Source: a bacterium (GTDB lineage: Bacteria > Patescibacteriota > Patescibacteriia > 2-01-FULL-39-33). From it: DNA of 64,000 bases. The translations under genes were made by a program, and so were the position numbers. A model generated the notes under the pieces. The model saw nothing but the letters and a program-made list of their open reading frames with translations, made no database searches and had not been told where the DNA came from. Positions 1-64,000 of this stretch are shown piece by piece; position 1 is the stretch's first letter, and each line of letters opens with the position of its first letter. The stretch spans positions 42,700 through 106,699 of the forward strand of contig JAKQDP010000070.1 in NCBI GenBank assembly GCA_029558735.1, read 5' to 3'.

Positions 1-2401
1 TAGTTTGAGAATCAGGATCAATTTCAGCGCTATTTTCATTAAGCAGCCCCTCATCAACCATCAAGGGATAATCAACTTCTTTAAAATCAGTTTCCTTGGG
101 CTGGCTAAAGCCGATTGCTTTAATCAATTGACTGCCGGCTGGCACATAAAATCGCAAATAACTACGACTGGGATAATTGGTAAAATTTTCATCAATTGGT
201 CCCAAATGACTGCGCCGAACAATCACTGAATCAATAACTGACCCGTCGACCATAATCTGAGCCTGATGATAAATTTGCTGTTTAATAATATTATCTGTTT
301 TACCGCCGCCAATATTAGTAGAAACCAAACTAAAGTAATCCTTGTCAGTATCTTTCATTCCTCCATGCCAATTATTACTGGCGATAAAATTCTGCAATTC
401 ATCATCAAAAGAATAAATCAAGATATCCTTGGCGGTCAAACCCTGCTCGATTGCCGCCAATAAATTCAAAAATTCATCCGGCTCAGCGTCAAAAACCTCC
501 GTCAATAATTTAGGCGCCAGATCACCAAGGATTTTTTTGGGCTGGTGTTCGCTATCATACTCAATTTCCACTTCTTTTTGAATCTCCATTTCAAAATTTG
601 CTGCCGTTATTTTTTTCTGATATTCAGGCAAATCAATATCGCCAATTACCGTCAACAATTGACTAAGCCAATCAGAATTGACGGCAATCACCCCATCAAT
701 GGTTGGCCCGCCGCTTTTATTATAAAACCAAGCGATTTTTTCCGCTGATCTAGGCCAATCCGGCCACCAATTGGCATCTTGAAACTCCCAACGCGGATTG
801 ATCAATTGTAGCGGTTGAGGCGACTGAACCAATTCTTTCATTCCGGCCCGGACATCATAAGTTCCGCCAGCCGGGATATCAATCTTATCAATATTACCGG
901 ATTTAAAATCAATCAAAGCAAAACTGCCCATAAAACCGCCCGTCGCCCTTAATTCGTTATCGTTTTGAAAAACAAACAAATAACGCCTCAATTGGTTATC
1001 ACCCAAAAAATTAACCGCAAAATCTATGGCTGAATTCAACTGCCTGAGACTGTTAATAAACAGCGGCAATTTTTCTGCCAAAACAGTAAATTGAGCCTGC
1101 TTATCCAAGGGTAAATTGCTCATCTTAATTTTGGTTAATTTGTCTTCGGCCAACTCCAATTCTCGCAACGCTACTTGACTATATTGGCCAAATGATTTTA
1201 TTTTCCCCGTTAAGCTTGAATCAGTATCGGCATTAATAGTTTCCAAGCCAACCAATAAATTTTCTCCCGCTAGTGACAAGTGGTCGCCCAAATCAAGCAT
1301 ATTTTTGCCACTTTTGAAAGTATTACCCAGGGGGAGCGTCTCGGCAATGACCGTTAAAAATGATTCAATATCGGTCAACTGTTCCTGGGCAGAAACAAAA
1401 TTCTGGTTAGCGGCCGCTAAGTGTTCCTTGGCTGAAGAAAAATTAAAAAACTTTAACTGCTCACTGGCCAAATCCAAATTCGACAACGCCTCTTCGGCTT
1501 GACCCAAAACCGCTCCTTTAGCCAATTTAATTTCCTGCCAATAATCAAAACTCTTAATTGGTAGGGCGATTATCAGGCATAAACCGACAAAAACAGCCAG
1601 CGGTTTCCAAAATAAACCAGCCGGGCCGGAATTATTAAAATCAACCACTGGCTGGACTGGCTTGACTTTGGCTAACGATGTTCGTTCGATTTGACCAATT
1701 CTAAAATCAACAATCGCTTGGCTGACAGCAGCCTTGGGCCGATAGTCAAAATCAATCACTTCATCATGATTGATAAAACCGATTTTCCCGGCCCACTCAT
1801 AAAGCAATTCCCCGGAAAACAAAATAATCTGATAGAAAAAATTACCTACAAAAATAAGCAAATTAATCACTGATACTTCTTGCCAGCGGCTGAGTGTTTT
1901 TGAGGTTTTTTTGCCTCGAATCAGCGGTAAATTCGGGGACAAATCAACTCGGCCCCAAAATTTTCTTTTCCAATAAGTTACCTTGGCTGAAATCAGTTTC
2001 AAAAAATTAATAAATTCACTTTTTTCGAAAGCCACCAATTCAAAAATATAAAACTTAGATAAAATATCCGCAGCCGGCAATTGGTCATAATAATTACCCT
2101 CTATTCCCGAGAGAGACGGCCTAACTCGCTCGATGAATTTGGCTTGGGATAAATCCAACAAATATGGCGAGCGATAAGAATCAAGAGGATTTTTGGCCAC
2201 AATGACGGAAACCTGCCGATTTTTACCGCCAATAGCAATTTTTTTATCATTAATTAAAAAATCCGTCTCGGCTGACGCTAAAAATCGACCAACACTCTGA
2301 TTGTTTTTAGTTGGTTTGATTTTATTCGCCCTCACCGAAACGGATGTTTTTTTTCTGGTTTTTTTAACTGGACTTTTGACGTCCTTGCTTGCCTTTGCCA
2401 C
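1..2401 (-). CDS. DUF4012-domain membrane protein. Partial: the C-terminal end runs off the window start. Probable GTG start near 2399-2401.
   Basis: Manual translation of the minus strand from ~2400 to 1 gives an uninterrupted ORF that is absent from the ORF track because there is no stop in the window. It contains the DUF4012 signature ...RRYLFVFQNDNELRATGGFMGSFALIDF... and a TM segment PAGLFWKPLAVFVGLCLIIALPI. An extended -10 (TGtTATAAT) lies upstream, around 2429-2437 on the minus strand. Confidence 0.55.
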   Translation of the reverse strand, partial: MAKASKDVKSPVKKTRKKTSVSVRANKIKPTKNNQSVGRFLASAETDFLINDKKIAIGGKNRQVSVIVAKNPLDSYRSPYLLDLSQAKFIERVRPSLSGIEGNYYDQLPAADILSKFYIFELVAFEKSEFINFLKLISAKVTYWKRKFWGRVDLSPNLPLIRGKKTSKTLSRWQEVSVINLLIFVGNFFYQIILFSGELLYEWAGKIGFINHDEVIDFDYRPKAAVSQAIVDFRIGQIERTSLAKVKPVQPVVDFNNSGPAGLFWKPLAVFVGLCLIIALPIKSFDYWQEIKLAKGAVLGQAEEALSNLDLASEQLKFFNFSSAKEHLAAANQNFVSAQEQLTDIESFLTVIAETLPLGNTFKSGKNMLDLGDHLSLAGENLLVGLETINADTDSSLTGKIKSFGQYSQVALRELELAEDKLTKIKMSNLPLDKQAQFTVLAEKLPLFINSLRQLNSAIDFAVNFLGDNQLRRYLFVFQNDNELRATGGFMGSFALIDFKSGNIDKIDIPAGGTYDVRAGMKELVQSPQPLQLINPRWEFQDANWWPDWPRSAEKIAWFYNKSGGPTIDGVIAVNSDWLSQLLTVIGDIDLPEYQKKITAANFEMEIQKEVEIEYDSEHQPKKILGDLAPKLLTEVFDAEPDEFLNLLAAIEQGLTAKDILIYSFDDELQNFIASNNWHGGMKDTDKDYFSLVSTNIGGGKTDNIIKQQIYHQAQIMVDGSVIDSVIVRRSHLGPIDENFTNYPSRSYLRFYVPAGSQLIKAIGFSQPKETDFKEVDYPLMVDEGLLNENSAEIDPDSQT

Positions 2402-2517
2402 CGTGTTTAAAGTTATAAAACTTTTTTTATTATAACATAAAACAATAATTAAAAACAACTACCAACCAATTGGGGATAAAATAAATTTTTTAAGCTCAGG
2501 TCGCCATCAAGAAATAA

Positions 2518-3675
2518 CTAATTTCCTTTAAAAATTTGACGATAAATATTCAAAGTGTTTCTAGCTAAAACAGACCAAGAATATCTTTTTAGATTCTCCC
2601 GTCCGCGTCTAATTAGATCCTCTCTTAATAAATGATCATGTAAAACGGTTTTAATTTTTTGAGTTATTTCGTAGGGATCATTGGGATCAAAAAATAAAGC
2701 GCTCTGTCCAAGAATTTCCGGCAAACAGGTGGCATTGGAACTGACCACCGGCAAGTCATAACTTTGCGCCTCTAGCGGCGGCAAGCCAAAGCCCTCAATC
2801 AAACTGGGAAAAACATATGCTTCGGCGCCGGCATACAAGCAGGCCAAATCATTATCATCAACAAATCCAGTTAATATCACCCGACCAGTTAAGCCGCTGT
2901 CGTCAATTTGCTGTTTTAATTTTTGATAAAAAAATGTTTCTTTACCGACTAAAACCAACTGTAATTGGTCGTGATCTTGAATCAAATACCTAAAGGCATG
3001 GAGCAAATTATCCAAATTTTTATGAGGGTAGGCCGAACCAACATAGAGCAGATAGTTATGGTTCAAATTGAAGCGTTCCAATACTTGCCGGCAATCACTA
3101 GAACGATCAAGCGGCGGATCATAGCCCTCATAAGTAATATTGATTTTTTCCGGTCGGATTTTAAGTGAATTAACAATATCATCTTTGCTAAATTGGGAAA
3201 CAGTAATAATGGTCGCCGCTCGTTTAGCCGCTGATTTGACAGTTAAACGATAGAAAAAAAGTTTTAATCGATAAAGAACCAATGGTAAAGTAGTGGCCCG
3301 GCTATCAGGATAATGAGAAATAATCAAATCATGAATAGTCACTACAAATGGCCGACGATAAAACCAAGGCACATTAAAATGAGGAAAATGAACCAAATCC
3401 AATTTATATTTAGCAAGAAGATAGGGCAATCGCAGTTGCTCTTTCACCGAATAAACCGAATAATCGGCTAAAACCTTTTTAAAATTAGCGCCGGGTACTT
3501 CAAACACAGCAAAACCGGCTCGGTCCAAAAAAATAAAATACTCATTTTTTCCGTCAATTGCCGCCAAACCTTCAATTAATTTCTGGATATAGCGACCAAT
3601 GCCGGCATGGCCGGGTCCATATAACCTGGCGTCAATACCAATTTTTAAGTGAGTTGTTGACTGATCAACTTTCAT
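2518..3675 (-). CDS. Glycosyltransferase, family 1 (GT4-like)
   Basis: C-terminal GT1 motif EGFGLPPLEAQSYDLPVVSSNATCLPEI. Sits in a sugar-transferase cluster. Confidence 0.8.
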   Translation of the reverse strand: MKVDQSTTHLKIGIDARLYGPGHAGIGRYIQKLIEGLAAIDGKNEYFIFLDRAGFAVFEVPGANFKKVLADYSVYSVKEQLRLPYLLAKYKLDLVHFPHFNVPWFYRRPFVVTIHDLIISHYPDSRATTLPLVLYRLKLFFYRLTVKSAAKRAATIITVSQFSKDDIVNSLKIRPEKINITYEGYDPPLDRSSDCRQVLERFNLNHNYLLYVGSAYPHKNLDNLLHAFRYLIQDHDQLQLVLVGKETFFYQKLKQQIDDSGLTGRVILTGFVDDNDLACLYAGAEAYVFPSLIEGFGLPPLEAQSYDLPVVSSNATCLPEILGQSALFFDPNDPYEITQKIKTVLHDHLLREDLIRRGRENLKRYSWSVLARNTLNIYRQIFKGN

Positions 3676-4793
3676 AATTCTTGTTCAAAAATTTGTAAAG
3701 TCTTTCTAGCGGTTTTCTGCCAACTGAACTGTTGAGCGCGCTCCAAGCCCTGATTAATAAGCTGCGCCCGAAAACGGCTATCAGTCCGTAAACAATTAAT
3801 AGCTGCCACTATTTCTCCCTGATTATAGGGGTCAACCAATAACCCCGCGCGATCAACTACCTCCAATTGAGAAGAATTATTGGCCGCGATCACCGGACAG
3901 CCGCAGGCCATCGCCTCCATAATCGGCAAACCAAACCCTTCATAATATGACGGGTAAAGAAAAATTTCCGCTAAATTATATAAAGCCGGTTTATCGGCTT
4001 CGGCCACATAGCCAATTAATTTGATTCGCTTATCTTGATTAGCTAGGGTTCTGACCAATTTCGCTTTCCAACTCAACCCGCCGGCGATTACCAGGTGGTT
4101 ATCCCCCTCAATATTTTTAAAAGATTCTATAATAGTTTCAATATTTTTACGGGGCTCCAAATTGCCAAGATACAAAATAAATTTTTCCGGTAAATTATAC
4201 TTCGTCCTCACCGCCGCCAGAATTGGATCAGCTTTATCCAACTGACGATAGTGTTTACTAACACCCAACTGAACCACTCTAATTTTTTCAACGGGGATAC
4301 CTAATAAATCAACCAAATCTTCCTTAGTGTTATCGGAGTCAGCAATCAAAATATCAGCTTGTTTAATAACCCCCTTCCTTAAAACTAATTTTTGCCACAG
4401 TCGCATTTTCCAGGAAAAAAAATCGGAAAATTTTAAAAAAGATAAATCATGGACAACTAACACTCGCCGACAATTTGGGGACCAGGAAGCAAAATGCAGA
4501 TTGGGCAAGAAAAACAAATCCACCCCGCCAATCAGTTGGTCAAATTTGGGAAAATCAAAAAAATTAACCGCCAAATTAAATAGCTTATTTGGATAATTAA
4601 AGCCGCAATTAAAGGCATTGGTTTGGGAAAAATCTGGCACGGTAGTTTTTTTTCGAGAATTATAAAAAAGCAGATACTGATTTTTTTGATCGAGCGCCAA
4701 TAAATTTTCCAGTAAATGATAGGTATACCAAGACACCCCCGAATACCGATTATCCATCAATGACCGGATGTCGACCCCTATTTTCATCTCCAA
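3672..4793 (-). CDS. Glycosyltransferase, family 1
   Basis: GT1 motif YEGFGLPIMEAMACGCPVIAANNSSQLEVV. Overlaps the neighbour by 4 nt, a coupled-operon arrangement. Confidence 0.8.
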   Translation of the reverse strand: MEMKIGVDIRSLMDNRYSGVSWYTYHLLENLLALDQKNQYLLFYNSRKKTTVPDFSQTNAFNCGFNYPNKLFNLAVNFFDFPKFDQLIGGVDLFFLPNLHFASWSPNCRRVLVVHDLSFLKFSDFFSWKMRLWQKLVLRKGVIKQADILIADSDNTKEDLVDLLGIPVEKIRVVQLGVSKHYRQLDKADPILAAVRTKYNLPEKFILYLGNLEPRKNIETIIESFKNIEGDNHLVIAGGLSWKAKLVRTLANQDKRIKLIGYVAEADKPALYNLAEIFLYPSYYEGFGLPIMEAMACGCPVIAANNSSQLEVVDRAGLLVDPYNQGEIVAAINCLRTDSRFRAQLINQGLERAQQFSWQKTARKTLQIFEQEL

Positions 4794-5901
4794 TCTTAGT
4801 TAATAAATTAAATATTTTCTGCTTGAATGTCTCCAGACTAAATTGTTGGGCGTATTCTTTGATTTGCATCGGATTATAGCGTTGGGGCTCAAAACGAATT
4901 ATCCGGTCAGCCAATTCCTCCCAAATCTGTTCATCAAAAAATTCTCCGCTTAAGCCCTCCTTAACTGTTTCAGTGGCGCCACCGGCGCGATAAGCAATAA
5001 CTGGCCGCCCCGAAGCCATGGCTTCAATCGCGGTAATACCAAAATCTTCTTCTTGAGGATTCAAATAAGCGATACAATTGGCGAATAACTGTTTTTTGGT
5101 CGCATCGTCAATCTTGCCCAAAAATTGAACATTAGGTTTAGCCATTCTCTTCAAGATTTTAAGCTCCGGACCGATGCCAAACACTTTCAGTGGAATGCCC
5201 AACCGAGAAAATGCCCTGACCGCCAAATCAACTCGCTTATATGGCACCAGCCGGCCACCAGCCAAATAATATTTTTTAGGGTGGTTAGAAATAAAAAACT
5301 CCTCCACCGCCACCGGCGGATAAATCACCTCGCTGTTGCGGTTATAATATTTTTTAATTCGATTTTTGACTGTCTGAGAATTGGCCACAAAGTAATCCAC
5401 CCGATCAGCCGCCAACCGGTCCCATTGTCGCAGTTTTCTTAAAGTAAGCGGTAATATCAATTTAATCACCGAATTAACCCGCAACTCTTTGATATAAAAA
5501 TAGGTATCCATCCAAAGAAATCTGGTTGGCGTATGGCAGTAACAAATATGAACACTGTCCGGCCTGGTAATCACTCCTTTGGCGAAAGAAGAGGCGCTGG
5601 AAATAACCACATCATAATCCATCAGATTATAATTTTCCGTTGCTAAGGGCATCAATGACAAATACCACTGGTATTTGGAAACTCCCAAAGGAATATTCTG
5701 TAAAAAAGAAGTTCGAACATCCTGATCGTGGAAAAAATTATTGGTTCGTCTTCGGTCAAAAATCAAAGTAAAAATTGGCGCCTGGGGAAAGAATTCTTTA
5801 AGCACCTTAACGACCTGCTCAGCTCCGCCATCTTGAGCTAAGTGATCATGAACTAAAGCAATCTTTAATCGACCGCTCGGGGTGAAATTAGAACTGGTCA
5901 T
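4750..5901 (-). CDS. Glycosyltransferase, family 1
   Basis: GT1 motif EEDFGITAIEAMASGRPVIAYRAGGATETV. Confidence 0.8.
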   Translation of the reverse strand: MTSSNFTPSGRLKIALVHDHLAQDGGAEQVVKVLKEFFPQAPIFTLIFDRRRTNNFFHDQDVRTSFLQNIPLGVSKYQWYLSLMPLATENYNLMDYDVVISSASSFAKGVITRPDSVHICYCHTPTRFLWMDTYFYIKELRVNSVIKLILPLTLRKLRQWDRLAADRVDYFVANSQTVKNRIKKYYNRNSEVIYPPVAVEEFFISNHPKKYYLAGGRLVPYKRVDLAVRAFSRLGIPLKVFGIGPELKILKRMAKPNVQFLGKIDDATKKQLFANCIAYLNPQEEDFGITAIEAMASGRPVIAYRAGGATETVKEGLSGEFFDEQIWEELADRIIRFEPQRYNPMQIKEYAQQFSLETFKQKIFNLLTKIGDENRGRHPVIDG

Positions 5902-5981
5902 ATATGTCCAGTTTAGCTAATTTACGATTCTTTGGCAAACAAAAACGACTCATCGCAACATGAGCCGTTAATCAAATGGCC

Positions 5982-6161
5982 TTATCTGATTATTTCCAAC
6001 CAGAAAATCGGCCAACACAGACAAACCAGCGCTAAACTGGCCAGTACTGTTCTTCTTCTGACAACGCTCGGATTCTGATGATAAGCGATTGTCAGCAAAT
6101 AAACAAACAAGCTACCGCCCACAGCTAAATAAAATCCCAATAACAGCCAAATCCATAACAT
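5982..6161 (-). CDS. Small hydrophobic membrane protein, 59 aa (MLWIWLLLGFYLAVGGSLFVYLLTIAYHQNPSVVRRRTVLASLALVCLCWPIFWLEIIR)
   Basis: Strong RBS (aaaGGAGGgtaaaaaATG) and two predicted TM helices. Lies between the GT gene and the priming transferase and is below the ORF-track size cutoff. Confidence 0.3.
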   Translation of the reverse strand: MLWIWLLLGFYLAVGGSLFVYLLTIAYHQNPSVVRRRTVLASLALVCLCWPIFWLEIIR

Positions 6162-6184
6162 TTTTTACCCTCCTTTGTTTTCGC

Positions 6185-7588
6185 TTATTCCGCCTGGCGT
6201 CGCCTTAAAATAGCCACTGGAGTTTTAAACAAAATCATTAAATCCAATTTGGGACTCCAATTTTCCATATACCAAGTATCCAAGCGTATTTCTTCTTCAA
6301 AATCAAGATCAGAACGGCCAGAAACCTGAGCCATGCCGGTAATGCCCGGCCGAATGGTCAGTACTTTCCGATGGTGATTCTGATATTTAGCCACCTCCTC
6401 AACTTCATGGGGCCGTGGACCAACCAAACTCATTTTACCCACTAAAACGTTAAATAATTCCGGCAATTCATCAATACTAAAACGGCGAATAAATCGTCCC
6501 ACTCGAGTCACTCGGGGATCTTTTTCAAATTTCATCATCGGAGTACCGGCTCGAAGGTTTTTCTGATGATTTAAAAAATTTTCATCAAACCGATATTTAT
6601 GGGCGTCTTTAACCATTGAACGAAACTTAAAATACTTGAATGGCCGACCCAAAGCGCCAATCCGCTGATAAGAAAAAAATAACGGCCCGACAGAATCAAG
6701 TTTAATCGCCACTGCCGTTAAAATGAAAATTGGCGAGAGTAAGATGATTAATAACAGGGCAACAATAATATCAAACAACCGCTTATAAACCCGCCCCCAA
6801 CCATCCAAACGCGTCTTCTTAACTTCAACAATCGGCAAGCCGGCAATAGTATTGATTTCAAAATTGGTAATCGGCCAATCAAAAATATCAGCAACAAATT
6901 TTAGGGTGATATGATTGATATAAGAAAAATCATTCAAACGATTAATTTCCTTACTGGACAATTGGGCCGTAACCACTAAAATCTCATCAAACTTATCCTG
7001 TTCGACCAATTGAGTCAAACGCGCCTCTGTATTCTTTTGAAAATCAGGAAAAGTCTCCACCACCCGATAGCCAGATTTCTTATCTTGCTGAAAATTAGCC
7101 GCCGCCTCCTGAGCTAATTGACCCTGGCCAATAATGATCAACCGGTGGACCCCCCAGCCGTAATAATATAAAAAATGCTGGACAAAACGAACAATTAGCC
7201 GGCCAGCGACCACTAAAACGATACTAAACAACCAACCAGCAATAATAATAAATCGAGAATCAAATAAACTACGGCTGAAAAAGAAACCAAACATTAATAG
7301 CATCACCGCCGTTGAACAACCCAAAATTATTTTATAGAATTCATCAATCGCCCGTCTGGTACCGCGCATTGAATACAGACCGGCAAAAGCAAAGCTAACT
7401 AGCCAAAGTAAAGCCACCATTAAAACAATCCGTAAATAACTGTCAAAACGCAAATCAAAAATCACCGGCCTAATTTCCTGCACCGGCTCCCAATAGCGAG
7501 CATAAAAAGAAATAATTCCGGCCAACACCACCATCAAATAATCAATTGGCACCAAACTGGCAGAAATGGCAATTTCTGATCTTTTCAT
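6185..7588 (-). CDS. Polyprenyl-phosphate glycosyl-1-phosphate transferase (WbaP/exopolysaccharide priming transferase family, bacterial sugar transferase)
   Basis: Multi-TM N-terminus plus the conserved C-terminal bacterial sugar transferase domain (VGPRPHEVEEV...IRPGITGMAQVSGRSDL). Confidence 0.8.
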   Translation of the reverse strand: MKRSEIAISASLVPIDYLMVVLAGIISFYARYWEPVQEIRPVIFDLRFDSYLRIVLMVALLWLVSFAFAGLYSMRGTRRAIDEFYKIILGCSTAVMLLMFGFFFSRSLFDSRFIIIAGWLFSIVLVVAGRLIVRFVQHFLYYYGWGVHRLIIIGQGQLAQEAAANFQQDKKSGYRVVETFPDFQKNTEARLTQLVEQDKFDEILVVTAQLSSKEINRLNDFSYINHITLKFVADIFDWPITNFEINTIAGLPIVEVKKTRLDGWGRVYKRLFDIIVALLLIILLSPIFILTAVAIKLDSVGPLFFSYQRIGALGRPFKYFKFRSMVKDAHKYRFDENFLNHQKNLRAGTPMMKFEKDPRVTRVGRFIRRFSIDELPELFNVLVGKMSLVGPRPHEVEEVAKYQNHHRKVLTIRPGITGMAQVSGRSDLDFEEEIRLDTWYMENWSPKLDLMILFKTPVAILRRRQAE

Positions 7589-7699
7589 ATTATAATTTTA
7601 ACCAAAAATTCTAACATAATAAAGAAGGAAAATCAAGAATAAAGTCTTCTCTTACCCGCAATCATTGACAAATATTAAAATATTTGATAAAATAATTTT

Positions 7700-8110
7700 G
7701 TCCAAACAAGCTGGATGACTGCTCGGTTTTAGCTTTAAACGCTTTGACCGGGAGGAAAGTCCGAACACTCTTTCCGTTTTTTTTTCGGAATGTCGTGGTA
7801 GTGGCTAACGGCCACCCAGGTCGTCGCAAGGCGGTCTGAGGACTAGTTCCACAGAGACAATACTATCCCGAGCAATCGGGACAAATGTGAAAAGTGTGAA
7901 GGTGTTTTAAATTGGGCTAGAGATATCTCCTCAACTTAAAGCTACTTCACTCGGCCTCTGGCGACAGAGTGCCCGTGGTAAACTCTACCTAGTGCAACCC
8001 CAAATCTAGTCGGGGGCTCGAGCTGGCCAGTAATGACCAGCCCAGATAGATAGTCATCGCTCTGATTATTGTCAGAGTACAGAATTCGGCTTATAGGCTT
8101 GTTTGGACCA
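7700..8110 (+). ncRNA. rnpB: RNase P RNA (bacterial type A-like)
   Basis: Conserved P4 5' strand GGAGGAAAGTCCG at ~7751-7763. GGTAAACTCtACC motif at ~7975. Conserved 3' element ACAGAAttCGGCTTATaGG at 8079-8097. P1 pairing: ccaaacaagc at 7703-7712 pairs with gcttgtttgg at 8096-8105. The 61-aa ORF at 7942-8127 on the opposite strand is spurious. Confidence 0.8.
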
Positions 8111-8112
8111 AT

Positions 8113-8146
8113 TAAAAACCAACCCAATTATTTGGGTTGGTTTTTG
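8113..8146. terminator. Bidirectional intrinsic terminator between rnpB (+) and rnhA (-)
   Basis: Hairpin aaaaaccaaccca-attat-tgggttggttttt, with a T-run on both strands. Confidence 0.5.
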
Positions 8147-8158
8147 CTTTAATGCTTT

Positions 8159-8557
8159 TTAGCAACTATGTTCGTCAAGCGCCTCATTGACCAAACGATC
8201 CGCTTCTTTATTATCCTCGCGAAAAACATGTTTAAAATTTATTTTGTCAAAAGCCTGAGCCAAATTCCAAACCTTGACAAATAATGGCGCGATGCCGGCG
8301 TTTTTGACCTTATACTCCCGATTTAATTGTTTTACTACCAATTCCGAATCAAGACAACAATCCACCTCGCCAACCCCGGCTGCTCGGGCTTTTTCTAACC
8401 CCAAGATTAATGCCTGGTATTCCGCCTGATTGTTGGTCGCCTCGCCAATATATTGCTTATAAACCCATTTTTGCCCAGCAATTTCCAAAACCACCCCAAT
8501 GCCCGCCGGTCCAGGATTGCCCCGAGCTCCCCCATCTGTATGCAAAATCGCTTTCAT
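8159..8557 (-). CDS. rnhA: Ribonuclease HI
   Basis: RNase H type-1 motifs HTDGGARGNPGPAG and NNQAEYQALI, with the DEDD catalytic residue pattern. Confidence 0.75.
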   Translation of the reverse strand: MKAILHTDGGARGNPGPAGIGVVLEIAGQKWVYKQYIGEATNNQAEYQALILGLEKARAAGVGEVDCCLDSELVVKQLNREYKVKNAGIAPLFVKVWNLAQAFDKINFKHVFREDNKEADRLVNEALDEHSC

Positions 8558-8634
8558 AAGTTATAAAATTTTTATTTTTAATTTCAGATCCGCCCCGGCG
8601 TTTTACGAATTTCCCAACTTTTTAACCTTATGGA

Positions 8635-10374
8635 CTAACTACTCAACCTTAAATCCATCAATTTTAGTTGCAACTCCCGATTGCCATTCCATTCGTTCAC
8701 CCCCAATTCAAAAACAATATCAATTTTATCGCCTACTTTCAGTTTAGCACACCAATCGCCAAACGAAAAACCAATCAATTTGTGTTTAGCCGGCGAACCA
8801 TTTTGACTGACAATCACCTTCAAATGTTGGCCGTCATTTCCGACTGGATAAAGTTGTTCTATATTCAATTGCCGAATAAGAAATAATGGCGACAAATTGC
8901 CTTCGCCAAAAGGAGCGAATTTTTCCAACTCACCGACTAAATTCCAATTAACTTCTTCAAGATTAATATCTGCATCAATGTCAACAATAGATTTTAAATC
9001 TTCCTTAGTAATCGCCTGATTGGCCAATTGGGATAAACTGTCTTGAAATTTTAGAAAATTATCTTGGCCGGAAACAGAAAAACCGCAGGCCTGGCTGTGA
9101 CCGCCATAACGTTCCAATAAGTGGTCATTTTTCTTTAACGCGGCGGTAATATCAAAAACCGAAATACTGCGGCCGGAGCCAACGTACTTCCCCCCCTTCT
9201 TGGTCGCCTCCTGTTGTCGGGACACTGCCAAAACCGGCCGATGATGACGATCGCACAAACGGCCAGCAACCAGTCCCAAAATACCGGTCGGCCAATCGTC
9301 ACCAACCGTCCAAAGAATTTTATTTTTTTCCACTTGCTCAATTACCTGCTTATCCGCCTCCCTTAATATTTTATCGGTCAAATTCTGTCGATCTTTATTG
9401 TTCTTCTCCAAAATATCAACCAATTTGGCTGCTACTGACACTGAATCAGTGGTCAACAAATCAAAAGCAACCGAAGCGTGATTAATTCGGCCGGCGGCGT
9501 TTAATCGGGGCACAATTCGCCAACCGACATATTGACTGTCAATTTTTGCCGAACCATTAGTAGCTTCAATTAATTTTTGCAAACCCGGTCGCCGGGTTTG
9601 ATTTAAAACAATTAAGCCATATTTTACCAATACCCGATTCTCTCCGATTAGCGGCATAATGTCGCCAATAGTAGCGATTGCCACTAAATCCATAAGCCAT
9701 TTTTCAAATCCGGCTGGTAATTTAACCGGAAAATCAAGCTGCTCCTGACTGATAGCCAACGCCTGACAAAGTTTAAAGGCCACCCCGGCGCCGGACAAAA
9801 AAGGAAACGGATAACCCGAATTTTTGACCATTGGGTTAATAATGGCCAGCGCCTGAGGCAAGGTGGGCGGCTCTTGGTGGTGGTCAGTAACAATCACCGC
9901 CACGCCACCTTGATTTAAAATTTCAATTTCTTCTTTATTGGCGATTCCGCAATCAACCGTAATTAACAACTGAAAGCCTTGATTAATAATCCGCTTAACC
10001 ACTTTTTGATTGAGACCATAACCCTCAGTATCTCTGAAGGGAATATAAATATCAACATCGGCGCCAAAAGCCTTTAAGGTGGAGAATAAAATCGCCGAAG
10101 CGCAAACCCCATCAGCATCATAATCACCGTAAATCATTATTTTTTCCTTTTGACGGATGGCCGCAAAAATTCGCCCGACTGCTTGCTCCATATCACTGAA
10201 TAAAAACGGACTATGGCTATGATCGTCATAACTAGGGTTAAGAAAATCATCAATCGCGGCCTGGCTAGTCAAACCGCGATTAAACAACAGCTGAACAATA
10301 ATATTATTCAGCTCTGGAAATTGATCGATTATTGAACGGTCAGCAACCGGTTTAACCAACCATCTTTTTTCCAT
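8635..10374 (-). CDS. recJ: Single-stranded-DNA-specific exonuclease RecJ
   Basis: DHH motifs IYGDYDADGVCASAILF and VTDHHQ, plus the DHHA1 region GGGHSQACG. Confidence 0.85.
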   Translation of the reverse strand: MEKRWLVKPVADRSIIDQFPELNNIIVQLLFNRGLTSQAAIDDFLNPSYDDHSHSPFLFSDMEQAVGRIFAAIRQKEKIMIYGDYDADGVCASAILFSTLKAFGADVDIYIPFRDTEGYGLNQKVVKRIINQGFQLLITVDCGIANKEEIEILNQGGVAVIVTDHHQEPPTLPQALAIINPMVKNSGYPFPFLSGAGVAFKLCQALAISQEQLDFPVKLPAGFEKWLMDLVAIATIGDIMPLIGENRVLVKYGLIVLNQTRRPGLQKLIEATNGSAKIDSQYVGWRIVPRLNAAGRINHASVAFDLLTTDSVSVAAKLVDILEKNNKDRQNLTDKILREADKQVIEQVEKNKILWTVGDDWPTGILGLVAGRLCDRHHRPVLAVSRQQEATKKGGKYVGSGRSISVFDITAALKKNDHLLERYGGHSQACGFSVSGQDNFLKFQDSLSQLANQAITKEDLKSIVDIDADINLEEVNWNLVGELEKFAPFGEGNLSPLFLIRQLNIEQLYPVGNDGQHLKVIVSQNGSPAKHKLIGFSFGDWCAKLKVGDKIDIVFELGVNEWNGNRELQLKLMDLRLSS

Positions 10375-10383
10375 AAGTTAATT

Positions 10384-10412
10384 TTGACAATTTTAAACAG
10401 TTACGTTATTAT
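10384..10412 (+). promoter_or_regulatory. Candidate sigma70 promoter (TTGACA-17-TATTAT) that would produce a leaderless transcript
   Basis: TTGACA at 10384-10389, 17-nt spacer, TATTAT at 10407-10412. The ATG at 10419 lies where the TSS is expected. Confidence 0.3.
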
Positions 10413-10418
10413 TTTAAT

Positions 10419-10526
10419 ATGAAAAAATCCAATAAAAAAAATACCCTTAAAACAGTCTGGACGATTATTGTTTTACTGATGATATTTTCAATGGTCTTTT
10501 TCTCAATTATGCCGCTATTCTACTAA
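10419..10526 (+). CDS. Candidate leaderless small membrane peptide, 35 aa (MKKSNKKNTLKTVWTIIVLLMIFSMVFFSIMPLFY)
   Basis: Single TM after a basic N-terminus. A promoter lies immediately upstream and a plus-strand terminator follows. Confidence 0.25.
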   Translation: MKKSNKKNTLKTVWTIIVLLMIFSMVFFSIMPLFY

Positions 10527-10548
10527 TGGACAAATATCTGAAAATTGT

Positions 10549-10582
10549 TTTAATCCCGAAACTTCGGGATTATTTTTTTAAT
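10549..10582 (+). terminator. Intrinsic terminator, plus strand
   Basis: Perfect 9-bp hairpin aatcccgaa-ac-ttcgggatt followed by atttttttt. The T-run is on the plus strand only, and the hairpin overlaps the lepA stop on the other strand. Confidence 0.4.
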
Positions 10583-12372
10583 ACCGCCAAAAAAGTTTCC
10601 GCGGGAATATCCACTTTGCCCAAATTCATCATTTTCTTTTTGCCCTTTTTCTGTTTTTCCAATAATTTGGCGCGCCGACTCCAATCGCCGCCATATAATT
10701 TAGCAGTTACATCTTTACGCAAAGCGGACAATCTTTCAGCGGCGATAATCTTACCGCCAACCGCCGCCTGAATTTTGACCATAAATTGCTGACGGGGCAA
10801 TTCATTTTTTAAAACATTGACAATACGCTTACCTACCTGATGAGCGCTATCCTTGTAAGTGATCAATGAAAGCGCATCTATTTTTTCCTCGGCCACCAAG
10901 ATGTCCATTTTAATCACTTCCGCCGCTTGATAAACATCAAAATCATAATTCAGACTGGCATAACCAGAAGAAATCGACTTGAGCTTGTCATAAAAATCCA
11001 CAATCAACTGAGTCAAGGGAATGCGGTAATGTAAAATAGCCACCTCCTGATCAAGATATTCCGTGTTGAGATATTCACCCCGTTTTTCAGTGGCCAATTG
11101 CATGATTGGGCCAATATACTGCTGGGGGGTAAAAATATCCACGCGCATTATCGGCTCTGCCACTGCCTCAATATAAGTGGCTTCGGGTAATTCCGCCGGA
11201 TTATAAATCATTTTCTCCACGCCACTCTTAAATTTTACCCGAAAAGCGACACTGGGCACGGTCACCACCAAATCCAAATCAAATTCCCGCCGCAGCCGCT
11301 CCTGGATTATTTCCAAATGGAGCAACCCCAAAAACCCGCAACGAAAGCCAAAGCCCAGGGCCGGCGAATTTTCCGGCTCATAACTCAAAGCGGCGTCATT
11401 GAGCTTCAATTTTTCAATCGCTTCCCGCAGACGGCCAAAATCGCTGCCATCTTTACAGAAAAAACCGGCAAACACCATCGGTTTAACCTCTTTGTATCCG
11501 GGCAAAGGCTTGGAATCACTGTTTCTCAAAATAATCGTGTCACCGACCTTACATTGAGCCACCTCCCTCAAACCAGTGACAATATAACCGATCTCACCAG
11601 CAGTTAACTCGCCGGTTTTATAAAGCTTCGGATTAAAATACCCAACCTCCAAGGCTTCCGCGTTTGTACCATTAGAATGAAAACTTAATTTATCTCTAGT
11701 TTTGACTCGACCATCAAAAACTCTGACATAAGCGATTACTCCCTTATAATCATCATAAACCGAATCAAAAATAAGGGCCCGCAAAGAATTGGCTTGGCCC
11801 TCGCGGGGCACCGGCACCTTATTAATCACCGCCTGCAAGACTTCAGCCACTCCCTGGCCAGTTTTGGCAGACACTTTATAAATATCCGCCGGCTGGCAAC
11901 CGATCAGGGAACAGATTTCCCGCTCCACTCGTTCGACCTGGGAATTGGGTAAATCAATCTTATTGATAACCGGAATAATTTCCAAATTGTGCTCCAAAGC
12001 CAGATATAAATTGCCTAAGGTCTGGGCTTGTACCCCCTGGGTGGCGTCAACCAAAAGTATTGCCCCTTCCACCGCCATCAGACTACGGGAGACTTCATAA
12101 GTAAAATCCACATGGCCAGGAGTGTCTATCAAATTAAGTTCATAATTCTGATAATTCATCCTGACCGGCTGGAGCTTGATAGTGATGCCGCGCTCCTGTT
12201 CAATGTCCATCTGATCCAGCACCTGTTGGTGCATTTTTCGTTTATCAATAGTGCTGGTAATCTCCAGCATCCGGTCGGCCAAAGTGGATTTGCCGTGGTC
12301 AATATGGGCGATAATGCAGAAATTCCTTATTTGTTGGTTATTGGTCATAAAAATAATGGATAATACTAACAA
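10570..12372 (-). CDS. lepA: Elongation factor 4 (LepA)
   Basis: N-terminal GTPase motifs IIAHIDHGKSTLADRMLE and DTPGHVDF. Length 600 aa and the LepA-specific C-terminal region. Confidence 0.9.
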   Translation of the reverse strand: MLVLSIIFMTNNQQIRNFCIIAHIDHGKSTLADRMLEITSTIDKRKMHQQVLDQMDIEQERGITIKLQPVRMNYQNYELNLIDTPGHVDFTYEVSRSLMAVEGAILLVDATQGVQAQTLGNLYLALEHNLEIIPVINKIDLPNSQVERVEREICSLIGCQPADIYKVSAKTGQGVAEVLQAVINKVPVPREGQANSLRALIFDSVYDDYKGVIAYVRVFDGRVKTRDKLSFHSNGTNAEALEVGYFNPKLYKTGELTAGEIGYIVTGLREVAQCKVGDTIILRNSDSKPLPGYKEVKPMVFAGFFCKDGSDFGRLREAIEKLKLNDAALSYEPENSPALGFGFRCGFLGLLHLEIIQERLRREFDLDLVVTVPSVAFRVKFKSGVEKMIYNPAELPEATYIEAVAEPIMRVDIFTPQQYIGPIMQLATEKRGEYLNTEYLDQEVAILHYRIPLTQLIVDFYDKLKSISSGYASLNYDFDVYQAAEVIKMDILVAEEKIDALSLITYKDSAHQVGKRIVNVLKNELPRQQFMVKIQAAVGGKIIAAERLSALRKDVTAKLYGGDWSRRAKLLEKQKKGKKKMMNLGKVDIPAETFLAVLKK

Positions 12373-12430
12373 ATTGTACCAATAATTAGGTATAAAATCA
12401 AGGGAATGGAAAACGAATTTAAAATTAAAA

Positions 12431-12462
12431 ATAGAGACATTATCCGCAATGTCTCTACAATC
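12431..12462 (-). terminator. Intrinsic terminator downstream of murJ
   Basis: 10-bp hairpin tagagacatt-atccgc-aatgtctcta, followed on the minus strand by a T-run (plus-strand ttttta upstream of the hairpin). Confidence 0.4.
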
Positions 12463-12486
12463 ATAAATACATTTTGAAAACCAAAA

Positions 12487-14208
12487 TCACACTCCCTCGC
12501 CTTCTCTGGCCACATCCTCGGCAACGGCCGGACTGACTTTTTTGAGCAGCTTCTTTTTCATTGCCGAAACAAAAATTGCCATCTCTTCCATATTCAACAG
12601 CCAACCCAATAGCCAATAACCGGCCAAGCCGCCCAAACCAGCCAGCAGCCCCTGGGCAAAAATGCCCAAAAACTTTTCTGTCGGCACAATCAGATTAAGG
12701 AGCTGGAGCAGGCTATAAGTGATTAACCCGGCACCCAAAGCGGAAAATAAAATCCGCAAGGAGGAATCAATAATTTTACGGCCGTCCAGTCGGCCAATTT
12801 TAAATCGCAGCCAAATTAATAACAAAATCAAATTAACTATTGACGAGACCGAAATCGCCGCCGGCAGAGCCAAAATCCGTAAATCCGCCACTAGCCGTAA
12901 ATCAGAGATTTTCAAAATAGCGGCCGTAAAAAAAGAAAAATCATTATCAAAACTAAACACCCAACAAAAAAACAGTAAGGCAATCAAATTAACCGCCAAA
13001 GAGACCAGGCCCAAATAAAACGGAGTCTTACTGTTCTGTAAGGCATAAAAAGCGCGAATCAATAAGGGCAAAACGCTTTGAGCAAATAAGCTTAGGGCAA
13101 AAATAGCCAGGCTGGCGGCAGTTAGCCGAGTATCCAGCCAACCGAACTCGCCCGCCCCCAAAATAACGCGGACAATCTGCGCCCTAAGCACATAAAACAA
13201 AACTGACACCGGCACAATTAAAAATAAAATCTGACGAAAAGTGGAAGAGAGGGCAACCACAAAATCCCCTAAGTCCTTTTTGACAGCCAAGACCGATAAA
13301 GTCGGCAAAGCGGCCACAGCAAAAGAAACACCAAAAATCCCCAAGGGAAAACTTTGCAAATTATTGGCCAAATTGAAAATCGCTAACGAACCGGCCGCCA
13401 AAGTGGAAGCCATCATAGTCACTAGCAAAATATTCAACTGATTTAATACTAATGTCATTGTCCGCGGAATAGTCATCCGACCGACCCGCAAAACATTTTT
13501 ATCGCGCCAATTTAATATCGGCCGATAACGATAACCCGAGGAAAAAACCGTCGGCAACTGAATCAACAAATGCAACAGGGCGCCGAACACTACGCCCCAA
13601 GCCAGACCATAAAGCCCCCATTCATCAACCAAATAAATTGCGCCGACAATAATGCCGATATTATAAAATATCGGCGCCAAAGAATAAACAAAAAATTGCT
13701 TGAATGATTGGAGAATTGAACCCAAAACCGCTGAAATACCCAATAACACCGGGCTTAAAAACATAATCCGTGACAAAGACACCACGAGCGCCAGCTTCTC
13801 AGCAGAAAAACCGGGCGTAATTAAAGGAATAATTTGTTCGGCAAAAACAAAAAATAAACCACAAATCAGCAATAAGCCAATAATAATGAAGTTAAGCACA
13901 CTATTAATCAATCGCCAAGCTTCCTGTTTTTTACGATTCAATGGCGATGCTTCTTCCAACAGGCTAGTAAAAACCGGAATTAATCCGGCAGAAATCGCTC
14001 CCAAAACCACCAAATTATACACCAAATCCGGCAACCGAAAAGCGGCATAATAAATATCCAGAGTGTCGCCGGCGCCAAAATGCGAAGCTAAAATTCTATC
14101 CCGAAAAACACCCAGTAGCCGGCTAACCAAAGACAAGGCGCCAATAATAATCGCTGCCGAGGTAATAGTCCGGGACTGAGAATTGATAATGTTTTTGAAT
14201 TTGAACAT
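12487..14208 (-). CDS. murJ: Lipid II flippase MurJ (MviN)
   Basis: Polytopic membrane protein of ~573 aa. N-terminus LVSRLLGVFRDRILASHFGAGDTLDIYYAAFRLPDLVYN is typical of MurJ. Confidence 0.75.
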   Translation of the reverse strand: MFKFKNIINSQSRTITSAAIIIGALSLVSRLLGVFRDRILASHFGAGDTLDIYYAAFRLPDLVYNLVVLGAISAGLIPVFTSLLEEASPLNRKKQEAWRLINSVLNFIIIGLLLICGLFFVFAEQIIPLITPGFSAEKLALVVSLSRIMFLSPVLLGISAVLGSILQSFKQFFVYSLAPIFYNIGIIVGAIYLVDEWGLYGLAWGVVFGALLHLLIQLPTVFSSGYRYRPILNWRDKNVLRVGRMTIPRTMTLVLNQLNILLVTMMASTLAAGSLAIFNLANNLQSFPLGIFGVSFAVAALPTLSVLAVKKDLGDFVVALSSTFRQILFLIVPVSVLFYVLRAQIVRVILGAGEFGWLDTRLTAASLAIFALSLFAQSVLPLLIRAFYALQNSKTPFYLGLVSLAVNLIALLFFCWVFSFDNDFSFFTAAILKISDLRLVADLRILALPAAISVSSIVNLILLLIWLRFKIGRLDGRKIIDSSLRILFSALGAGLITYSLLQLLNLIVPTEKFLGIFAQGLLAGLGGLAGYWLLGWLLNMEEMAIFVSAMKKKLLKKVSPAVAEDVAREGEGV

Positions 14209-14353
14209 TATTTACAGTGACAGTAAGTCTGAAAACTAGCTCAACTTAGATTGAGCAATCAAGGCTATTACTACTCCCACAAAAATAATGCCAAAAACAA
14301 CATAAACCATAAAATAAAATTTTAATTTTTTAAGATAAAATTTTCAATAAATA

Positions 14354-16426
14354 TCATTGGCTGATTATCCTGGCATCCACAATCTTGGCGCCCTGGCCTT
14401 TGGCGCCGACCATCACCGGGTTAAAATCCACCTCAGTAATCCGTGGCAATTGGCAGGCGGCCTTACCCAACCTGACCAAAATATCGGCCAAGGCCTCAAT
14501 ATCCAAGGGTTTCTGGCCGCGAGCGCCGGCCAAAATCTTGGCGACTTTTAATTCTTTAATCATCTCTCTGGCAACCGCCGGACCAAAGGGCGCTATTCGA
14601 AAAGAGACATCATTGAACACTTCCGCGTAAATGCCGCCAGTGCCAACCATTACTAACGGACCAAATTGCCTATCTCGCTTCATTCCAACGATAATCTCAA
14701 AGCCGGTCACCATCTCGCCAATTAAAAATCCGGAAACGGCAGGAATATTTTTCTTCATTTGTTTTACAGCTCGCTCTAATTCAATAACGGATTTAATGTT
14801 CAATTTGACCCCGCCAACATCAGATTTATGCAGCGCCTTGGGCGAAACGACTTTGACTGCTATGGGCCAACCAATATTTTGAGCCGCCGCCTCAGCTTCA
14901 GCCAAATGGCGGGCAAAAACAGCGCGATGAAAATTAAATCCCCAGGGCTTCAATAACTGTCTGACTTCTATTTCGGTCAATGTTTTTTTGTTTAATATTT
15001 TAGGCGTCTTACTGCTCGTTAGCGGCTTAATTGTTGGTTTAGTTTTCAGATTATTTTTTTTCCATTGGTTATAACGCCACATCTGGCCCAAGGTGGCAAC
15101 TGCTTGATTGGGAAAAGCATAAACCGGCAGTGAATAACGGCTAAAAAGTTCATAATGGGGAGTAATGCTGGCCTCGCCCATAAAACAAGCCAAAACAGTT
15201 TTTTGACTCCGACGACTAATTTGGCCGACTGTCTTAGTAATAGCGGCAATATCGGTCATTTTCTGCGGCGTCAAGGCAATAATAATGGCATCAATCTTGT
15301 CATCCTTCAGCGCTTGCTCTAAAGCCAACTGGTAACGATCGGCCGTGGCATCGCCCAAAACATCAATTGGATTTTTAACGCTGGCCGCCTCAGGCAATCC
15401 AGCCTTAAGCTTTTTTTGGCTAGTCACCGATAAAGACGCCAAGGTTAGACCATTAGCCGGCAACAAATCAGTTAGTAGCACGCCCGGCCCGCCAGCATTG
15501 GTAATAATGGCGACGCGATTGCCCCTGGGTAACGGTTGCAAAGAAAAACCCTTGGCTAAATTGACAAAATCTTCCAGATCCTCGGCCTCGATCGCGCCGA
15601 CCTGATTAAAAACCGTTCTATAGGTTTGAGCGGAACCAGCCAAGGAACCGGTGTGGGATGATACGGCCTGCTGGCCATGTTCGGTTTTACCAGCCTTTAA
15701 CACCACAAGCGGTTTTTTACGGCTCAAAGCGCTGGCTATCTCCATAAATCGAGTGCCGTTTCTGACATCTTCCAAGTAAGCCATTGCCACTTTGACTTTC
15801 TTATCCGTCATTAAATATTCCAATACCTCAGACTCATCAATGTCCAACTTATTGCCTAGGCTGACAAAATAAGCCAAGCCTAATTTCTGGGCTTGAGCCA
15901 AATCCAAAACAGCCGTCCCCAGAGCGCCGGATTGAGACAAAAAAGCAATCTTGCCAACCGCTGGTGCGGTTTTGGCAAAAGAAGCGTTAATTGGCAATAA
16001 ATTGGAAATATAACCCAAACAATTCGGGCCAAGAATTCTAATTTGATATTTCTGGGCAATTTTTTCAACCTGTTTCTCCAATTTCATTCCGACCGGCCCC
16101 AACTCCCGAAAACCAGCCGAAATAATCACAATATTAGCGCATTTTTTCTTACCGCACTGCTCCACGGCCTTGGGAACAAACTGAGCCGGAATAACAATAA
16201 TTGCCAAATCAACAGCCCTAGGCACTTGCAAAATTGAGGGATAGGCCGGTAAGCCTTCAATATCTTTATCATCCAGATTAATCGGATAAATTTTGCCGCC
16301 AAAACTATTTTTCAAATTGACCACAATGTCATTACCCACCTTGCCCGGCTTGGCCGAGGCGCCAATTATCGCCACTGACTGGGGATTAAAAAAGGAGTCT
16401 AAACTGGTTTTATTTTTAATTGGCAT
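14354..16426 (-). CDS. Acetyl-CoA synthetase (ADP-forming), fused alpha/beta (CoA-binding + ATP-grasp)
   Basis: CoA-binding Rossmann motif VAIIGASAKPGKVGN, a succinyl-CoA-synthetase-like domain and a C-terminal ATP-grasp domain. 690 aa. Confidence 0.75.
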   Translation of the reverse strand: MPIKNKTSLDSFFNPQSVAIIGASAKPGKVGNDIVVNLKNSFGGKIYPINLDDKDIEGLPAYPSILQVPRAVDLAIIVIPAQFVPKAVEQCGKKKCANIVIISAGFRELGPVGMKLEKQVEKIAQKYQIRILGPNCLGYISNLLPINASFAKTAPAVGKIAFLSQSGALGTAVLDLAQAQKLGLAYFVSLGNKLDIDESEVLEYLMTDKKVKVAMAYLEDVRNGTRFMEIASALSRKKPLVVLKAGKTEHGQQAVSSHTGSLAGSAQTYRTVFNQVGAIEAEDLEDFVNLAKGFSLQPLPRGNRVAIITNAGGPGVLLTDLLPANGLTLASLSVTSQKKLKAGLPEAASVKNPIDVLGDATADRYQLALEQALKDDKIDAIIIALTPQKMTDIAAITKTVGQISRRSQKTVLACFMGEASITPHYELFSRYSLPVYAFPNQAVATLGQMWRYNQWKKNNLKTKPTIKPLTSSKTPKILNKKTLTEIEVRQLLKPWGFNFHRAVFARHLAEAEAAAQNIGWPIAVKVVSPKALHKSDVGGVKLNIKSVIELERAVKQMKKNIPAVSGFLIGEMVTGFEIIVGMKRDRQFGPLVMVGTGGIYAEVFNDVSFRIAPFGPAVAREMIKELKVAKILAGARGQKPLDIEALADILVRLGKAACQLPRITEVDFNPVMVGAKGQGAKIVDARIISQ

Positions 16427-16517
16427 AGGGCCCTGGTTTATGATTTTCCTTTTTTATTTTATCATAATTTTCCAGATAAAAAAACAGCTCAACATATTTG
16501 AATATTATTTCTTCATT

Positions 16518-16552
16518 AAAACAGGCGCCATTTAGGCGCCTGTTTTTGAAAT
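16518..16552 (-). terminator. Intrinsic terminator downstream of ppdK
   Basis: Hairpin acaggcgcc-attta-ggcgcctgt flanked by T-runs. Confidence 0.45.
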
Positions 16553-16575
16553 AAGGTATGCTAATCAACCGATTA

Positions 16576-19233
16576 TTACTTGGTGGTCTTCTCTTTTATG
16601 ACTGCCTGCGCCGCCGCCAATCTAGCAATCGGCACTCGAAATGGGGAGCAAGAGACATAAGTGAAGCCCTCGCGGTAGCAAAATTCGACCGAAGCCGGAT
16701 CGCCACCATGCTCGCCGCAAATGCCAATTTTTAAATCCGGTTTGACGCTGCGGCCCTTACGGACGGCAATTCTGATCAGTTCGCCGATTCCTCGCTGATC
16801 CAATGATTGGAACGGATCAATATCATAAATCCCCTGACTGACATATTCCTTCAAAAATTTGCCAGCATCATCACGACTAAAGCCGGCGCCCAACTGAGTC
16901 AAATCATTAGTGCCGAAAGAAAAGAAATCAGCCTGCTTAGCAATTTCATCAGCCGTGACCGCCGCTCGGGGCACCTCAATCATTGTGCCTATTTTATAAT
17001 TAATTTTCGAATCCGCAGCTTGGAGTTTTTGCTCAATAATTTCAACAACCCGCTTCTTGATTATCTCCAATTCTTTAGCCGTACCAATTAAAGGAATCAT
17101 AATTTCCGGCTTAACTTCGGTTTTACGACCGCATTTGGGACAATCTTGTGACACTTCAAGCGCCGCCTCAATAATTGCTGTCACCTGCATATCATAAATT
17201 TCCGGATAAGTAATTGCCAACCGGCAGCCGCGATGACCTAACATCGGATTGAACTCATGTAATTCGGCAATTTTGGCTTTTAAGGTGCCGGCATCCACTT
17301 CCATTTCTCGCGCCAAATCATAAATATCTTTTTCCTCAGTCGGCAAAAATTCATGCAGCGGCGGATCCAATAAACGAATCGTAACGCCAAAACCGTCCAT
17401 AGCATGGAACAAACCAATAAAATCTTCCTTTTGATAAGGCAATAATTTAGCCAACGCTTTTTGCCGGCCTTCAATATCAACTGCCAAAATCATTTCCCGG
17501 ACTGCTTTAATTCTATCACCCTCAAAAAACATATGTTCCGTCCGGCATAAGCCAATGCCTTCCGCGCCAAATTTTCTGGCCACTTGGGCATCATGAGGGG
17601 TATCGGCATTGGTCCGAACACCCAAAGTTCTAATCTCATCGGTCCAATTCATAATCGTGGCGAAATCACCGCTCATTTCCGGATCACGGGTAGTCACCTT
17701 GCCCAAATAAACCCGACCATCGCTACCATCCAGGGTGATAAAATCACCTTCTTTAACGACTACACCCTTGCTTTTAATTGTAAGTTGCTTATTTTTTTCA
17801 TTAATGTCAATATCAGCACAACCGGCAACACAGCAAGTGCCCATGCCTCGGGCCACAACCGCCGCATGAGAGGTCATCCCGCCTCGGGCAGTTAAAATAC
17901 CTTTGGCGCTGTGCATACCGTCAATATCTTCCGGCGAAGTTTCCAGCCGCACCAAAATCACATCCAGGCCTTGTTGGGCCTTATCATACGCTTCCTGGGC
18001 GGTAAAAACCACTTGACCGACCGCCGCGCCCGGTGAAGCCGGCAGCCCCTGGGCAATTTCTTCCGCCTGTTGCTTAGCCACCGGATCAATCTGCTTATGA
18101 AGCAATTTATCCAATTGTTCGGCTTCTATCTTTAGCAATGCTTCCTCTCTGGTTAATTTACCCTCATTAACCAACTCAACCGCGATTCTAACCGCGGCAG
18201 CGGCAGTGCGCTTGCCATTTCTGGTTTGCAAAATAAACAACCGACCATTTTGAATGGTAAATTCCATATCCTGCATATCCCGATAATGATCCTCTACTTT
18301 TTTACAAATATCGACCAGCTCCTGATAAATTACTGGATTTTGCTCTTTTAGGGCATTAACCGGCTGGGGTGTCCGAATACCAGCCACCACATCTTCGCCT
18401 TGGGCATTCATTAAGTACTCGCCATAAAATTCATTTTCACCGGTACTAGGATTACGAGTAAAGCAAACGCCAGTGCCACTCTCCTCGCCTAGATTGCCGA
18501 ACACCATTGCCTGAATATTGACCGCCGTACCAATCAATCCCCTAATATTGTTAATCTCGCGATAACGAATAGCTCGATAATTATTCCAGGAATCAAACAC
18601 CGCATTAATCGCCAATTTTAATTGCTCCTTGGGGTCCTGAGGAAAATCAAGGCCTTTAATTTCCAATACTTTTTCTTTATACCGCCTGATTAATTCCTTT
18701 AAATCGTCAGCGGTTAAATCAGTGTCAAACTGAACACCCTTGGTATCCTTGACGTTCTCCAGTATTTCTTCAAATTCCGCAGAATCAATGCCTAAAACAA
18801 CATTACCAAACATCTGAATCAAGCGCCGATAAGAATCAAAAGCAAACCGCGGATTGCCGGTTTTTTGAGCTAAGCCCAGCGCCGACTGATCATTTAAGCC
18901 CAAATTTAGAATTGTATCCATCATACCCGGCATTGACGAAGCCGCACCCGAACGGACCGATACCAACAAAGGATCAACCGGATCGCCAAATTTCTTACCC
19001 ATATTCCGCTCCAATTCCGCCAATTTCTCATCGACCTGTTCCAGCGCTTCCGACGGATAAACTTTATTATTCTGGTGATAAAGGTCGCAAACCTCGGTAG
19101 TAATAGTAAAACCGGGCGGCACATTAATTCCCAAAGCGCTCATTTCGGCCAAATTTGCGCCCTTGCCACCCAAAATCTCCTTCATTTCCTTGTTTCCTTC
19201 TTGGAAGGAATAAACATACTTTTTTTCAGACAT
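16576..19233 (-). CDS. ppdK: Pyruvate, phosphate dikinase
   Basis: 885 aa. N-terminal PEP-utilizer/ATP-grasp region, the central phosphohistidine region GGMTSHAAVVARGMG and the C-terminal PEP-binding TIM barrel CGE.GGDP. Confidence 0.9.
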   Translation of the reverse strand: MSEKKYVYSFQEGNKEMKEILGGKGANLAEMSALGINVPPGFTITTEVCDLYHQNNKVYPSEALEQVDEKLAELERNMGKKFGDPVDPLLVSVRSGAASSMPGMMDTILNLGLNDQSALGLAQKTGNPRFAFDSYRRLIQMFGNVVLGIDSAEFEEILENVKDTKGVQFDTDLTADDLKELIRRYKEKVLEIKGLDFPQDPKEQLKLAINAVFDSWNNYRAIRYREINNIRGLIGTAVNIQAMVFGNLGEESGTGVCFTRNPSTGENEFYGEYLMNAQGEDVVAGIRTPQPVNALKEQNPVIYQELVDICKKVEDHYRDMQDMEFTIQNGRLFILQTRNGKRTAAAAVRIAVELVNEGKLTREEALLKIEAEQLDKLLHKQIDPVAKQQAEEIAQGLPASPGAAVGQVVFTAQEAYDKAQQGLDVILVRLETSPEDIDGMHSAKGILTARGGMTSHAAVVARGMGTCCVAGCADIDINEKNKQLTIKSKGVVVKEGDFITLDGSDGRVYLGKVTTRDPEMSGDFATIMNWTDEIRTLGVRTNADTPHDAQVARKFGAEGIGLCRTEHMFFEGDRIKAVREMILAVDIEGRQKALAKLLPYQKEDFIGLFHAMDGFGVTIRLLDPPLHEFLPTEEKDIYDLAREMEVDAGTLKAKIAELHEFNPMLGHRGCRLAITYPEIYDMQVTAIIEAALEVSQDCPKCGRKTEVKPEIMIPLIGTAKELEIIKKRVVEIIEQKLQAADSKINYKIGTMIEVPRAAVTADEIAKQADFFSFGTNDLTQLGAGFSRDDAGKFLKEYVSQGIYDIDPFQSLDQRGIGELIRIAVRKGRSVKPDLKIGICGEHGGDPASVEFCYREGFTYVSCSPFRVPIARLAAAQAVIKEKTTK

Positions 19234-19371
19234 AACGATTGTATGATTAAAATTTAGAAATTAAAAACTGGTTAATTCCTGTTGCCACTTTTTAATCTCC
19301 AACTTCAGCATTATTTAAGCAAACAAAAATGACAGGCCATCACTGGTCTATCACCTTCCAAAATTTATACG

Positions 19372-20331
19372 CTAGCGCGTTATTTGCCTCTTGGAAAGCA
19401 AGCCATTCTGGGCGCCGATTTGAGCGACAACGGAGGCGGAATTATTTATCCCCCAGCGCAGGGCGTCCTTAATACTTTTACCATAAATCAAAGCACTTGT
19501 AAAGGCGGAGTTAAAAGCATCGCCCACGCCAACCGTATCCACATTCTTACTGGAGCGCGCTTTCAGGAAATAATACTTCTGCCCGTCATAAGTATAAGCG
19601 CCGGCCGCGCCATCAGTAATTACTACCACCCGAGGGCCCAAACCATGAAGATATTTCAACAAACTCTTGATATTTTTCAATTTCTTGAATTCTAAAGCCT
19701 CATCGCGATTCAGAAACAAAACCTCAATCTTAGGCAAAAATTTCTTGACCCGATCAATTGACGCCAATTGCTGCGAACCCGGATTCCAAGCTATTTTTTT
19801 CTTATAGGCCGTTAAATTTTTTATTATTTTCTCCCAGCCGAGCGCCGGCAATGATGACACATAAAACCAATCTGTACTATAATTTGCCAACTTAATATCG
19901 CGAAATGACAAATCATCATTGCTGCCACGGTAAGTGAACAAAATATGCTCTTTGGCGGGATTATTAATAGTCAAAATCATGGAAAAGCCAGTTTTTTTTG
20001 TTTGATCAATTTTGATTAAGGCTGTCTCTATTGATTTATCTTTAAGGTTTTTTAAAACCGCCCGTCCGTTTTCATCATTGCCCAATCGACAAACAATCCC
20101 GACTTTTAAGCCTACCATAGTAAATGACACCGCAGTATTAGCCGCCCCGCCACCAAAATTAAAATATAAATCATCGGCCGTAATTTTGGCGCCATACTCA
20201 AAGGCCAATAATTTTTGTTTAGTCAAATTACTGGTTGTTACCAACTCGCCCTCACCGGAATAAAACATAATATCACGCGTGGCGCCGCCAATACAGATTA
20301 CATCCAATTTTTTGATTTTATTTTTCCTCAT
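19372..20331 (-). CDS. PfkB-family carbohydrate/nucleoside kinase (ribokinase-like)
   Basis: PfkB signature motifs GGGAANTAVSF and DTVGVGDAFNSAF. Confidence 0.75.
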   Translation of the reverse strand: MRKNKIKKLDVICIGGATRDIMFYSGEGELVTTSNLTKQKLLAFEYGAKITADDLYFNFGGGAANTAVSFTMVGLKVGIVCRLGNDENGRAVLKNLKDKSIETALIKIDQTKKTGFSMILTINNPAKEHILFTYRGSNDDLSFRDIKLANYSTDWFYVSSLPALGWEKIIKNLTAYKKKIAWNPGSQQLASIDRVKKFLPKIEVLFLNRDEALEFKKLKNIKSLLKYLHGLGPRVVVITDGAAGAYTYDGQKYYFLKARSSKNVDTVGVGDAFNSAFTSALIYGKSIKDALRWGINNSASVVAQIGAQNGLLSKRQITR

Positions 20332-20345
20332 TCTGAAATAAAAAA

Positions 20346-21473
20346 TTAATTATGCTTATTTTTTTCCTGCTTCTTTGCCGCTTTCGCCCAACCATCAATC
20401 GGTAACTCAATAAAAAAGGCTGTGCCCTTACCCTCTTGAGAATCAAACCAAATCTTGCCTCCCCCTTTTTCCACTGCCAGTTTAATTAAGTATAAGCCCA
20501 GACCCGAACCTTCGGTCACTTTCTCTTTGGCGTTGTCTGCCCGAAACAGCCGGGTAAAAATTTTGTGCTGCTGGTGCTGTGGAATACCCATGCCAGTATC
20601 TCGAATTTCAATAAATAATTTAAGCCCCTTTTGGGCAATCGTCAAATACACCTTGCCCTGATCGCGATTATATTTAACGGCATTGGACAATAAATTTTGA
20701 AAAATAATCCGCAAAAATTTGGCGTCTGACTTAATCGGCTTAAGCCTAGCGTCATAATCTTTGATTAACTTAACATTTTTCAATTTAATTTTCGGCGCCA
20801 AATCGCCCAACACGTCTTCGGCCAATTCCACCACATCAACCTTTTCAATATTGATTTCAATTGTACCCAAATCCACTCGCGAGACATTCAATAAATCATT
20901 GACCAATTCAATCATCCGCTGATTACCGTCATAAATTTCTTTTAGGTATTCCTTGAGCTCCTTATTGACGCCGCCAATATCACCGTTTAGCATCATCTCC
21001 GCATACCAATTAATTGCCGATAAGGGGGTCCGAAGCTGATGGGAGGCCAAAGACACAAACTCTGTTTTGGACCGATCAATCGCTTTTTCTTGAGTAATAT
21101 CTTTTTCCACGCTAATAAAATACTTTATCCGTCTGGTCGTATCTAAGACCGGCGAAATTCTTAGCAAGGCATCATACTTTTCGCCGTTTTTTCGTTTATT
21201 CTCCAATTCGGCGGCAAAGGCTATCTTCCTGACTTTGACTGTTTGCCATAAATGCTCATAAAATTTCTTATCCATTAAGCCGCCCCAGAGCTGATTACTG
21301 CCGGCTTTTTTGCCCAGCACCTCTTTAACCTTAAAACCGGTAGTTTTCTCTAAAGCCCGATTAGCATAAAGAATCATCCCCTCTTGATCGGTGACAACAA
21401 TACAATCGGAAATATTTTCCAAAATCAGAGGAAAAATTTCCTGATCTATTTTTTTATTTTTTCTGTTAAACAT
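20346..21473 (-). CDS. Cytoplasmic sensor histidine kinase (PAS + HisKA + HATPase_c)
   Basis: PAS-like N-terminus with no TM. H-box SHQLRTPLSAINWYAEMM. ATPase G-boxes IRDTGMGI and GSGLGLYL. Confidence 0.8.
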   Translation of the reverse strand: MFNRKNKKIDQEIFPLILENISDCIVVTDQEGMILYANRALEKTTGFKVKEVLGKKAGSNQLWGGLMDKKFYEHLWQTVKVRKIAFAAELENKRKNGEKYDALLRISPVLDTTRRIKYFISVEKDITQEKAIDRSKTEFVSLASHQLRTPLSAINWYAEMMLNGDIGGVNKELKEYLKEIYDGNQRMIELVNDLLNVSRVDLGTIEINIEKVDVVELAEDVLGDLAPKIKLKNVKLIKDYDARLKPIKSDAKFLRIIFQNLLSNAVKYNRDQGKVYLTIAQKGLKLFIEIRDTGMGIPQHQQHKIFTRLFRADNAKEKVTEGSGLGLYLIKLAVEKGGGKIWFDSQEGKGTAFFIELPIDGWAKAAKKQEKNKHN

Positions 21474-21496
21474 CGACTTTTAGTCGTGATTATCCC

Positions 21497-21533
21497 ACAC
21501 CAAAGCTTGTTCCGAGTACCTCGGAACAAGTCT
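21497..21533 (-). terminator. Candidate terminator downstream of the major pilin gene
   Basis: Perfect 11-bp hairpin cttgttccgag-tacc-ctcggaacaag. The U-tract is weak. Confidence 0.35.
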
Positions 21534-21544
21534 TTGATATGTGA

Positions 21545-21988
21545 TTAACGAGTAACGCTAATGGTCTGTCCTTGTTCGGCATCCGGAGCAGATACCGTGA
21601 CTCGACCGGTGGTGGCATCCTGATAAATTTCATAACAAGCGCCGCCAGTGGCACAAGCGTTACCGGGATCAACCGGAATAGATACCAAATAAGTGCCATT
21701 TAACGTCAAAGGCGACAAATCGATCAATCCGCTGCAGGCGGTTGTGTTAGTAGCGCAAATTTCCGTCGAAGTGGTGGTAATGTTACCGGGCAAATTGCCA
21801 TTATTGTCAATAGCATACTGATAAACCGCGTTCAAAATAGTATTGACATCAATGCTCCGCTGGGCGTTCCTGGTATCAGCCAATTGCTTACCCGGATTGA
21901 TGGCAATAATAACAATACCGGCCAAGATGGCAATCGCCGCCACTACCAGTAAGATTTCCAGCAATGTAAAACCTCGCTGTTTGCTCAT
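21545..21988 (-). CDS. Type IV (major) pilin, prepilin-type N-terminal cleavage/methylation domain
   Basis: N-terminus MSKQRGFTLLEILLVVAAIAILAGIV (class III signal, G|FTLLE). C-terminal Cys pairs for a disulfide-bonded D-region. Confidence 0.8.
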   Translation of the reverse strand: MSKQRGFTLLEILLVVAAIAILAGIVIIAINPGKQLADTRNAQRSIDVNTILNAVYQYAIDNNGNLPGNITTTSTEICATNTTACSGLIDLSPLTLNGTYLVSIPVDPGNACATGGACYEIYQDATTGRVTVSAPDAEQGQTISVTR

Positions 21989-22152
21989 AATTTTGATTAG
22001 TTTATTAATTTATTATTAAAATTAAATCTTATCAACGACCTTTTGGGCTAAAATTGTTAAATGCCATATTGTCATATTATTAGAGACTGCTCTTATCTCC
22101 CCCTTCCCAACTTTACATATTTTGTTGGCTTGTTCACATTATACCATATTTT

Positions 22153-22584
22153 TTAATTGAAATCAGCCACTGGTTGCCAGCTAACAATATTAATCTGGGA
22201 CGACAATTGATCAATCAATACTTGCTGACGGCTGACAGCTGAACCGACATAGGCAGAGGCCTTAATAGTAATCTTGCCGCCGGCTAATTGCTCCACCTGA
22301 TAATCGCCGGCGCCGCTATCCAAAATCAAATTATAAGAGCCGGAAAAAGCCGGATTATTTTTGATATTGACCAGGGCCTGCTCAAGACAAGCATCATTAA
22401 TCGCCCGGGCTTGGGCTAATTGATAAGCCAACAAATCATTTTGGGATTGACCGGCGCTAAAGACGAGTAAAGATACGGCCACGGCCAGACCGACAACACT
22501 AATTAATAAAACACTGACCAGACTGACCATGCCGGCGGCAGAATTATTTTTTGAGATTAAGCGAACCATAAAAAGTTTTGGCAT
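22153..22584 (-). CDS. Hypothetical membrane-anchored protein in the pilus cluster (possible minor pseudopilin); true start probably internal (~22530)
   Basis: N-terminal hydrophobic segment MVSLVSVLLISVVGLAVAVSLLVF with no canonical GFTLxE motif. The longest ORF overlaps the upstream gene by 41 nt. Confidence 0.4.
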   Translation of the reverse strand: MPKLFMVRLISKNNSAAGMVSLVSVLLISVVGLAVAVSLLVFSAGQSQNDLLAYQLAQARAINDACLEQALVNIKNNPAFSGSYNLILDSGAGDYQVEQLAGGKITIKASAYVGSAVSRQQVLIDQLSSQINIVSWQPVADFN

Positions 22585-23044
22585 AATTTAATTCCTGACG
22601 GTTATTATCATTAAGATACTGCAAAGTAAAACTAAACCTAACCAAGCCGGCGGTCGCGGGACGAGACAAATTAACAAATGATAAGGCGCTGGCAATTACC
22701 TGATTAGAATTAAGTTCAACCGGCGAATTAGCGCCTTCGATAATTCTGATTTTACCACCACTCAAATTAAAAACAACCGGATTAACTAGCGGCTCAATAC
22801 TAGTAATAGACAAACTCGGAGCGCTGACGCCGGTCGCCGGACTATTAATTGCCTGGGCATCACTAATTGCCTGCTCCAGTAGTAAAATAATTTGCCGCCC
22901 CTGCTGTTCGACTTCATTAATCGCCCGATTTTTCACCTGACTAGCCAAGATTATTGATAAAAAAATTGATACTGCCAAAAGTATTGCTCCGGCCAAGCCA
23001 ATGTAAAGCAGCAATTCAATTAAAGTAAAGCCTCGTTGTTTCAT
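22544..23044 (-). CDS. Pilin-like (pseudopilin) protein with prepilin N-terminal domain
   Basis: MKQRGFTLIELLLYIGLAGAILLAV at an internal Met. The longest ORF extends to 23122, but the start at 23044 gives a canonical leader. Confidence 0.7.
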   Translation of the reverse strand: MKQRGFTLIELLLYIGLAGAILLAVSIFLSIILASQVKNRAINEVEQQGRQIILLLEQAISDAQAINSPATGVSAPSLSITSIEPLVNPVVFNLSGGKIRIIEGANSPVELNSNQVIASALSFVNLSRPATAGLVRFSFTLQYLNDNNRQELNYAKTFYGSLNLKK

Positions 23045-23054
23045 AGCAAAAAAA

Positions 23055-24734
23055 TTAACGACACTGGTTGCCGGCGCAGCGGCCCGGGCAGGACTGTGTC
23101 TCTTGCTGAGGCAGACAACCAAATAAACAAGTCCGCTCTCTGGCCAAAGTGGTTTTATTCAAACAATACCAATTACCCCAGGCGCCGCAACTATCCAAAA
23201 CACACTGAGTTGTTTCCAAGCAGCCGAACAAACAAACGCGCGCCTGAGCCATATAATCGGCCCCGCAATCGCCCAAGCCGCAACCCTGGTTAACCCAGGC
23301 GTCACAACTATCATCAAGGCATTGCTGTTCAAAGTCGCAGCCAACCGGCGAACAAATTCTGGTTTGATGTATTTGCTCGGCGCTACAACTATCGCTGCCA
23401 CACTGATTATTGGTCCAAGCCAAACATTCGCAAGCCGGATAAATCATCGGGCCGGCGAAAGCAGCTAGACCAAAAGTTTCCGGCAAATGACTGCGTTCAT
23501 TATCCACTACTTGATCTTCCTCGGCTCGCAAACCGACCTGAGTCAGACTATTGCTACAAACCACTGCCCAGGAACCGTCATCATCAGCCATTTCTTGCTG
23601 GCTGGCTAAGACGATTGGCAAGCCAGCGTAATTATTCTGATAATCAAAGGTGAAACAACCATCATCCCGACCACGGACAGTGTTATCAGTCTGATAAGTT
23701 TCCCCCTCAATTATTCCGATGGTGCTAGTAGTATTGGCGCTTACCGCTATCCACCCAATAGTCTCCATATTATGGCTGGCATAAGCTTCCGCGCCATTTA
23801 AAGCAATTCTCATCCCTTGACTATCCGGCGGCTCAGTTTGACTATTGAGATTGCTGACATAACTACTAATCCAGCTGGCGTCATTAAAGCTCATTACCTG
23901 ATGCAACACTACAATCGGATTGTCAAAACTTTGGTTAAACGACTTAGTATCAAACCGCCAATTGCCGCTCGCGCCGACCGTATCGGTATTATGTTTGCCG
24001 GCTTCTATCTTAAGACCGTCTATTTCCCAACTTCCTTGCTCCACGACCCAATAAGCCACCTCGTCAGCCGACAAATTTTTTTCCGCCGGATCCTGCAATC
24101 TTATTTCCAGGCCAGTTGGAGTAATATTCCTAATTCTAACCGAAACCGACCGATTATTATTAAGATTATATACTGTGGCCACCACTACCGGCTCAATATA
24201 AGTATTAGAAAAATCAACTTTGTACCACTGTTCATCAACGGACACCAATCCGGTCTCCATTTTTAATTCACCTTCGGACCGCCGCCAATCCCCCAAATAA
24301 CTGCTTAACTCTACCTGGCCATTTTTAGTCGGGCCATAGCGCCAATCCACCCGAACGGTAACTTTTTTAAGTTCGGGATTGATTGATTGAATAGTGACTG
24401 TCCTGGTAAAATTATCCTCGCTATCGGCTTCAGCTGCTAATTCCCACTGGCCATTATTAATAATTAAACCATAATTGCCATCGGCTAATAACTCAAAATT
24501 ATCATCGCGAATATTTCTAACAACCGCCAACCCTTCGGTCGCCAAATTAAGTGCCTGCCATCTAATGCCGGATAATGCCAACCCCTCTTGACCGTAAAAA
24601 ATCGCGCCAATAAAAGAAGTGGCAATAACCATAAACAGCGCCACCGATAAAATCGCTTCCACTAAAGAAAATCCGCCCCTAGTAATTAAGCATTCCTTTG
24701 GCGTTGATACTGATTGTTTGACTGTTATAACCAT
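23055..24734 (-). CDS. Large pilin-like protein (~560 aa) with a prepilin-type N-terminus and a C-terminal Cys-rich triple repeat; candidate pilus tip/adhesin
   Basis: RGGFSLVEAILSVALFMVIATSF near the N-terminus. The C-terminal ~150 aa holds three C..DSC.AW.N..C...CLFGC repeats (about 24 Cys). The longest ORF starts at 24785. Confidence 0.65.
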   Translation of the reverse strand: MVITVKQSVSTPKECLITRGGFSLVEAILSVALFMVIATSFIGAIFYGQEGLALSGIRWQALNLATEGLAVVRNIRDDNFELLADGNYGLIINNGQWELAAEADSEDNFTRTVTIQSINPELKKVTVRVDWRYGPTKNGQVELSSYLGDWRRSEGELKMETGLVSVDEQWYKVDFSNTYIEPVVVATVYNLNNNRSVSVRIRNITPTGLEIRLQDPAEKNLSADEVAYWVVEQGSWEIDGLKIEAGKHNTDTVGASGNWRFDTKSFNQSFDNPIVVLHQVMSFNDASWISSYVSNLNSQTEPPDSQGMRIALNGAEAYASHNMETIGWIAVSANTTSTIGIIEGETYQTDNTVRGRDDGCFTFDYQNNYAGLPIVLASQQEMADDDGSWAVVCSNSLTQVGLRAEEDQVVDNERSHLPETFGLAAFAGPMIYPACECLAWTNNQCGSDSCSAEQIHQTRICSPVGCDFEQQCLDDSCDAWVNQGCGLGDCGADYMAQARVCLFGCLETTQCVLDSCGAWGNWYCLNKTTLARERTCLFGCLPQQETQSCPGRCAGNQCR

Positions 24735-25116
24735 TAGAAATAATAATCTCTCCACTTGCATTCGGCGCTGACTCGGCCTTGGCAAAAATAATCTCCGCCA
24801 AGCCGCTGTATTGGCTAAGACCGGTTAACTCAAAAATCTCATCCGCACCTGGCTCGCGGTTGGTATAGTCCTCGCCGCGAAAAACCACCGCTCGCTCCTG
24901 ATTGATCGCCACTCCCCAACTGCTATCGTCAACCATGGCCACAGCCTTAATTTGAGCGCGGCGCACCGCTTGGATAATAGTGGAAACCGAAACATCCAAA
25001 TCACTCCGTTGCTGCAAGGAACGATAGACCGGAAAACCAATGGCGGTCAAAATCGCCACTAAAGCGATTGACAACAACACCTCCAGTAAAGTAAAGCCCC
25101 AAAACGACTTGGCCAT
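24679..25116 (-). CDS. Pilin-like (pseudopilin) protein
   Basis: N-terminus MAKSFWGFTLLEVLLSIALVAILTAIGFPV. Confidence 0.75.
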   Translation of the reverse strand: MAKSFWGFTLLEVLLSIALVAILTAIGFPVYRSLQQRSDLDVSVSTIIQAVRRAQIKAVAMVDDSSWGVAINQERAVVFRGEDYTNREPGADEIFELTGLSQYSGLAEIIFAKAESAPNASGEIIISNGYNSQTISINAKGMLNY

Positions 25117-25119
25117 AAA

Positions 25120-26646
25120 TTAATCAGAAATTATTTCAATATAAGCGCCGGTCACCCAACCGGTTTGTCCTGATTCCAGACTGATTTGATACCAGCCATT
25201 TTGCTCCGATAAATAATCAAACACCTGACCGGGAACAACTTGGCCGACCAGCTTGCCGGCGCTGGTCGGACTGCTTCTAACATTCAAATAACCGACGCCC
25301 GTATTTAAAATTTTTAATCTTTGCAAATTATCTTCGCTGGGCGTTAAGGCGACTGACGAAGTCGCCAAAGGAACGACTCCTTGACTAGTGCTAGCGACCG
25401 CGTTAGTCGTAGTGGCCAAAGCAGGGCCCATTGGCGATTTGAAAACAGTCGCCGCCGGCGTCTCACTAATTGATTGCGGCGTCGGCGCGGAAACATTATT
25501 CTGCTTATTTAAGCCCCCAATCAAACTGTAAATCGGCAAAATTACCGCCAGGGCGACCGCTACCACCCCCAACCAAATAATCACCAACAACAGTGGCTCT
25601 AAAATGACTGATAAATTCTTAGTGGTAGTTTCGGTCTTTTCCTCATAAATCTCCCCGATTTTCAACAAAATCTCCGGTAAGCGACCAGACTGTTCGCCGG
25701 AAGCGATCATTTGCTGAACCGGCAAGGGAATAATTTTATCACTATTTTTATAAAGCTCAAAAGTCCGCTGAAAAGAATTACCCTCTTCAATTTTTTCTTT
25801 GGCAAAAGCGAAAAATTTTCGATAAGCAAAAAAGGTGGTCGCTTCGTTAAGTGACACCAGGGCCTCAATAATCGGCAAGCCGGCGTCTAACAAAGTCCCC
25901 AAGATATAGCCCAGTTGAGCCACTTCAATCTGCTGAATCAATTTCTTAATCGCCGGCAGATTAAACAAAATCGCCTGGCCAATAAATTTGGTCCGCCGAT
26001 AAAAAAACAACAAATACAAAATTATCCCCGCCAAACCAATTGCCACCGGCAAAACAATTTGACCGTAAGCTTTGACAAAATCGCCGACGCTAATTAGAAT
26101 TCTGGTAATGACGGGCAAATCCAGGCTTAATTGACTAAACACTGAAGACAGTCGCGGCAAAATAAACCAGGCCACGCCAACGCCAATGACTGCGGTCAAA
26201 CCCAGCACTAATACCGGATACATCATTGCGGAACGAATTTTTGAATTAAAACTGCGTTCCTTTTGCTGTTGCTCGACAATCACCTGCAAGTTTTCTGCCA
26301 ACCGACCCGAGGCTTCGCCAATATCAATCAAAGAAATGACATGGGCGGGCATTAAGTTGGTTCCAGCTAAAGCATTTGAGATCGAGGTGCCCGAATCAAT
26401 TTCGTCGCTCATTTGGTCGATTGCTGCCCGCATATAGCGCGAGCGGAGCCCCTTCTTAATAGCTGCCAACGCCAACAAAATGTCCATGCCCGCCGCCAAA
26501 AGCATCGCCAGATTTTCAATAAAGTAATCCTTTTCTTCACCGACATTCAATTTTGATAACCTCAAAAAAAAGGAAGTTTTACCTTTTTTCCTTTTTTTTC
26601 CTCCTTGAGATTTGACTGTCGGGGGAATTGACTTTGGTCGGACCAT
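25120..26646 (-). CDS. pilC: Type IV pilus platform protein PilC/GspF with a C-terminal SH3b domain
   Basis: Two T2SSF repeats, each with TM helices (EASGRLAENL... / ASGEQSGRLPEIL...). C-terminal GYLNVRSSPTSAGKLVGQVVPGQVFDYLSEQNGWYQISLESGQTGWVTGAYIEI matches bacterial SH3 (SH3_3). Confidence 0.8.
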   Translation of the reverse strand: MVRPKSIPPTVKSQGGKKRKKGKTSFFLRLSKLNVGEEKDYFIENLAMLLAAGMDILLALAAIKKGLRSRYMRAAIDQMSDEIDSGTSISNALAGTNLMPAHVISLIDIGEASGRLAENLQVIVEQQQKERSFNSKIRSAMMYPVLVLGLTAVIGVGVAWFILPRLSSVFSQLSLDLPVITRILISVGDFVKAYGQIVLPVAIGLAGIILYLLFFYRRTKFIGQAILFNLPAIKKLIQQIEVAQLGYILGTLLDAGLPIIEALVSLNEATTFFAYRKFFAFAKEKIEEGNSFQRTFELYKNSDKIIPLPVQQMIASGEQSGRLPEILLKIGEIYEEKTETTTKNLSVILEPLLLVIIWLGVVAVALAVILPIYSLIGGLNKQNNVSAPTPQSISETPAATVFKSPMGPALATTTNAVASTSQGVVPLATSSVALTPSEDNLQRLKILNTGVGYLNVRSSPTSAGKLVGQVVPGQVFDYLSEQNGWYQISLESGQTGWVTGAYIEIISD

Positions 26647-26745
26647 TATTTAAATTCTAAAATTAAAAATTTATATTCTGAGCGACTACCGGCTCAAAGT
26701 TTTATACTCGAAATCAAAAACGCAAAAAATAATTTAAGGCTCGTT

Positions 26746-28455
26746 TTATTTTTTCTTTTTAGCCCGGCTTGTTCTAAGGGACGATTGGGGTGGGACGCTT
26801 GAAACGCTAAATTCCGGCGGGGTCGCCACTCGAAACAGTTCTTCCAGGGTGGTTAAGCCGTTTTTTACCTTTTGCAAGCCATCCTCAAACAAAGAAACTG
26901 CGCCCTCTTGCCGAGCCAAATCCCAAATTTGTTTGGTGGACGGATTGGTTAAAATCAGCTCCTCCATTGCTGGTGTAATCGGCACAAACTCAAAAATCGC
27001 TACCCGACCGCTGTAGCCAGTCTTATTGCAAGCGCTACAGCCCTTACCCTGGTAAAGAGTGGTTTTGGAACCGGAAAAATAATCTTTCACTTTGGGAAAT
27101 TCCTTAAATAATTCCTTGTTATTGGCGGGATAGCTATACCGGCATTTTTCACAGATTTTTCTGACCAACCGCTGCGCCACTACCAGCTCCAAGGTCGATG
27201 CCAATAAAAACGGCTCAATCTCCATATCCAACAACCGCGGAATGGCCGTCGGTGCATCATTGGCATGAAAAGTAGACAACAATAAATGACCGGTCAAAGA
27301 AGCATTGACCGCGATTTCCGCTGTTTCTTCATCGCGAATTTCCCCGACCAGAATAATATCCGGATCTTGCCGGACAATTGACCTTAAGCCCTTGGCAAAA
27401 GTCAAATTTGTCCGCTGATTAACCTGAATTTGATTCACGCCGGTGATCTTATATTCAACCGGATCTTCAATCGTGGTGATATTAACCGTCGAACGGTTGA
27501 GCGGCTTTAATAAGGCGTACAGAGTGGTGGTTTTGCCCGAACCAGTTGGACCGGTAACCAAAATCATGCCAAAGGGCTTACTGGCCGCCTCCCACAACAG
27601 CTCCTGGTCGCGACTGGATAAGCCGATATCAGTTAAAGAAAAGCCCCGGACATACTCGGATAAAATACGCATCACGATTTTTTCCCCGTCCAGAGTCGGA
27701 ATAACCGAGACGCGAAAATCAGTAGCGCGGCCATCGCTGCGCCGATAGCGAATAGCGCCGTCCTGGGCGGCCAAATGTTCATCAGTCCGCAGATGGGCCT
27801 GAACTTTTATCCGGTTAGTGATATTCTCGTAATAATCTTTGTTCAACCGGCCGGCTTCCTGCAACACCCCGTCAATCCGAAAACGGATAACTAATTCTTT
27901 TTCTTGGGGTTCAAAGTGGATATCGGAAGCGCGATATAAAATGGCGTCTTCAAAAATTTCTTCCAAAATTTCCGGCGCAATTCGGCCTTGACTTTTAATA
28001 ATCCGAGCAAACCTGGTATCTAAAGATTTTTGATAATGAATAAAAGCGTCATCAATATCTTCGGTCAAAGAATAAGCGATGGTGATTTTCGCTTTAGGAA
28101 AAACCGCCTGGGCCGCCGCCAAGGCCTTCTTTTTATTCAAGTCATCCGTAGTAATAGTCAGCTCATTTTTATCGGCAGCAAACAACACCAACCGATTTTT
28201 TTTGGCAATGGTTTCAGGAATTTTCAGCACCTGCTCGCGGGCCGGTCGATTAGTATTCAAATCGGCATACGGTAAACCGGCATCTTCGGCAATGGCCTGA
28301 CCGAACAAATCCTTACTGATTAACTGTTCGCTGAGCAAATAATCAATCACCGTCAAATTTTTTAATTTGGAAAATTTTTCCGCCTTCTCAAAATCCTCCG
28401 GCGATACATAACTGCCATCCAAGAGAATTTTTTTCAACTTGGCTGGGTCAAGCAT
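26746..28455 (-). CDS. pilB: Type IV pilus assembly ATPase PilB/GspE
   Basis: Walker A LVTGPTGSGKTTTLYA, Asp/His boxes, Walker B ILVGEIRD, and a C-terminal tetracysteine CEKCR...CSAC. Confidence 0.85.
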   Translation of the reverse strand: MLDPAKLKKILLDGSYVSPEDFEKAEKFSKLKNLTVIDYLLSEQLISKDLFGQAIAEDAGLPYADLNTNRPAREQVLKIPETIAKKNRLVLFAADKNELTITTDDLNKKKALAAAQAVFPKAKITIAYSLTEDIDDAFIHYQKSLDTRFARIIKSQGRIAPEILEEIFEDAILYRASDIHFEPQEKELVIRFRIDGVLQEAGRLNKDYYENITNRIKVQAHLRTDEHLAAQDGAIRYRRSDGRATDFRVSVIPTLDGEKIVMRILSEYVRGFSLTDIGLSSRDQELLWEAASKPFGMILVTGPTGSGKTTTLYALLKPLNRSTVNITTIEDPVEYKITGVNQIQVNQRTNLTFAKGLRSIVRQDPDIILVGEIRDEETAEIAVNASLTGHLLLSTFHANDAPTAIPRLLDMEIEPFLLASTLELVVAQRLVRKICEKCRYSYPANNKELFKEFPKVKDYFSGSKTTLYQGKGCSACNKTGYSGRVAIFEFVPITPAMEELILTNPSTKQIWDLARQEGAVSLFEDGLQKVKNGLTTLEELFRVATPPEFSVSSVPPQSSLRTSRAKKKK

Positions 28456-28484
28456 GGGATTGTAAATTTATGATTTATTAATGA

Positions 28485-28874
28485 TTAACCGCTTAAAACC
28501 TTATTGACATTATCAACCACTTTGGAAATCGGCGTATCTGATTTGACAAAATAATCCTTAGCGCCCAGTTCTTTGACTCGCCGAATATCCTCTTCCTGGC
28601 TTAAGTTGCTGGAAACAATTACCGGCGTCCGGTCGCCACGGTCTTTTAATTCGGCCAAAACCGCAAAACCATCCACCCGCGGCATCATCAAATCCAGTAG
28701 TAACAAATCAAATTTTTCTTTTTTCATTATATCCAGAGCTTCCCGACCATTACTAACCGTCTTGACGGTAAAACCTTCTTTGGTAAATTTCAACTCCAAA
28801 GCCTTGGCCATTGGCCGTTCATCATCAGCCACTAAAATTTTTCTGCCCTTTAGCGCCATAAGAAAAGTTATCAA
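28485..28874 (-). CDS. Response regulator receiver domain protein (CheY-like, single domain)
   Basis: KILVADDE...DLLLLDLMMPRVDG...K motifs; 129 aa. Confidence 0.8.
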   Translation of the reverse strand: MITFLMALKGRKILVADDERPMAKALELKFTKEGFTVKTVSNGREALDIMKKEKFDLLLLDLMMPRVDGFAVLAELKDRGDRTPVIVSSNLSQEEDIRRVKELGAKDYFVKSDTPISKVVDNVNKVLSG

Positions 28875-29015
28875 CAGTTAATATTATAACATTTTTTCCT
28901 TAGTAAAACAAAATCTGGGATTGCCTTCCTTAAATTAAGCCGGCCCGTAAAATTTCCAGTTACCACCTAGTAACAACACCCCAGCGGAAAGCCGCCGCCT
29001 GACCTAATAAATTCT

Positions 29016-29693
29016 TTATTCCTTCTGCCACAATTCAGCCAACTGCTCCAAAGTGACAGATTGGGCCAGGGTAAACTCACCCACCCTGGTCCGCTCCAAA
29101 CCTGCCAGATAAGCGCCCGAGCCAAGCGCCTTGCCAAGATCCCGCGCCAAGGATCGAATATATACTCCCTTGCCGCAAATTACCTTTATCCGTAAGTCGG
29201 GGTATTTGTATTGCAACACCTTGATATCTTTGATTTCCACTGGACGAGGCAAAAGCTCCACCTTTTGGCCGGTGCGCGCCGATTTATACGCCCGCCTTCC
29301 GCCAACTTTGACAGCGCTAAACTGGGGCGGAACCTGCTTGATGATTCCAACAAAAGAACCTAAAGCCCATTTTACTTGGTTTAAAGAAATGCTTTTTTCC
29401 GCTACTAGAAATTCCGAGATATTCTTTATCCCCTCGGCATCATCAGTGGCGCTAGTCAGGCCCAATCTAATCTTAGCTATGTATTCTTTTTCTTGTCCGA
29501 CAATTTCTGATAGTCGCTTGGTCGCCTCGCGACCGACGCCGACGACTAGTACACCGCTGGCCAAGGGGTCCAGGGTGCCAGCATGACCGACTTTTTTGAC
29601 ACCGGTAATTTTCCGCGCTCTTGCCACAATATTAAAAGAGCTCGGCCCTTTGGGCTTGTAAATGCTAAAAATATTTTTATAGGCGATATTCAT
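29016..29693 (-). CDS. truB: tRNA pseudouridine(55) synthase TruB (short, without PUA domain)
   Basis: Catalytic motif GHAGTLDPLASGVLVVGVG. Start chosen at MNIAYKNIF, which puts the catalytic Asp at ~45 as in E. coli. The longest ORF (to 29936) would overlap the uvrC 3' end. Confidence 0.75.
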   Translation of the reverse strand: MNIAYKNIFSIYKPKGPSSFNIVARARKITGVKKVGHAGTLDPLASGVLVVGVGREATKRLSEIVGQEKEYIAKIRLGLTSATDDAEGIKNISEFLVAEKSISLNQVKWALGSFVGIIKQVPPQFSAVKVGGRRAYKSARTGQKVELLPRPVEIKDIKVLQYKYPDLRIKVICGKGVYIRSLARDLGKALGSGAYLAGLERTRVGEFTLAQSVTLEQLAELWQKE

Positions 29694-29703
29694 TTGCGAG
29701 TTA

Positions 29704-30900
29704 TTATCGTCTTCTTCTTTTCTGACGGCTGGCGCGATTGCCAAAGCGGTGCGCCTCATCCCTAACCTGGAGCAAAATATTTTTACTGTTGGCAGCCAAG
29801 TCCTTGATGGACTTTTTGGTTTGCGGCGGAAACACCAGCTTATCCCCGCCGAATTTGGAAAGACCGATAATCGGGGTGGCAATATTGGATTTTCGCAAAA
29901 TCTTGAAAGCATAATCCACTTGAGGCTTGCCGCCATCTATCAGAATCAGATCGGGTAATGGCCACTCCAGATGCCTAAACCGCCTCAACAATGTTTCCGC
30001 CAAGGCCGCCAAATCATCGCCGGGCAAAGCCTCTCTAATACTAAAAAGACGGTATTGGCTTTTGTCCGGCCGACCATCTCTAAATACCGACATCGCTCCG
30101 TAAGTCTCCCGCCCGGACCAATGGGAAATATCATAGCCCTCTATTCTATTGATGGCTTGGGTGGAAGTTATTTCGTCCCTGGTTATCAAAGTGACATCTT
30201 GAATATGCTTCAGGGCCGCCAGTTTGTCCGGGTTTTCTTTTTTTAGTTTATTGACCAGCCTCGTCTTCTGTCCGCCTAAAAGCAAACTGATATTTTTAAT
30301 ATTTTTTTGATAATCCTCACAGCTAATAGCGCCGATGCAGCTGCCCGGACATAAGCCGATTTGCTGATCAAAACAGGGCCGTCCTTGATTGGGCCGGCAA
30401 GTGCTGTAAGGAAATATCCGTCTGATCACTTTAAGCGCATTATTGATCAAGCTAGCGCTTTGATACGGGCCGAATATTCTATTTTTGTTGGCGGGAAATT
30501 TTTTCAATTCCCGCTCCCGGACTATCATCGGCCGGGGATAAGCACCGGCCGTCAGCACAATATAAACAAACGACCGATTATCTTTGTCTTTAACATTGTA
30601 TTTGGGCCAATATTTTTTAATCAGTTTGGCCTCCAAAACAACCGAATCCAAAATATTTTCAGTTGGCTGATACTTAATACTCTTCGCCTGATTGACCATC
30701 TCGGCAATGCGCGGGTCAATGTCTTTCCGGAAATACTGCGCTATCCGTTTTTTCAAGCTGGTGGCTCTGCCAATATAAAGCACCTCGTTATTTTTGCCCA
30801 ACCAAAAATAAACACCGGGCGCGTCTGGAAATTTTTTCGTTTTATTCAATATTTTATCTGTCATAGGATTTAAACCAATCATTCTTAGCACATTTGCCAT
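29704..30900 (-). CDS. uvrC: Excinuclease ABC subunit C (short form, 398 aa)
   Basis: N-terminal GIY-YIG (PGVYFWLGKNNEVLYIGRATSLKKRIAQYF), a UvrBC-interaction region, and RDEAHRFGNRASR at the C-terminus. No HhH tail. Confidence 0.75.
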   Translation of the reverse strand: MANVLRMIGLNPMTDKILNKTKKFPDAPGVYFWLGKNNEVLYIGRATSLKKRIAQYFRKDIDPRIAEMVNQAKSIKYQPTENILDSVVLEAKLIKKYWPKYNVKDKDNRSFVYIVLTAGAYPRPMIVRERELKKFPANKNRIFGPYQSASLINNALKVIRRIFPYSTCRPNQGRPCFDQQIGLCPGSCIGAISCEDYQKNIKNISLLLGGQKTRLVNKLKKENPDKLAALKHIQDVTLITRDEITSTQAINRIEGYDISHWSGRETYGAMSVFRDGRPDKSQYRLFSIREALPGDDLAALAETLLRRFRHLEWPLPDLILIDGGKPQVDYAFKILRKSNIATPIIGLSKFGGDKLVFPPQTKKSIKDLAANSKNILLQVRDEAHRFGNRASRQKRRRR

Positions 30901-30923
30901 AGACGGAGAATACCCGTCTCTAT
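30899..30923. repeat. REP-like imperfect palindrome immediately downstream of the RAYT gene
   Basis: atagacgg-agaatac-ccgtctctat. Shares the core TAGAGACGG with the palindrome inside the gene. Confidence 0.35.
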
Positions 30924-30931
30924 ATTTTAAT

Positions 30932-31447
30932 TTATTTGATATTAATCGGATTGTTTTTGTCTTTATCCCACATCCTTGGATTATATTTTATATAATACCT
31001 GATTTTGTCCAAAGATTCAGCATTGGTTCTTATAACATGGTCATAAAACCTGGATTGCCAAGAAAAATTTTTATGGCCGGCAAGATGAATTTTCCTAGTA
31101 CAAGCTGATTTAAATGATCCAACAATATTGGATAATGAACTGGTTTTGCCTTGTTCCGTAGAGACGGGGCATGCCCCGTCTCTACCCGCATTATCAGAAT
31201 TATTATTAATTTCAATTATAAAATGAATATGATTTGGCATCACAATGAATTCATCCAAAACACAATCAGAATAATGTTTTGAGAGTTCTTGCCAATATTT
31301 GTAACAAATACAACCTAATTTATTCAATCCCATTATCCCATTTTTCACCCTGCCCAAACAGCATTTTCTGTCTTTGACGCATATGGTAATAAAATACAAA
31401 CCCGGACTGGAATAATCATAAACATGCCACCGCGCTGAATTGACCAA
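30932..31447 (-). CDS. REP-associated tyrosine transposase (RAYT / TnpA_REP, IS200-IS605-like Y1 HuH transposase)
   Basis: HuH motif MPNHIHFII. SACT...RFYDHVIR...IRYYIKYNP matches the E. coli RAYT architecture (HAC...RFWEHAIR...YIYINP), including the catalytic Tyr region. 171 aa. Confidence 0.7.
   Translation of the reverse strand: MVNSARWHVYDYSSPGLYFITICVKDRKCCLGRVKNGIMGLNKLGCICYKYWQELSKHYSDCVLDEFIVMPNHIHFIIEINNNSDNAGRDGACPVSTEQGKTSSLSNIVGSFKSACTRKIHLAGHKNFSWQSRFYDHVIRTNAESLDKIRYYIKYNPRMWDKDKNNPINIK
31158..31185. repeat. Perfect 28-bp palindrome embedded in-frame in the RAYT gene
   Basis: gtagagacggggcatgccccgtctctac is its own reverse complement and encodes GRDGACPVS. Confidence 0.6.
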
Positions 31448-31524
31448 ATACTTATTTTGATAATAATTATTATCAATATTTTATCTAAATTTAGACAAAA
31501 TATATATTTTATGGAAAAATACCC

Positions 31525-31553
31525 TTGACAAAATAAATTAGACGTGATATAAT
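31525..31553 (+). promoter_or_regulatory. Consensus sigma70 promoter (TTGACA-17-TATAAT), divergent from the RAYT gene
   Basis: TTGACA at 31525-31530, 17-nt spacer, TATAAT at 31548-31553. Confidence 0.55.
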
Positions 31554-31756
31554 TGTATGTTGGCCTGTCATAGTGATAGGCCTGAAACTGGGAGGAAAGG
31601 AATGTCCCAGTTTAAAGACTCCATTTAAGGGTGAAAAAAACTCCTGCCGGCATACGGGTCGCCGCGCTGGAGGGGAGAAAACGCTTTATTTGCCAACCGG
31701 ACGCGATTGGCAAAAAAAATAAAGCGTTACGGACTCGAAGTCAGCTGGCGAGTTTG

Positions 31757-31838
31757 CGCAAAGTAGCCGCCACTTAAGTGCCGACGAAAGCGTAACTTCG
31801 CAAAGTAGCCGCCACTAAGTGCCGGCGAAACCCGAGAG
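31757..31838. repeat. Tandem direct repeat, 2 x ~42 nt, each carrying the 10-bp palindrome CACTTAAGTG (second copy CACTAAGTG)
   Basis: cgcaaagtagccgccacttaagtgccgacgaaa repeated 42 nt apart. Confidence 0.55.
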
Positions 31839-31913
31839 GCGTTTGAGATGCCTCTGTCCAGCTGAAACGGGACCTGACCAGTCCCTATAAACCGACTCCC
31901 TCACCCGATAACC

Positions 31914-31952
31914 AGCCCCTTGCCCAAGCGAGATAAGCAAGGGGTTTTTTAT
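31914..31952 (+). terminator. Intrinsic terminator (plus strand only)
   Basis: Hairpin ccccttgc-ccaagcgagataa-gcaagggg followed by tttttt. No U-tract on the minus strand, so it does not serve uvrA. Confidence 0.6.
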
Positions 31953-31963
31953 TTGCAAAAAAA

Positions 31964-34525
31964 CTATAAATATTTTTTAAGGTACTGACCGGTAATGCTT
32001 TTCTCATCCCGAGCGACTTCCTCGGGCAAGCCCTTGGCTATCACTCGACCGCCGCCCGCTCCGCCATCCGGGCCCAAATCAATAAGCCAATCAGCAGATT
32101 TAATAATATGCATATTATGCTCAATTATCGCAATGCTGTTACCCCGCTCAATCAATTTATTCAATACTTCCAACAACAATTGGATATCATAATAATGCAA
32201 GCCGACTGTCGGTTCATCCAAAAGATAGAGAGTCTTTTTGCCCAGAGTATGTGTTAGTTCCCGAGCCAGCTTGATTCTTTGCGCTTCGCCGCCCGATAAC
32301 GTGGTGGCGCTTTGGCCCAACTGCAAATAGCCCAAACCGACCTCCTCTAATACTTTCAATTTGTCGGTAATTTGGTATTGGCCGTCAAAATAATTAAGCG
32401 CCTCATCAATGGTCAATTCCAGCACTTCGGCAATATTTTTATTTTTGTACTTGACCTGCAAAGTTTCTCGATTGAAGCGCCGGCCGTGGCACACTTCGCA
32501 TTCCACATAAACCGGCGGCAAAAAATGCATCTCAATTAGATTAAAGCCAGCGCCGGCGCAGGCCTCGCACCGCCCGCCGGCGCGATTGAAAGAAAAACGC
32601 GATAACGTGTAAGCCCGCTCCCGCGATTGGGGCAACTGGGCGAAAAACTCGCGAATCGGCATAAAGATGCCGGTATAAGTGGCGGGGTTGGAACGCGGGC
32701 TGCGGCCAATCGGCGACTGATCCACTACTACCGCCCGATTAATATACTCACTACCGACAATCTTGCTGACATTTTCCAGCTCCTGTCGATGGCCGCTCTT
32801 GATTTTGACCAAATTGCGATAAAGAACATCATACAATAAAGTTGATTTGCCACTGCCGGACACGCCGGTGACGCAAACCAATTTCCGAAGCGGAATCTCC
32901 ACCTGAATATTTTTCAAATTATTAGCTCTGGCGCCGATAATCTTAATCATTTCGCTATCCTTCATTCGTCGGTGGGGAAAATTGATTTCCTTTTTGCCCC
33001 GCAAATAATCCAGTGTCAATGAATCTGCCGGGCTGTTTTTACTAAGCAATTTGTTGACTTCCCCTTGCGCCACCACTTCCCCACCCTGCCGACCGGCCAA
33101 CGGTCCCAAGTCCACCAAATAATCTGACTCCCTGATCACTCGCTCATCATGCTCGACAATAATCACGCTGTTATTTTGATCCCGAAGCGATTTTAAGGTG
33201 TCAATCAATTTTTCGTTATCCCGCTCGTGGAGACCGATAGTCGGCTCATCAAGAATATAAAGCGTATGCGACAGATGCGAGCCGATTTGCGAGGACAGCC
33301 TGATGCGCTGGGCCTCGCCGCCCGATAATGTCTCGGCTTCGCGGTCCAGCGACAAATAATTCAAGCCGACCTGAAGCAGGAAAAACAGCCGATCGCTCAC
33401 TTCTTGGATGATATCGCCGGCGATTTCCTGATTGCGCTTGCTGATTTTTTTACGGTAATCTTCAAAAAAATCATACAATTTGTCTATCGCTAAGGCGCTG
33501 ATTTGGGCGATATTTTTATCCAGTATCTTGATCGCCAATGTTTCCGGCCGCAACCGCTGGCCGGCGCAGGCCAAACATGGTTTAGTCACTCGCTCATACC
33601 GATTGGCCACCTCCCCCACCTCCCCGTCTTTAACGGCTATTTTCTTTTTTTCCCAGGATTCCAATCGGCCCAAGCCAGAACATTGAGGACAAGCGCCATG
33701 CGGACTGTTAAACGAAAACAACCGCGGTTCAACTTCGGGAAAAGCAAAATTATCATAAGGGCAAGTCCAATTGGCCGACAATAACATTTCTTGCTGGTCC
33801 TGACCGTCGCCAAGCACTACCACCACCAAGCCATTACTGTGTTGCAAGGACGCTTCAATTGCCTCCGCCAGCCGGCTCAGATCATCCGGCATCACCTTAT
33901 CGATCACAATGTCAATATTATGCTTTTTATACCGAGCCAGCTTAATCTGTTCGTGCAGGGAATGGACTTCGCCGTCTATTCTGGCCTCGCCATAACCCAA
34001 GGCCAAATAATCATACAACAACTGATAATATTCACCCTTGCGGTCAATAACTACCGGGGCCAAAATAGTCGCGGCTCTAATCGCCAACTCTTTCATCTTA
34101 TCGTTGACAATATCCACCATCTCATCCAAGGCAAGCTTCTTAATTTTGCGGCCGCATTGAGGACAAAACACCTCCCCCACTCGGGCATACAGCACTCGCA
34201 GATAATCGTATATCTCGGTCAAAGTGCCGACTGTCGAACGCGGATTGTGCGACAGGGCTTTCTGGTCAATAGCAATGGACGGCGCCAAACCGACAATTTC
34301 ATCCACGTCCGCCGGCTTCATTTGACCCAAAAATTGCCGGGCATACGGCGACAAGGACTCAATATAACGCCTTTGGCCCTCGGCAAAAATAGTATCAAAA
34401 GCCAAAGAAGACTTACCGCTGCCGGACAAACCAGTAAACACCACCAGTTTGTTGTGTGGTATTTCCAGATTGACATTTTTTAAATTATGGACCCGTGCTC
34501 CGCGAATAATTATTTTATCTGGCAT
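31964..34525 (-). CDS. uvrA: Excinuclease ABC subunit A
   Basis: Two ABC ATPase halves ([16 protein letters not shown]; [10 protein letters not shown]), zinc-finger Cys clusters and LSGGEAQR signatures. 853 aa. Confidence 0.9.
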
Positions 34526-34705
34526 AAAGTTTTTGTTTTTAAAAATATTTTAACTGACTAATTATTGTCTATTGCTGTTTTTAAGTCTTGTTCTTGAGCG
34601 ACTAAATCCGATCAGACCAACGCCAGTTTGACAAACACACTCTTTCCCTGCTAATCTTAGTTAGTTGTTTTATTGTTTCCCCCCAACAAAAGGAAGGTAA
34701 CATCA

Positions 34706-34879
34706 ATGGAAACCGGTGAACAGCTGTTATTGCCTTTGGTTGAGACGACCGTAATCGCCGAGAACCCCAATCAACTGACATTGTTCTTTGAGACCCCCTG
34801 CCAGTGTCGGCCGGGCCAAGCCTGTTCCACTGGTCATACTTATCAAGAGTGCGACCAGGACTGCGGCCTGGGAGCATAA
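34706..34879 (+). CDS. Candidate small Cys-rich peptide, 57 aa (METGEQLLLPLVETTVIAENPNQLTLFFETPCQCRPGQACSTGHTYQECDQDCGLGA)
   Basis: Strong RBS (aaAGGAAGGtaacatcaATG) and a terminator hairpin at 34893-34924. Sits between uvrA and uvrB on the opposite strand, with an acidic N-terminal half and six Cys in the C-terminal 26 aa. An alternative 91-aa ORF on the other strand lacks such signals. Confidence 0.35.
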   Translation: METGEQLLLPLVETTVIAENPNQLTLFFETPCQCRPGQACSTGHTYQECDQDCGLGA

Positions 34880-34892
34880 GACGCCTCTTGAT

Positions 34893-34924
34893 CGGCGACG
34901 GCCTAACAGCTGTCGCTTTTTTTA
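34893..34924 (+). terminator. Intrinsic terminator following the small Cys-rich ORF
   Basis: gcgacgg-cctaaca-gctgtcgc followed by ttttttt. Confidence 0.4.
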
Positions 34925-36808
34925 TTTGGAATTTTTTGGAGACCGAAAAGTCGCTTTGGTTTTTTCGCCTGGCTCTTTTTCAATGTCCAAAAAATCTTCA
35001 ATGTCTTTTTTAATTGTCTGCGGCGTAATGCCGTGTTTTTTATTGTATTCCCTCTGCCGTATCCGCCGCCGCTCCACTTCTTTGAGCGCCCGCTTCATTG
35101 AGCCGGTGATATTATCAGCGTACAAAATCACCTGACCGGTCACATTCCTGGCCGCCCGACCCATGGTCTGCATCAGAGATGTCTCACTGCGCAAAAATCC
35201 TTCCCGGTCCGCGTCCAATATAACCACCAAAGTCACCTCCGGCAAATCCAGACCCTCCCTAAGCAAATTAACGCCGATTAAAATATCAAACCGACCCTTC
35301 CTAAAATTCATCAATATCTCGGTACGCTGAATAGTTTTAATATCGCTGTGAATGTAATCGACTTTGAAGCCTTTTTTGCGCAAATAGCTGTCCAGATCCT
35401 CGGCCATTTTTTTGGTCAAAGTATTGACAATCGCCCTTTCCTTTTTTTCCGCTATTACTGTTAATTCCTTGATTAAATCATCAATTTGGCTGTAATTATT
35501 TTTTTGGTCAAACACCGGCCGGACTGTTACCGGCGGATCAATCAACCCGGTCGGCCGAATCACCTGCTCAACAACTTGCCGAGACATTGCCATTTCCCAT
35601 TTGCCCGGCGTCGCAGTGGTAAAAATCACCTGGCCGATTCGATCCTGAAACTCCTGAAAATTAAGGGGTCGATTGTCAATAGCCGAGGGCAGACGCCAAC
35701 CATATTGGACCAAAATTTTCTTGCGCGCCTGATCGCCCTCATACATCCCCCGAATTTGGGGCACGGCAACATGCGACTCGTCAATAATAGTCAAAAAATC
35801 CGACCGGCCGGCCTGGTCTTTCGGAAAATAAGCCAATAAACTGTCTGGCGCCTCACCTGGCAATTTGCCTACCAAGTGGCGAGAATAATTTTCAATGCCA
35901 TGGCAATAACCCAAGGACAACAACATCTCAATATCATATCTAGTCCGTCGTTCCAGCCGTTCCGCCTCCAAATAAAATCCCTTGGACTGAAAATATTTCA
36001 GCCGATCCTTCAGTTCCGTCTTAATGCTTTTGACTGCTTCCTTGATTTCCGGCATCGAAGAAACAAAATGTTTGGGAGGAAAAATAATTATTTCTGTCAA
36101 TGACTCTTTTATTTTTCTGGTCAACTGATCAACTATGGCCAAACCGGAAACTTGCTGCTCCGACAGCTCTAGCCGATAAATGATATTTTCCGCCGCCGGC
36201 ATAATTTCAAACACATCGCCCCGGACCCGAAATGATCCCCGCTTCAACTCGCCCGGCGTCCGTTCAAACTGAATTCTGACCAATTGCTTGATTAAATCTT
36301 GCCGGACAATCGTCTGACCGATTTTCAGATGCAACCGGGCAGCGGTATAGCTGGCCGGCAAGCCCAAATTGTAAATACAGGACACCGAAGCGACAATAAT
36401 CACATCGCGACGACTAGCCAAAGCGCTAGTCGCCTGATGTCGCAACCGATCAATTTCATCATTGATCATTGCTTCTTTTTCTATATAGGTGTCAGTGGAG
36501 GGCAGATAGGCTTCCGGTTGATAATAATCATAATAAGACACGAAATAGTTAACGCTATTTTGGGGGAAAAAATTCTTGTATTCACGATACAGCTGAGCAG
36601 CCAAAGCCTTGTTGGGCGCCACGACCAAAACCGGCCGATTAATCTTTTCGATAATATTGGCCATCGTAAAAGTCTTGCCCGAACCAGTCACACCGACTAA
36701 TGTCTGGTACTGGTCGCCCCGACTCAAACCGGCAGATAATTTGGCAATTGCCTGCGGCTGATCGCCGGCCGGAGCAAATTTTGATTGTAAGTGGAATAAT
36801 TTAGACAT
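34922..36808 (-). CDS. uvrB: Excinuclease ABC subunit B
   Basis: N-terminal QPQAI, helicase motifs GVTGSGKTFTMANI, a beta-hairpin region and a C-terminal UvrB/UvrC interaction domain. 628 aa. Confidence 0.9.
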   Translation of the reverse strand: MSKLFHLQSKFAPAGDQPQAIAKLSAGLSRGDQYQTLVGVTGSGKTFTMANIIEKINRPVLVVAPNKALAAQLYREYKNFFPQNSVNYFVSYYDYYQPEAYLPSTDTYIEKEAMINDEIDRLRHQATSALASRRDVIIVASVSCIYNLGLPASYTAARLHLKIGQTIVRQDLIKQLVRIQFERTPGELKRGSFRVRGDVFEIMPAAENIIYRLELSEQQVSGLAIVDQLTRKIKESLTEIIIFPPKHFVSSMPEIKEAVKSIKTELKDRLKYFQSKGFYLEAERLERRTRYDIEMLLSLGYCHGIENYSRHLVGKLPGEAPDSLLAYFPKDQAGRSDFLTIIDESHVAVPQIRGMYEGDQARKKILVQYGWRLPSAIDNRPLNFQEFQDRIGQVIFTTATPGKWEMAMSRQVVEQVIRPTGLIDPPVTVRPVFDQKNNYSQIDDLIKELTVIAEKKERAIVNTLTKKMAEDLDSYLRKKGFKVDYIHSDIKTIQRTEILMNFRKGRFDILIGVNLLREGLDLPEVTLVVILDADREGFLRSETSLMQTMGRAARNVTGQVILYADNITGSMKRALKEVERRRIRQREYNKKHGITPQTIKKDIEDFLDIEKEPGEKTKATFRSPKNSK

Positions 36809-36839
36809 GGCAAAATTGCTATATTGTTATATTGTTTTT

Positions 36840-36863
36840 ATGTATATACATATCTATATACAT
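36840..36863. promoter_or_regulatory. Candidate operator upstream of uvrB: perfect 12-bp palindrome ATGTATATACAT followed by a near-copy ATCTATATACAT
   Basis: Located 32-55 nt upstream of the uvrB start codon, within its promoter region. Confidence 0.3.
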
Positions 36864-37148
36864 AATAAAATATAAATTGCAAATCACGGCTGCCTGCCAA
36901 TAAACAGGGATGATGAATAAATCTTCAAAAGTTTAGCAACCAATTTTAAATTATAAGTTTCAAATTTCAATTTAATTTTAAATAATAAAATATCAAATAA
37001 TCGACATCCATCTTCGGTAAAAAAATGAAATTTTAGATTAAATTTTAAAACTTGAAATTTGAAATTTTGGATTTAATATTTTAAACAAAATACCCAAATT
37101 CACCCCCGATCCATCCACTCTGGGGGGTTGAAAAAATTATTAGTTGGG

Positions 37149-37222
<74 letters not shown>

Positions 37223-37274
37223 CTACACCGACGATGAACATACCAGTGAACATACCAAAAAAATAAAGCTCCTG

Positions 37275-37348
37275 TGGACTCGAGGGGAGTCGAACCCCTG
37301 GCCTCGGCAATGCGAATGCCGCGCTCTAGCCAACTGAGCTACGAGCCC
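37275..37348 (-). tRNA. tRNA-Ala (anticodon CGC)
   Basis: Acceptor GGGCTCG/CGAGTCC with the G3:U70 Ala identity pair. Anticodon loop TTCGCAT. T-arm AGGGG-TTCGACT-CCCCT. Confidence 0.8.
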
Positions 37349-37680
37349 TAACGATTGTCGCCGCTGCCGCCCAGTTTACCCCTTTCTTGGCGAGAAGTCA
37401 ACTTAGCCAGATTATACTGCGCCACTTGTTCCAATTCCAAACCCAACTCCGCCGCTAGCCGCGCTACATACCACAATACATCACCCAATTCTTTCATTAA
37501 TTCTTGTTTTTTCTCCGCCGACAATTGACCATTATCATCCCGGAGCACTTTTTTAATTTTTTCCGCCACCTCGCCGGCTTCGCCCACTAAGCCCAAGGTG
37601 GGATAAACAAAATTATTGCCCAAATTGGGATAAACCGCAGTTTGAGCCGCCGCTTGCTGATAGGAATTAAAATTCAACAT
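37348..37680 (-). CDS. MazG-like nucleoside triphosphate pyrophosphohydrolase (small all-alpha NTP-PPase)
   Basis: EAGEVAEKIKK...ELGDVLWYVARLAAELGLELE motif pattern. 110 aa. Confidence 0.65.
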   Translation of the reverse strand: MLNFNSYQQAAAQTAVYPNLGNNFVYPTLGLVGEAGEVAEKIKKVLRDDNGQLSAEKKQELMKELGDVLWYVARLAAELGLELEQVAQYNLAKLTSRQERGKLGGSGDNR

Positions 37681-37695
37681 TAATTTAATAATAAT

Positions 37696-38745
37696 TTATA
37701 AAATAATTGAGGCGATTAACAAATAAACAAACACACTGGCAACGTCTTGGACGATAGTGGCGATTGGACCGCTGGCATTGGCTGGATCATATTTCAACCG
37801 ACTGAAAATATAAGGAATCAATAAACCGGCAAAAATCGACGAGCTAATGGTGACAAAAATCGCCAACGCTAAAACCGTGCTTAAAACCATCTCGCGATAA
37901 ACAAAAAAACTGCCAGCCCAAATCAATCCGGCGCTCGTCACCGCAATTAATAACAATACTGCCAATTGCTTGACGAAATAAGACCGCCAATCAATTTTAC
38001 GATTCCAAGCAAAATCTCGAATAACAAACGCCTGCATTTGCGTAACAGTGGCGCCGCTCATATACACCACCACTGGAATAAACGAAGCCAAAAGAATATG
38101 TCTTTCCAAAACGAATTCAAACTTATCCACTACAAACGAAGCGAAGAGTCCGCCCAGCAGGCCAATCACCAGCCAGGGCAACCGATTTTTCAAAGCGCTG
38201 CCAATTGAGCCCTTAAAAGCAATGTCCAGATTGGCCGCCTGCCGATTAATGCCGGCCAATTTCAGCATATCAACGCTGACTTCGCGGTAGAGAATCCGCA
38301 AAATATCGTCATTCAAAACCGCCCCCAAAAAATAACCGTTCTTATCGACGACCGGCACCGCTTTGAGATTTCTTTTTAAAGCGATTAATGCCGCCTCTTC
38401 CTGACTGTCGTCCGGCTGCAAGCTGAAAATATTCTTAATCATCACCCGGGCGACAAGCGTTCCTTTTTGGCGGCGAAAAATCTCTTTAATGGAAATGACT
38501 CCCACCAACATTTTTTCCTGATTAACCACATAGACATAATTAATTGAATCGAAAAACCGCGTTTTTTTAAGCAAAATTTTTTCGATTTCGCCAATCGTGG
38601 CGCGAGCCGACACGACTGGCACTCTACTGGTCATAATTTGAACGACCGGCTGAGGGGGGTGGGTGGTTATTCTTATTCTAGCCATATAATTTATTATATC
38701 ATAAAAAAAATATCGCTGTTGAAAGCGATATGATTTTCTTGACAA
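37696..38745 (-). CDS. MgtE-like divalent cation transporter (CBS pair + C-terminal TM domain); start probably at MARIRI (~38686)
   Basis: Tandem CBS domains followed by ~5 TM helices. There is no long N-terminal MgtE_N domain. Confidence 0.55.
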   Translation of the reverse strand: MSRKSYRFQQRYFFYDIINYMARIRITTHPPQPVVQIMTSRVPVVSARATIGEIEKILLKKTRFFDSINYVYVVNQEKMLVGVISIKEIFRRQKGTLVARVMIKNIFSLQPDDSQEEAALIALKRNLKAVPVVDKNGYFLGAVLNDDILRILYREVSVDMLKLAGINRQAANLDIAFKGSIGSALKNRLPWLVIGLLGGLFASFVVDKFEFVLERHILLASFIPVVVYMSGATVTQMQAFVIRDFAWNRKIDWRSYFVKQLAVLLLIAVTSAGLIWAGSFFVYREMVLSTVLALAIFVTISSSIFAGLLIPYIFSRLKYDPANASGPIATIVQDVASVFVYLLIASIIL

Positions 38746-38752
38746 CTAAAAA

Positions 38753-39289
38753 TTATTGGCACGCCAACCACAAGCCCCGCTGAGCCGTTTTTGCCCGTTC
38801 CTGAGCTTGGGAAAAATCATTATTGTGACTGTCATTACCCGGATAATCGACAAATCGAGCAAAGCCCTCCTCAATCAACATCAGGTTGACCAGCTGATCA
38901 CCAACATAAACATAACGCAATAATCGACCGTAATCATCCTTTAGGGTTTCGCCTTTTTCCAGTCTCACTGTCTTGCCTTCGACCAACTCCTGATTGCGGT
39001 TTGTTGCCTCTTGGGCAAAACATTCTTTAGCCTGGCTGGAATAATAATTCATTTCCGACGCGTCAATGCCAATATAGCGAACGATTTCGCCGGTAGCCAG
39101 CTCAATTGTGTCGCCATCAATCACCCGAGCGACTGCGATGCTTCGCTCCTGATCCTGAGACCAGGGAATAAGCGGGATTTTAGCCGCCAAAATCGCCCAA
39201 TTGTCCGGCCGCAAATTTATCAGCCAGGCGGCAAAAATCAAAAATAGCGCTAGGAAAAAAAGAAACCACAATTTATTTTTACTAAACAT
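38753..39289 (-). CDS. Secreted/membrane-anchored thermonuclease (staphylococcal nuclease, SNase-like)
   Basis: N-terminal signal/TM. SNase motifs VIDGDTIEL...VRYIGIDASE, RLLRYVYV and QRGLW. Confidence 0.75.
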   Translation of the reverse strand: MFSKNKLWFLFFLALFLIFAAWLINLRPDNWAILAAKIPLIPWSQDQERSIAVARVIDGDTIELATGEIVRYIGIDASEMNYYSSQAKECFAQEATNRNQELVEGKTVRLEKGETLKDDYGRLLRYVYVGDQLVNLMLIEEGFARFVDYPGNDSHNNDFSQAQERAKTAQRGLWLACQ

Positions 39290-39372
39290 AACTTTTGTTT
39301 GCTTTAATTATAGCAAAAAAAGCATAATCAAGCGATAAGCTTTTAAAATTTTATTTATCTTAATCGATTAAA

Positions 39373-39927
39373 TTAATATTTTGCAAATTTATCAGCTAAA
39401 TGAGGGTACTTTCTTTTTAGTTTCTTCCATTCGGCACGCGGCAGGTCTGTTAACCATATTTTACCTTGGATTTCAAATTCTGGTGGGAAAACTAGTCCAT
39501 CGGCTGATTTGAGGCGTTGAAGCCAAAGATACCCCCCAATAGTTGTAGGGAATATTACCCCCTCGGCTGATTTAAGGTGTTGAAGCCAAAGATCCCCCCA
39601 AACGATTGTGGGGAGGGTTACACGGTTGGCTGATTCAAGGCGCTCAAGTTCAAGGCTCCCGCCAACAGTTGTAGGGAATATTACCCCATCGGCTGATTTA
39701 AGGCCATTAAGATAAAGGCTCCCAATAACTGTTGTAGGGAAGATTACCCCATCGACTGATTCACGCCCATAAAAATTAAGATTCCCATAATGATAAACAA
39801 TGTTGCCAGACAGGGCCTCGTGATTGGTTAAACTGATTTGTGATTCCTGACAGTCAAGAACTAGGGCTAGATCTTTTCTAATATTTCGGCCAGCTTGTAA
39901 TTTATTAATTCTTAGGTCTTTGTTCAT
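39373..39927 (-). CDS. Repeat protein with ~20-aa LRR-like repeats (L..LKSADGVIFPTT.GGSL.L)
   Basis: Five consecutive repeats are visible in the protein, matching ~60-bp tandem repeats in the DNA. Resembles BspA/LRR_5-type repeats. Confidence 0.5.
   Translation of the reverse strand: MNKDLRINKLQAGRNIRKDLALVLDCQESQISLTNHEALSGNIVYHYGNLNFYGRESVDGVIFPTTVIGSLYLNGLKSADGVIFPTTVGGSLELERLESANRVTLPTIVWGDLWLQHLKSAEGVIFPTTIGGYLWLQRLKSADGLVFPPEFEIQGKIWLTDLPRAEWKKLKRKYPHLADKFAKY
39480..39790. repeat. Tandem ~60-bp coding repeats (5 copies) within the LRR-like gene
   Basis: Repeated ccatcggctgatttaaggc..ttaag...aggctccc.a...gttgtagggaa.attacc units. Confidence 0.5.
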
Positions 39928-39990
39928 GCCGAAATACCTGATAGGGCTTTCGATTTCATAAAGGAAAACGAGCTCGCTTTTGTTTAACGT

Positions 39991-41247
39991 CTAGCCTTGC
40001 CTGGTTTTGTTTTCTATTTCCGTAAGCTTCTTCATGTCTTGAGATTTGCCTTCGTATTGCTCACCATTGCCAAATTCAGCCAGTTCGGCACTTGCCACTT
40101 CGCTCATATAGGGATCAAGATTCTGTTTATGGGCAATGCCTCTCATTTCAGCAATTTGATCGCCTTTGGCATGAATGGCGATTCGGGGGAAAGTCGGATT
40201 GCCTTTCTCATCATTGGAATAATAGATATAGAGATCGCCGGTTTTTAAATATTCGTTGGCTGCTCCTTTGCCGGCAATGCACAGGCCGGTACCCTTGCCT
40301 TTGAGGGTTTTAACCACTTCGCTTGTATTCGATCCTTGTTTATATTTTACCCACTTACCTTCGGTAACAGGCAAAAGCTCTTGGGGAATCGGATTGAATG
40401 ATTCCATGGCCCAGGCATAGAGCTTGGCAAAACTTTCCTGTTCCAGATATGTTTTAAATCTTTCTCTTTCCTTTTCGGAAATATCATAGCCGAATTTATG
40501 GCCTTGCCCTTTATGTTTTTCGACCAGGGCATCAGTTACGTAGCGCAAAGCTTCCGGATGGAGATCGGGAAATTTTTTAAGGGAATTTTTTGTTCGGCGG
40601 GGAAATTTGCCGAAAGTTTTTTCTTCGATTGTTTCTGCTGTCAATTCTGTAGCTTCTTTTTTTTCTCCACGAGCCTCTTTTGCCCAATTCTGGGGCTTTT
40701 CATACTCCTGGAGATTAACTATGCTGCGAAAAATCCAGTATTTAAGATAGTCGGGAATGTCGCCTGAAAGCTCGTCATCCAGAAAGTAGTCAACCCATTC
40801 TTCAAGCGAGCCTCTTTGGTCTTCGATCAGTGTCTCAGCGTGATTTCTTTTGTATTTTTCTTTTTCCTCTTCATCCATATCTTCCCAATCAGCAGACAGC
40901 CCATGCTCGTAAAGCTCGCGATAGAAAGAACCCATGCCGCCTTTTTCGTCTTTTTCTCGCCAGTAGTTGTCGGGAATACTTTCATATTTGGTAATGAATT
41001 TATCCATAATAATGGATTTGAATCTCTCGATGGCGCGCTCCCTTGATCTGTCATCCTTGATTTCGGCAAGTAGATTTTTATGCTCTGTGAACCTATCTAG
41101 GTAATTTTGAATCAGGGACGCAAAATCACCGGATACTTTTTTGCCGGTCCTTCTTTCGGTTCTTTTTTTGGCGCTCATCACTTCCTCGGCCTTGCCCAGG
41201 CCGGGGAATTTATTGAGGAATTCCGGATTTTTAAAGCTCTCTGGCAT
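39991..41247 (-). CDS. Hypothetical protein, 418 aa, highly charged (K/E/D-rich), no TM and no recognisable domain
   Basis: Long ORF with good codon-usage continuity. No motif recognised by eye. Confidence 0.5.
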   Translation of the reverse strand: MPESFKNPEFLNKFPGLGKAEEVMSAKKRTERRTGKKVSGDFASLIQNYLDRFTEHKNLLAEIKDDRSRERAIERFKSIIMDKFITKYESIPDNYWREKDEKGGMGSFYRELYEHGLSADWEDMDEEEKEKYKRNHAETLIEDQRGSLEEWVDYFLDDELSGDIPDYLKYWIFRSIVNLQEYEKPQNWAKEARGEKKEATELTAETIEEKTFGKFPRRTKNSLKKFPDLHPEALRYVTDALVEKHKGQGHKFGYDISEKERERFKTYLEQESFAKLYAWAMESFNPIPQELLPVTEGKWVKYKQGSNTSEVVKTLKGKGTGLCIAGKGAANEYLKTGDLYIYYSNDEKGNPTFPRIAIHAKGDQIAEMRGIAHKQNLDPYMSEVASAELAEFGNGEQYEGKSQDMKKLTEIENKTRQG

Positions 41248-41386
41248 ATTATTTAAAGCTTAATTATATGCCTTCATTTTAGCCCAAAAAGAGGGATTTT
41301 ACAATTTCTGCGAGGTCGAACCGCCGTATCCTCGGCGGCTGGCGGCGGATTATTTTTATTATTTATGGAAGAGTGATAGGATTTAA

Positions 41387-41466
41387 GAATCCTAACTCTC
41401 ATTAAATAATTTAAATAGACACCTTTTGGGTGCCTATTTAAATTATCAAACTGCGGGACTAGGATT
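41387..41466. repeat. 80-bp direct repeat, copy 1; contains a duplicate of the last 16 nt of tRNA-Gln
   Basis: gaatcctaactctcattaaataatttaaatagacaccttttgggtgcctatttaaattatcaaactgcgggactaggatt is identical to 41605-41684. Confidence 0.7.
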
Positions 41467-41604
41467 TCCGCCTCGTCTTTTTGCCAAAAAGCAAAAAGAC
41501 TTGTTGTACTGGGCAGCGCCGGATGCTACGCCAGCTCGCATCCGGCGACATTCGGCTTCTCTTTTCGTCTTCCGCCGAAAAGCTTGCCTCACTTCTGCCC
41601 GTTC

Positions 41605-41684
41605 GAATCCTAACTCTCATTAAATAATTTAAATAGACACCTTTTGGGTGCCTATTTAAATTATCAAACTGCGGGACTAGGATT
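41605..41684. repeat. 80-bp direct repeat, copy 2; overlaps the genuine 3' end of tRNA-Gln
   Basis: Identical to copy 1. Period 218 bp. Confidence 0.7.
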
Positions 41685-41739
41685 CGAACCTAGGCTACCT
41701 GGGCCAGAACCAGGCGTCCTACCACTAGACTATCCCGCA
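41669..41739 (-). tRNA. tRNA-Gln (anticodon CTG)
   Basis: Acceptor TGCGGGA/TCCCGCA with U1-A72 and discriminator G (Gln identity). Anticodon stem-loop CCTGG-TTCTGGC-CCAGG. T-arm CTAGG-TTCGAAT-CCTAG. Confidence 0.75.
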
Positions 41740-41789
41740 TTATCCAATAAAGCCCGTTAAATTTAACATAAAAACATCAAAAAATCAAG

Positions 41790-43553
41790 CTAAAACATAC
41801 TGGCCACTTCCTGGGCCGCGTCTTTAGGTTTATTAAGATTGACCAAATTGCTCTCCGGTTGCGTTCCGGTTGACGGACCAATCTCAATCTGACCCGCATT
41901 ATTAACTATTGACCCCGATTCAATAATTACCGGCGCCTGATTAGCCGTCTCAACCGGATTAAGATCATCTTTGACTACGCCACAAACAATCACTTCCGCC
42001 TTGATTACCTCGGAAATCACCTTTTCTACCACGCGCCGATTTTTCATCTCTTCCAATCGATCTTTATAAAAAACGCTCTGAACTCCAATTTCCAACATAT
42101 TATCCCGACACTTTAACGGCTGACTGATTTTGAGTAGAGCCGACAAAGTATAGTTCTCCTCCAACAGCTTATCGGCAATTTCCGGCCAACAATGTTTTAC
42201 CTTCTTGAAGCTGATCGCCGAATGAGGTTTGAGTTTATCTTCATCGGAGATGAAATTGACTTCCACCTCCGGCTGACATTTCTTTTCTTTTTTCAGCTCC
42301 GTATTGGCCAAGGGTAGGTCTTTTTTGTCTTTACGCGGACTAAGATAAGAAATTTTCTCTTTAATTTTTTCTTTTACTGACTGATCGCCACCACCACTGC
42401 CACCACCACCCTCATCGTTATCTGATTGTTGAACTGTTTCCTGACAAAGCTGAACAATCGCCAATTCCAGGGGAAATTGAGGAATAAAAGATGTTTTAAT
42501 CTCCTGTTTTTTGAGATTAAATAAATCAATCATTGCCATTAAAACAGTATCATCAAAGCGCTGGGATAATTTTTGCGCTTCCCGAGCGGTTGTTTCGTCA
42601 AGCTCAAGACCAAAATCTCCCAAAGCCCCACTGACTCTTATTAACATCACTTTACGCAAAAACTCCAAGAGATTGTCAACAAAAACGAACAAATCCATAC
42701 CGTTATTGGCTAGATTATTGATCAATTCAATTCCGGCGGTAGCATTCTTATCCAACAAAAAATTGAGCAGTTTAATAATTGAATCAAAATCAGAACGAGG
42801 CAAAACGATTTCCGCCTCAGCAATGCCGATATCATCACCTAAAATCAAAATTTTTCCGAGCAGGCTTTCAGCGTCCCGAACACAGCCCTCGGAGTGAATG
42901 ACAATATTGGTCAACACCTCTTCAGCCACGCGCTTGCCTTCTTGGGCCACTATTTGTCTGAGTTTTTTCTTTAATTCCTCCGCTGTCACCTTATGAAAAT
43001 CAAAGCGCTGACAACGAGAAATAATCGTCTGAGGAATTTTATGAATTTCGGTGGTGCACAAAATGAAAACCACGTGGGCCGGCGGCTCTTCCAAGGTTTT
43101 GAGCAAGGCATTGAAAGCGGAAATGGACAACATATGAACCTCATCAATGATAAACACCTTATACTTGCTTTGATTGGGTGTAAACCGGGAATTTTCAATG
43201 ATATTTTCCCGAACATTGTCCACGCCAGTGTGCGAAGCCGCGTCAATCTCAATAATATCAATGGCACTGCCGGCGATAATCGCCCGGCAGGAGGAACATT
43301 GATTGCAGGGCTCGCTCTGATCAGCCGGCCGACTTTCACAATTAATCGCTTTGGCCAGTAGTCGAGCCAACGTGGTCTTACCCAAGCCGCGCGGACCGCA
43401 AAAAAGATAAGCCTGACCGATCTCCGACCGTTCAATCTCATGTTGCAAAGTAACTTTGATATGGTTTTGACCGATGACTTCAGCAAAAGTCTGCGGCCGA
43501 TATTTGCGATATAATACTGACATATTGGCAAAGAAGATGGGCCGACCTGACAA
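41790..43553 (-). CDS. dnaX: DNA polymerase III subunit gamma/tau
   Basis: RKYRPQTFAEVIGQ, AAA+ Walker A GPRGLGKTT, a Cys4 zinc module CNQCSSC and Walker B/sensor motifs. The start appears to be TTG. The 181-aa ORF at 42986-43531 in another frame is spurious. Confidence 0.9.
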   Translation of the reverse strand: MSGRPIFFANMSVLYRKYRPQTFAEVIGQNHIKVTLQHEIERSEIGQAYLFCGPRGLGKTTLARLLAKAINCESRPADQSEPCNQCSSCRAIIAGSAIDIIEIDAASHTGVDNVRENIIENSRFTPNQSKYKVFIIDEVHMLSISAFNALLKTLEEPPAHVVFILCTTEIHKIPQTIISRCQRFDFHKVTAEELKKKLRQIVAQEGKRVAEEVLTNIVIHSEGCVRDAESLLGKILILGDDIGIAEAEIVLPRSDFDSIIKLLNFLLDKNATAGIELINNLANNGMDLFVFVDNLLEFLRKVMLIRVSGALGDFGLELDETTAREAQKLSQRFDDTVLMAMIDLFNLKKQEIKTSFIPQFPLELAIVQLCQETVQQSDNDEGGGGSGGGDQSVKEKIKEKISYLSPRKDKKDLPLANTELKKEKKCQPEVEVNFISDEDKLKPHSAISFKKVKHCWPEIADKLLEENYTLSALLKISQPLKCRDNMLEIGVQSVFYKDRLEEMKNRRVVEKVISEVIKAEVIVCGVVKDDLNPVETANQAPVIIESGSIVNNAGQIEIGPSTGTQPESNLVNLNKPKDAAQEVASMF

Positions 43554-43852
43554 TTGTCAGGGCGGCCTTTAATTTTACTTATAACGGCGACTTTTTTTAA
43601 TTGGTCGGCTATGACGACGCCAAACCGATTCCCGAGTGCCTAAATTAGTTCCGGCCAAAAAAAGCCAGTAACCAGTCAGAGAGCCGGCTGTCTGACCTGC
43701 CACTAAGGGGCTTTTTCTCCTTTCCACCAAATGCCTCCCGGGCTCAATCAGTTGAGAAGACCAGTCATTTGAGGTGTCTATCAATTCCAGAGCTGACCAA
43801 ATTCTGACAACCATCATCCTGACTCCTTTCTCTGTTTTAATGATAATCGATT

Positions 43853-43899
43853 ATCAAAAAAAAATCAAAAGGCGGCCAAACTATCATAGTTTAGCCGCC
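43853..43899 (-). terminator. Intrinsic terminator downstream of the 78-aa ORF
   Basis: 14-bp hairpin ggcggccaaactat-c-atagtttagccgcc with a long T-run on the minus strand (plus-strand tcaaaaaaaaatcaaaa). Confidence 0.45.
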
Positions 43900-43955
43900 A
43901 ATTACCAATAGCGACCAAGCGGCGATTTCTTGGTTCTCCCCTGACCTAGCCATTC

Positions 43956-44192
43956 CTACCTCCTACCGTTCTCTGAATGCTCCTCCCAAGTTACCACGCT
44001 TGTTCCGTAATCTCGACCGTCAATTGTCGTCTTGAGCCACTTTGCCCCAAAACCATTAATGGGGTTGTTGATTTCCTGCACCGAATACCAGCCTGGGTTG
44101 ATGATTAGGAATTCCCATGGTTGGGAGCCCAATCGAACAACGGGCATCGGCCTAATAATCTTCTTATTTATCATCGTTAACTCCTTAGCCAC
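43956..44192 (-). CDS. Hypothetical small protein, 78 aa
   Basis: ORF with its own downstream terminator, immediately 3' of the ATPase gene. No recognisable motif. Confidence 0.4.
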   Translation of the reverse strand: MAKELTMINKKIIRPMPVVRLGSQPWEFLIINPGWYSVQEINNPINGFGAKWLKTTIDGRDYGTSVVTWEEHSENGRR

Positions 44193-44214
44193 TAACCGCT
44201 ATTGGCTGCCAACT

Positions 44215-44240
44215 GGATGAAAAAAGAGGCGTTTGCCTCT
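44215..44240 (-). terminator. Intrinsic terminator downstream of the VirB4-like ATPase gene
   Basis: Hairpin aagaggc-gttt-gcctctt with ttttttcat on the minus strand. Confidence 0.45.
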
Positions 44241-44255
44241 TTGTTTGTTAATTGT

Positions 44256-46805
44256 TCAAAGTACTCTTTTGGGCTTGGCTGCTAATTGCCCTAATTTGGC
44301 CTGATCGATTATTTCCTGGACCACCAATTGACGATCACGGCCATATTTTAACCGTGATAAACCACGTAAAAGGCTCACATTATCGATGTTTTTATCGTCC
44401 GACAAGAGCCGACTGGCCATATTGAAAGCCTCGGAAGCGGTGTTATCTATCAACAGTCTAACATAAGCGTTAAATTTTTCAATATTCATCAAATCGTATT
44501 CGCTGACCCGCGGTCCCAGCTGTTTGGCCACCACCTCGGCATCGTCAACACCAATTCTAAAACTAATTAAGGTGCCGACATTGCCAAAGACCGCATCCTT
44601 GACCCGACTGTCACCATTGACTACCAATTGGGCGATATATTGATGCGCCATAATCAAATTTAATTTGTATTTGCGAGCTTCAGCCAAGATAACCGAAATA
44701 CTATCAGTAATAAAATTTTGAAACTCATCAATATACAGATAAAAACTTTTCCGCTTGGCTTCCGGTAAGTCAGCGCGGGACAAGGCGGCCATCTGTAGTT
44801 TGGACACTGCAATCAATCCCAACAGATTACTGTTGGTTTCGCCGATTTTGCCCTTTGATAAATTCATTAGTAAAATTTTGCCCTGATCCATTACTTGACG
44901 AAAATTAATGCCGGACTGACGTTGGCCAATGATGTTTCTCATCATTTCATTTTCCACGAACCGACCGGTCTTGGAAATCACATAAGACAACATATCGGCG
45001 GCGGTCGAACCTTTTTGCGAGGCGGTGTATTCCCGCTCCCAAAAATCTTTGACTAGAATATCCTTGACATGCGCCAATTTCTGCTGCCGATAACCCTCAT
45101 CAGTAAAAATCCGCCCCAATTCCACCAAAGTACCGGGGTTATCCTGATCAGCCATTAGCGCCAATAAGGCATTTCTCATATAATGCTCAAACATCGGGCC
45201 GGCCATAGCCGGGTCAGGCAATAATTTGTAAAAAATATTTATCATTTCCTGGGTGGCAAAATCCATTTCTTGAGTGGTCTTGGCTTCCAGCATATTCAGA
45301 CCGATCGGCCGCTCAACATCGGACGGATCAAAAATAATCACGTCTTCAAATCGCTCTTTGGGAATGTAGGGTAAAATATCTTCAATCAATGAGCCGTGCG
45401 GATCGACAATGCAGACGCCCTTACCTTGCTTAATATCTTGAATTGCCAAATTAGCCATCAGATAAGATTTACCGGAGCCGGTCATACCAATAATATACAT
45501 ATGACGCTCACGGTCACGATCTTTGATTCTGATTAACTGCTTATTGCCACGATAAAAACTATCCCCCAAAATCAGACCCTCCTGAGGTATTTCCTGAGGC
45601 GGGGCCAAGCGCCGCGCCTGCAACCAACGCAAATGAGGGATATCTGTATTAAGTAAGGGCAAATGCCAAAGGGAAGCCATTTCTTCAGTATTTAAAACCA
45701 AGACCGATTTCTCATCAAAATTGCGGTAAATAAAATCATTAATAAATTTCGGCCCCGAGCCTTTGATGACTGCCTTAAAGCCATTGGCATATTCATAATT
45801 GGAGTATTGAGAAAAAGAATTGGCAATCTGGCGCAAAATATTTTTGGCCTGATTTTCATCGGCCGCAAAAGACACCAGCCGAATATTGACATCCAGACCG
45901 GCCTTGGACGCTTTTTCTTCGATTGAACGCATCATCTGCTCTTCCATTGGCGACAGCCGATACTGAGGCAGGCCGGCCTTATCAGCCGCCTGATCCTTAT
46001 TGGCATAAAACCAATCCGCCGGCTTGCCAATCACCCCCAAGAGACCACCCGAACCGTTACTGGCGGCGTTTAAAGCCTGCTTTAAATTTTTACCTTGCTG
46101 CATCTCTGAAGCCACCTTGACTCCCCGCTTGCGCCAAGTCCCTTTAGCCGAGCGCATTACCAATTGAATGGCGGCCATCTGGCCATTGGACAATTTGGAC
46201 AGCGTGCTGAGCAGTGAATTCAAAGGATCAGCATCAATATTTTTGTAAGTCAGAATGGGAAACATTTTATCCTTAATCAGCTTCAAATAGCCAACTGCCA
46301 CAAACCCTTGGGGCTGAAAAATATTATAATCATCCACCTCATCAATTTGACAATAAGGATAATGGGACAAAAACTGCTGTTTAATATAATCGGTCAGATA
46401 CTGAGGAACGGCAATATAAAAAGTAATCAAACCATCCGTACCAAACACAATTTCAAACGACCAATGGTCGTGCCGACCAAACAACCACGGCCGCCAGCCG
46501 CGATCGGCCCGCAAGCCGCCCAAACTGGAATAAAAATTATCAATCCCGGCCAAAATCTCTTTGGGCTCCTTGGCTTTGTCTTCTTGGTCCAAAGAGCGTT
46601 GGGGAATAGCCAACCGAAACACTTTTTTATGATAAGCCGGCGGAATTATCTGATAACGAGCAAATAATAATTTTAAAACCCACAAAACCAACAAGACAAA
46701 AAATAAAACCAACAACAAAACAACCACCAGCCCCAGCCAGGGATACAGTTGAACAACCAAAGAACCAACTTCCGGCGACACTTGATAATTCAGGCCATAA
46801 TCCAT
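44256..46805 (-). CDS. Membrane-anchored VirB4/TraC/TrbE-like (HerA/FtsK superfamily) AAA ATPase
   Basis: N-terminal TM helices. Mid-protein Walker A HMYIIGMTGSGKSYLMANL followed by VCIVDPHG. Walker B YLYIDEFQNF. Then ARKYKLNLIMAHQ, typical of VirB4/CagE/DUF87 ATPases. 849 aa. Confidence 0.6.
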   Translation of the reverse strand: MDYGLNYQVSPEVGSLVVQLYPWLGLVVVLLLVLFFVLLVLWVLKLLFARYQIIPPAYHKKVFRLAIPQRSLDQEDKAKEPKEILAGIDNFYSSLGGLRADRGWRPWLFGRHDHWSFEIVFGTDGLITFYIAVPQYLTDYIKQQFLSHYPYCQIDEVDDYNIFQPQGFVAVGYLKLIKDKMFPILTYKNIDADPLNSLLSTLSKLSNGQMAAIQLVMRSAKGTWRKRGVKVASEMQQGKNLKQALNAASNGSGGLLGVIGKPADWFYANKDQAADKAGLPQYRLSPMEEQMMRSIEEKASKAGLDVNIRLVSFAADENQAKNILRQIANSFSQYSNYEYANGFKAVIKGSGPKFINDFIYRNFDEKSVLVLNTEEMASLWHLPLLNTDIPHLRWLQARRLAPPQEIPQEGLILGDSFYRGNKQLIRIKDRDRERHMYIIGMTGSGKSYLMANLAIQDIKQGKGVCIVDPHGSLIEDILPYIPKERFEDVIIFDPSDVERPIGLNMLEAKTTQEMDFATQEMINIFYKLLPDPAMAGPMFEHYMRNALLALMADQDNPGTLVELGRIFTDEGYRQQKLAHVKDILVKDFWEREYTASQKGSTAADMLSYVISKTGRFVENEMMRNIIGQRQSGINFRQVMDQGKILLMNLSKGKIGETNSNLLGLIAVSKLQMAALSRADLPEAKRKSFYLYIDEFQNFITDSISVILAEARKYKLNLIMAHQYIAQLVVNGDSRVKDAVFGNVGTLISFRIGVDDAEVVAKQLGPRVSEYDLMNIEKFNAYVRLLIDNTASEAFNMASRLLSDDKNIDNVSLLRGLSRLKYGRDRQLVVQEIIDQAKLGQLAAKPKRVL

Positions 46806-46808
46806 AAA

Positions 46809-47285
46809 TTAAATCAGTCTATTTTTATCCATTTGGGAAACAATTTTATCGGCTTTAATTTTCGCTGCCTGCTCCAAAAAAAATTTATTCACGCCTGGAA
46901 TTGCTTTTAACCAATCCTTGATTAAACTAAGAATTTTTTTGATCTTTATTTTCGGTCGACTCACCAAAACAGCGATTTTTCGCGCCGTCACTTCGCCCTT
47001 AAGTTTAAAGGCGCGCTGGTCGGCTGGCGGCAAACTTAAATAAATATCCGCTAAATCTTCCTCCAAGATTGTTTCAATTCGCCGATAATGATCATCGGCA
47101 GCCGAAAGAACCGAACCAGTATCACTGGCGACCACGACTGGTTGGCAATAATCAACGGCCGAGCGTTCACTAGGGTTGACGGACAATTCTCTTGTTTCTT
47201 TAGGTGAAGTCTCCCCTGATTGTTCAATTTTGAAATCAGGAGAAAATTCCGGCGTTATTTTCTGATTGAGACCAAGGTTGGGCAT
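46809..47285 (-). CDS. Hypothetical protein, 158 aa, 4-nt intergenic gap to the ATPase gene (likely co-transcribed)
   Basis: ORF abutting the downstream ATPase gene. No recognisable motif. Confidence 0.45.
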   Translation of the reverse strand: MPNLGLNQKITPEFSPDFKIEQSGETSPKETRELSVNPSERSAVDYCQPVVVASDTGSVLSAADDHYRRIETILEEDLADIYLSLPPADQRAFKLKGEVTARKIAVLVSRPKIKIKKILSLIKDWLKAIPGVNKFFLEQAAKIKADKIVSQMDKNRLI

Positions 47286-47402
47286 AAAAAAAATTATTTA
47301 ATTACATTATACCACAAATCAATCATTCTGTGCTATAATATAATTAATTATTCATAATGCCGCGCCAAGTAAAATCCCCACCGCTAATCGGCTCCAAAAC
47401 TC

Positions 47403-48344
47403 ATGACCAAAAATATTACCACCTTTAAGTCCAGCCCGGGCGGGCTGACCTGGATCAACATCATCAATGCCAGAAAAAAAGAAATCGACTACCTGCAAAG
47501 GAAATACAAATTCCATGAGCTAGATTTGAAAGATTCTTTTGCCAGCCACTACGCCCAACGACCCAAGTTTTTTCAACGCCACAATTATTGTTTTTTAATT
47601 CTGCAATTTCCTTTCTATAATCCCAAAAATCGAATAATTGAGGCGACAGAAATAGATTTCTTTATCAGCCGAGACCAGATTATTACCGTTCACAACAACA
47701 ATCTGCCGCCCCTGGTCGAGCTTTATAATCTATGCAGCAGCGATAAATTTTATCGCGACCAATATTTGTCCGATAATAATGCCGCCTTCCTCTATGAAAT
47801 CTTAATCCGACTTCAAGAATATTGCTATCCCCTGCTCGACCACATCAGTATTGATATAAAAAACATCGAGCAAAATATTTTCTCCGGCCGGGAAAGGCGG
47901 ATGGTGGGGGAAATTATGCTGGTCAAAAGAAACATCCTTAACACCCGGCGGATTATGGAAGCGCACAAAAATGTCATCCAAAAAATCATCCAGGAAAAAA
48001 CTAGCTATCTGCCGATAGAAAAAATAAAAATCTTCTATAATGACCTAGTCGAACACACCAAAAACATTTGGGATATCCTACAAAGCCAGAAGGAATTAAT
48101 CGAAACCTTAGAAAACACCAATTCAACCTTAGTCTCCTTCAAGCTAAACGACATTATGCGCACCTTGACCGTCTTCTCGGTAATTGTCTTCCCCCTGACT
48201 CTGTTCGCCGCCGTTTTTGGCATGAATACCCTAAACAGTATGCCTTTTATCGACCATCCCTACGGCTTCTGGTTTATTATCGGTATTATGCTCGCCGCCA
48301 CTTTGGCCATGTTTATGTTTTTCAAAAAGAAAAAATGGTTGTAA
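47403..48344 (+). CDS. corA: Magnesium/cobalt transporter CorA
   Basis: C-terminal two TM helices with the GMN signature (FGMNTLNSMPF). An extended -10 (TGcTATAAT) lies upstream at ~47333-47341. Confidence 0.85.
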   Translation: MTKNITTFKSSPGGLTWINIINARKKEIDYLQRKYKFHELDLKDSFASHYAQRPKFFQRHNYCFLILQFPFYNPKNRIIEATEIDFFISRDQIITVHNNNLPPLVELYNLCSSDKFYRDQYLSDNNAAFLYEILIRLQEYCYPLLDHISIDIKNIEQNIFSGRERRMVGEIMLVKRNILNTRRIMEAHKNVIQKIIQEKTSYLPIEKIKIFYNDLVEHTKNIWDILQSQKELIETLENTNSTLVSFKLNDIMRTLTVFSVIVFPLTLFAAVFGMNTLNSMPFIDHPYGFWFIIGIMLAATLAMFMFFKKKKWL

Positions 48345-48410
48345 ATAATCACTTTTCGAACAATTAAAAACGGCTGATTTTCCCTTAAGAAAAATCAGCC
48401 GTGAAACGAT

Positions 48411-49175
48411 TTAAAGCGGGGTCGCGCTCGAACGCCGCCGGCGCCATTTCAGTACCAAATACCAGGGCGGCGGCGGCGCGGTAATTGTCGCCTCTAATTG
48501 ATGGCACAATGCCTCAGACTCACCAATTTCATCTTCAATTTCCCGCATCTCTGTTTGGAGACGCTCAATTTCGCGCCGCCGAGTTAACAGCTCAACGGCT
48601 TTTTTTAACCGTTCAGCCAAATAAACTCTCGACTGGCCGACACCCTCGATTAATTCCTGAACATACTCGTCCGATCCGGTATTAACCAGTTGATTAGCTA
48701 AGCGCTCAAATAAGTCATAATGGACATACTCATAGCCGGCGTTAATCCGTTCCCACTTGATGCGCAAAAATTCGGCCAGTATCCGACCAAGAAAATCGGC
48801 CGGCAAAAACTTAAAAAGCTTGGGCGTAATTTGAAAATCAGCGACCGACCAGACAAAGAACGGCTGGTCGCCAAACTGGCACAAATAATAAATTATCTCC
48901 GAGTCTTCCAATTTGATAATCTGCGTGAACGTCCGCCTTAATTGTCGGCGCTGAATCTTTTCCAGCCAAAAACAAAAGCCGGAAAAACCGATAAACACCG
49001 CCAACACGGCTATGACGCCGATAAACGGCAGCATTCCGCCAAGGGTCGGTTCGCGACCGGTGGTTTGGGAAAAGGCTAAATAATGATAGAACAGCCAACA
49101 AACACCCACTAGCAATGAAGTGGCTGCTCCGCCGACAAAACCGTTTGTCAAGGAACTGAGTTGTTTCAGGGACAT
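48411..49175 (-). CDS. Hypothetical membrane protein (3 TM N-terminal, coiled-coil, Pro/Arg-rich C-terminus)
   Basis: ORF only. No recognisable domain. Confidence 0.45.
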   Translation of the reverse strand: MSLKQLSSLTNGFVGGAATSLLVGVCWLFYHYLAFSQTTGREPTLGGMLPFIGVIAVLAVFIGFSGFCFWLEKIQRRQLRRTFTQIIKLEDSEIIYYLCQFGDQPFFVWSVADFQITPKLFKFLPADFLGRILAEFLRIKWERINAGYEYVHYDLFERLANQLVNTGSDEYVQELIEGVGQSRVYLAERLKKAVELLTRRREIERLQTEMREIEDEIGESEALCHQLEATITAPPPPWYLVLKWRRRRSSATPL

Positions 49176-49307
49176 AGTTTTTCTCCTTGCTAGTTATCCC
49201 TATCCTTCCCGCAACCACTAATACTACCAAAAATAATAAAAAAAGTCAATCGTCCCACATAGACTTCAACTACCGGCCCCGCTTAAGTAAACTTTGTCCC
49301 AACCGGC

Positions 49308-50264
49308 TCAACTGATACGATTTAATATTTGTTCAATTGCCGCCAAGGTTTCCACCCGCACTAATTCCGAACGCAATTTTTTGGCTTCGGACCAGCCGGC
49401 CACATACCACAAGAGATGCTTTCTTAATTCAACCAAGCCGTGGCTATTTTTGGTGGCCAAGGCCAGCTTGGCATGTCGCAAAATAACTTTTTTAATCTCA
49501 ATTGGCCCAACTGTTTTATATTGACCGGTTTTCAAATAATCCTTTATCTGCTTAAACAGCCAGGGCTGACCATAAAGCCCCCGCGCCAAGCCCAGGCCAT
49601 CAACACCAGTTTGCTCAAGCATCTCCTTGGCCGCTTCCGGCGAAGCAATCCCGCCATTAGCCAAAACAATGCCGCCAAATTCTCGTTTGGCTCTTTTTAT
49701 CATATCCCGATCAACTGGTCCGGAAAAAGGATTTTTAAAATAACGACCATGAACCATCAGGGCGGCAATGGGCAAATCTTTGATATGGGAAATAAAATCA
49801 ACCGCCGTCACCTCATCAATGCCGGCGCGAATTTTTACTGACACCGGCAAAGATGTACCGGCCAAAACCGCCTCAACTATTTGACGACAATTATTCAAAT
49901 CACGCATCAGGGTGACACCACCGCCATGAGCGACCACCTTTTTGGCCGGACAGCCGAAATTAATATCAAGACCGTCAAAACCGGCGGCTTGACAAATAGC
50001 CGCCGCCTTAACAAAAGTGGCCGGCCGTTTGCCAAACAATTGAACGACGATCGGCTTTTCGGCCTTAGAAAATTTCAACAATTCCAAGGTCTTCTTGGAA
50101 TCATAATACAAACCATCGGCCGAGACCATCTCCGTATAGACCACATCAGCGCCATAATGCTTACATAATTGACGAAAAGCCGAATCAGTAACGCCCGCCA
50201 TCGGGGCGAGCGCCAAAATCGGCTTTTTGATTTTTTGCCAAAAATTCATAAGAAAATATTTCAA
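49308..50264 (-). CDS. dus: tRNA-dihydrouridine synthase (DusB-like)
   Basis: LAPMAGVTDSAFRQLC...VYTEMVSA; FMN-binding TIM barrel motifs. Confidence 0.85.
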   Translation of the reverse strand: MKYFLMNFWQKIKKPILALAPMAGVTDSAFRQLCKHYGADVVYTEMVSADGLYYDSKKTLELLKFSKAEKPIVVQLFGKRPATFVKAAAICQAAGFDGLDINFGCPAKKVVAHGGGVTLMRDLNNCRQIVEAVLAGTSLPVSVKIRAGIDEVTAVDFISHIKDLPIAALMVHGRYFKNPFSGPVDRDMIKRAKREFGGIVLANGGIASPEAAKEMLEQTGVDGLGLARGLYGQPWLFKQIKDYLKTGQYKTVGPIEIKKVILRHAKLALATKNSHGLVELRKHLLWYVAGWSEAKKLRSELVRVETLAAIEQILNRIS

Positions 50265-50634
50265 GTATTAATTATAAAACTTCATTAATTTTTAGCAATA
50301 TCCTCCATATAAACTGACATCATTTTAATATGGGGAGAAGCAATAACAAAAGAGAGTTTCTAGAACGACACGGACTTCCGGCTTGTTTTTTTTTGGACTG
50401 TTATCGAAAAAATGACTATTTAAAACAAGATGACGACAGTTGACTAATACCTGAACTTAGTTTTAATACAGTAATAAAAAACATCTTCGATTATCAAGGA
50501 TTGAAATCAATAGCCCTGCTAAAATCTAATTAAAGATTAAAACGAGAAAAAAATCAAAAAAAGACAAATAACACACCTTTACCGTCCTTATTCGGACAAT
50601 TTCTTCTTCAATTTATGTATTTTTTATAAATCTA

Positions 50635-50663
50635 TTGACAAAAAAATATAAATATGATATAAT
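50635..50663 (+). promoter_or_regulatory. Consensus sigma70 promoter with extended -10 (TTGACA-17-TGaTATAAT)
   Basis: TTGACA at 50635-50640; TGaTATAAT at 50655-50663. Confidence 0.55.
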
Positions 50664-50728
50664 AACAAATAGCTAAATATTGTGCTGTAGTCACCCAGTA
50701 CTTAACCTCAGAGATAGGAGAATTTAAC

Positions 50729-50926
50729 ATGGCTAAATCAGAAGAGCAGAAGCAGAGGGAAGAGGAGAGGAAGTACAATGAAGGTTACGAGTCCGCCGTC
50801 AAAGATGGAGGCAGTATGAGTATCGGCGCCTCGATCATGGCTCCCATGTCTGACAGTTGGTGGAAGGGTCGCGAAGACGCCAAGCACGACATTCAGAAGG
50901 GAAAGGCGGAGCGCGGCGAGAAGTAA
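50729..50926 (+). CDS. Small charged hypothetical protein, 65 aa
   Basis: RBS AGGAG 8 nt upstream. Strong promoter ~65 nt upstream. A terminator follows. Confidence 0.5.
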   Translation: MAKSEEQKQREEERKYNEGYESAVKDGGSMSIGASIMAPMSDSWWKGREDAKHDIQKGKAERGEK

Positions 50927-50956
50927 CCGACGAATAATTTGTCGGCAACACCATTC

Positions 50957-50995
50957 GCGGCTTGGAAATTAATCCGAGCCGCTCTTTTAATTTAT
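50957..50995 (+). terminator. Intrinsic terminator after the 65-aa ORF
   Basis: gcggcttgg-aaattaat-ccgagccgc followed by tcttttaatttatttt. Confidence 0.45.
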
Positions 50996-51177
50996 TTTAT
51001 TTTTCAAGTCGAGCCAGTTTATCATCAATCTGTGTCAATATCCAGATCAGGGTCAATATCCAGATCGGAGTAAACATACTGGAAGGTGAAAAACACAGCT
51101 AGCTAGTCTCTTGAGAAAAAATACAGACTAGCAAGGGAAATTATTCACCTGTCCACAGCACATGCCATTATAGCTTT

Positions 51178-52578
51178 CTATTTCCTCTTCAACTTGTACC
51201 CATTTTTCTCGTCCTCAATCACATATCCCAACCTTTCTATTTCGCCTCTCAGCTCATCGGATTTGGCCCAGTTTTTTTCCGCTCGAGCCGAGAGCCTGGC
51301 GCGAGCCAATTTTTCCACTGCCAGCGGAATTTTAACCGGTTTCAGTTTGGCCAAATCCAAACCAAATACCTTGTCAAAATCCAAAATAGTAGCTTTCTTG
51401 TCGCTATCCGGCAAATCGGATTTAAGCATTTCCCAACTTACAGCTAAAGCTTGAGGCAAATTGAAGTCATCTTCTATAGCGGCAATGAATTTATCTTTGA
51501 AACCGACGTTTATAACCCCTTTGGCAGGGCTAAAATTCAATACTTCGTTGCGCAGATTATTCAAAGCAGTCTGGGCTCCCAGAAGGGCATCCCAAGTGAA
51601 ATTCTGCTTGCTGCGATAATGGGCCTGCATAAAAAAATAACGCAAAGCCAGAGGATCAAATCCCTTTTCCTTTATTTCTTCCAGATTGTAAGCGGTACCC
51701 TCGGATTTGCTCATTTTGGCGCCGTCAACCGTCAAATGCTCATTATGCAACCAATAATTTACAAACTTTTTTCCGGTAGCGGCCTCGCTTTGGGCGATTT
51801 CATTGGTATGATGCACCGGAATGTGCTCTACTCCGCCCATATGGATATCCATCGTATCTCCCAGATATTTTCGGCTCATAGCCGAGCATTCCAAATGCCA
51901 GCCGGGAAATCCCTGTTTTGTCGGCTGATTGATATTTTTGAATTTGACCGGCCAAGTCTGCAAAGCATTCTTATGGGCGCCCGCTTTGAAAAACCAGACA
52001 GCAAAATCAGCCGGATGCTTTTTGTCTTTATCAGCCACATCTCCCTTTCCGGCCTCGGAAATATTTTTAGACAGGTCTTGTCCGGACAGCTGAGTGTAAT
52101 TTTCAAATTTTGACACGTCAAAATAAATCGCCAAATCAGTGGCATAAGCATAACCCTTATCCACCAACAACTGGACTATTTTGGCCATCTCTTTGATATG
52201 CTTGGTAGCCAACGGTTTTTTCCATGGAGCCAGGCAATTCAAATCATCAACATCAGATTCAAAAGCCCTAATATATTTTTCAGCAATCTGCTTAGGATCT
52301 GATTTTTCCCGCTTGGCAGCCTGAGCCATCTTATCCTCACCTTCGTCTTGATCGCTGGTCAAATGACCAACATCCGTATAATTTCTGACCAGCCGAACTT
52401 TATATCCCAGATATTCTAAAGACCTTACTATCAAATCAGCCAGGACCATCGCCCGCAAATTGCCAATATGTTGCGTCCAATAAACCGTCGGACCGCATTG
52501 ATAAAAAGAGACCACCCTCGGCTTGAGCGATTTGAATTCTTGTTTTGTTTTGGTAAGAGTGTTATTTATTTTCAACAT
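51178..52578 (-). CDS. cysS: Cysteine--tRNA ligase
   Basis: Class I HIGH (YQCGPTVY...HIGN) and KMSKS motifs. Zn-binding Cys and the CysRS anticodon-binding domain. Confidence 0.9.
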
Positions 52579-52676
52579 AAATTATAATAATTATTATCTT
52601 AATTCTACGATTATTACCTAATTTTGGCAAGAAACAGGCGGACAAAATAAATTGTCCGCCTAAACTACCGACTTGA

Positions 52677-53117
52677 TTACAACCACAGCAAGGTATTCCG
52701 CTCCGGCTTCATTTCCGCCAACGCGGTCGCAAACTTCCGCGACAGCTTCTGGTGACGCTCCAAATTATCCTCCAAAAATCTAACCAGCCGGGCCTGAATT
52801 GCCTGCCGAAACTCGGCGGCAGTTTGGCCGTTAAGCTGAATCTCCCAGACACAAACCGACGCCGCGCTCAAGGGCCGCGCGCCACAATTGACCGCCTGCA
52901 ACAAAAAAATTTTTTCCGCCGGCTTGATCACGCCAGCCCAAATACAGCCAAAATCCGGCAACTCCATCGTGGCAACTGTCCTAAGCAGGTCCCGATCAAC
53001 CGACTCGGCCAGCGGCTGAACGCTACCTTTGTCCCAATCAATTTTGTTCCCTTGCTCATCAAACAATTCAATCTTCATTAAATCGCCCTCCTTATCAAGT
53101 TTGGATCGAAAGAACAA
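52677..53117 (-). CDS. Hypothetical protein (146 aa; true start may be MKIELF)
   Basis: ORF only. Confidence 0.4.
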   Translation of the reverse strand: MFFRSKLDKEGDLMKIELFDEQGNKIDWDKGSVQPLAESVDRDLLRTVATMELPDFGCIWAGVIKPAEKIFLLQAVNCGARPLSAASVCVWEIQLNGQTAAEFRQAIQARLVRFLEDNLERHQKLSRKFATALAEMKPERNTLLWL

Positions 53118-53292
53118 AAAAACCAGACTGCCGTAGTGGAAGTCTGATTAGTGATTACCGCTTGATCTTTAACCGCTAAGCACAAATAAAACTTCCACCC
53201 CGAAATCCGAGTAGCAATAGTCCCAACAACAAGCCTAAATTTTGAGTGAAAGTATTCATATTGTCAGTATAAATTATTTTTCTTTGGCCGTC

Positions 53293-53331
53293 AATTAAAA
53301 AACCGCCGCGAGAATCTTTCCTCACGGCGGC
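53293..53331 (-). terminator. Intrinsic terminator
   Basis: 11-bp hairpin accgccgcgag-aatctttc-ctcacggcggc with tttttt on the minus strand, 8 nt after the stop of the 48-aa ORF. Confidence 0.6.
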
Positions 53332-53338
53332 AATGGTT

Positions 53339-53485
53339 CTAAAACTGACGAACGCCTTTGCTTGGCGTCAGTTTGTGGCGGGATTTATTTCCTCGCCGAG
53401 GCTTATTTCTAAGAAGGGGTTTTCCGGGGCTAACACCCAGACTCAATTTTTGAAAAATTCTATAAACAATCCCCTTTTTCTTCAT
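53339..53485 (-). CDS. Small basic protein, 48 aa (MKKKGIVYRIFQKLSLGVSPGKPLLRNKPRRGNKSRHKLTPSKGVRQF)
   Basis: Own consensus promoter, RBS AGGGAG 6 nt upstream of the ATG, and a strong terminator. Below the ORF-track cutoff. Confidence 0.45.
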   Translation of the reverse strand: MKKKGIVYRIFQKLSLGVSPGKPLLRNKPRRGNKSRHKLTPSKGVRQF

Positions 53486-53525
53486 TTTTTTCTCCCTTTG
53501 ATGATTTTTCTTACCCCTATCTATA

Positions 53526-53554
53526 ATTATAGCATATTTTCAACTTTTTGTCAA
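53526..53554 (-). promoter_or_regulatory. Consensus sigma70 promoter (TTGACA-17-TATAAT) on the minus strand
   Basis: Minus-strand TTGACA at 53549-53554 and TATAAT at 53526-53531. Confidence 0.55.
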
Positions 53555-53581
53555 AATATCGAAAAAACAAACCAACTCTAT

Positions 53582-54871
53582 TTAACTCCACGGCTTATCC
53601 TGACGAACCAGCAAGTCCTTGGCTTTAAGCGGTTCAGCCATAATTTCCTTGACGATTTTCTCCATTCGCATCCCCTGCGAACCTTTGACTAAAATAAAAT
53701 CGCCGGTCTCAATCCTGTCCTGAATGAAACAGCCGGCCGTCTCAGCATCGGAAAAATTAAAAATGTCTTCCGACCTTAAGCCGAGCTCTTTCGCCTTCTC
53801 GCCAATAAGTCTAGCCCGTTCGCCCACTGTAATCAAGCTGTCTATTTTATTTGCCGCCGCCAGCGCGCCGATATTTTGGTGCGCTTCTACTGTATATTCG
53901 CCCAACTCCAACATATCGCCCAAAACAGCAATTTTTTTACCCAAAACATTAAGTTGGCCCAGTACGGACAGAGCGGCCGCCATTGACTCGGGCCCGGCAT
54001 TATAGCTATCGTCAATAATAAAAGTATTTTTAATACCAGCCAATAAACGCATCCTTCCTTTGGGCGCCTCAAACAGTCGTAAAGCCTCGGATATTTCCAC
54101 CAAATTCATGCCGTTGATTACGCCGACGGCAGCGGCAGCTAAAGCGGCATAAACTAAATGCTCGCCCAAAATATTAGGCAATAACACCGGCACAGTACTG
54201 CCCTGATAAGACAACTTAAAACTTAAACCCGCTACCCGTTCACCACTATCCTTGGAAATAATAATTTCCGACGCCCTAACTTGAGCCTGCTGGCTGGTGA
54301 TACCATATTTGATCACCCGGCCCTTGACTACCTGCTCCATGTCGCAAACATAATGATTGTCGCAGTTTAAAACCGCCCAGCCATTTTTGCCCAAATGAGA
54401 GACCATGACTGATTTTTCCTTGGCAATCCGCTCTAAGGTTTTGAAAAATTCCAAGTGAACCGGGCTAATATTAGTCACTACGCCGATTTGGCAGGGCGCT
54501 AAATCGGTCAGATATTTCATATCCCCCACTCGATCGACTGCCATTTCCAAAACTAAAATCTTGGGATAGTTTTTGTCCCGCCAAGCCAGCAAAACCAAGC
54601 CCCTCATAAAAACTCCGAGCCAGCCCCAGACGGATCGACCGCCCGAACCAGCGCCGATAGTAGTCAGGGGCAAGCCGATTTCATTGTTGTAATTTTTAAT
54701 ATTTTGGCGAACATTAAACTTCAAAGCCAAGACCTTAAAAATAGCCTGCTTGGTGGAAGTTTTGCCAACACTACCGGTAATCCCGATGATTTGGGGCTGG
54801 TACTTTTTGATAATCGCCCGAGCTAATACGGCCAAAGCTTTCTGGACTAATTTTTTTAAAAAATTCTTCAT
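53582..54871 (-). CDS. murF: UDP-N-acetylmuramoyl-tripeptide--D-alanyl-D-alanine ligase
   Basis: Mur ligase P-loop IGITGSVGKTSTK, with central and C-terminal Mur ligase domains. Lies in the dcw cluster. Confidence 0.85.
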   Translation of the reverse strand: MKNFLKKLVQKALAVLARAIIKKYQPQIIGITGSVGKTSTKQAIFKVLALKFNVRQNIKNYNNEIGLPLTTIGAGSGGRSVWGWLGVFMRGLVLLAWRDKNYPKILVLEMAVDRVGDMKYLTDLAPCQIGVVTNISPVHLEFFKTLERIAKEKSVMVSHLGKNGWAVLNCDNHYVCDMEQVVKGRVIKYGITSQQAQVRASEIIISKDSGERVAGLSFKLSYQGSTVPVLLPNILGEHLVYAALAAAAVGVINGMNLVEISEALRLFEAPKGRMRLLAGIKNTFIIDDSYNAGPESMAAALSVLGQLNVLGKKIAVLGDMLELGEYTVEAHQNIGALAAANKIDSLITVGERARLIGEKAKELGLRSEDIFNFSDAETAGCFIQDRIETGDFILVKGSQGMRMEKIVKEIMAEPLKAKDLLVRQDKPWS

Positions 54872-54910
54872 CTTTTTTGACTTTCGATTTTAAACTGTCG
54901 ACCTGATGCC

Positions 54911-56800
54911 TTATTTATTGTCATAAGGCACATTATAATACTGCAAAATAAATTTGGCAATCTCTCCAAAGACTGGCGCGGCAGTCAAGGTGGCTTCCTT
55001 GCCCCAACCCGGTTGATTGATTACCACAATCATCGCAAAACGAGGGTTGTTAAACGGCGCAAAACCGACAAAAGAAGTGTTGACCTCCTCAGAATAGCCG
55101 CGACCGTTTGCTTTGGACACTTGGGCAGTCCCAGTCTTGCCGGCCACCCGATAACCAGCCACCTTGGCCGGTTGACCGTGGCCATTTTCCACGACACTGA
55201 CCATCATCGCGCCTAAAACAGCCGCCGTTTTAGAAGAAATCACCTGCCGAATCTCTTCGGGCTGAATAATTTGCATCTCGCCCTGATTATTGGCGATTTT
55301 TTCGACCAGATACGGCTTCATTAATTTGCCCCCATTGGCAATGGCCGCTACCGCTTTGACTACCTGTAACGGGGTGACAGTAATGCCCTGACCGAAAGAA
55401 GCCGTCGCCGGATAGATTTCGCCGCGACGATCCAAATTGGAAATATCACCGGCCGCTTCCGTGTCCAAAGTAATGCCGGTCAGCCGACCAAAATCAAAAT
55501 CTTCCACGTATTTTTTAAACACTTTGGGAGTGGTTTTGCGCATAGCAAAAATCATTCCGGTGTTAATTGATTTTTCCAAGGCCTGAGTCATCGTCTGGCT
55601 GCCGTAAATCTTATCGTCATAATTTTTAATGATGTCACTGCCGATTTTAACACTGCCCGTATCCTCAAAAACCGTACTCGGAGTAACGCTGTTGCTGTCC
55701 AGGGCCGCCGCCAAAGTAATCACTTTAAAAATCGAACCGGGCTCATAGGCGCTAAAAATCGCCGGATTGTTATACACCTTAATGTCGCTGACCTGATTAT
55801 ATTCGGCTGGATTAAAATCCGGCGCGCCGCACATCGCCAAGACCGCTCCGGTCTTGGGTTCCAAAACTATTACTGCGCCACTCTGAGCCTTGAAATAATC
55901 AACTGCCTGATGAATCGCTTGGCAGACTTTGTACTGAATCGCCCGATCAATGGTCAAAATCAGATCCGAACCGTCAACTTTTTCCCGCAAAGAATGACTG
56001 CCAATGGTGATAATATTGCCCCAAGCATCTCGTTCGGAAAAAATTTCGCCAAACTGCCCGGTTAAAATTTCATCAAAATAACCCTCCAAACCATAACTGC
56101 CTTGCCGCGTATCACCCTGAAATCCCCAAAAACCAAAAATATGTCCGCCCATACCCTGTTCCGAATAAAACCGCCAAACCTCCTGCTGAAATTGCAAACC
56201 CTTAATCCCCCACGATTCGATTATCTCTTTGGTTTCCTCATTGATCCGATGACGCAACGGTTCATAGGGGTCGTCAACTTTGGAAAAAATATTTTTCAGC
56301 CTATCAATCTCCAGGGTTTTTTGCGCTTCTCGCCAATCTGCCAATCGTTTGTCTTTGATTTCCTCGGCCAAAACCGGGTCAAGCGTCGGCGCCAAATCGG
56401 CAAACAACTCGCTTTTAACCTGCTCCATATTGATATCCTCGGGCAAGCCAAATAACTCAAACAACTTATTAGCCGTGGCTTCCGGATCAATAATCTCCTT
56501 GGGAACGGCATAAAGCATATATAAATCCTGATTGGCGACCAGAGGAAACAAAACTTCCTGACCGTTAACATTTTCCGCCACATAGATCGAACCGCGCTCC
56601 GGTACAAACCGCCGATGGAGCTCATGTTGGTCCACGGCGGCAGCGGCATAAAAATCACCCATCAATATCTGCACCTTGAATAAACGCAACACCAATAAAA
56701 CCGCAATAAATATAAAAAAAATGGATAGAAATTTAATTCTACCCTGCCCAGCAATTTTTTCGCGGCTGCGTGTATGGGAAAATGACTTACGCCAAACCAT
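54911..56800 (-). CDS. ftsI: Peptidoglycan D,D-transpeptidase (PBP2/FtsI class B penicillin-binding protein)
   Basis: N-terminal TM and PBP dimerisation domain. Transpeptidase motifs SIFK, SIN (KSINTG) and KTGTA. Confidence 0.85.
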   Translation of the reverse strand: MVWRKSFSHTRSREKIAGQGRIKFLSIFFIFIAVLLVLRLFKVQILMGDFYAAAAVDQHELHRRFVPERGSIYVAENVNGQEVLFPLVANQDLYMLYAVPKEIIDPEATANKLFELFGLPEDINMEQVKSELFADLAPTLDPVLAEEIKDKRLADWREAQKTLEIDRLKNIFSKVDDPYEPLRHRINEETKEIIESWGIKGLQFQQEVWRFYSEQGMGGHIFGFWGFQGDTRQGSYGLEGYFDEILTGQFGEIFSERDAWGNIITIGSHSLREKVDGSDLILTIDRAIQYKVCQAIHQAVDYFKAQSGAVIVLEPKTGAVLAMCGAPDFNPAEYNQVSDIKVYNNPAIFSAYEPGSIFKVITLAAALDSNSVTPSTVFEDTGSVKIGSDIIKNYDDKIYGSQTMTQALEKSINTGMIFAMRKTTPKVFKKYVEDFDFGRLTGITLDTEAAGDISNLDRRGEIYPATASFGQGITVTPLQVVKAVAAIANGGKLMKPYLVEKIANNQGEMQIIQPEEIRQVISSKTAAVLGAMMVSVVENGHGQPAKVAGYRVAGKTGTAQVSKANGRGYSEEVNTSFVGFAPFNNPRFAMIVVINQPGWGKEATLTAAPVFGEIAKFILQYYNVPYDNK

Positions 56801-56811
56801 AAGAAAAAAAA

Positions 56812-57183
56812 TTACCTCAAAGCGACCGCCGAACCAACAGCATAAACCGTATCCACTTCAGCAGTAACGACCAAATCCAGACCTTTGACCTGTTCAACCA
56901 TATTAGCCATTGACTTGGCTTCAATATATTTTAAATTTAATTTTTTATTCTCTTCGGTCAATTCGCTGATCCGCTGATTCAATTCCTTTATTTTATAACC
57001 CTTGGTGGCGGAGATATTAGTCTGAACCAAGTACCAAAAACCAACTGCCAACGTAATTGCCACTAAAGTGATCGACGCCAACCGCCAATTAAATAAAGTC
57101 AGAAAAAACCCGCTTATTCTCTTTCTCCGATTCAATTCCGGAAAGTGATGGTTGCGTTTTTCTTGTGTCCAATTTTTACACAT
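56812..57183 (-). CDS. ftsL: FtsL-like cell division protein (single TM + coiled coil)
   Basis: Position between rsmH and ftsI. TM LASITLVAITLAVGFWYLV followed by a heptad-rich region. Confidence 0.55.
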   Translation of the reverse strand: MCKNWTQEKRNHHFPELNRRKRISGFFLTLFNWRLASITLVAITLAVGFWYLVQTNISATKGYKIKELNQRISELTEENKKLNLKYIEAKSMANMVEQVKGLDLVVTAEVDTVYAVGSAVALR

Positions 57184-57198
57184 ATTAATCTGCTTTAT

Positions 57199-58089
57199 CT
57201 AATTAATTATTTTTTCCGCCACCCGCAATTTGGCGCTGCGACTGCGCGGATTATTTTTGATTTCACTGGCCGTAGCCGAAACCGGCTTCTTGGTAATAAT
57301 TTTAATCACCGGCCGCGCCAGTTTTTCCATTTTCCGAAAAAAATGCTTCACAATCCTGTCTTCGCCGGAATGAAAGGCTATAACCGCCAAGCGGCCACCC
57401 GGCTTTAAGGCGTCAATCGCCTCAGGCAGCGCTTGCTCTAGATTGGCAAACTCATCATTAACCGCTATGCGCAAGGCCTGGAAAACTTTAGTGGCCGGAT
57501 TCTTGAATGATCGCCCCTTAAAGTAACGAGCATAGACTTTCGCTACTGTTTCCGCCAACACTGGCGCTGTTTTAATCGGATGTCCACTCTGACGCAAATT
57601 AATTATTTCTCGAGCAATTGGCCGGGCTAATCGCTCCTCGCCGTACTGAAAAAAAATATTGTTCAATTGCTCTTCGCCACAATCAGCCAAAAGTTGAGCC
57701 GCGGTTGGCCGATTAGAAACAGGATTAAACCGCAAATCCAAATCGCCCCCCTGAAAACTAAACCCCCGATTACCGGCGCCGAGCTGGTCCGACGACAAGC
57801 CCAAATCCAGCAAAATACCGTCAACCTTATCAATCCCCGCTTCAGCCAATATTTTTTTTAAATTTTTATAATTATCATTAACCAGAATCAAATTATCGCC
57901 AACGCTATTTTGAACTACAGTCGGGTCCCAATCAATACCGACCACTCGACCAGTAGGCTTAACCCGCTCTAAAATCGCCAAACTATGCCCACCACCGCCA
58001 AAAGTGCCGTCCACAAACACTTGATTGGGCTGGGGATTTAACAGAGATAACACCTCTCTCAATAATACCGGCTGATGAATAGTAGTCAT
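57199..58089 (-). CDS. rsmH: 16S rRNA (cytosine1402-N4)-methyltransferase RsmH (MraW)
   Basis: HQPVLLREVL...VDGTFGGGGHS SAM-binding motif. Confidence 0.9.
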   Translation of the reverse strand: MTTIHQPVLLREVLSLLNPQPNQVFVDGTFGGGGHSLAILERVKPTGRVVGIDWDPTVVQNSVGDNLILVNDNYKNLKKILAEAGIDKVDGILLDLGLSSDQLGAGNRGFSFQGGDLDLRFNPVSNRPTAAQLLADCGEEQLNNIFFQYGEERLARPIAREIINLRQSGHPIKTAPVLAETVAKVYARYFKGRSFKNPATKVFQALRIAVNDEFANLEQALPEAIDALKPGGRLAVIAFHSGEDRIVKHFFRKMEKLARPVIKIITKKPVSATASEIKNNPRSRSAKLRVAEKIIN

Positions 58090-58126
58090 AAAACTGCTTG
58101 AAAAACCAAGCGACGACTAAGCGTCC

Positions 58127-58555
58127 TTAGACCCCCAAACCGCTGAGGGTTTCCGCTATCTCATTAGAATTCTTCTCGGTTTCGGCGTTATATTTCGCCC
58201 AACTGGCAGCATCCCAAATTTCCAAACGATTATATAAACCGGTGATAGTAATGTTTTTTTTCAAGCCGGCAAAATTTCTAAGGTATTCCGGCACGATAAT
58301 CCGACCCTGTTTATCAATTTCCACATCCATAGCGCCACCCAATAAATTACGGTTAAAAGCGCGATTATTGGTTTTGCTAAAATCCAAAGCGGAAACTTTT
58401 TCAGCCAATTTTTCAAATTCCTTTTTAGGATATAAGAACAAACAGTTATCCAACCCTTTAGTCACAACGGCTTTTTTGAGTTCGCCCCGAAACTTAGCTG
58501 GAATGGCCAACCGTCCCTTGGCATCAAGATTGTGTGAATATTGACCGACAAACAT
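58127..58555 (-). CDS. mraZ: Transcriptional regulator MraZ
   Basis: MFVGQYSHNLDAKGRLAIPAKFR and a second DxxGR repeat (IDKQGRIIVPEYLR). The internal Met is used as the start; the longest ORF extends to 58660. Confidence 0.8.
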   Translation of the reverse strand: MFVGQYSHNLDAKGRLAIPAKFRGELKKAVVTKGLDNCLFLYPKKEFEKLAEKVSALDFSKTNNRAFNRNLLGGAMDVEIDKQGRIIVPEYLRNFAGLKKNITITGLYNRLEIWDAASWAKYNAETEKNSNEIAETLSGLGV

Positions 58556-58703
58556 TGATTTGTTGTTAATCCTGGCCCGGCAGGGCGATTTATCCGCCCC
58601 GCCGGCTTTATTTTGAGGCCTATTAATGACCAGCAAAGAGAGAAACAGGCCGACAAGCATGGCAAAGATTTGACAAGATATTCTGATTTATATCCTTTTC
58701 ATC

Positions 58704-58746
58704 CACTTTAAGAACAGTTTATCCCCACTTTTCCCCACTTTTCACC
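58704..58746 (-). promoter_or_regulatory. Candidate MraZ operator: direct repeats of GTGGGG/GTGG at 10-bp spacing in the mraZ leader
   Basis: Minus-strand reading aGGTGaaaaGTGGGGaaaaGTGGGGataaa...aaaGTGGatg. Confidence 0.4.
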
Positions 58747-58757
58747 TTATATGTTTA

Positions 58758-58786
58758 ATTATACTCCACTTAAATCCAAGCGTCAA
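58758..58786 (-). promoter_or_regulatory. Candidate Pmra promoter (TTGACG-17-TATAAT)
   Basis: Minus-strand TTGACG at 58781-58786 and TATAAT at 58758-58763. Confidence 0.45.
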
Positions 58787-58872
58787 CACTGGATAACTTT
58801 TTATTAACAACAAAAAAAGACCAATTAAGGCCATTTTCAAGCAACCCCGAATTAATAATGGGGATAAAAATT

Positions 58873-59271
58873 TTAGCCGATATTCGGCTCCCGACCATAA
58901 GCCGGAAGAAGAGGAATAAATTTTTTTCTTCGCTTCAGACGGCTGATTGTTTTATTCACCAATTCTGCATCATAATTAAATTCTGTTGCTGTCAAGCCCA
59001 CAATGGGCAGTTTTCGAGCGTAAGCCAGAGCATTGGCAACGGCAATGCCAATCCGCAAATTAGTAAAACCGCCCGGACCAATAACCGCGGCCAAGCCGCG
59101 TAACTGGCCTAGTTTAACTCCGTTTTGGCGCAAAAAAACATCCAATTCTCGCAACAACTGATCAGTCGCCCGATTGTCAATGGTGATTTGTTTAATTTTA
59201 AAATTATCCCCACTCCGCGCGAGGATTATTTTGAGGCGATTATCACCCGAACTATCAATAATTAATACCAT
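58873..59271 (-). CDS. tsaB: tRNA threonylcarbamoyladenosine biosynthesis protein TsaB-like (short, N-terminal Kae1/YeaZ fold only)
   Basis: MVLIIDSSGD...AVIGPGGFTNLRIGIAVANALAY pattern typical of YeaZ/TsaB. Confidence 0.6.
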   Translation of the reverse strand: MVLIIDSSGDNRLKIILARSGDNFKIKQITIDNRATDQLLRELDVFLRQNGVKLGQLRGLAAVIGPGGFTNLRIGIAVANALAYARKLPIVGLTATEFNYDAELVNKTISRLKRRKKFIPLLPAYGREPNIG

Positions 59272-59879
59272 TAAAATCTGGTTTGATGAGTTAAATAATC
59301 AAGAATAATCAAATTTTTTCCCTCTAATAAATCATACAAAAACCGATCCGTAACATCGCGGCGATACTGAAAATCTTTAGCAGTCAATACTGAATACCTG
59401 ATTTCTTGCCCCAATTCCCGCTCAAAAATCTTAATCAATTTTAGCAACCGATTGCGTTTAACCCGACCGACAATCAACAAATCCGCCGGTGCGTCAGTCC
59501 GACCGACAAAAACCCCCGACAACAGAAAAAAACTGATACTGCCCAGGGCTTCGACTTTTTTAATCAGTGATTGTTCCAAAATCAATTGGGCCTTAATCAG
59601 CAAGGCCCGTAATTCTTCGACGAAAACAAAATTATTGTTCAGTTTGTAATACTTTTTGTTGTCCTTGAGCTTCTTTTCCACTTCCTTTTCCAAATCCTTT
59701 TTAGTATGGGAAGTGATAATACCAATGGTTTCCAGGTTTTCCAATTCCCGCCGGACCGAATTAAGGTGGGCGCCCAAGCGTCGCGACAATTCCCGAACAA
59801 AAAAATAATCATCCGGGTTATTTAAAAACAACCTCAATAACAATACTCTGGTTTTAGATCCAAAGAGACGCTCTAACAT
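59271..59879 (-). CDS. Hypothetical protein with an N-terminal winged-helix-like segment
   Basis: VRELSRRLGAHLNSVRRELENLETIGII resembles a wHTH. The remainder is unassigned. Confidence 0.4.
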   Translation of the reverse strand: MLERLFGSKTRVLLLRLFLNNPDDYFFVRELSRRLGAHLNSVRRELENLETIGIITSHTKKDLEKEVEKKLKDNKKYYKLNNNFVFVEELRALLIKAQLILEQSLIKKVEALGSISFFLLSGVFVGRTDAPADLLIVGRVKRNRLLKLIKIFERELGQEIRYSVLTAKDFQYRRDVTDRFLYDLLEGKNLIILDYLTHQTRF

Positions 59880-59966
59880 CTGATTTGACTATTTACTGGT
59901 TACTAATAAATATTGTATAATATTAGGAGCAAACTGTAAACCATCCCCAACTATAATTAATCGGAT

Positions 59967-62174
59967 ATGGAAGAACTGATTATAAAAATAAGCCAATTAA
60001 GCATTGAAAACAACCAAGCCGTGGCTGGGGATGTTTTTATTGCCGAAACAAAAAAAGAGTTGCGAACCAAATTGGGTACTATTTTTGGTCTAATTGAAAT
60101 TTTTAACCTGCCACCGGAATTTTGTGACAAATTTTTTGAAATTATAAATAATCTGCAAACTGAATATTATCTTCCGCCGTTTGACAGCGAGCTTGGTCCG
60201 GAAAAAAGATTTGAAGAATGCCTCCAACGAGCCAACCGCCGGATTAGCAAAATCATCCAGGAAACCAGCTATGATATCAAACTGGAAAACATTAATGCCC
60301 TCGTCGGATTAATGGTTAAGAATAAGATTCATTTAAGCCAAATCGGCCAACTTAACGCTTTTTTGTTTCACCGTAAAAAAAGATATGAAAATTTGATTAT
60401 TGACATTTTTGGCCAAGCCAGCGACAAGAAAGGCAAAATCAATCCTGATAAGATGTTTTCCAATATTATCAGCGGCGTGATCAGCCAGAAGGACGACCTG
60501 TTTTTTTCCAATGATGCCGTTTTTGAATACTTGTCCCAAAACCAACTGATGGAACTAATCAATGAAAACATCTCACCCATCCCCGCCCAGCAAATCAAAA
60601 AAATCTTGGAACAACAAGGGGGTAATGACAATTTTTATTCCATTATCTTCCAAACCGACAAACAAGCCGAACCAGCGGTGGCCATGGCGCCTCCCGTTTC
60701 AGCACCAAACAGAGTGGCCTCAGCGACCAATCGATCCGGCGACGGTTCGATTAAAAAACTGCTCGACACTCAAACGTCCACCGAACAGTACCTAATGCCG
60801 TCGACTATACCCAACTGGAAAAAAGTTATAATTATGTCGTACCAAATAATCAGCAAAGCCGTCACCTATTTGGCCGGTAATTTATTTCGACTGCTAAACG
60901 CCGGCCTAAAAATCAGCTGGCGCCGATTAAAGGGGTTTAACCGAAAAAACCGATCCGCCAACAACCAAAACAATAATCACCACCAATTGACGGCGACCGA
61001 TCGCCAAGATAACGCCGTTTATACTCCGGGCGCCAAACCGAGTCAAAAGATCAGTAATTTTATCAATCGTCAAATCGCCAAATTCATCCACCTGAAAAAA
61101 TTCCAACAACTACTGCTGATTATTGCCTTTATTTTAATTTTCTTTTTTAGTCAAAGCATTGTCTGGCAAGGCCAATTGGCCGGTTCTTCCGCTGGTATTA
61201 ATATTGACGATTTAGTCAAACAAATCGAAGAGCAAATCAATAGCGCCGAAGCCTTAAATATTTTTAACGATGAATCGGGCGCCAAAGACAAGCTTCGCCA
61301 GGCAGAAGAATTACTGGCTCAAATTCCGGAAAAAAAGAAATATGAACAGACTCGCCTCGACTTGAACCAAAAAATAGACGACTTGAAACAAAAACTGGAT
61401 CGCCTGATTTACCTTAATGACCCTAAAGTGGTGGCCGATCTCAATGACAAAAATCCCACTGCCGCCGCTGTCGGACTGGCTAAAACCGGCCGCTTGCTAT
61501 TTACCTTTGACAACAATAATCATCAGCTCTACCGAGTCGATCTGGAGCAACAACAATTGGCCGAATTTAATTTTGATCTGGGAACAATACAAAAAATCAA
61601 ACCCTTGACCGACCAAGAAATAATTCTCTTAACTGACCAGGGTGATTTCTATCGTTATAACGCCAACGACGCCGCCGCTCCGGTTAAGGTTTTAAGTTTG
61701 GCGGGATTAAAAGATTTTGATGTTTATGGCGGAAAAATTTACACTCTGAAAGACAACCGCCTTTTAAGGCATTTACCAGTTGACAGCAAATTTAATTCCG
61801 GCAGCAACTGGCTCAAGGCGGGCGCCAGCGCCGACCAAGCGCAAACGATCGCTATTGACGGGGGAATTTTCACCTTTAATAGCGATGACAGCGTCAATTA
61901 TTTTGAGAATGGTCAATCAACCAACAAATTTACTCCCCCGATCAAAGGCCAATTTTCTCCGGACCAAGCTTATACCAAGGCCGATTCCAATTATCTGTAT
62001 CTGCTTGACAAAAACAATAACAAGCTAGTGGTTTTGACCAAGCAAGGCGAGTTGAAGATTCAGTATACGTCCAAACAATTCTCCAATACTCAAGCGATGG
62101 CCATTGATGAGCCGGCTAAAAAAATTTACTTGCTCAGCAACAATAAAATCTACGAGATAACAATGGATTTTTAA
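59967..62174 (+). CDS. Large hypothetical membrane protein (735 aa): N-terminal cytoplasmic domain, central TM, coiled coil, C-terminal beta-rich extracytoplasmic domain
   Basis: TM LLLIIAFILIFFFSQSIVW at ~aa 385. The N-terminal domain has a weak PP2C/SpoIIE-like flavour (NALVGLMVKNKIHLSQIGQLNAFLF); this is not confident. Confidence 0.5.
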   Translation: MEELIIKISQLSIENNQAVAGDVFIAETKKELRTKLGTIFGLIEIFNLPPEFCDKFFEIINNLQTEYYLPPFDSELGPEKRFEECLQRANRRISKIIQETSYDIKLENINALVGLMVKNKIHLSQIGQLNAFLFHRKKRYENLIIDIFGQASDKKGKINPDKMFSNIISGVISQKDDLFFSNDAVFEYLSQNQLMELINENISPIPAQQIKKILEQQGGNDNFYSIIFQTDKQAEPAVAMAPPVSAPNRVASATNRSGDGSIKKLLDTQTSTEQYLMPSTIPNWKKVIIMSYQIISKAVTYLAGNLFRLLNAGLKISWRRLKGFNRKNRSANNQNNNHHQLTATDRQDNAVYTPGAKPSQKISNFINRQIAKFIHLKKFQQLLLIIAFILIFFFSQSIVWQGQLAGSSAGINIDDLVKQIEEQINSAEALNIFNDESGAKDKLRQAEELLAQIPEKKKYEQTRLDLNQKIDDLKQKLDRLIYLNDPKVVADLNDKNPTAAAVGLAKTGRLLFTFDNNNHQLYRVDLEQQQLAEFNFDLGTIQKIKPLTDQEIILLTDQGDFYRYNANDAAAPVKVLSLAGLKDFDVYGGKIYTLKDNRLLRHLPVDSKFNSGSNWLKAGASADQAQTIAIDGGIFTFNSDDSVNYFENGQSTNKFTPPIKGQFSPDQAYTKADSNYLYLLDKNNNKLVVLTKQGELKIQYTSKQFSNTQAMAIDEPAKKIYLLSNNKIYEITMDF

Positions 62175-62233
62175 ATCCGGAAACTTAAAGCACCCCCGAA
62201 TATTCGAGGGTGCTTTGATTGCTGAGCAATGCT

Positions 62234-62635
62234 TTACTTCAAAGTAACAGTGGCGCCGGCTTCTGTCAATTTTTTCTTAATCTGTTCCGCTTCTTCTTTT
62301 TTAACCGATTCCCGCACTATTTTGGGAGCGCCGTCCACCAAATCCTTGGCTTCCTTCAAGCCCAATTCAGTCACTTCTCTGACCGCTTTAATAACCGCGA
62401 TCTTATTAGCGCCAGCGGCCGTCAGTTCGATATCAAAACTGTCTTTTTCTTCAACCGCTTCCGCCGCGACCGGAGCAGCGGCAATGGCCGCAACCGGAGC
62501 AGCGGCAGAAACGCCAAATTTCTCCTCAAGCACTTTGACCAGTTCCGCCAAATCAATGACGCTCAACTGCTCAATTTGTTCCACCAAAGCCTTGAACTTT
62601 TCCGGAACCACTACTTCTTTTTTTTCTTCAGACAT
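62234..62635 (-). CDS. rplL: 50S ribosomal protein L7/L12
   Basis: Canonical L7/L12 sequence with an Ala/Pro/Val-rich hinge and C-terminal [24 protein letters not shown]. Confidence 0.9.
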
Positions 62636-62662
62636 AATATTATCAATTATTTATTATTTAAA

Positions 62663-63187
62663 TTACTGTTTTTTATCCTTCAGGGCGCTTAAGGCATAAA
62701 CCAGTCCCCTAATATTGCCTTGCAGCACATTGACCAAGCCGGACATTGGCGCGGCAAGACTGCCAACCAGTTTAGCCAATAATTCTTCCTTGGCAGGCAA
62801 AACCGATAGTGCTTTGACCTTGGCCTCATCAATCAGGCCGTTCTCCAAAATACCGCCCAAAATCTTCATATTATCGTGGCTCTTGGCAAACTCACTGACC
62901 AATTTGGCCGGGGCCACCTCATCTTCATAACCAAAAACCGTGGCTATCTCACCCTCAAATTGCCGGCTGTCATCTTGGACTAATCCTTTTTCTGTTAATG
63001 TTTTTTTAAGCAAGGTTTTTTTGGTTACCAAATATTCAGCGCCCGCTTCTTTGCACTTTTGGCGCAATTGATCTATTTCTTTGACCGGAATGCCGGAAAA
63101 ATTGACAAACACCGAGGCTTTGCTTTTTTCAAGGCCTTGGCCGAATTTATCCAGCATATTTTTTTTCTGCTGTTTTGTTTTCGCCAT
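62663..63187 (-). CDS. rplJ: 50S ribosomal protein L10
   Basis: Canonical L10 N-terminus and the position upstream of rplL. Confidence 0.9.
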   Translation of the reverse strand: MAKTKQQKKNMLDKFGQGLEKSKASVFVNFSGIPVKEIDQLRQKCKEAGAEYLVTKKTLLKKTLTEKGLVQDDSRQFEGEIATVFGYEDEVAPAKLVSEFAKSHDNMKILGGILENGLIDEAKVKALSVLPAKEELLAKLVGSLAAPMSGLVNVLQGNIRGLVYALSALKDKKQ

Positions 63188-63189
63188 AT

Positions 63190-63312
63190 TTTTATAAATA
63201 AATTAATAAAAAAATCCGCGTTGCCGCAGACGATAATCGCTTAATTTAAGCTTTTTTCCTCGGCAGGTCTTATTGACGACGCCTGCTGTCTGCGGAATTT
63301 AATTTAGGTTGA
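63190..63312 (-). promoter_or_regulatory. Structured 5' leader of rplJ (candidate L10 autoregulatory leader)
   Basis: Long-range pairing ccgcagac...gtctgcgg enclosing ~60 nt, lying between the promoter and the rplJ start. Confidence 0.35.
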
Positions 63313-63319
63313 TGCGTTT

Positions 63320-63347
63320 ATTATAGCAGACCGCGAAAAAATGTCAA
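63320..63347 (-). promoter_or_regulatory. Candidate sigma70 promoter for rplJ-rplL (TTGACA-16-TATAAT)
   Basis: Minus-strand TTGACA at 63342-63347 and TATAAT at 63320-63325. Confidence 0.45.
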
Positions 63348-63356
63348 ATCTTAACC

Positions 63357-63396
63357 ATAAAAAAGGCGGCAGCAGGAATAATTTTCCCGCTGCCGC
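63357..63396 (-). terminator. Intrinsic terminator downstream of the window-end gene
   Basis: gcggcagcggg-aaaattattcc-tgctgccgc followed by tttttt on the minus strand. Confidence 0.5.
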
Positions 63397-63407
63397 AGTG
63401 AAACGAA

Positions 63408-64000
63408 TTAAATGCTACTAGCTGAGGCCGTGCCCAAGCCAATAGCCTCGATATTGAGGGAATACATTACGACTTGCCCGCCCAGGAGCAATTCGTAATT
63501 CCCGCCGACCAAAGCGACCTCCTCGCCGTTAAGCGTCAGGTCGATTTCGGCGGTATTGCCGCTCAAAATTCGGCTCTTTTTGGTGACTGAATCGTACACC
63601 TGGAAGACCGGATAGGCCAGAAAAGCATCCACTACCTCCAGGCTAAAATTAGCCCGAGAGGCAAAGCTACTGTTAAGGCAATCCGTGCCTGCCAAGGACA
63701 ACACTTCCGAGAAGCTATTGACCGGCAAGCCGCTGGCCAAGGCCTCAATTTCAAGGGCGAAGTTGGCCGGACTGTCGGTCGGCCACATCAGGGCCAAGCC
63801 AACACCGACCACGCTTTCATTGGCGCCGAGGCCAATGACGAATTGTGATTCGTCTGCCCCATTGGCATTGAACCGGCCTTCCAACAGGCCACTGCCATCG
63901 GTGTACTCAAAAGCAAACAGGGGTTTGCTATTGACATACAGCTGAGCAGTATTAGAGGTCACACTGCCGCCGGCGTTGGAAACGACGCAATAATAGCCGC
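63408..64000 (-). CDS. Hypothetical protein, partial (5' end beyond the window); Gly/Ala/Ser/Leu-rich, visibly higher GC than neighbours
   Basis: The ORF continues in frame to the window end with no stop. It occupies the position where rplK-rplA would usually precede rplJ. Confidence 0.45.
   Translation of the reverse strand, partial: GYYCVVSNAGGSVTSNTAQLYVNSKPLFAFEYTDGSGLLEGRFNANGADESQFVIGLGANESVVGVGLALMWPTDSPANFALEIEALASGLPVNSFSEVLSLAGTDCLNSSFASRANFSLEVVDAFLAYPVFQVYDSVTKKSRILSGNTAEIDLTLNGEEVALVGGNYELLLGGQVVMYSLNIEAIGLGTASASSI

Follow-up and report, generated by a model that had tools for sequence, protein, structure and literature searches.

Does a short, highly basic open reading frame at the end of a cell-wall operon encode a protein and, if it does, what kind of protein is it? 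The question is raised by a 48-codon frame on the minus strand of the 64,000-nucleotide stretch of DNA analysed here (the window), which comes from the genome of a Candidatus Buchananbacteria (CPR) organism. The frame lies directly downstream of mraZ, rsmH/MraW, an FtsL-like gene, PBP/FtsI and MurF, all on the same strand, which bears out the placement at the end of the dcw cluster given in the original prediction. The unit and its downstream border comprise the following parts:

53526..53554, minus strand: promoter P1, TTGACA-17-TATAAT, 12/12 matches, with a TG extended -10; the murF stop codon is 27 nt upstream.
53492..53497, minus strand: Shine-Dalgarno sequence AGGGAG, with its GGAG core 6 nt 5' of the ATG.
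53339..53485, minus strand: mini-ORF of 48 codons (coordinates include the TAG stop), with its ATG at 53485; product MKKKGIVYRIFQKLSLGVSPGKPLLRNKPRRGNKSRHKLTPSKGVRQF, with predicted peptides IFQK, LSLGVSPGKPLLR and GIVYR.
53296..53331, minus strand: intrinsic terminator T1, with its stem-loop at 53331..53302 (13-pair stem, 4-nt loop) and a T6 run.
53266..53294, minus strand: promoter P2, TTGACG-17-TATACT, directly past T1, which starts the Leu-leader unit.

The promoter, the ribosome binding site and the translation are exactly as originally predicted. The strong terminator hairpin is present too, with two corrections: its stem, given earlier as 11 bp, has 13 pairs when G-U pairs are counted (scan and RNA fold agree), and it begins 7 nt past the stop codon of the mini-ORF instead of 8. 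Perfect TTGACA-17-TATAAT promoters occur three times in the window, P1 included, and not once in 100 shuffles; P1 and T1 are the top promoter and the top terminator found by scanning the 8-kb neighbourhood. The interval from murF to P1 contains no terminator, so that T1 is the first terminator met by transcripts of the mraZ-murF operon, and P2 sets the downstream limit of the unit. The product is indeed very basic (pI 12.0, net charge +15). The frame was described as unannotated, and gene callers leave it uncalled in each of 16 public contigs that belong to the same organism and are nearly identical; the sole called version is a 47-aa variant, P0001 (Logan).

P1 to T1 could delimit a non-coding sRNA of ~220 nt in which the open frame is incidental. 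Several observations fit this explanation. The codon usage of the mini-ORF is atypical, with a log-odds score of -0.04 per codon, below 98.8% of real-gene fragments from the same genome and at the 73rd percentile among small, mostly spurious ORFs. The peptide sequence is unconserved outside the species, another perfect-consensus promoter in the window drives an ORF-less structured RNA, and the whole P1-T1 transcript folds with z=-4.0. However, most of this fold signal is due to the terminator: without T1, z falls to -1.95, with an ill-defined centroid. Rfam gives only chance-level matches (E of at least 5, unrelated eukaryotic families), none at the gathering threshold. As to the codon score, it is depressed by the extreme Lys/Arg content of the product.

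Related genomes also bear on this point. In five sister species (L004, L007, L008/P0003, L009 and L086/P0004), whose MurF proteins are 64-67% identical to that of the window, murF is directly followed by a promoter, a GGAG Shine-Dalgarno sequence, a mini-ORF and a terminator. TTGACA itself is invariant, at the same position, in L004, L007, L008 and L009, and the promoter of L086 matches the consensus at 12/12 positions. The GGAG sequence stands 6-8 nt 5' of the start codon in 6/6 species, window included. A hairpin with a T-run follows the mini-ORF in all five sister species, and within the sister clade its stem has undergone a compensatory change (CTTCCG/CGGAAG to CTCCCG/CGGGAG). A second promoter is found after T1 or its equivalent in the window, L008, L009, L004 and L086; the P2 ortholog of L008 and L009 reads TTGACA-17-TATATT. 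The sister mini-ORFs, of 35-53 aa and net charge +9 to +14, are mutually homologous; comparison of the L086 peptide with the rest gives z=4.8-7.4. These peptides carry one to four Trp residues and the core K[KR][IV]W..[IVF][LM].[KR][LM]SG, and are organized as an N-terminal basic stretch, an amphipathic helix and an S/G/P hinge; the basic tail is missing in three species. With L086, found later, left out, pS (0.44-0.94) exceeds pN (0.25-0.46) in 6/6 pairs of the remaining four sister species, and a serine codon has switched family, from TCT to AGC. The family nonetheless evolves much faster than MurF, mini-ORF scores within the clade dropping to 46-105 at 77-85% MurF identity.

Thus the GGAG sequence and the open frame persist together in every species despite heavy sequence turnover, pS exceeds pN in the sister clade, and the trait that is kept, strong positive charge, is a property of a protein. 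These facts, like the serine switch, speak against an sRNA with an incidental frame, which we regard as improbable.

Among 127 distinct Patescibacteria loci with sequence available after murF, a Shine-Dalgarno sequence followed by an ORF of 25-70 aa and charge of at least +9 was found only in this Buchananbacteria set; the other post-murF candidates reach at most +7, and only one of them (+1) has a terminator after it. Outside the sister clade, the five nearest relatives (L002, L003, L005, L006 and L010) have no mini-ORF unit after murF, which means that the unit is dispensable, or has been repeatedly lost or gained. The mini-ORF family is confined to a subclade of Candidatus Buchananbacteria (Patescibacteria/CPR), where it is always directly 3' of murF.

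Does the window mini-ORF belong to this family? By position it does: it occupies the same slot, on the same strand, in the same synteny directly after murF. The gene order in L008 is murF, mini-ORF, P2, Leu-leader, leuA, cysS, dus; that of the window is murF, mini-ORF, P2, Leu-leader, a 133-aa orphan ORF, cysS, dus. It also has the family's expression signals (a TTGACA promoter with TG-extended -10, GGAG at 6-8 nt and an intrinsic terminator), and its 48 aa and charge of +15 fall within the family's 35-53 aa and charge of at least +9. The likeness extends to the layout of the peptide, with its N-terminal basic stretch, helix and S/G/P hinge. In sequence, similarity to the family is not significant. 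The window peptide lacks Trp and the K[KR][IV]W...[LM]SG signature, and T1 is unrelated in sequence to the CTTCCGAAACTTCGGAAG hairpin of the sister clade. An alignment of the window peptide with the sister family made by eye did not survive leave-one-out profiles and shuffle tests, and sequence homology is therefore not claimed. With a profile of the five relatives, the window ORF ranks 38th of 1829 window segments (E=11); with leave-one-out profiles it is outside the top 28. Shuffle tests against the sister peptides give p=0.06-0.35, with a summed p of 0.09. The top profile match in the window, at 10377..10523 (plus strand), is an unrelated 35-aa membrane mini-ORF. Weak echoes can be discerned: an ungapped K-x-I-x-x-[KR]-I-[LF]-x-[KR]-L-S followed by SPG[KR] in window and family, and KP..R...R.G..S common to the window peptide and L086.

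A tblastn search of the window peptide against 80 syntenic loci gave no significant match, an exhaustive search of 1.84 billion representatives returned no homolog except the same-species variant, and three large protein searches found nothing beyond known members. The protein P0002 (727 aa, E=1.7e-4) is not a homolog: it is a repeat protein that sums many weak 18-residue matches. Since there is no significant peptide similarity, orthology rests on position and architecture. The missing similarity is to be expected, because the mini-ORF decays fast even within the sister clade and the MurF of the window is already at 64-67%. Conservation, which had been proposed as a check on the prediction, is therefore a mixed matter: across the Buchananbacteria subclade the slot is kept, together with its expression signals and the cationic character of the product, and conservation of the peptide sequence stops at the species.

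Within the species, 15 independent assemblies carry a 100% identical mini-ORF, so that these copies are uninformative as to strain-level polymorphism. The 47-aa variant P0001, found in L001, differs by an in-frame deletion of one codon (3 nt) and two amino-acid changes, and keeps the frame. Of the five differences between the strains over 1141 nt, three fall in the 147-nt mini-ORF and all three alter the protein, a clustering compatible with relaxed constraint. Frameshifting indels in the mini-ORF of L164 were set aside: this assembly has 2x coverage and broken murF and cysS genes, and its indels lie mostly at homopolymers. MurF scans of genomes and metagenomes yielded no bridging relatives at 75-99% identity.

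Another explanation is that the window frame is decaying or effectively neutral, either because an ancestral function was lost in this lineage or because the frame arose de novo, and that it is expressed only because its strong promoter persists. The clustering of protein-changing strain differences in the frame, the low codon score, the failure of the family profile to recognize the peptide, the loss of the conserved Trp and SG motif, and the lack of such a gene after murF in the closest relatives, L002 and L003, would all be in keeping with this. Nevertheless, the 12/12 promoter, the Shine-Dalgarno sequence, the start codon and the 48-codon frame are each intact, the 15 assemblies agree completely in sequence, and the sole reliable variant has lost exactly three nucleotides. 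The peptide has kept its cationic character and its amphipathic N-terminal helix, and clade members that are clearly constrained also diverge fast. Decay is accordingly an unlikely explanation, albeit one that deserves a real share of belief.

The original prediction had likened the product to small ribosomal proteins, with a faint resemblance to the core of L28. A divergent ribosomal protein, L28-like or other, or a ribosome- or RNA-associated mini-protein that compensates for missing CPR ribosomal proteins, would explain the size, the pI of 12 and a promoter as strong as those of translation genes. Small ribosomal proteins such as bL28, bL32, bL34, bL36, bS21 and bTHX (26-78 aa, pI >10) share with the mini-ORF their Lys/Arg-rich segments and strong expression signals, and the window tail GN-KSRH-L---K--R-F is a loose echo of the bL28 N-terminal motif. 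Several small ribosomal proteins are missing in CPR, and Parcubacteria often have no bS21 (PMC9297842).

The searches did not bear out the resemblance. The HMM comparison with small ribosomal protein families, which had been put forward as the appropriate check, gave no match at E<=10 in Pfam or NCBIfam for any of the six mini-ORF peptides, in line with the earlier statement that no family could be assigned confidently. A phmmer search with the window peptide over the full set of PDB chains, with many of bL28, bL32-36, bS21 and bTHX among them, found no small ribosomal protein at E<=10, its only matches being to uL3/uL2 at chance level (best E=0.13); the profile of the mini-ORF family finds nothing in PDB at E<=10. 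Smith-Waterman alignment with shuffles against E. coli bL28 gives z=2.2 and p=0.037, uncorrected over 36 comparisons. Four of the five sister peptides have no resemblance to bL28, L086 reaching z=1.6. All tests against bL32-bL36, bS21 and bTHX give p of at least 0.069, and none of the 36 ribosomal comparisons survives correction. The ORF ends right past the supposed motif, at 48 aa; bL28 is conserved across bacteria at a nearly constant ~60-80 aa, with a folded domain after the motif. Membership in bL28 was rejected. A resemblance to bTHX (RRG-KIW...G[KR]YRP) does not exceed z=0.8 and was rejected as well. The uL3 match (residues 38-83) was dismissed as chance and not as a fragment or pseudogene, there being no Pfam Ribosomal_L3 match and an empty search with the family profile. 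In contrast to ribosomal proteins, the mini-ORF family occurs in one CPR subclade and is absent from its nearest relatives, varies in length (with three tail-less species), diverges much faster than MurF, and is located at the end of the dcw operon, outside any ribosomal operon. A ribosomal protein or ribosome- or RNA-associated compensating mini-protein is thus quite improbable.

A further explanation concerns T1, which begins so close to the stop codon that its 5' arm would lie under a ribosome terminating there. The mini-ORF could then be a cis-regulatory leader peptide (uORF) controlling read-through of T1, as the adjoining unit, a genuine leader-peptide attenuator, might suggest. This reading was rejected as very remote. 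There is no regulatory codon run in the mini-ORF and no alternative antiterminator pairing in the fold, and 35-53 codons with a conserved amphipathic core do not resemble known leaders. P2 intervenes past T1 in the window and in L008, L009, L004 and L086, making the downstream genes independent of read-through. These genes moreover vary by species (cysS, Leu-leader/leuA), and in L007 the next gene is convergent, leaving nothing to regulate.

The neighbouring Leu-leader unit, separate from the mini-ORF, consists of these elements:

53176..53259, minus strand: Leu-rich leader ORF of 27 aa, MNTFTQNLGLLLGLLLLGFRGGSFICA; its ATG, 6 nt past the P2 -10 box, is leaderless-like.
53116..53146, minus strand: attenuator terminator T2, CAGACTTCC...CAGTCTGG followed by T7, with a 5' arm in which the motif pairing with region 2 (GGTGGAAGTTTT, 53199..53188) recurs.

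Region 2 of the Leu-leader reads GGTGGAAGT. The unit has a regulatory codon run, terminator/antiterminator pairings and a promoterless regulated gene downstream. Its DNA can be aligned between the window, L008 and L009, with a mean column identity of 76% (over four rows, one of them the near-identical L001), and it anchors the synteny of the window with L008 and L009. It is thus a leucine attenuator of the classical ribosome-stalling type, found here in a CPR bacterium, and it survives in the window genome although leuA has been replaced. Elsewhere in the window, at 31560..31951, an unclassified, strongly structured RNA of ~390 nt lies under another perfect promoter. The attenuator and this RNA are arguably more interesting leads than the mini-ORF itself.

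Taken as a whole, the sequence evidence tilts slightly toward a real, translated gene for a non-ribosomal mini-protein, positionally orthologous to the sister family. The window ORF would then derive from the same ancestral gene, having diverged beyond statistical recognition, and would be transcribed from P1 as well as by read-through from murF, with T1 acting as the operon terminator. AlphaFold2 predicts for the window peptide a helix at residues 5-15, the remainder being coil or disordered, at low confidence (pLDDT 61.5). The product may accordingly be pictured as an N-terminal amphipathic helix (about residues 5-16) joined by a Gly/Ser/Pro hinge to a polybasic, disordered tail. As to function, our guess is an association with the envelope or membrane. 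The helix might lie on the anionic membrane surface with the basic tail as an extra electrostatic grip, which would place a highly expressed peripheral mini-protein beside the co-transcribed peptidoglycan and division machinery; we put this mode of action forward tentatively, as a possibility on the doubtful side. Its main alternative, the binding of RNA or of the ribosome through the basic tail, seems to us distinctly unlikely. Less probable again is that the mini-ORF family, the divergent window copy included, encodes a highly expressed, signal-less cationic amphipathic peptide that acts on membranes, at the cell's own division site or on a host cell to which the bacterium, presumably an episymbiont, is attached, its turnover reflecting an arms race instead of neutrality; an AMP- or effector-like mini-protein would then have become fixed at the end of the cell-wall operon.

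The locus is a modest annotation gap and no surprise, and its main value is for annotation: small, supposedly tightly packed CPR genomes hold self-contained mini-genes whose promoters and terminators are of textbook quality. Should the product be real, the peptidoglycan and division operon would gain at its end an abundant cationic mini-protein specific to the lineage. Because homology of such a mini-protein is undetectable at 65% MurF identity, tracing it calls for synteny and not for sequence searches.

Two groups of known small proteins invite comparison. The first comprises division and envelope proteins: Blr of E. coli (41 aa), SidA of Caulobacter (29 aa) and MciZ of B. subtilis (40 aa). 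Blr and SidA are hydrophobic peptides that cross the membrane once, and FtsZ is the binding partner of MciZ; the known or presumed target of all three is the divisome or the peptidoglycan machinery. Like them, the mini-ORF products have some tens of residues and were missed by annotation, the link to division being in this case co-transcription with ftsI and murF. Unlike Blr and SidA, they lack any transmembrane segment and carry an extreme positive charge (+9 to +15), and we know of no detectable sequence similarity between them and Blr, SidA or MciZ. The second group is that of cationic amphipathic leaderless peptides, such as the bacteriocins aureocin A53 and lacticin Q, and of cationic antimicrobial helices. 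The mini-ORF peptides resemble leaderless bacteriocins in their length (35-53 aa), the lack of a signal peptide, their Lys/Arg richness, the amphipathic helix, whose muH reaches 0.85, a strong promoter of their own and rapid evolution, as well as in the richness in Trp of the sister clade, which the window version does not share. They differ from them in that no transporter, immunity or modification genes lie near the window mini-ORF, in having a single short predicted helix where these bacteriocins have a compact multi-helix fold, and in being encoded within a housekeeping operon.

The original prediction had placed an unannotated gene for a highly basic 48-residue protein immediately after the dcw cluster, with a minus-strand promoter, a ribosome-binding site and an ATG at 53485. 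All of these are present where predicted, and the 48-residue translation is reproduced. On the same strand upstream lie the genes for MraZ, RsmH/MraW, an FtsL-like protein, PBP/FtsI and MurF, followed by:

53554..53526, minus strand: promoter P1, TTGACA-17-TATAAT, 12/12 matches, with an extended -10 TG in front
5' of the ATG at 53485, minus strand: Shine-Dalgarno sequence AGGGAG, its GGAG core 6 nt from the start codon
53485..53339, minus strand: the mini-ORF, 48 residues; translation with pI 12.0 and net charge +15
53331..53302, minus strand: terminator T1, 13 pairs, then T6

The terminator had been described as an 11-bp stem starting 8 nt after the ORF; it is there, but begins 7 nt past the stop codon and has 13 pairs when G-U pairs are counted. 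The ORF was indeed left uncalled by gene callers, in 15 further assemblies of the same organism as well. P1 and T1 are each the top-scoring site of their kind within the surrounding 8 kb. The 64-kb window contains three perfect TTGACA-N17-TATAAT sites, whereas 100 shuffles produced none. Since no terminator was found between murF and P1, two kinds of transcript should cover the mini-ORF: one started at the very strong P1, the other running on from the mraZ-murF operon, of which it would be the last cistron. T1 would presumably end both.

Judged by the relatives of its MurF, the organism is a Candidatus Buchananbacteria (Patescibacteria/CPR). The loci around MurF relatives were examined, 80 from genomes and 80 from metagenomes. 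A tblastn search with the window peptide against the 80 genome loci gave nothing significant. A small basic ORF lies directly 3' of murF in five sister species (L004, L007, L008, L009 and L086), and their peptides are mutually homologous, with pairwise Smith-Waterman scores of 46-105; L086 reaches z=4.8-7.4 against the others, where shuffle controls average 22-25. They share the motif K[KR][IV]W..[IVF][LM].[KR][LM]SG, followed by a Gly/Ser/Pro hinge, and three of them carry SPG[RH]. This sister family encodes a protein, because pS (0.44-0.94) exceeds pN (0.25-0.46) in all six pairs drawn from L004, L007, L008 and L009, and because a conserved serine codon is AGC in L008 and TCT in the other three. 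The six species, window included, have a common architecture: a TTGACA box and a TG-extended -10 box just past the murF stop codon (a 12/12 promoter match in L086, as in the window), GGAG 6-8 nt ahead of the start codon, an ORF of 35-53 aa with a charge of +9 to +15, and a hairpin with a T-run, after which comes a second promoter.

Sequence similarity cannot show that the window ORF belongs to this family. A four-relative profile did not place it among the top 28 of the 1829 stop-to-stop segments of the window, and a five-relative profile ranked it 38th (E=11); in shuffle tests, p was 0.06 with L086 and 0.12-0.35 with the four other members, whose summed score gave 0.09. Such undetectable similarity is to be expected of an ortholog that evolves this fast and stands at this distance, since the score of the L086 mini-ORF has already fallen to 46-61 within the sister clade. 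That clade is tight, MurF being 77-85% identical among its five species, and the window MurF stands outside it at 64-67% identity. By position and architecture, the case for membership is strong. The order in L008 is murF, mini-ORF, second promoter (P2), Leu-rich leader, leuA, cysS and dus, and that of the window is murF, mini-ORF, P2, Leu-rich leader, a 133-aa orphan ORF, cysS and dus. The Leu-leader DNA aligns clearly between the window, L008 and L009 (76% mean column identity over four rows, one being the near-identical Logan contig L001). Across the 127 distinct Patescibacteria loci that were surveyed, a small ORF after murF preceded by a Shine-Dalgarno sequence and with a charge of at least +9 was confined to the Buchananbacteria set; the remaining candidates have charges of +7 or less, and a single one (charge +1) has a terminator behind it. 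On the other side, L002, L003, L005, L006 and L010, which are the five closest relatives not belonging to the clade, have no such unit after murF, and the sequence of T1 is unrelated to the conserved CTTCCGAAACTTCGGAAG hairpin of the sister clade, which weakens orthology or favours dispensability. On balance, we consider it quite probable that the window ORF is an ortholog of the sister mini-ORF.

Codon usage is unsupportive as evidence of coding in the window: the log-odds of -0.04 per codon lies below 98.8% of real-gene fragments and at the 73rd percentile among mostly spurious small ORFs, the measure being biased by the extreme Lys/Arg content. The RNA fold is unremarkable without the terminator (z=-1.95); with it the transcript reaches z=-4.0, most of which the terminator itself contributes. 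The 15 further assemblies are 100% identical over 1141 nt, so that they carry no polymorphism signal. A single relative, P0001 (47 aa, 94-96% identical), came out of a word-indexed search of 5.8 billion proteins and an exhaustive HMMER search over 1.84 billion representatives; it is carried by L001, whose DNA is ~99% identical to the window with unchanged gene order; a second match from the exhaustive search, P0002, was a repeat-protein artefact. L001 shows 5 differences from the window in 1141 nt, 3 of them inside the 147-nt mini-ORF, where an in-frame 3-nt deletion with an adjoining change and a Ser to Asn replacement are seen. Thus, the mini-ORF changes fast and its frame is kept. A further contig of the window organism, L164, has frameshifting indels and was excluded as evidence, because murF and cysS are broken in this 2x assembly and the indels fall mostly at homopolymers.

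Directly after T1 comes another regulatory unit:

53116..53294, minus strand: Leu leader-peptide attenuator, with orthologs at ~L008 7559..7750 and ~L009 7497..7690
53294..53266, minus strand: promoter P2, TTGACG-17-TATACT, starting the Leu-leader unit
52677..53078, minus strand: 133-aa ORF with a good Shine-Dalgarno sequence, at the leuA position of the sister species

The leader ATG lies 6 nt past the -10 box of P2, in a leaderless-like arrangement, and the 27-aa leader ORF, MNTFTQNLGLLLGLLLLGFRGGSFICA, contains nine Leu residues. In the leader RNA, region 2 (GGTGGAAGTTTT) has two complementary partners, namely region 1 (AATACTTTCACTC), with which it pairs, and the CTTCCACT motif within the 5' arm of the attenuator terminator. 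The 1:2, 2:3 and 3:4 pairings are conserved, region 2 GGTGGAAGT being able to pair with either the ORF start or the terminator 5' arm. The unit is a classical leader-peptide attenuator; Rfam does not recognise it, and in the literature searched no paper combined leader-peptide with CPR/Patescibacteria terms or described an attenuator of this type in CPR. In L008 (7788..9326) and at the equivalent place in L009, it precedes a leuA-like gene of 512 aa with a 2-isopropylmalate synthase type N-terminus. No other leu gene occurs within 6 kb downstream, cysS being directly next, and a lone leuA is unexpected in a CPR genome with little biosynthesis. No leuA was found in the window, where the leader precedes the 133-aa ORF and then cysS. 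This ORF has no Pfam match and a sub-threshold NCBIfam match, a GC content of 53% against 43% for the window, and is restricted to the window species (76 indexed blocks of the public collection contain the exact sequence). An orphaned Leu attenuator thus seems to have acquired a lineage-specific replacement or insertion behind it. The mini-ORF itself might be read as an uORF or leader of the genes that follow. This was rejected, since a complete promoter follows T1, the downstream genes vary by species and the L007 mini-ORF is followed by a convergent gene.

Other compact units were noticed in the window:

50635..50663, plus strand: second perfect promoter, driving a stand-alone 65-aa highly charged ORF
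50729..50926, plus strand: the 65-aa ORF, MAKSEEQKQREEERKYNEGYES..., with its own terminator at 50957..50982
31525..31553, plus strand: third perfect promoter, TG-extended, leading into a ~390-nt GC-rich stretch without ORF, to 31951
10384..10572, plus strand: stand-alone mini-gene between two minus-strand genes
10419..10526, plus strand: its 35-aa ORF, MKKSNKKNTLKTVWTIIVLLMIFSMVFFSIMPLFY, with a basic N-terminus and one transmembrane helix (single-pass)

Sister contigs annotate the 65-aa ORF as a 65-aa protein without Pfam domain. Between it and dus, downstream of cysS, four contigs of the window organism (L166, L167, L173 and L175) carry a ~315-aa transposase (HTH_32 / rve integrase-core Pfam) that the window and other strains lack, which points to insertion-sequence polymorphism in an otherwise clonal population. 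The ~390-nt stretch has an internal repeat, GCAAAGTAGCCGCCACT(T)AAGTGCCG, a strong terminator (31916..31951) and an RNA fold of z=-6.7; Rfam gave nothing at the gathering threshold or at E<=1, ARAGORN detected no tmRNA, and the stretch is a candidate for an unclassified structured non-coding RNA. The mini-gene at 10384..10572 has a TTGACA-17-TATTAT promoter, with the ATG 6 nt past the -10 box (leaderless-like, no Shine-Dalgarno sequence), and a terminator, TAATCCCGAAACTTCGGGATTA + T7, whose CCGAAACTTCGG core is that of the L004, L009 and L086 mini-ORF terminators.

That the mini-protein could be assigned to no family with confidence still holds, Pfam and NCBIfam having given zero matches at E<=10. 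At the RNA level, Rfam gave nothing at the gathering threshold over the whole window, and a permissive scan of the region gave chance-level matches alone (E of 5 or more, unrelated eukaryotic families). The faint likeness to L28 and small ribosomal proteins did not survive the HMM search against such families. With phmmer against every PDB chain, the best match was uL3 (E=0.13), followed by uL2, both at chance level, and no small ribosomal protein was among the matches. Smith-Waterman comparison with 3000 composition-preserving shuffles gave z=2.2 against E. coli bL28, with p=0.037 uncorrected for 36 comparisons, and bL32, bL34, bL36, bS21 and bTHX all scored lower; this test is ranked behind the HMM and PDB searches. 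Membership among ribosomal proteins was accordingly rejected. CPR ribosomes show lineage-specific loss of bL28, uL29, bL32 and bL33, and bS21 is frequently missing in Parcubacteria (PMC9297842). A ribosome-associated product is conceivable because CPR lose small ribosomal proteins, although nothing here supports it, and RNA or ribosome binding, ranked second, seems unlikely.

AlphaFold2, run on a four-sequence alignment, predicts with low confidence (pLDDT 61.5) a helix over residues 5-15 and no structure elsewhere. By inspection the helix is amphipathic, with I6, V7, I10, F11 and L14 on one face and R9, Q12 and K13 on the other; for the sister peptides, hydrophobic moments over 11 residues go up to 0.85. 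The product would begin with a polybasic stretch, continue through a short amphipathic helix and a flexible hinge, and end in a basic tail, a build that would suit a peripheral binder of anionic surfaces. Because of the operon context, we tentatively favour a site on the inner face of the membrane, close to the machinery of peptidoglycan synthesis and division. More doubtful still than RNA or ribosome binding is a role as an effector or an antimicrobial-peptide-like molecule. The mini-ORF product belongs to no named family; its best place is among the unannotated small proteins of bacteria, a class that keeps growing.
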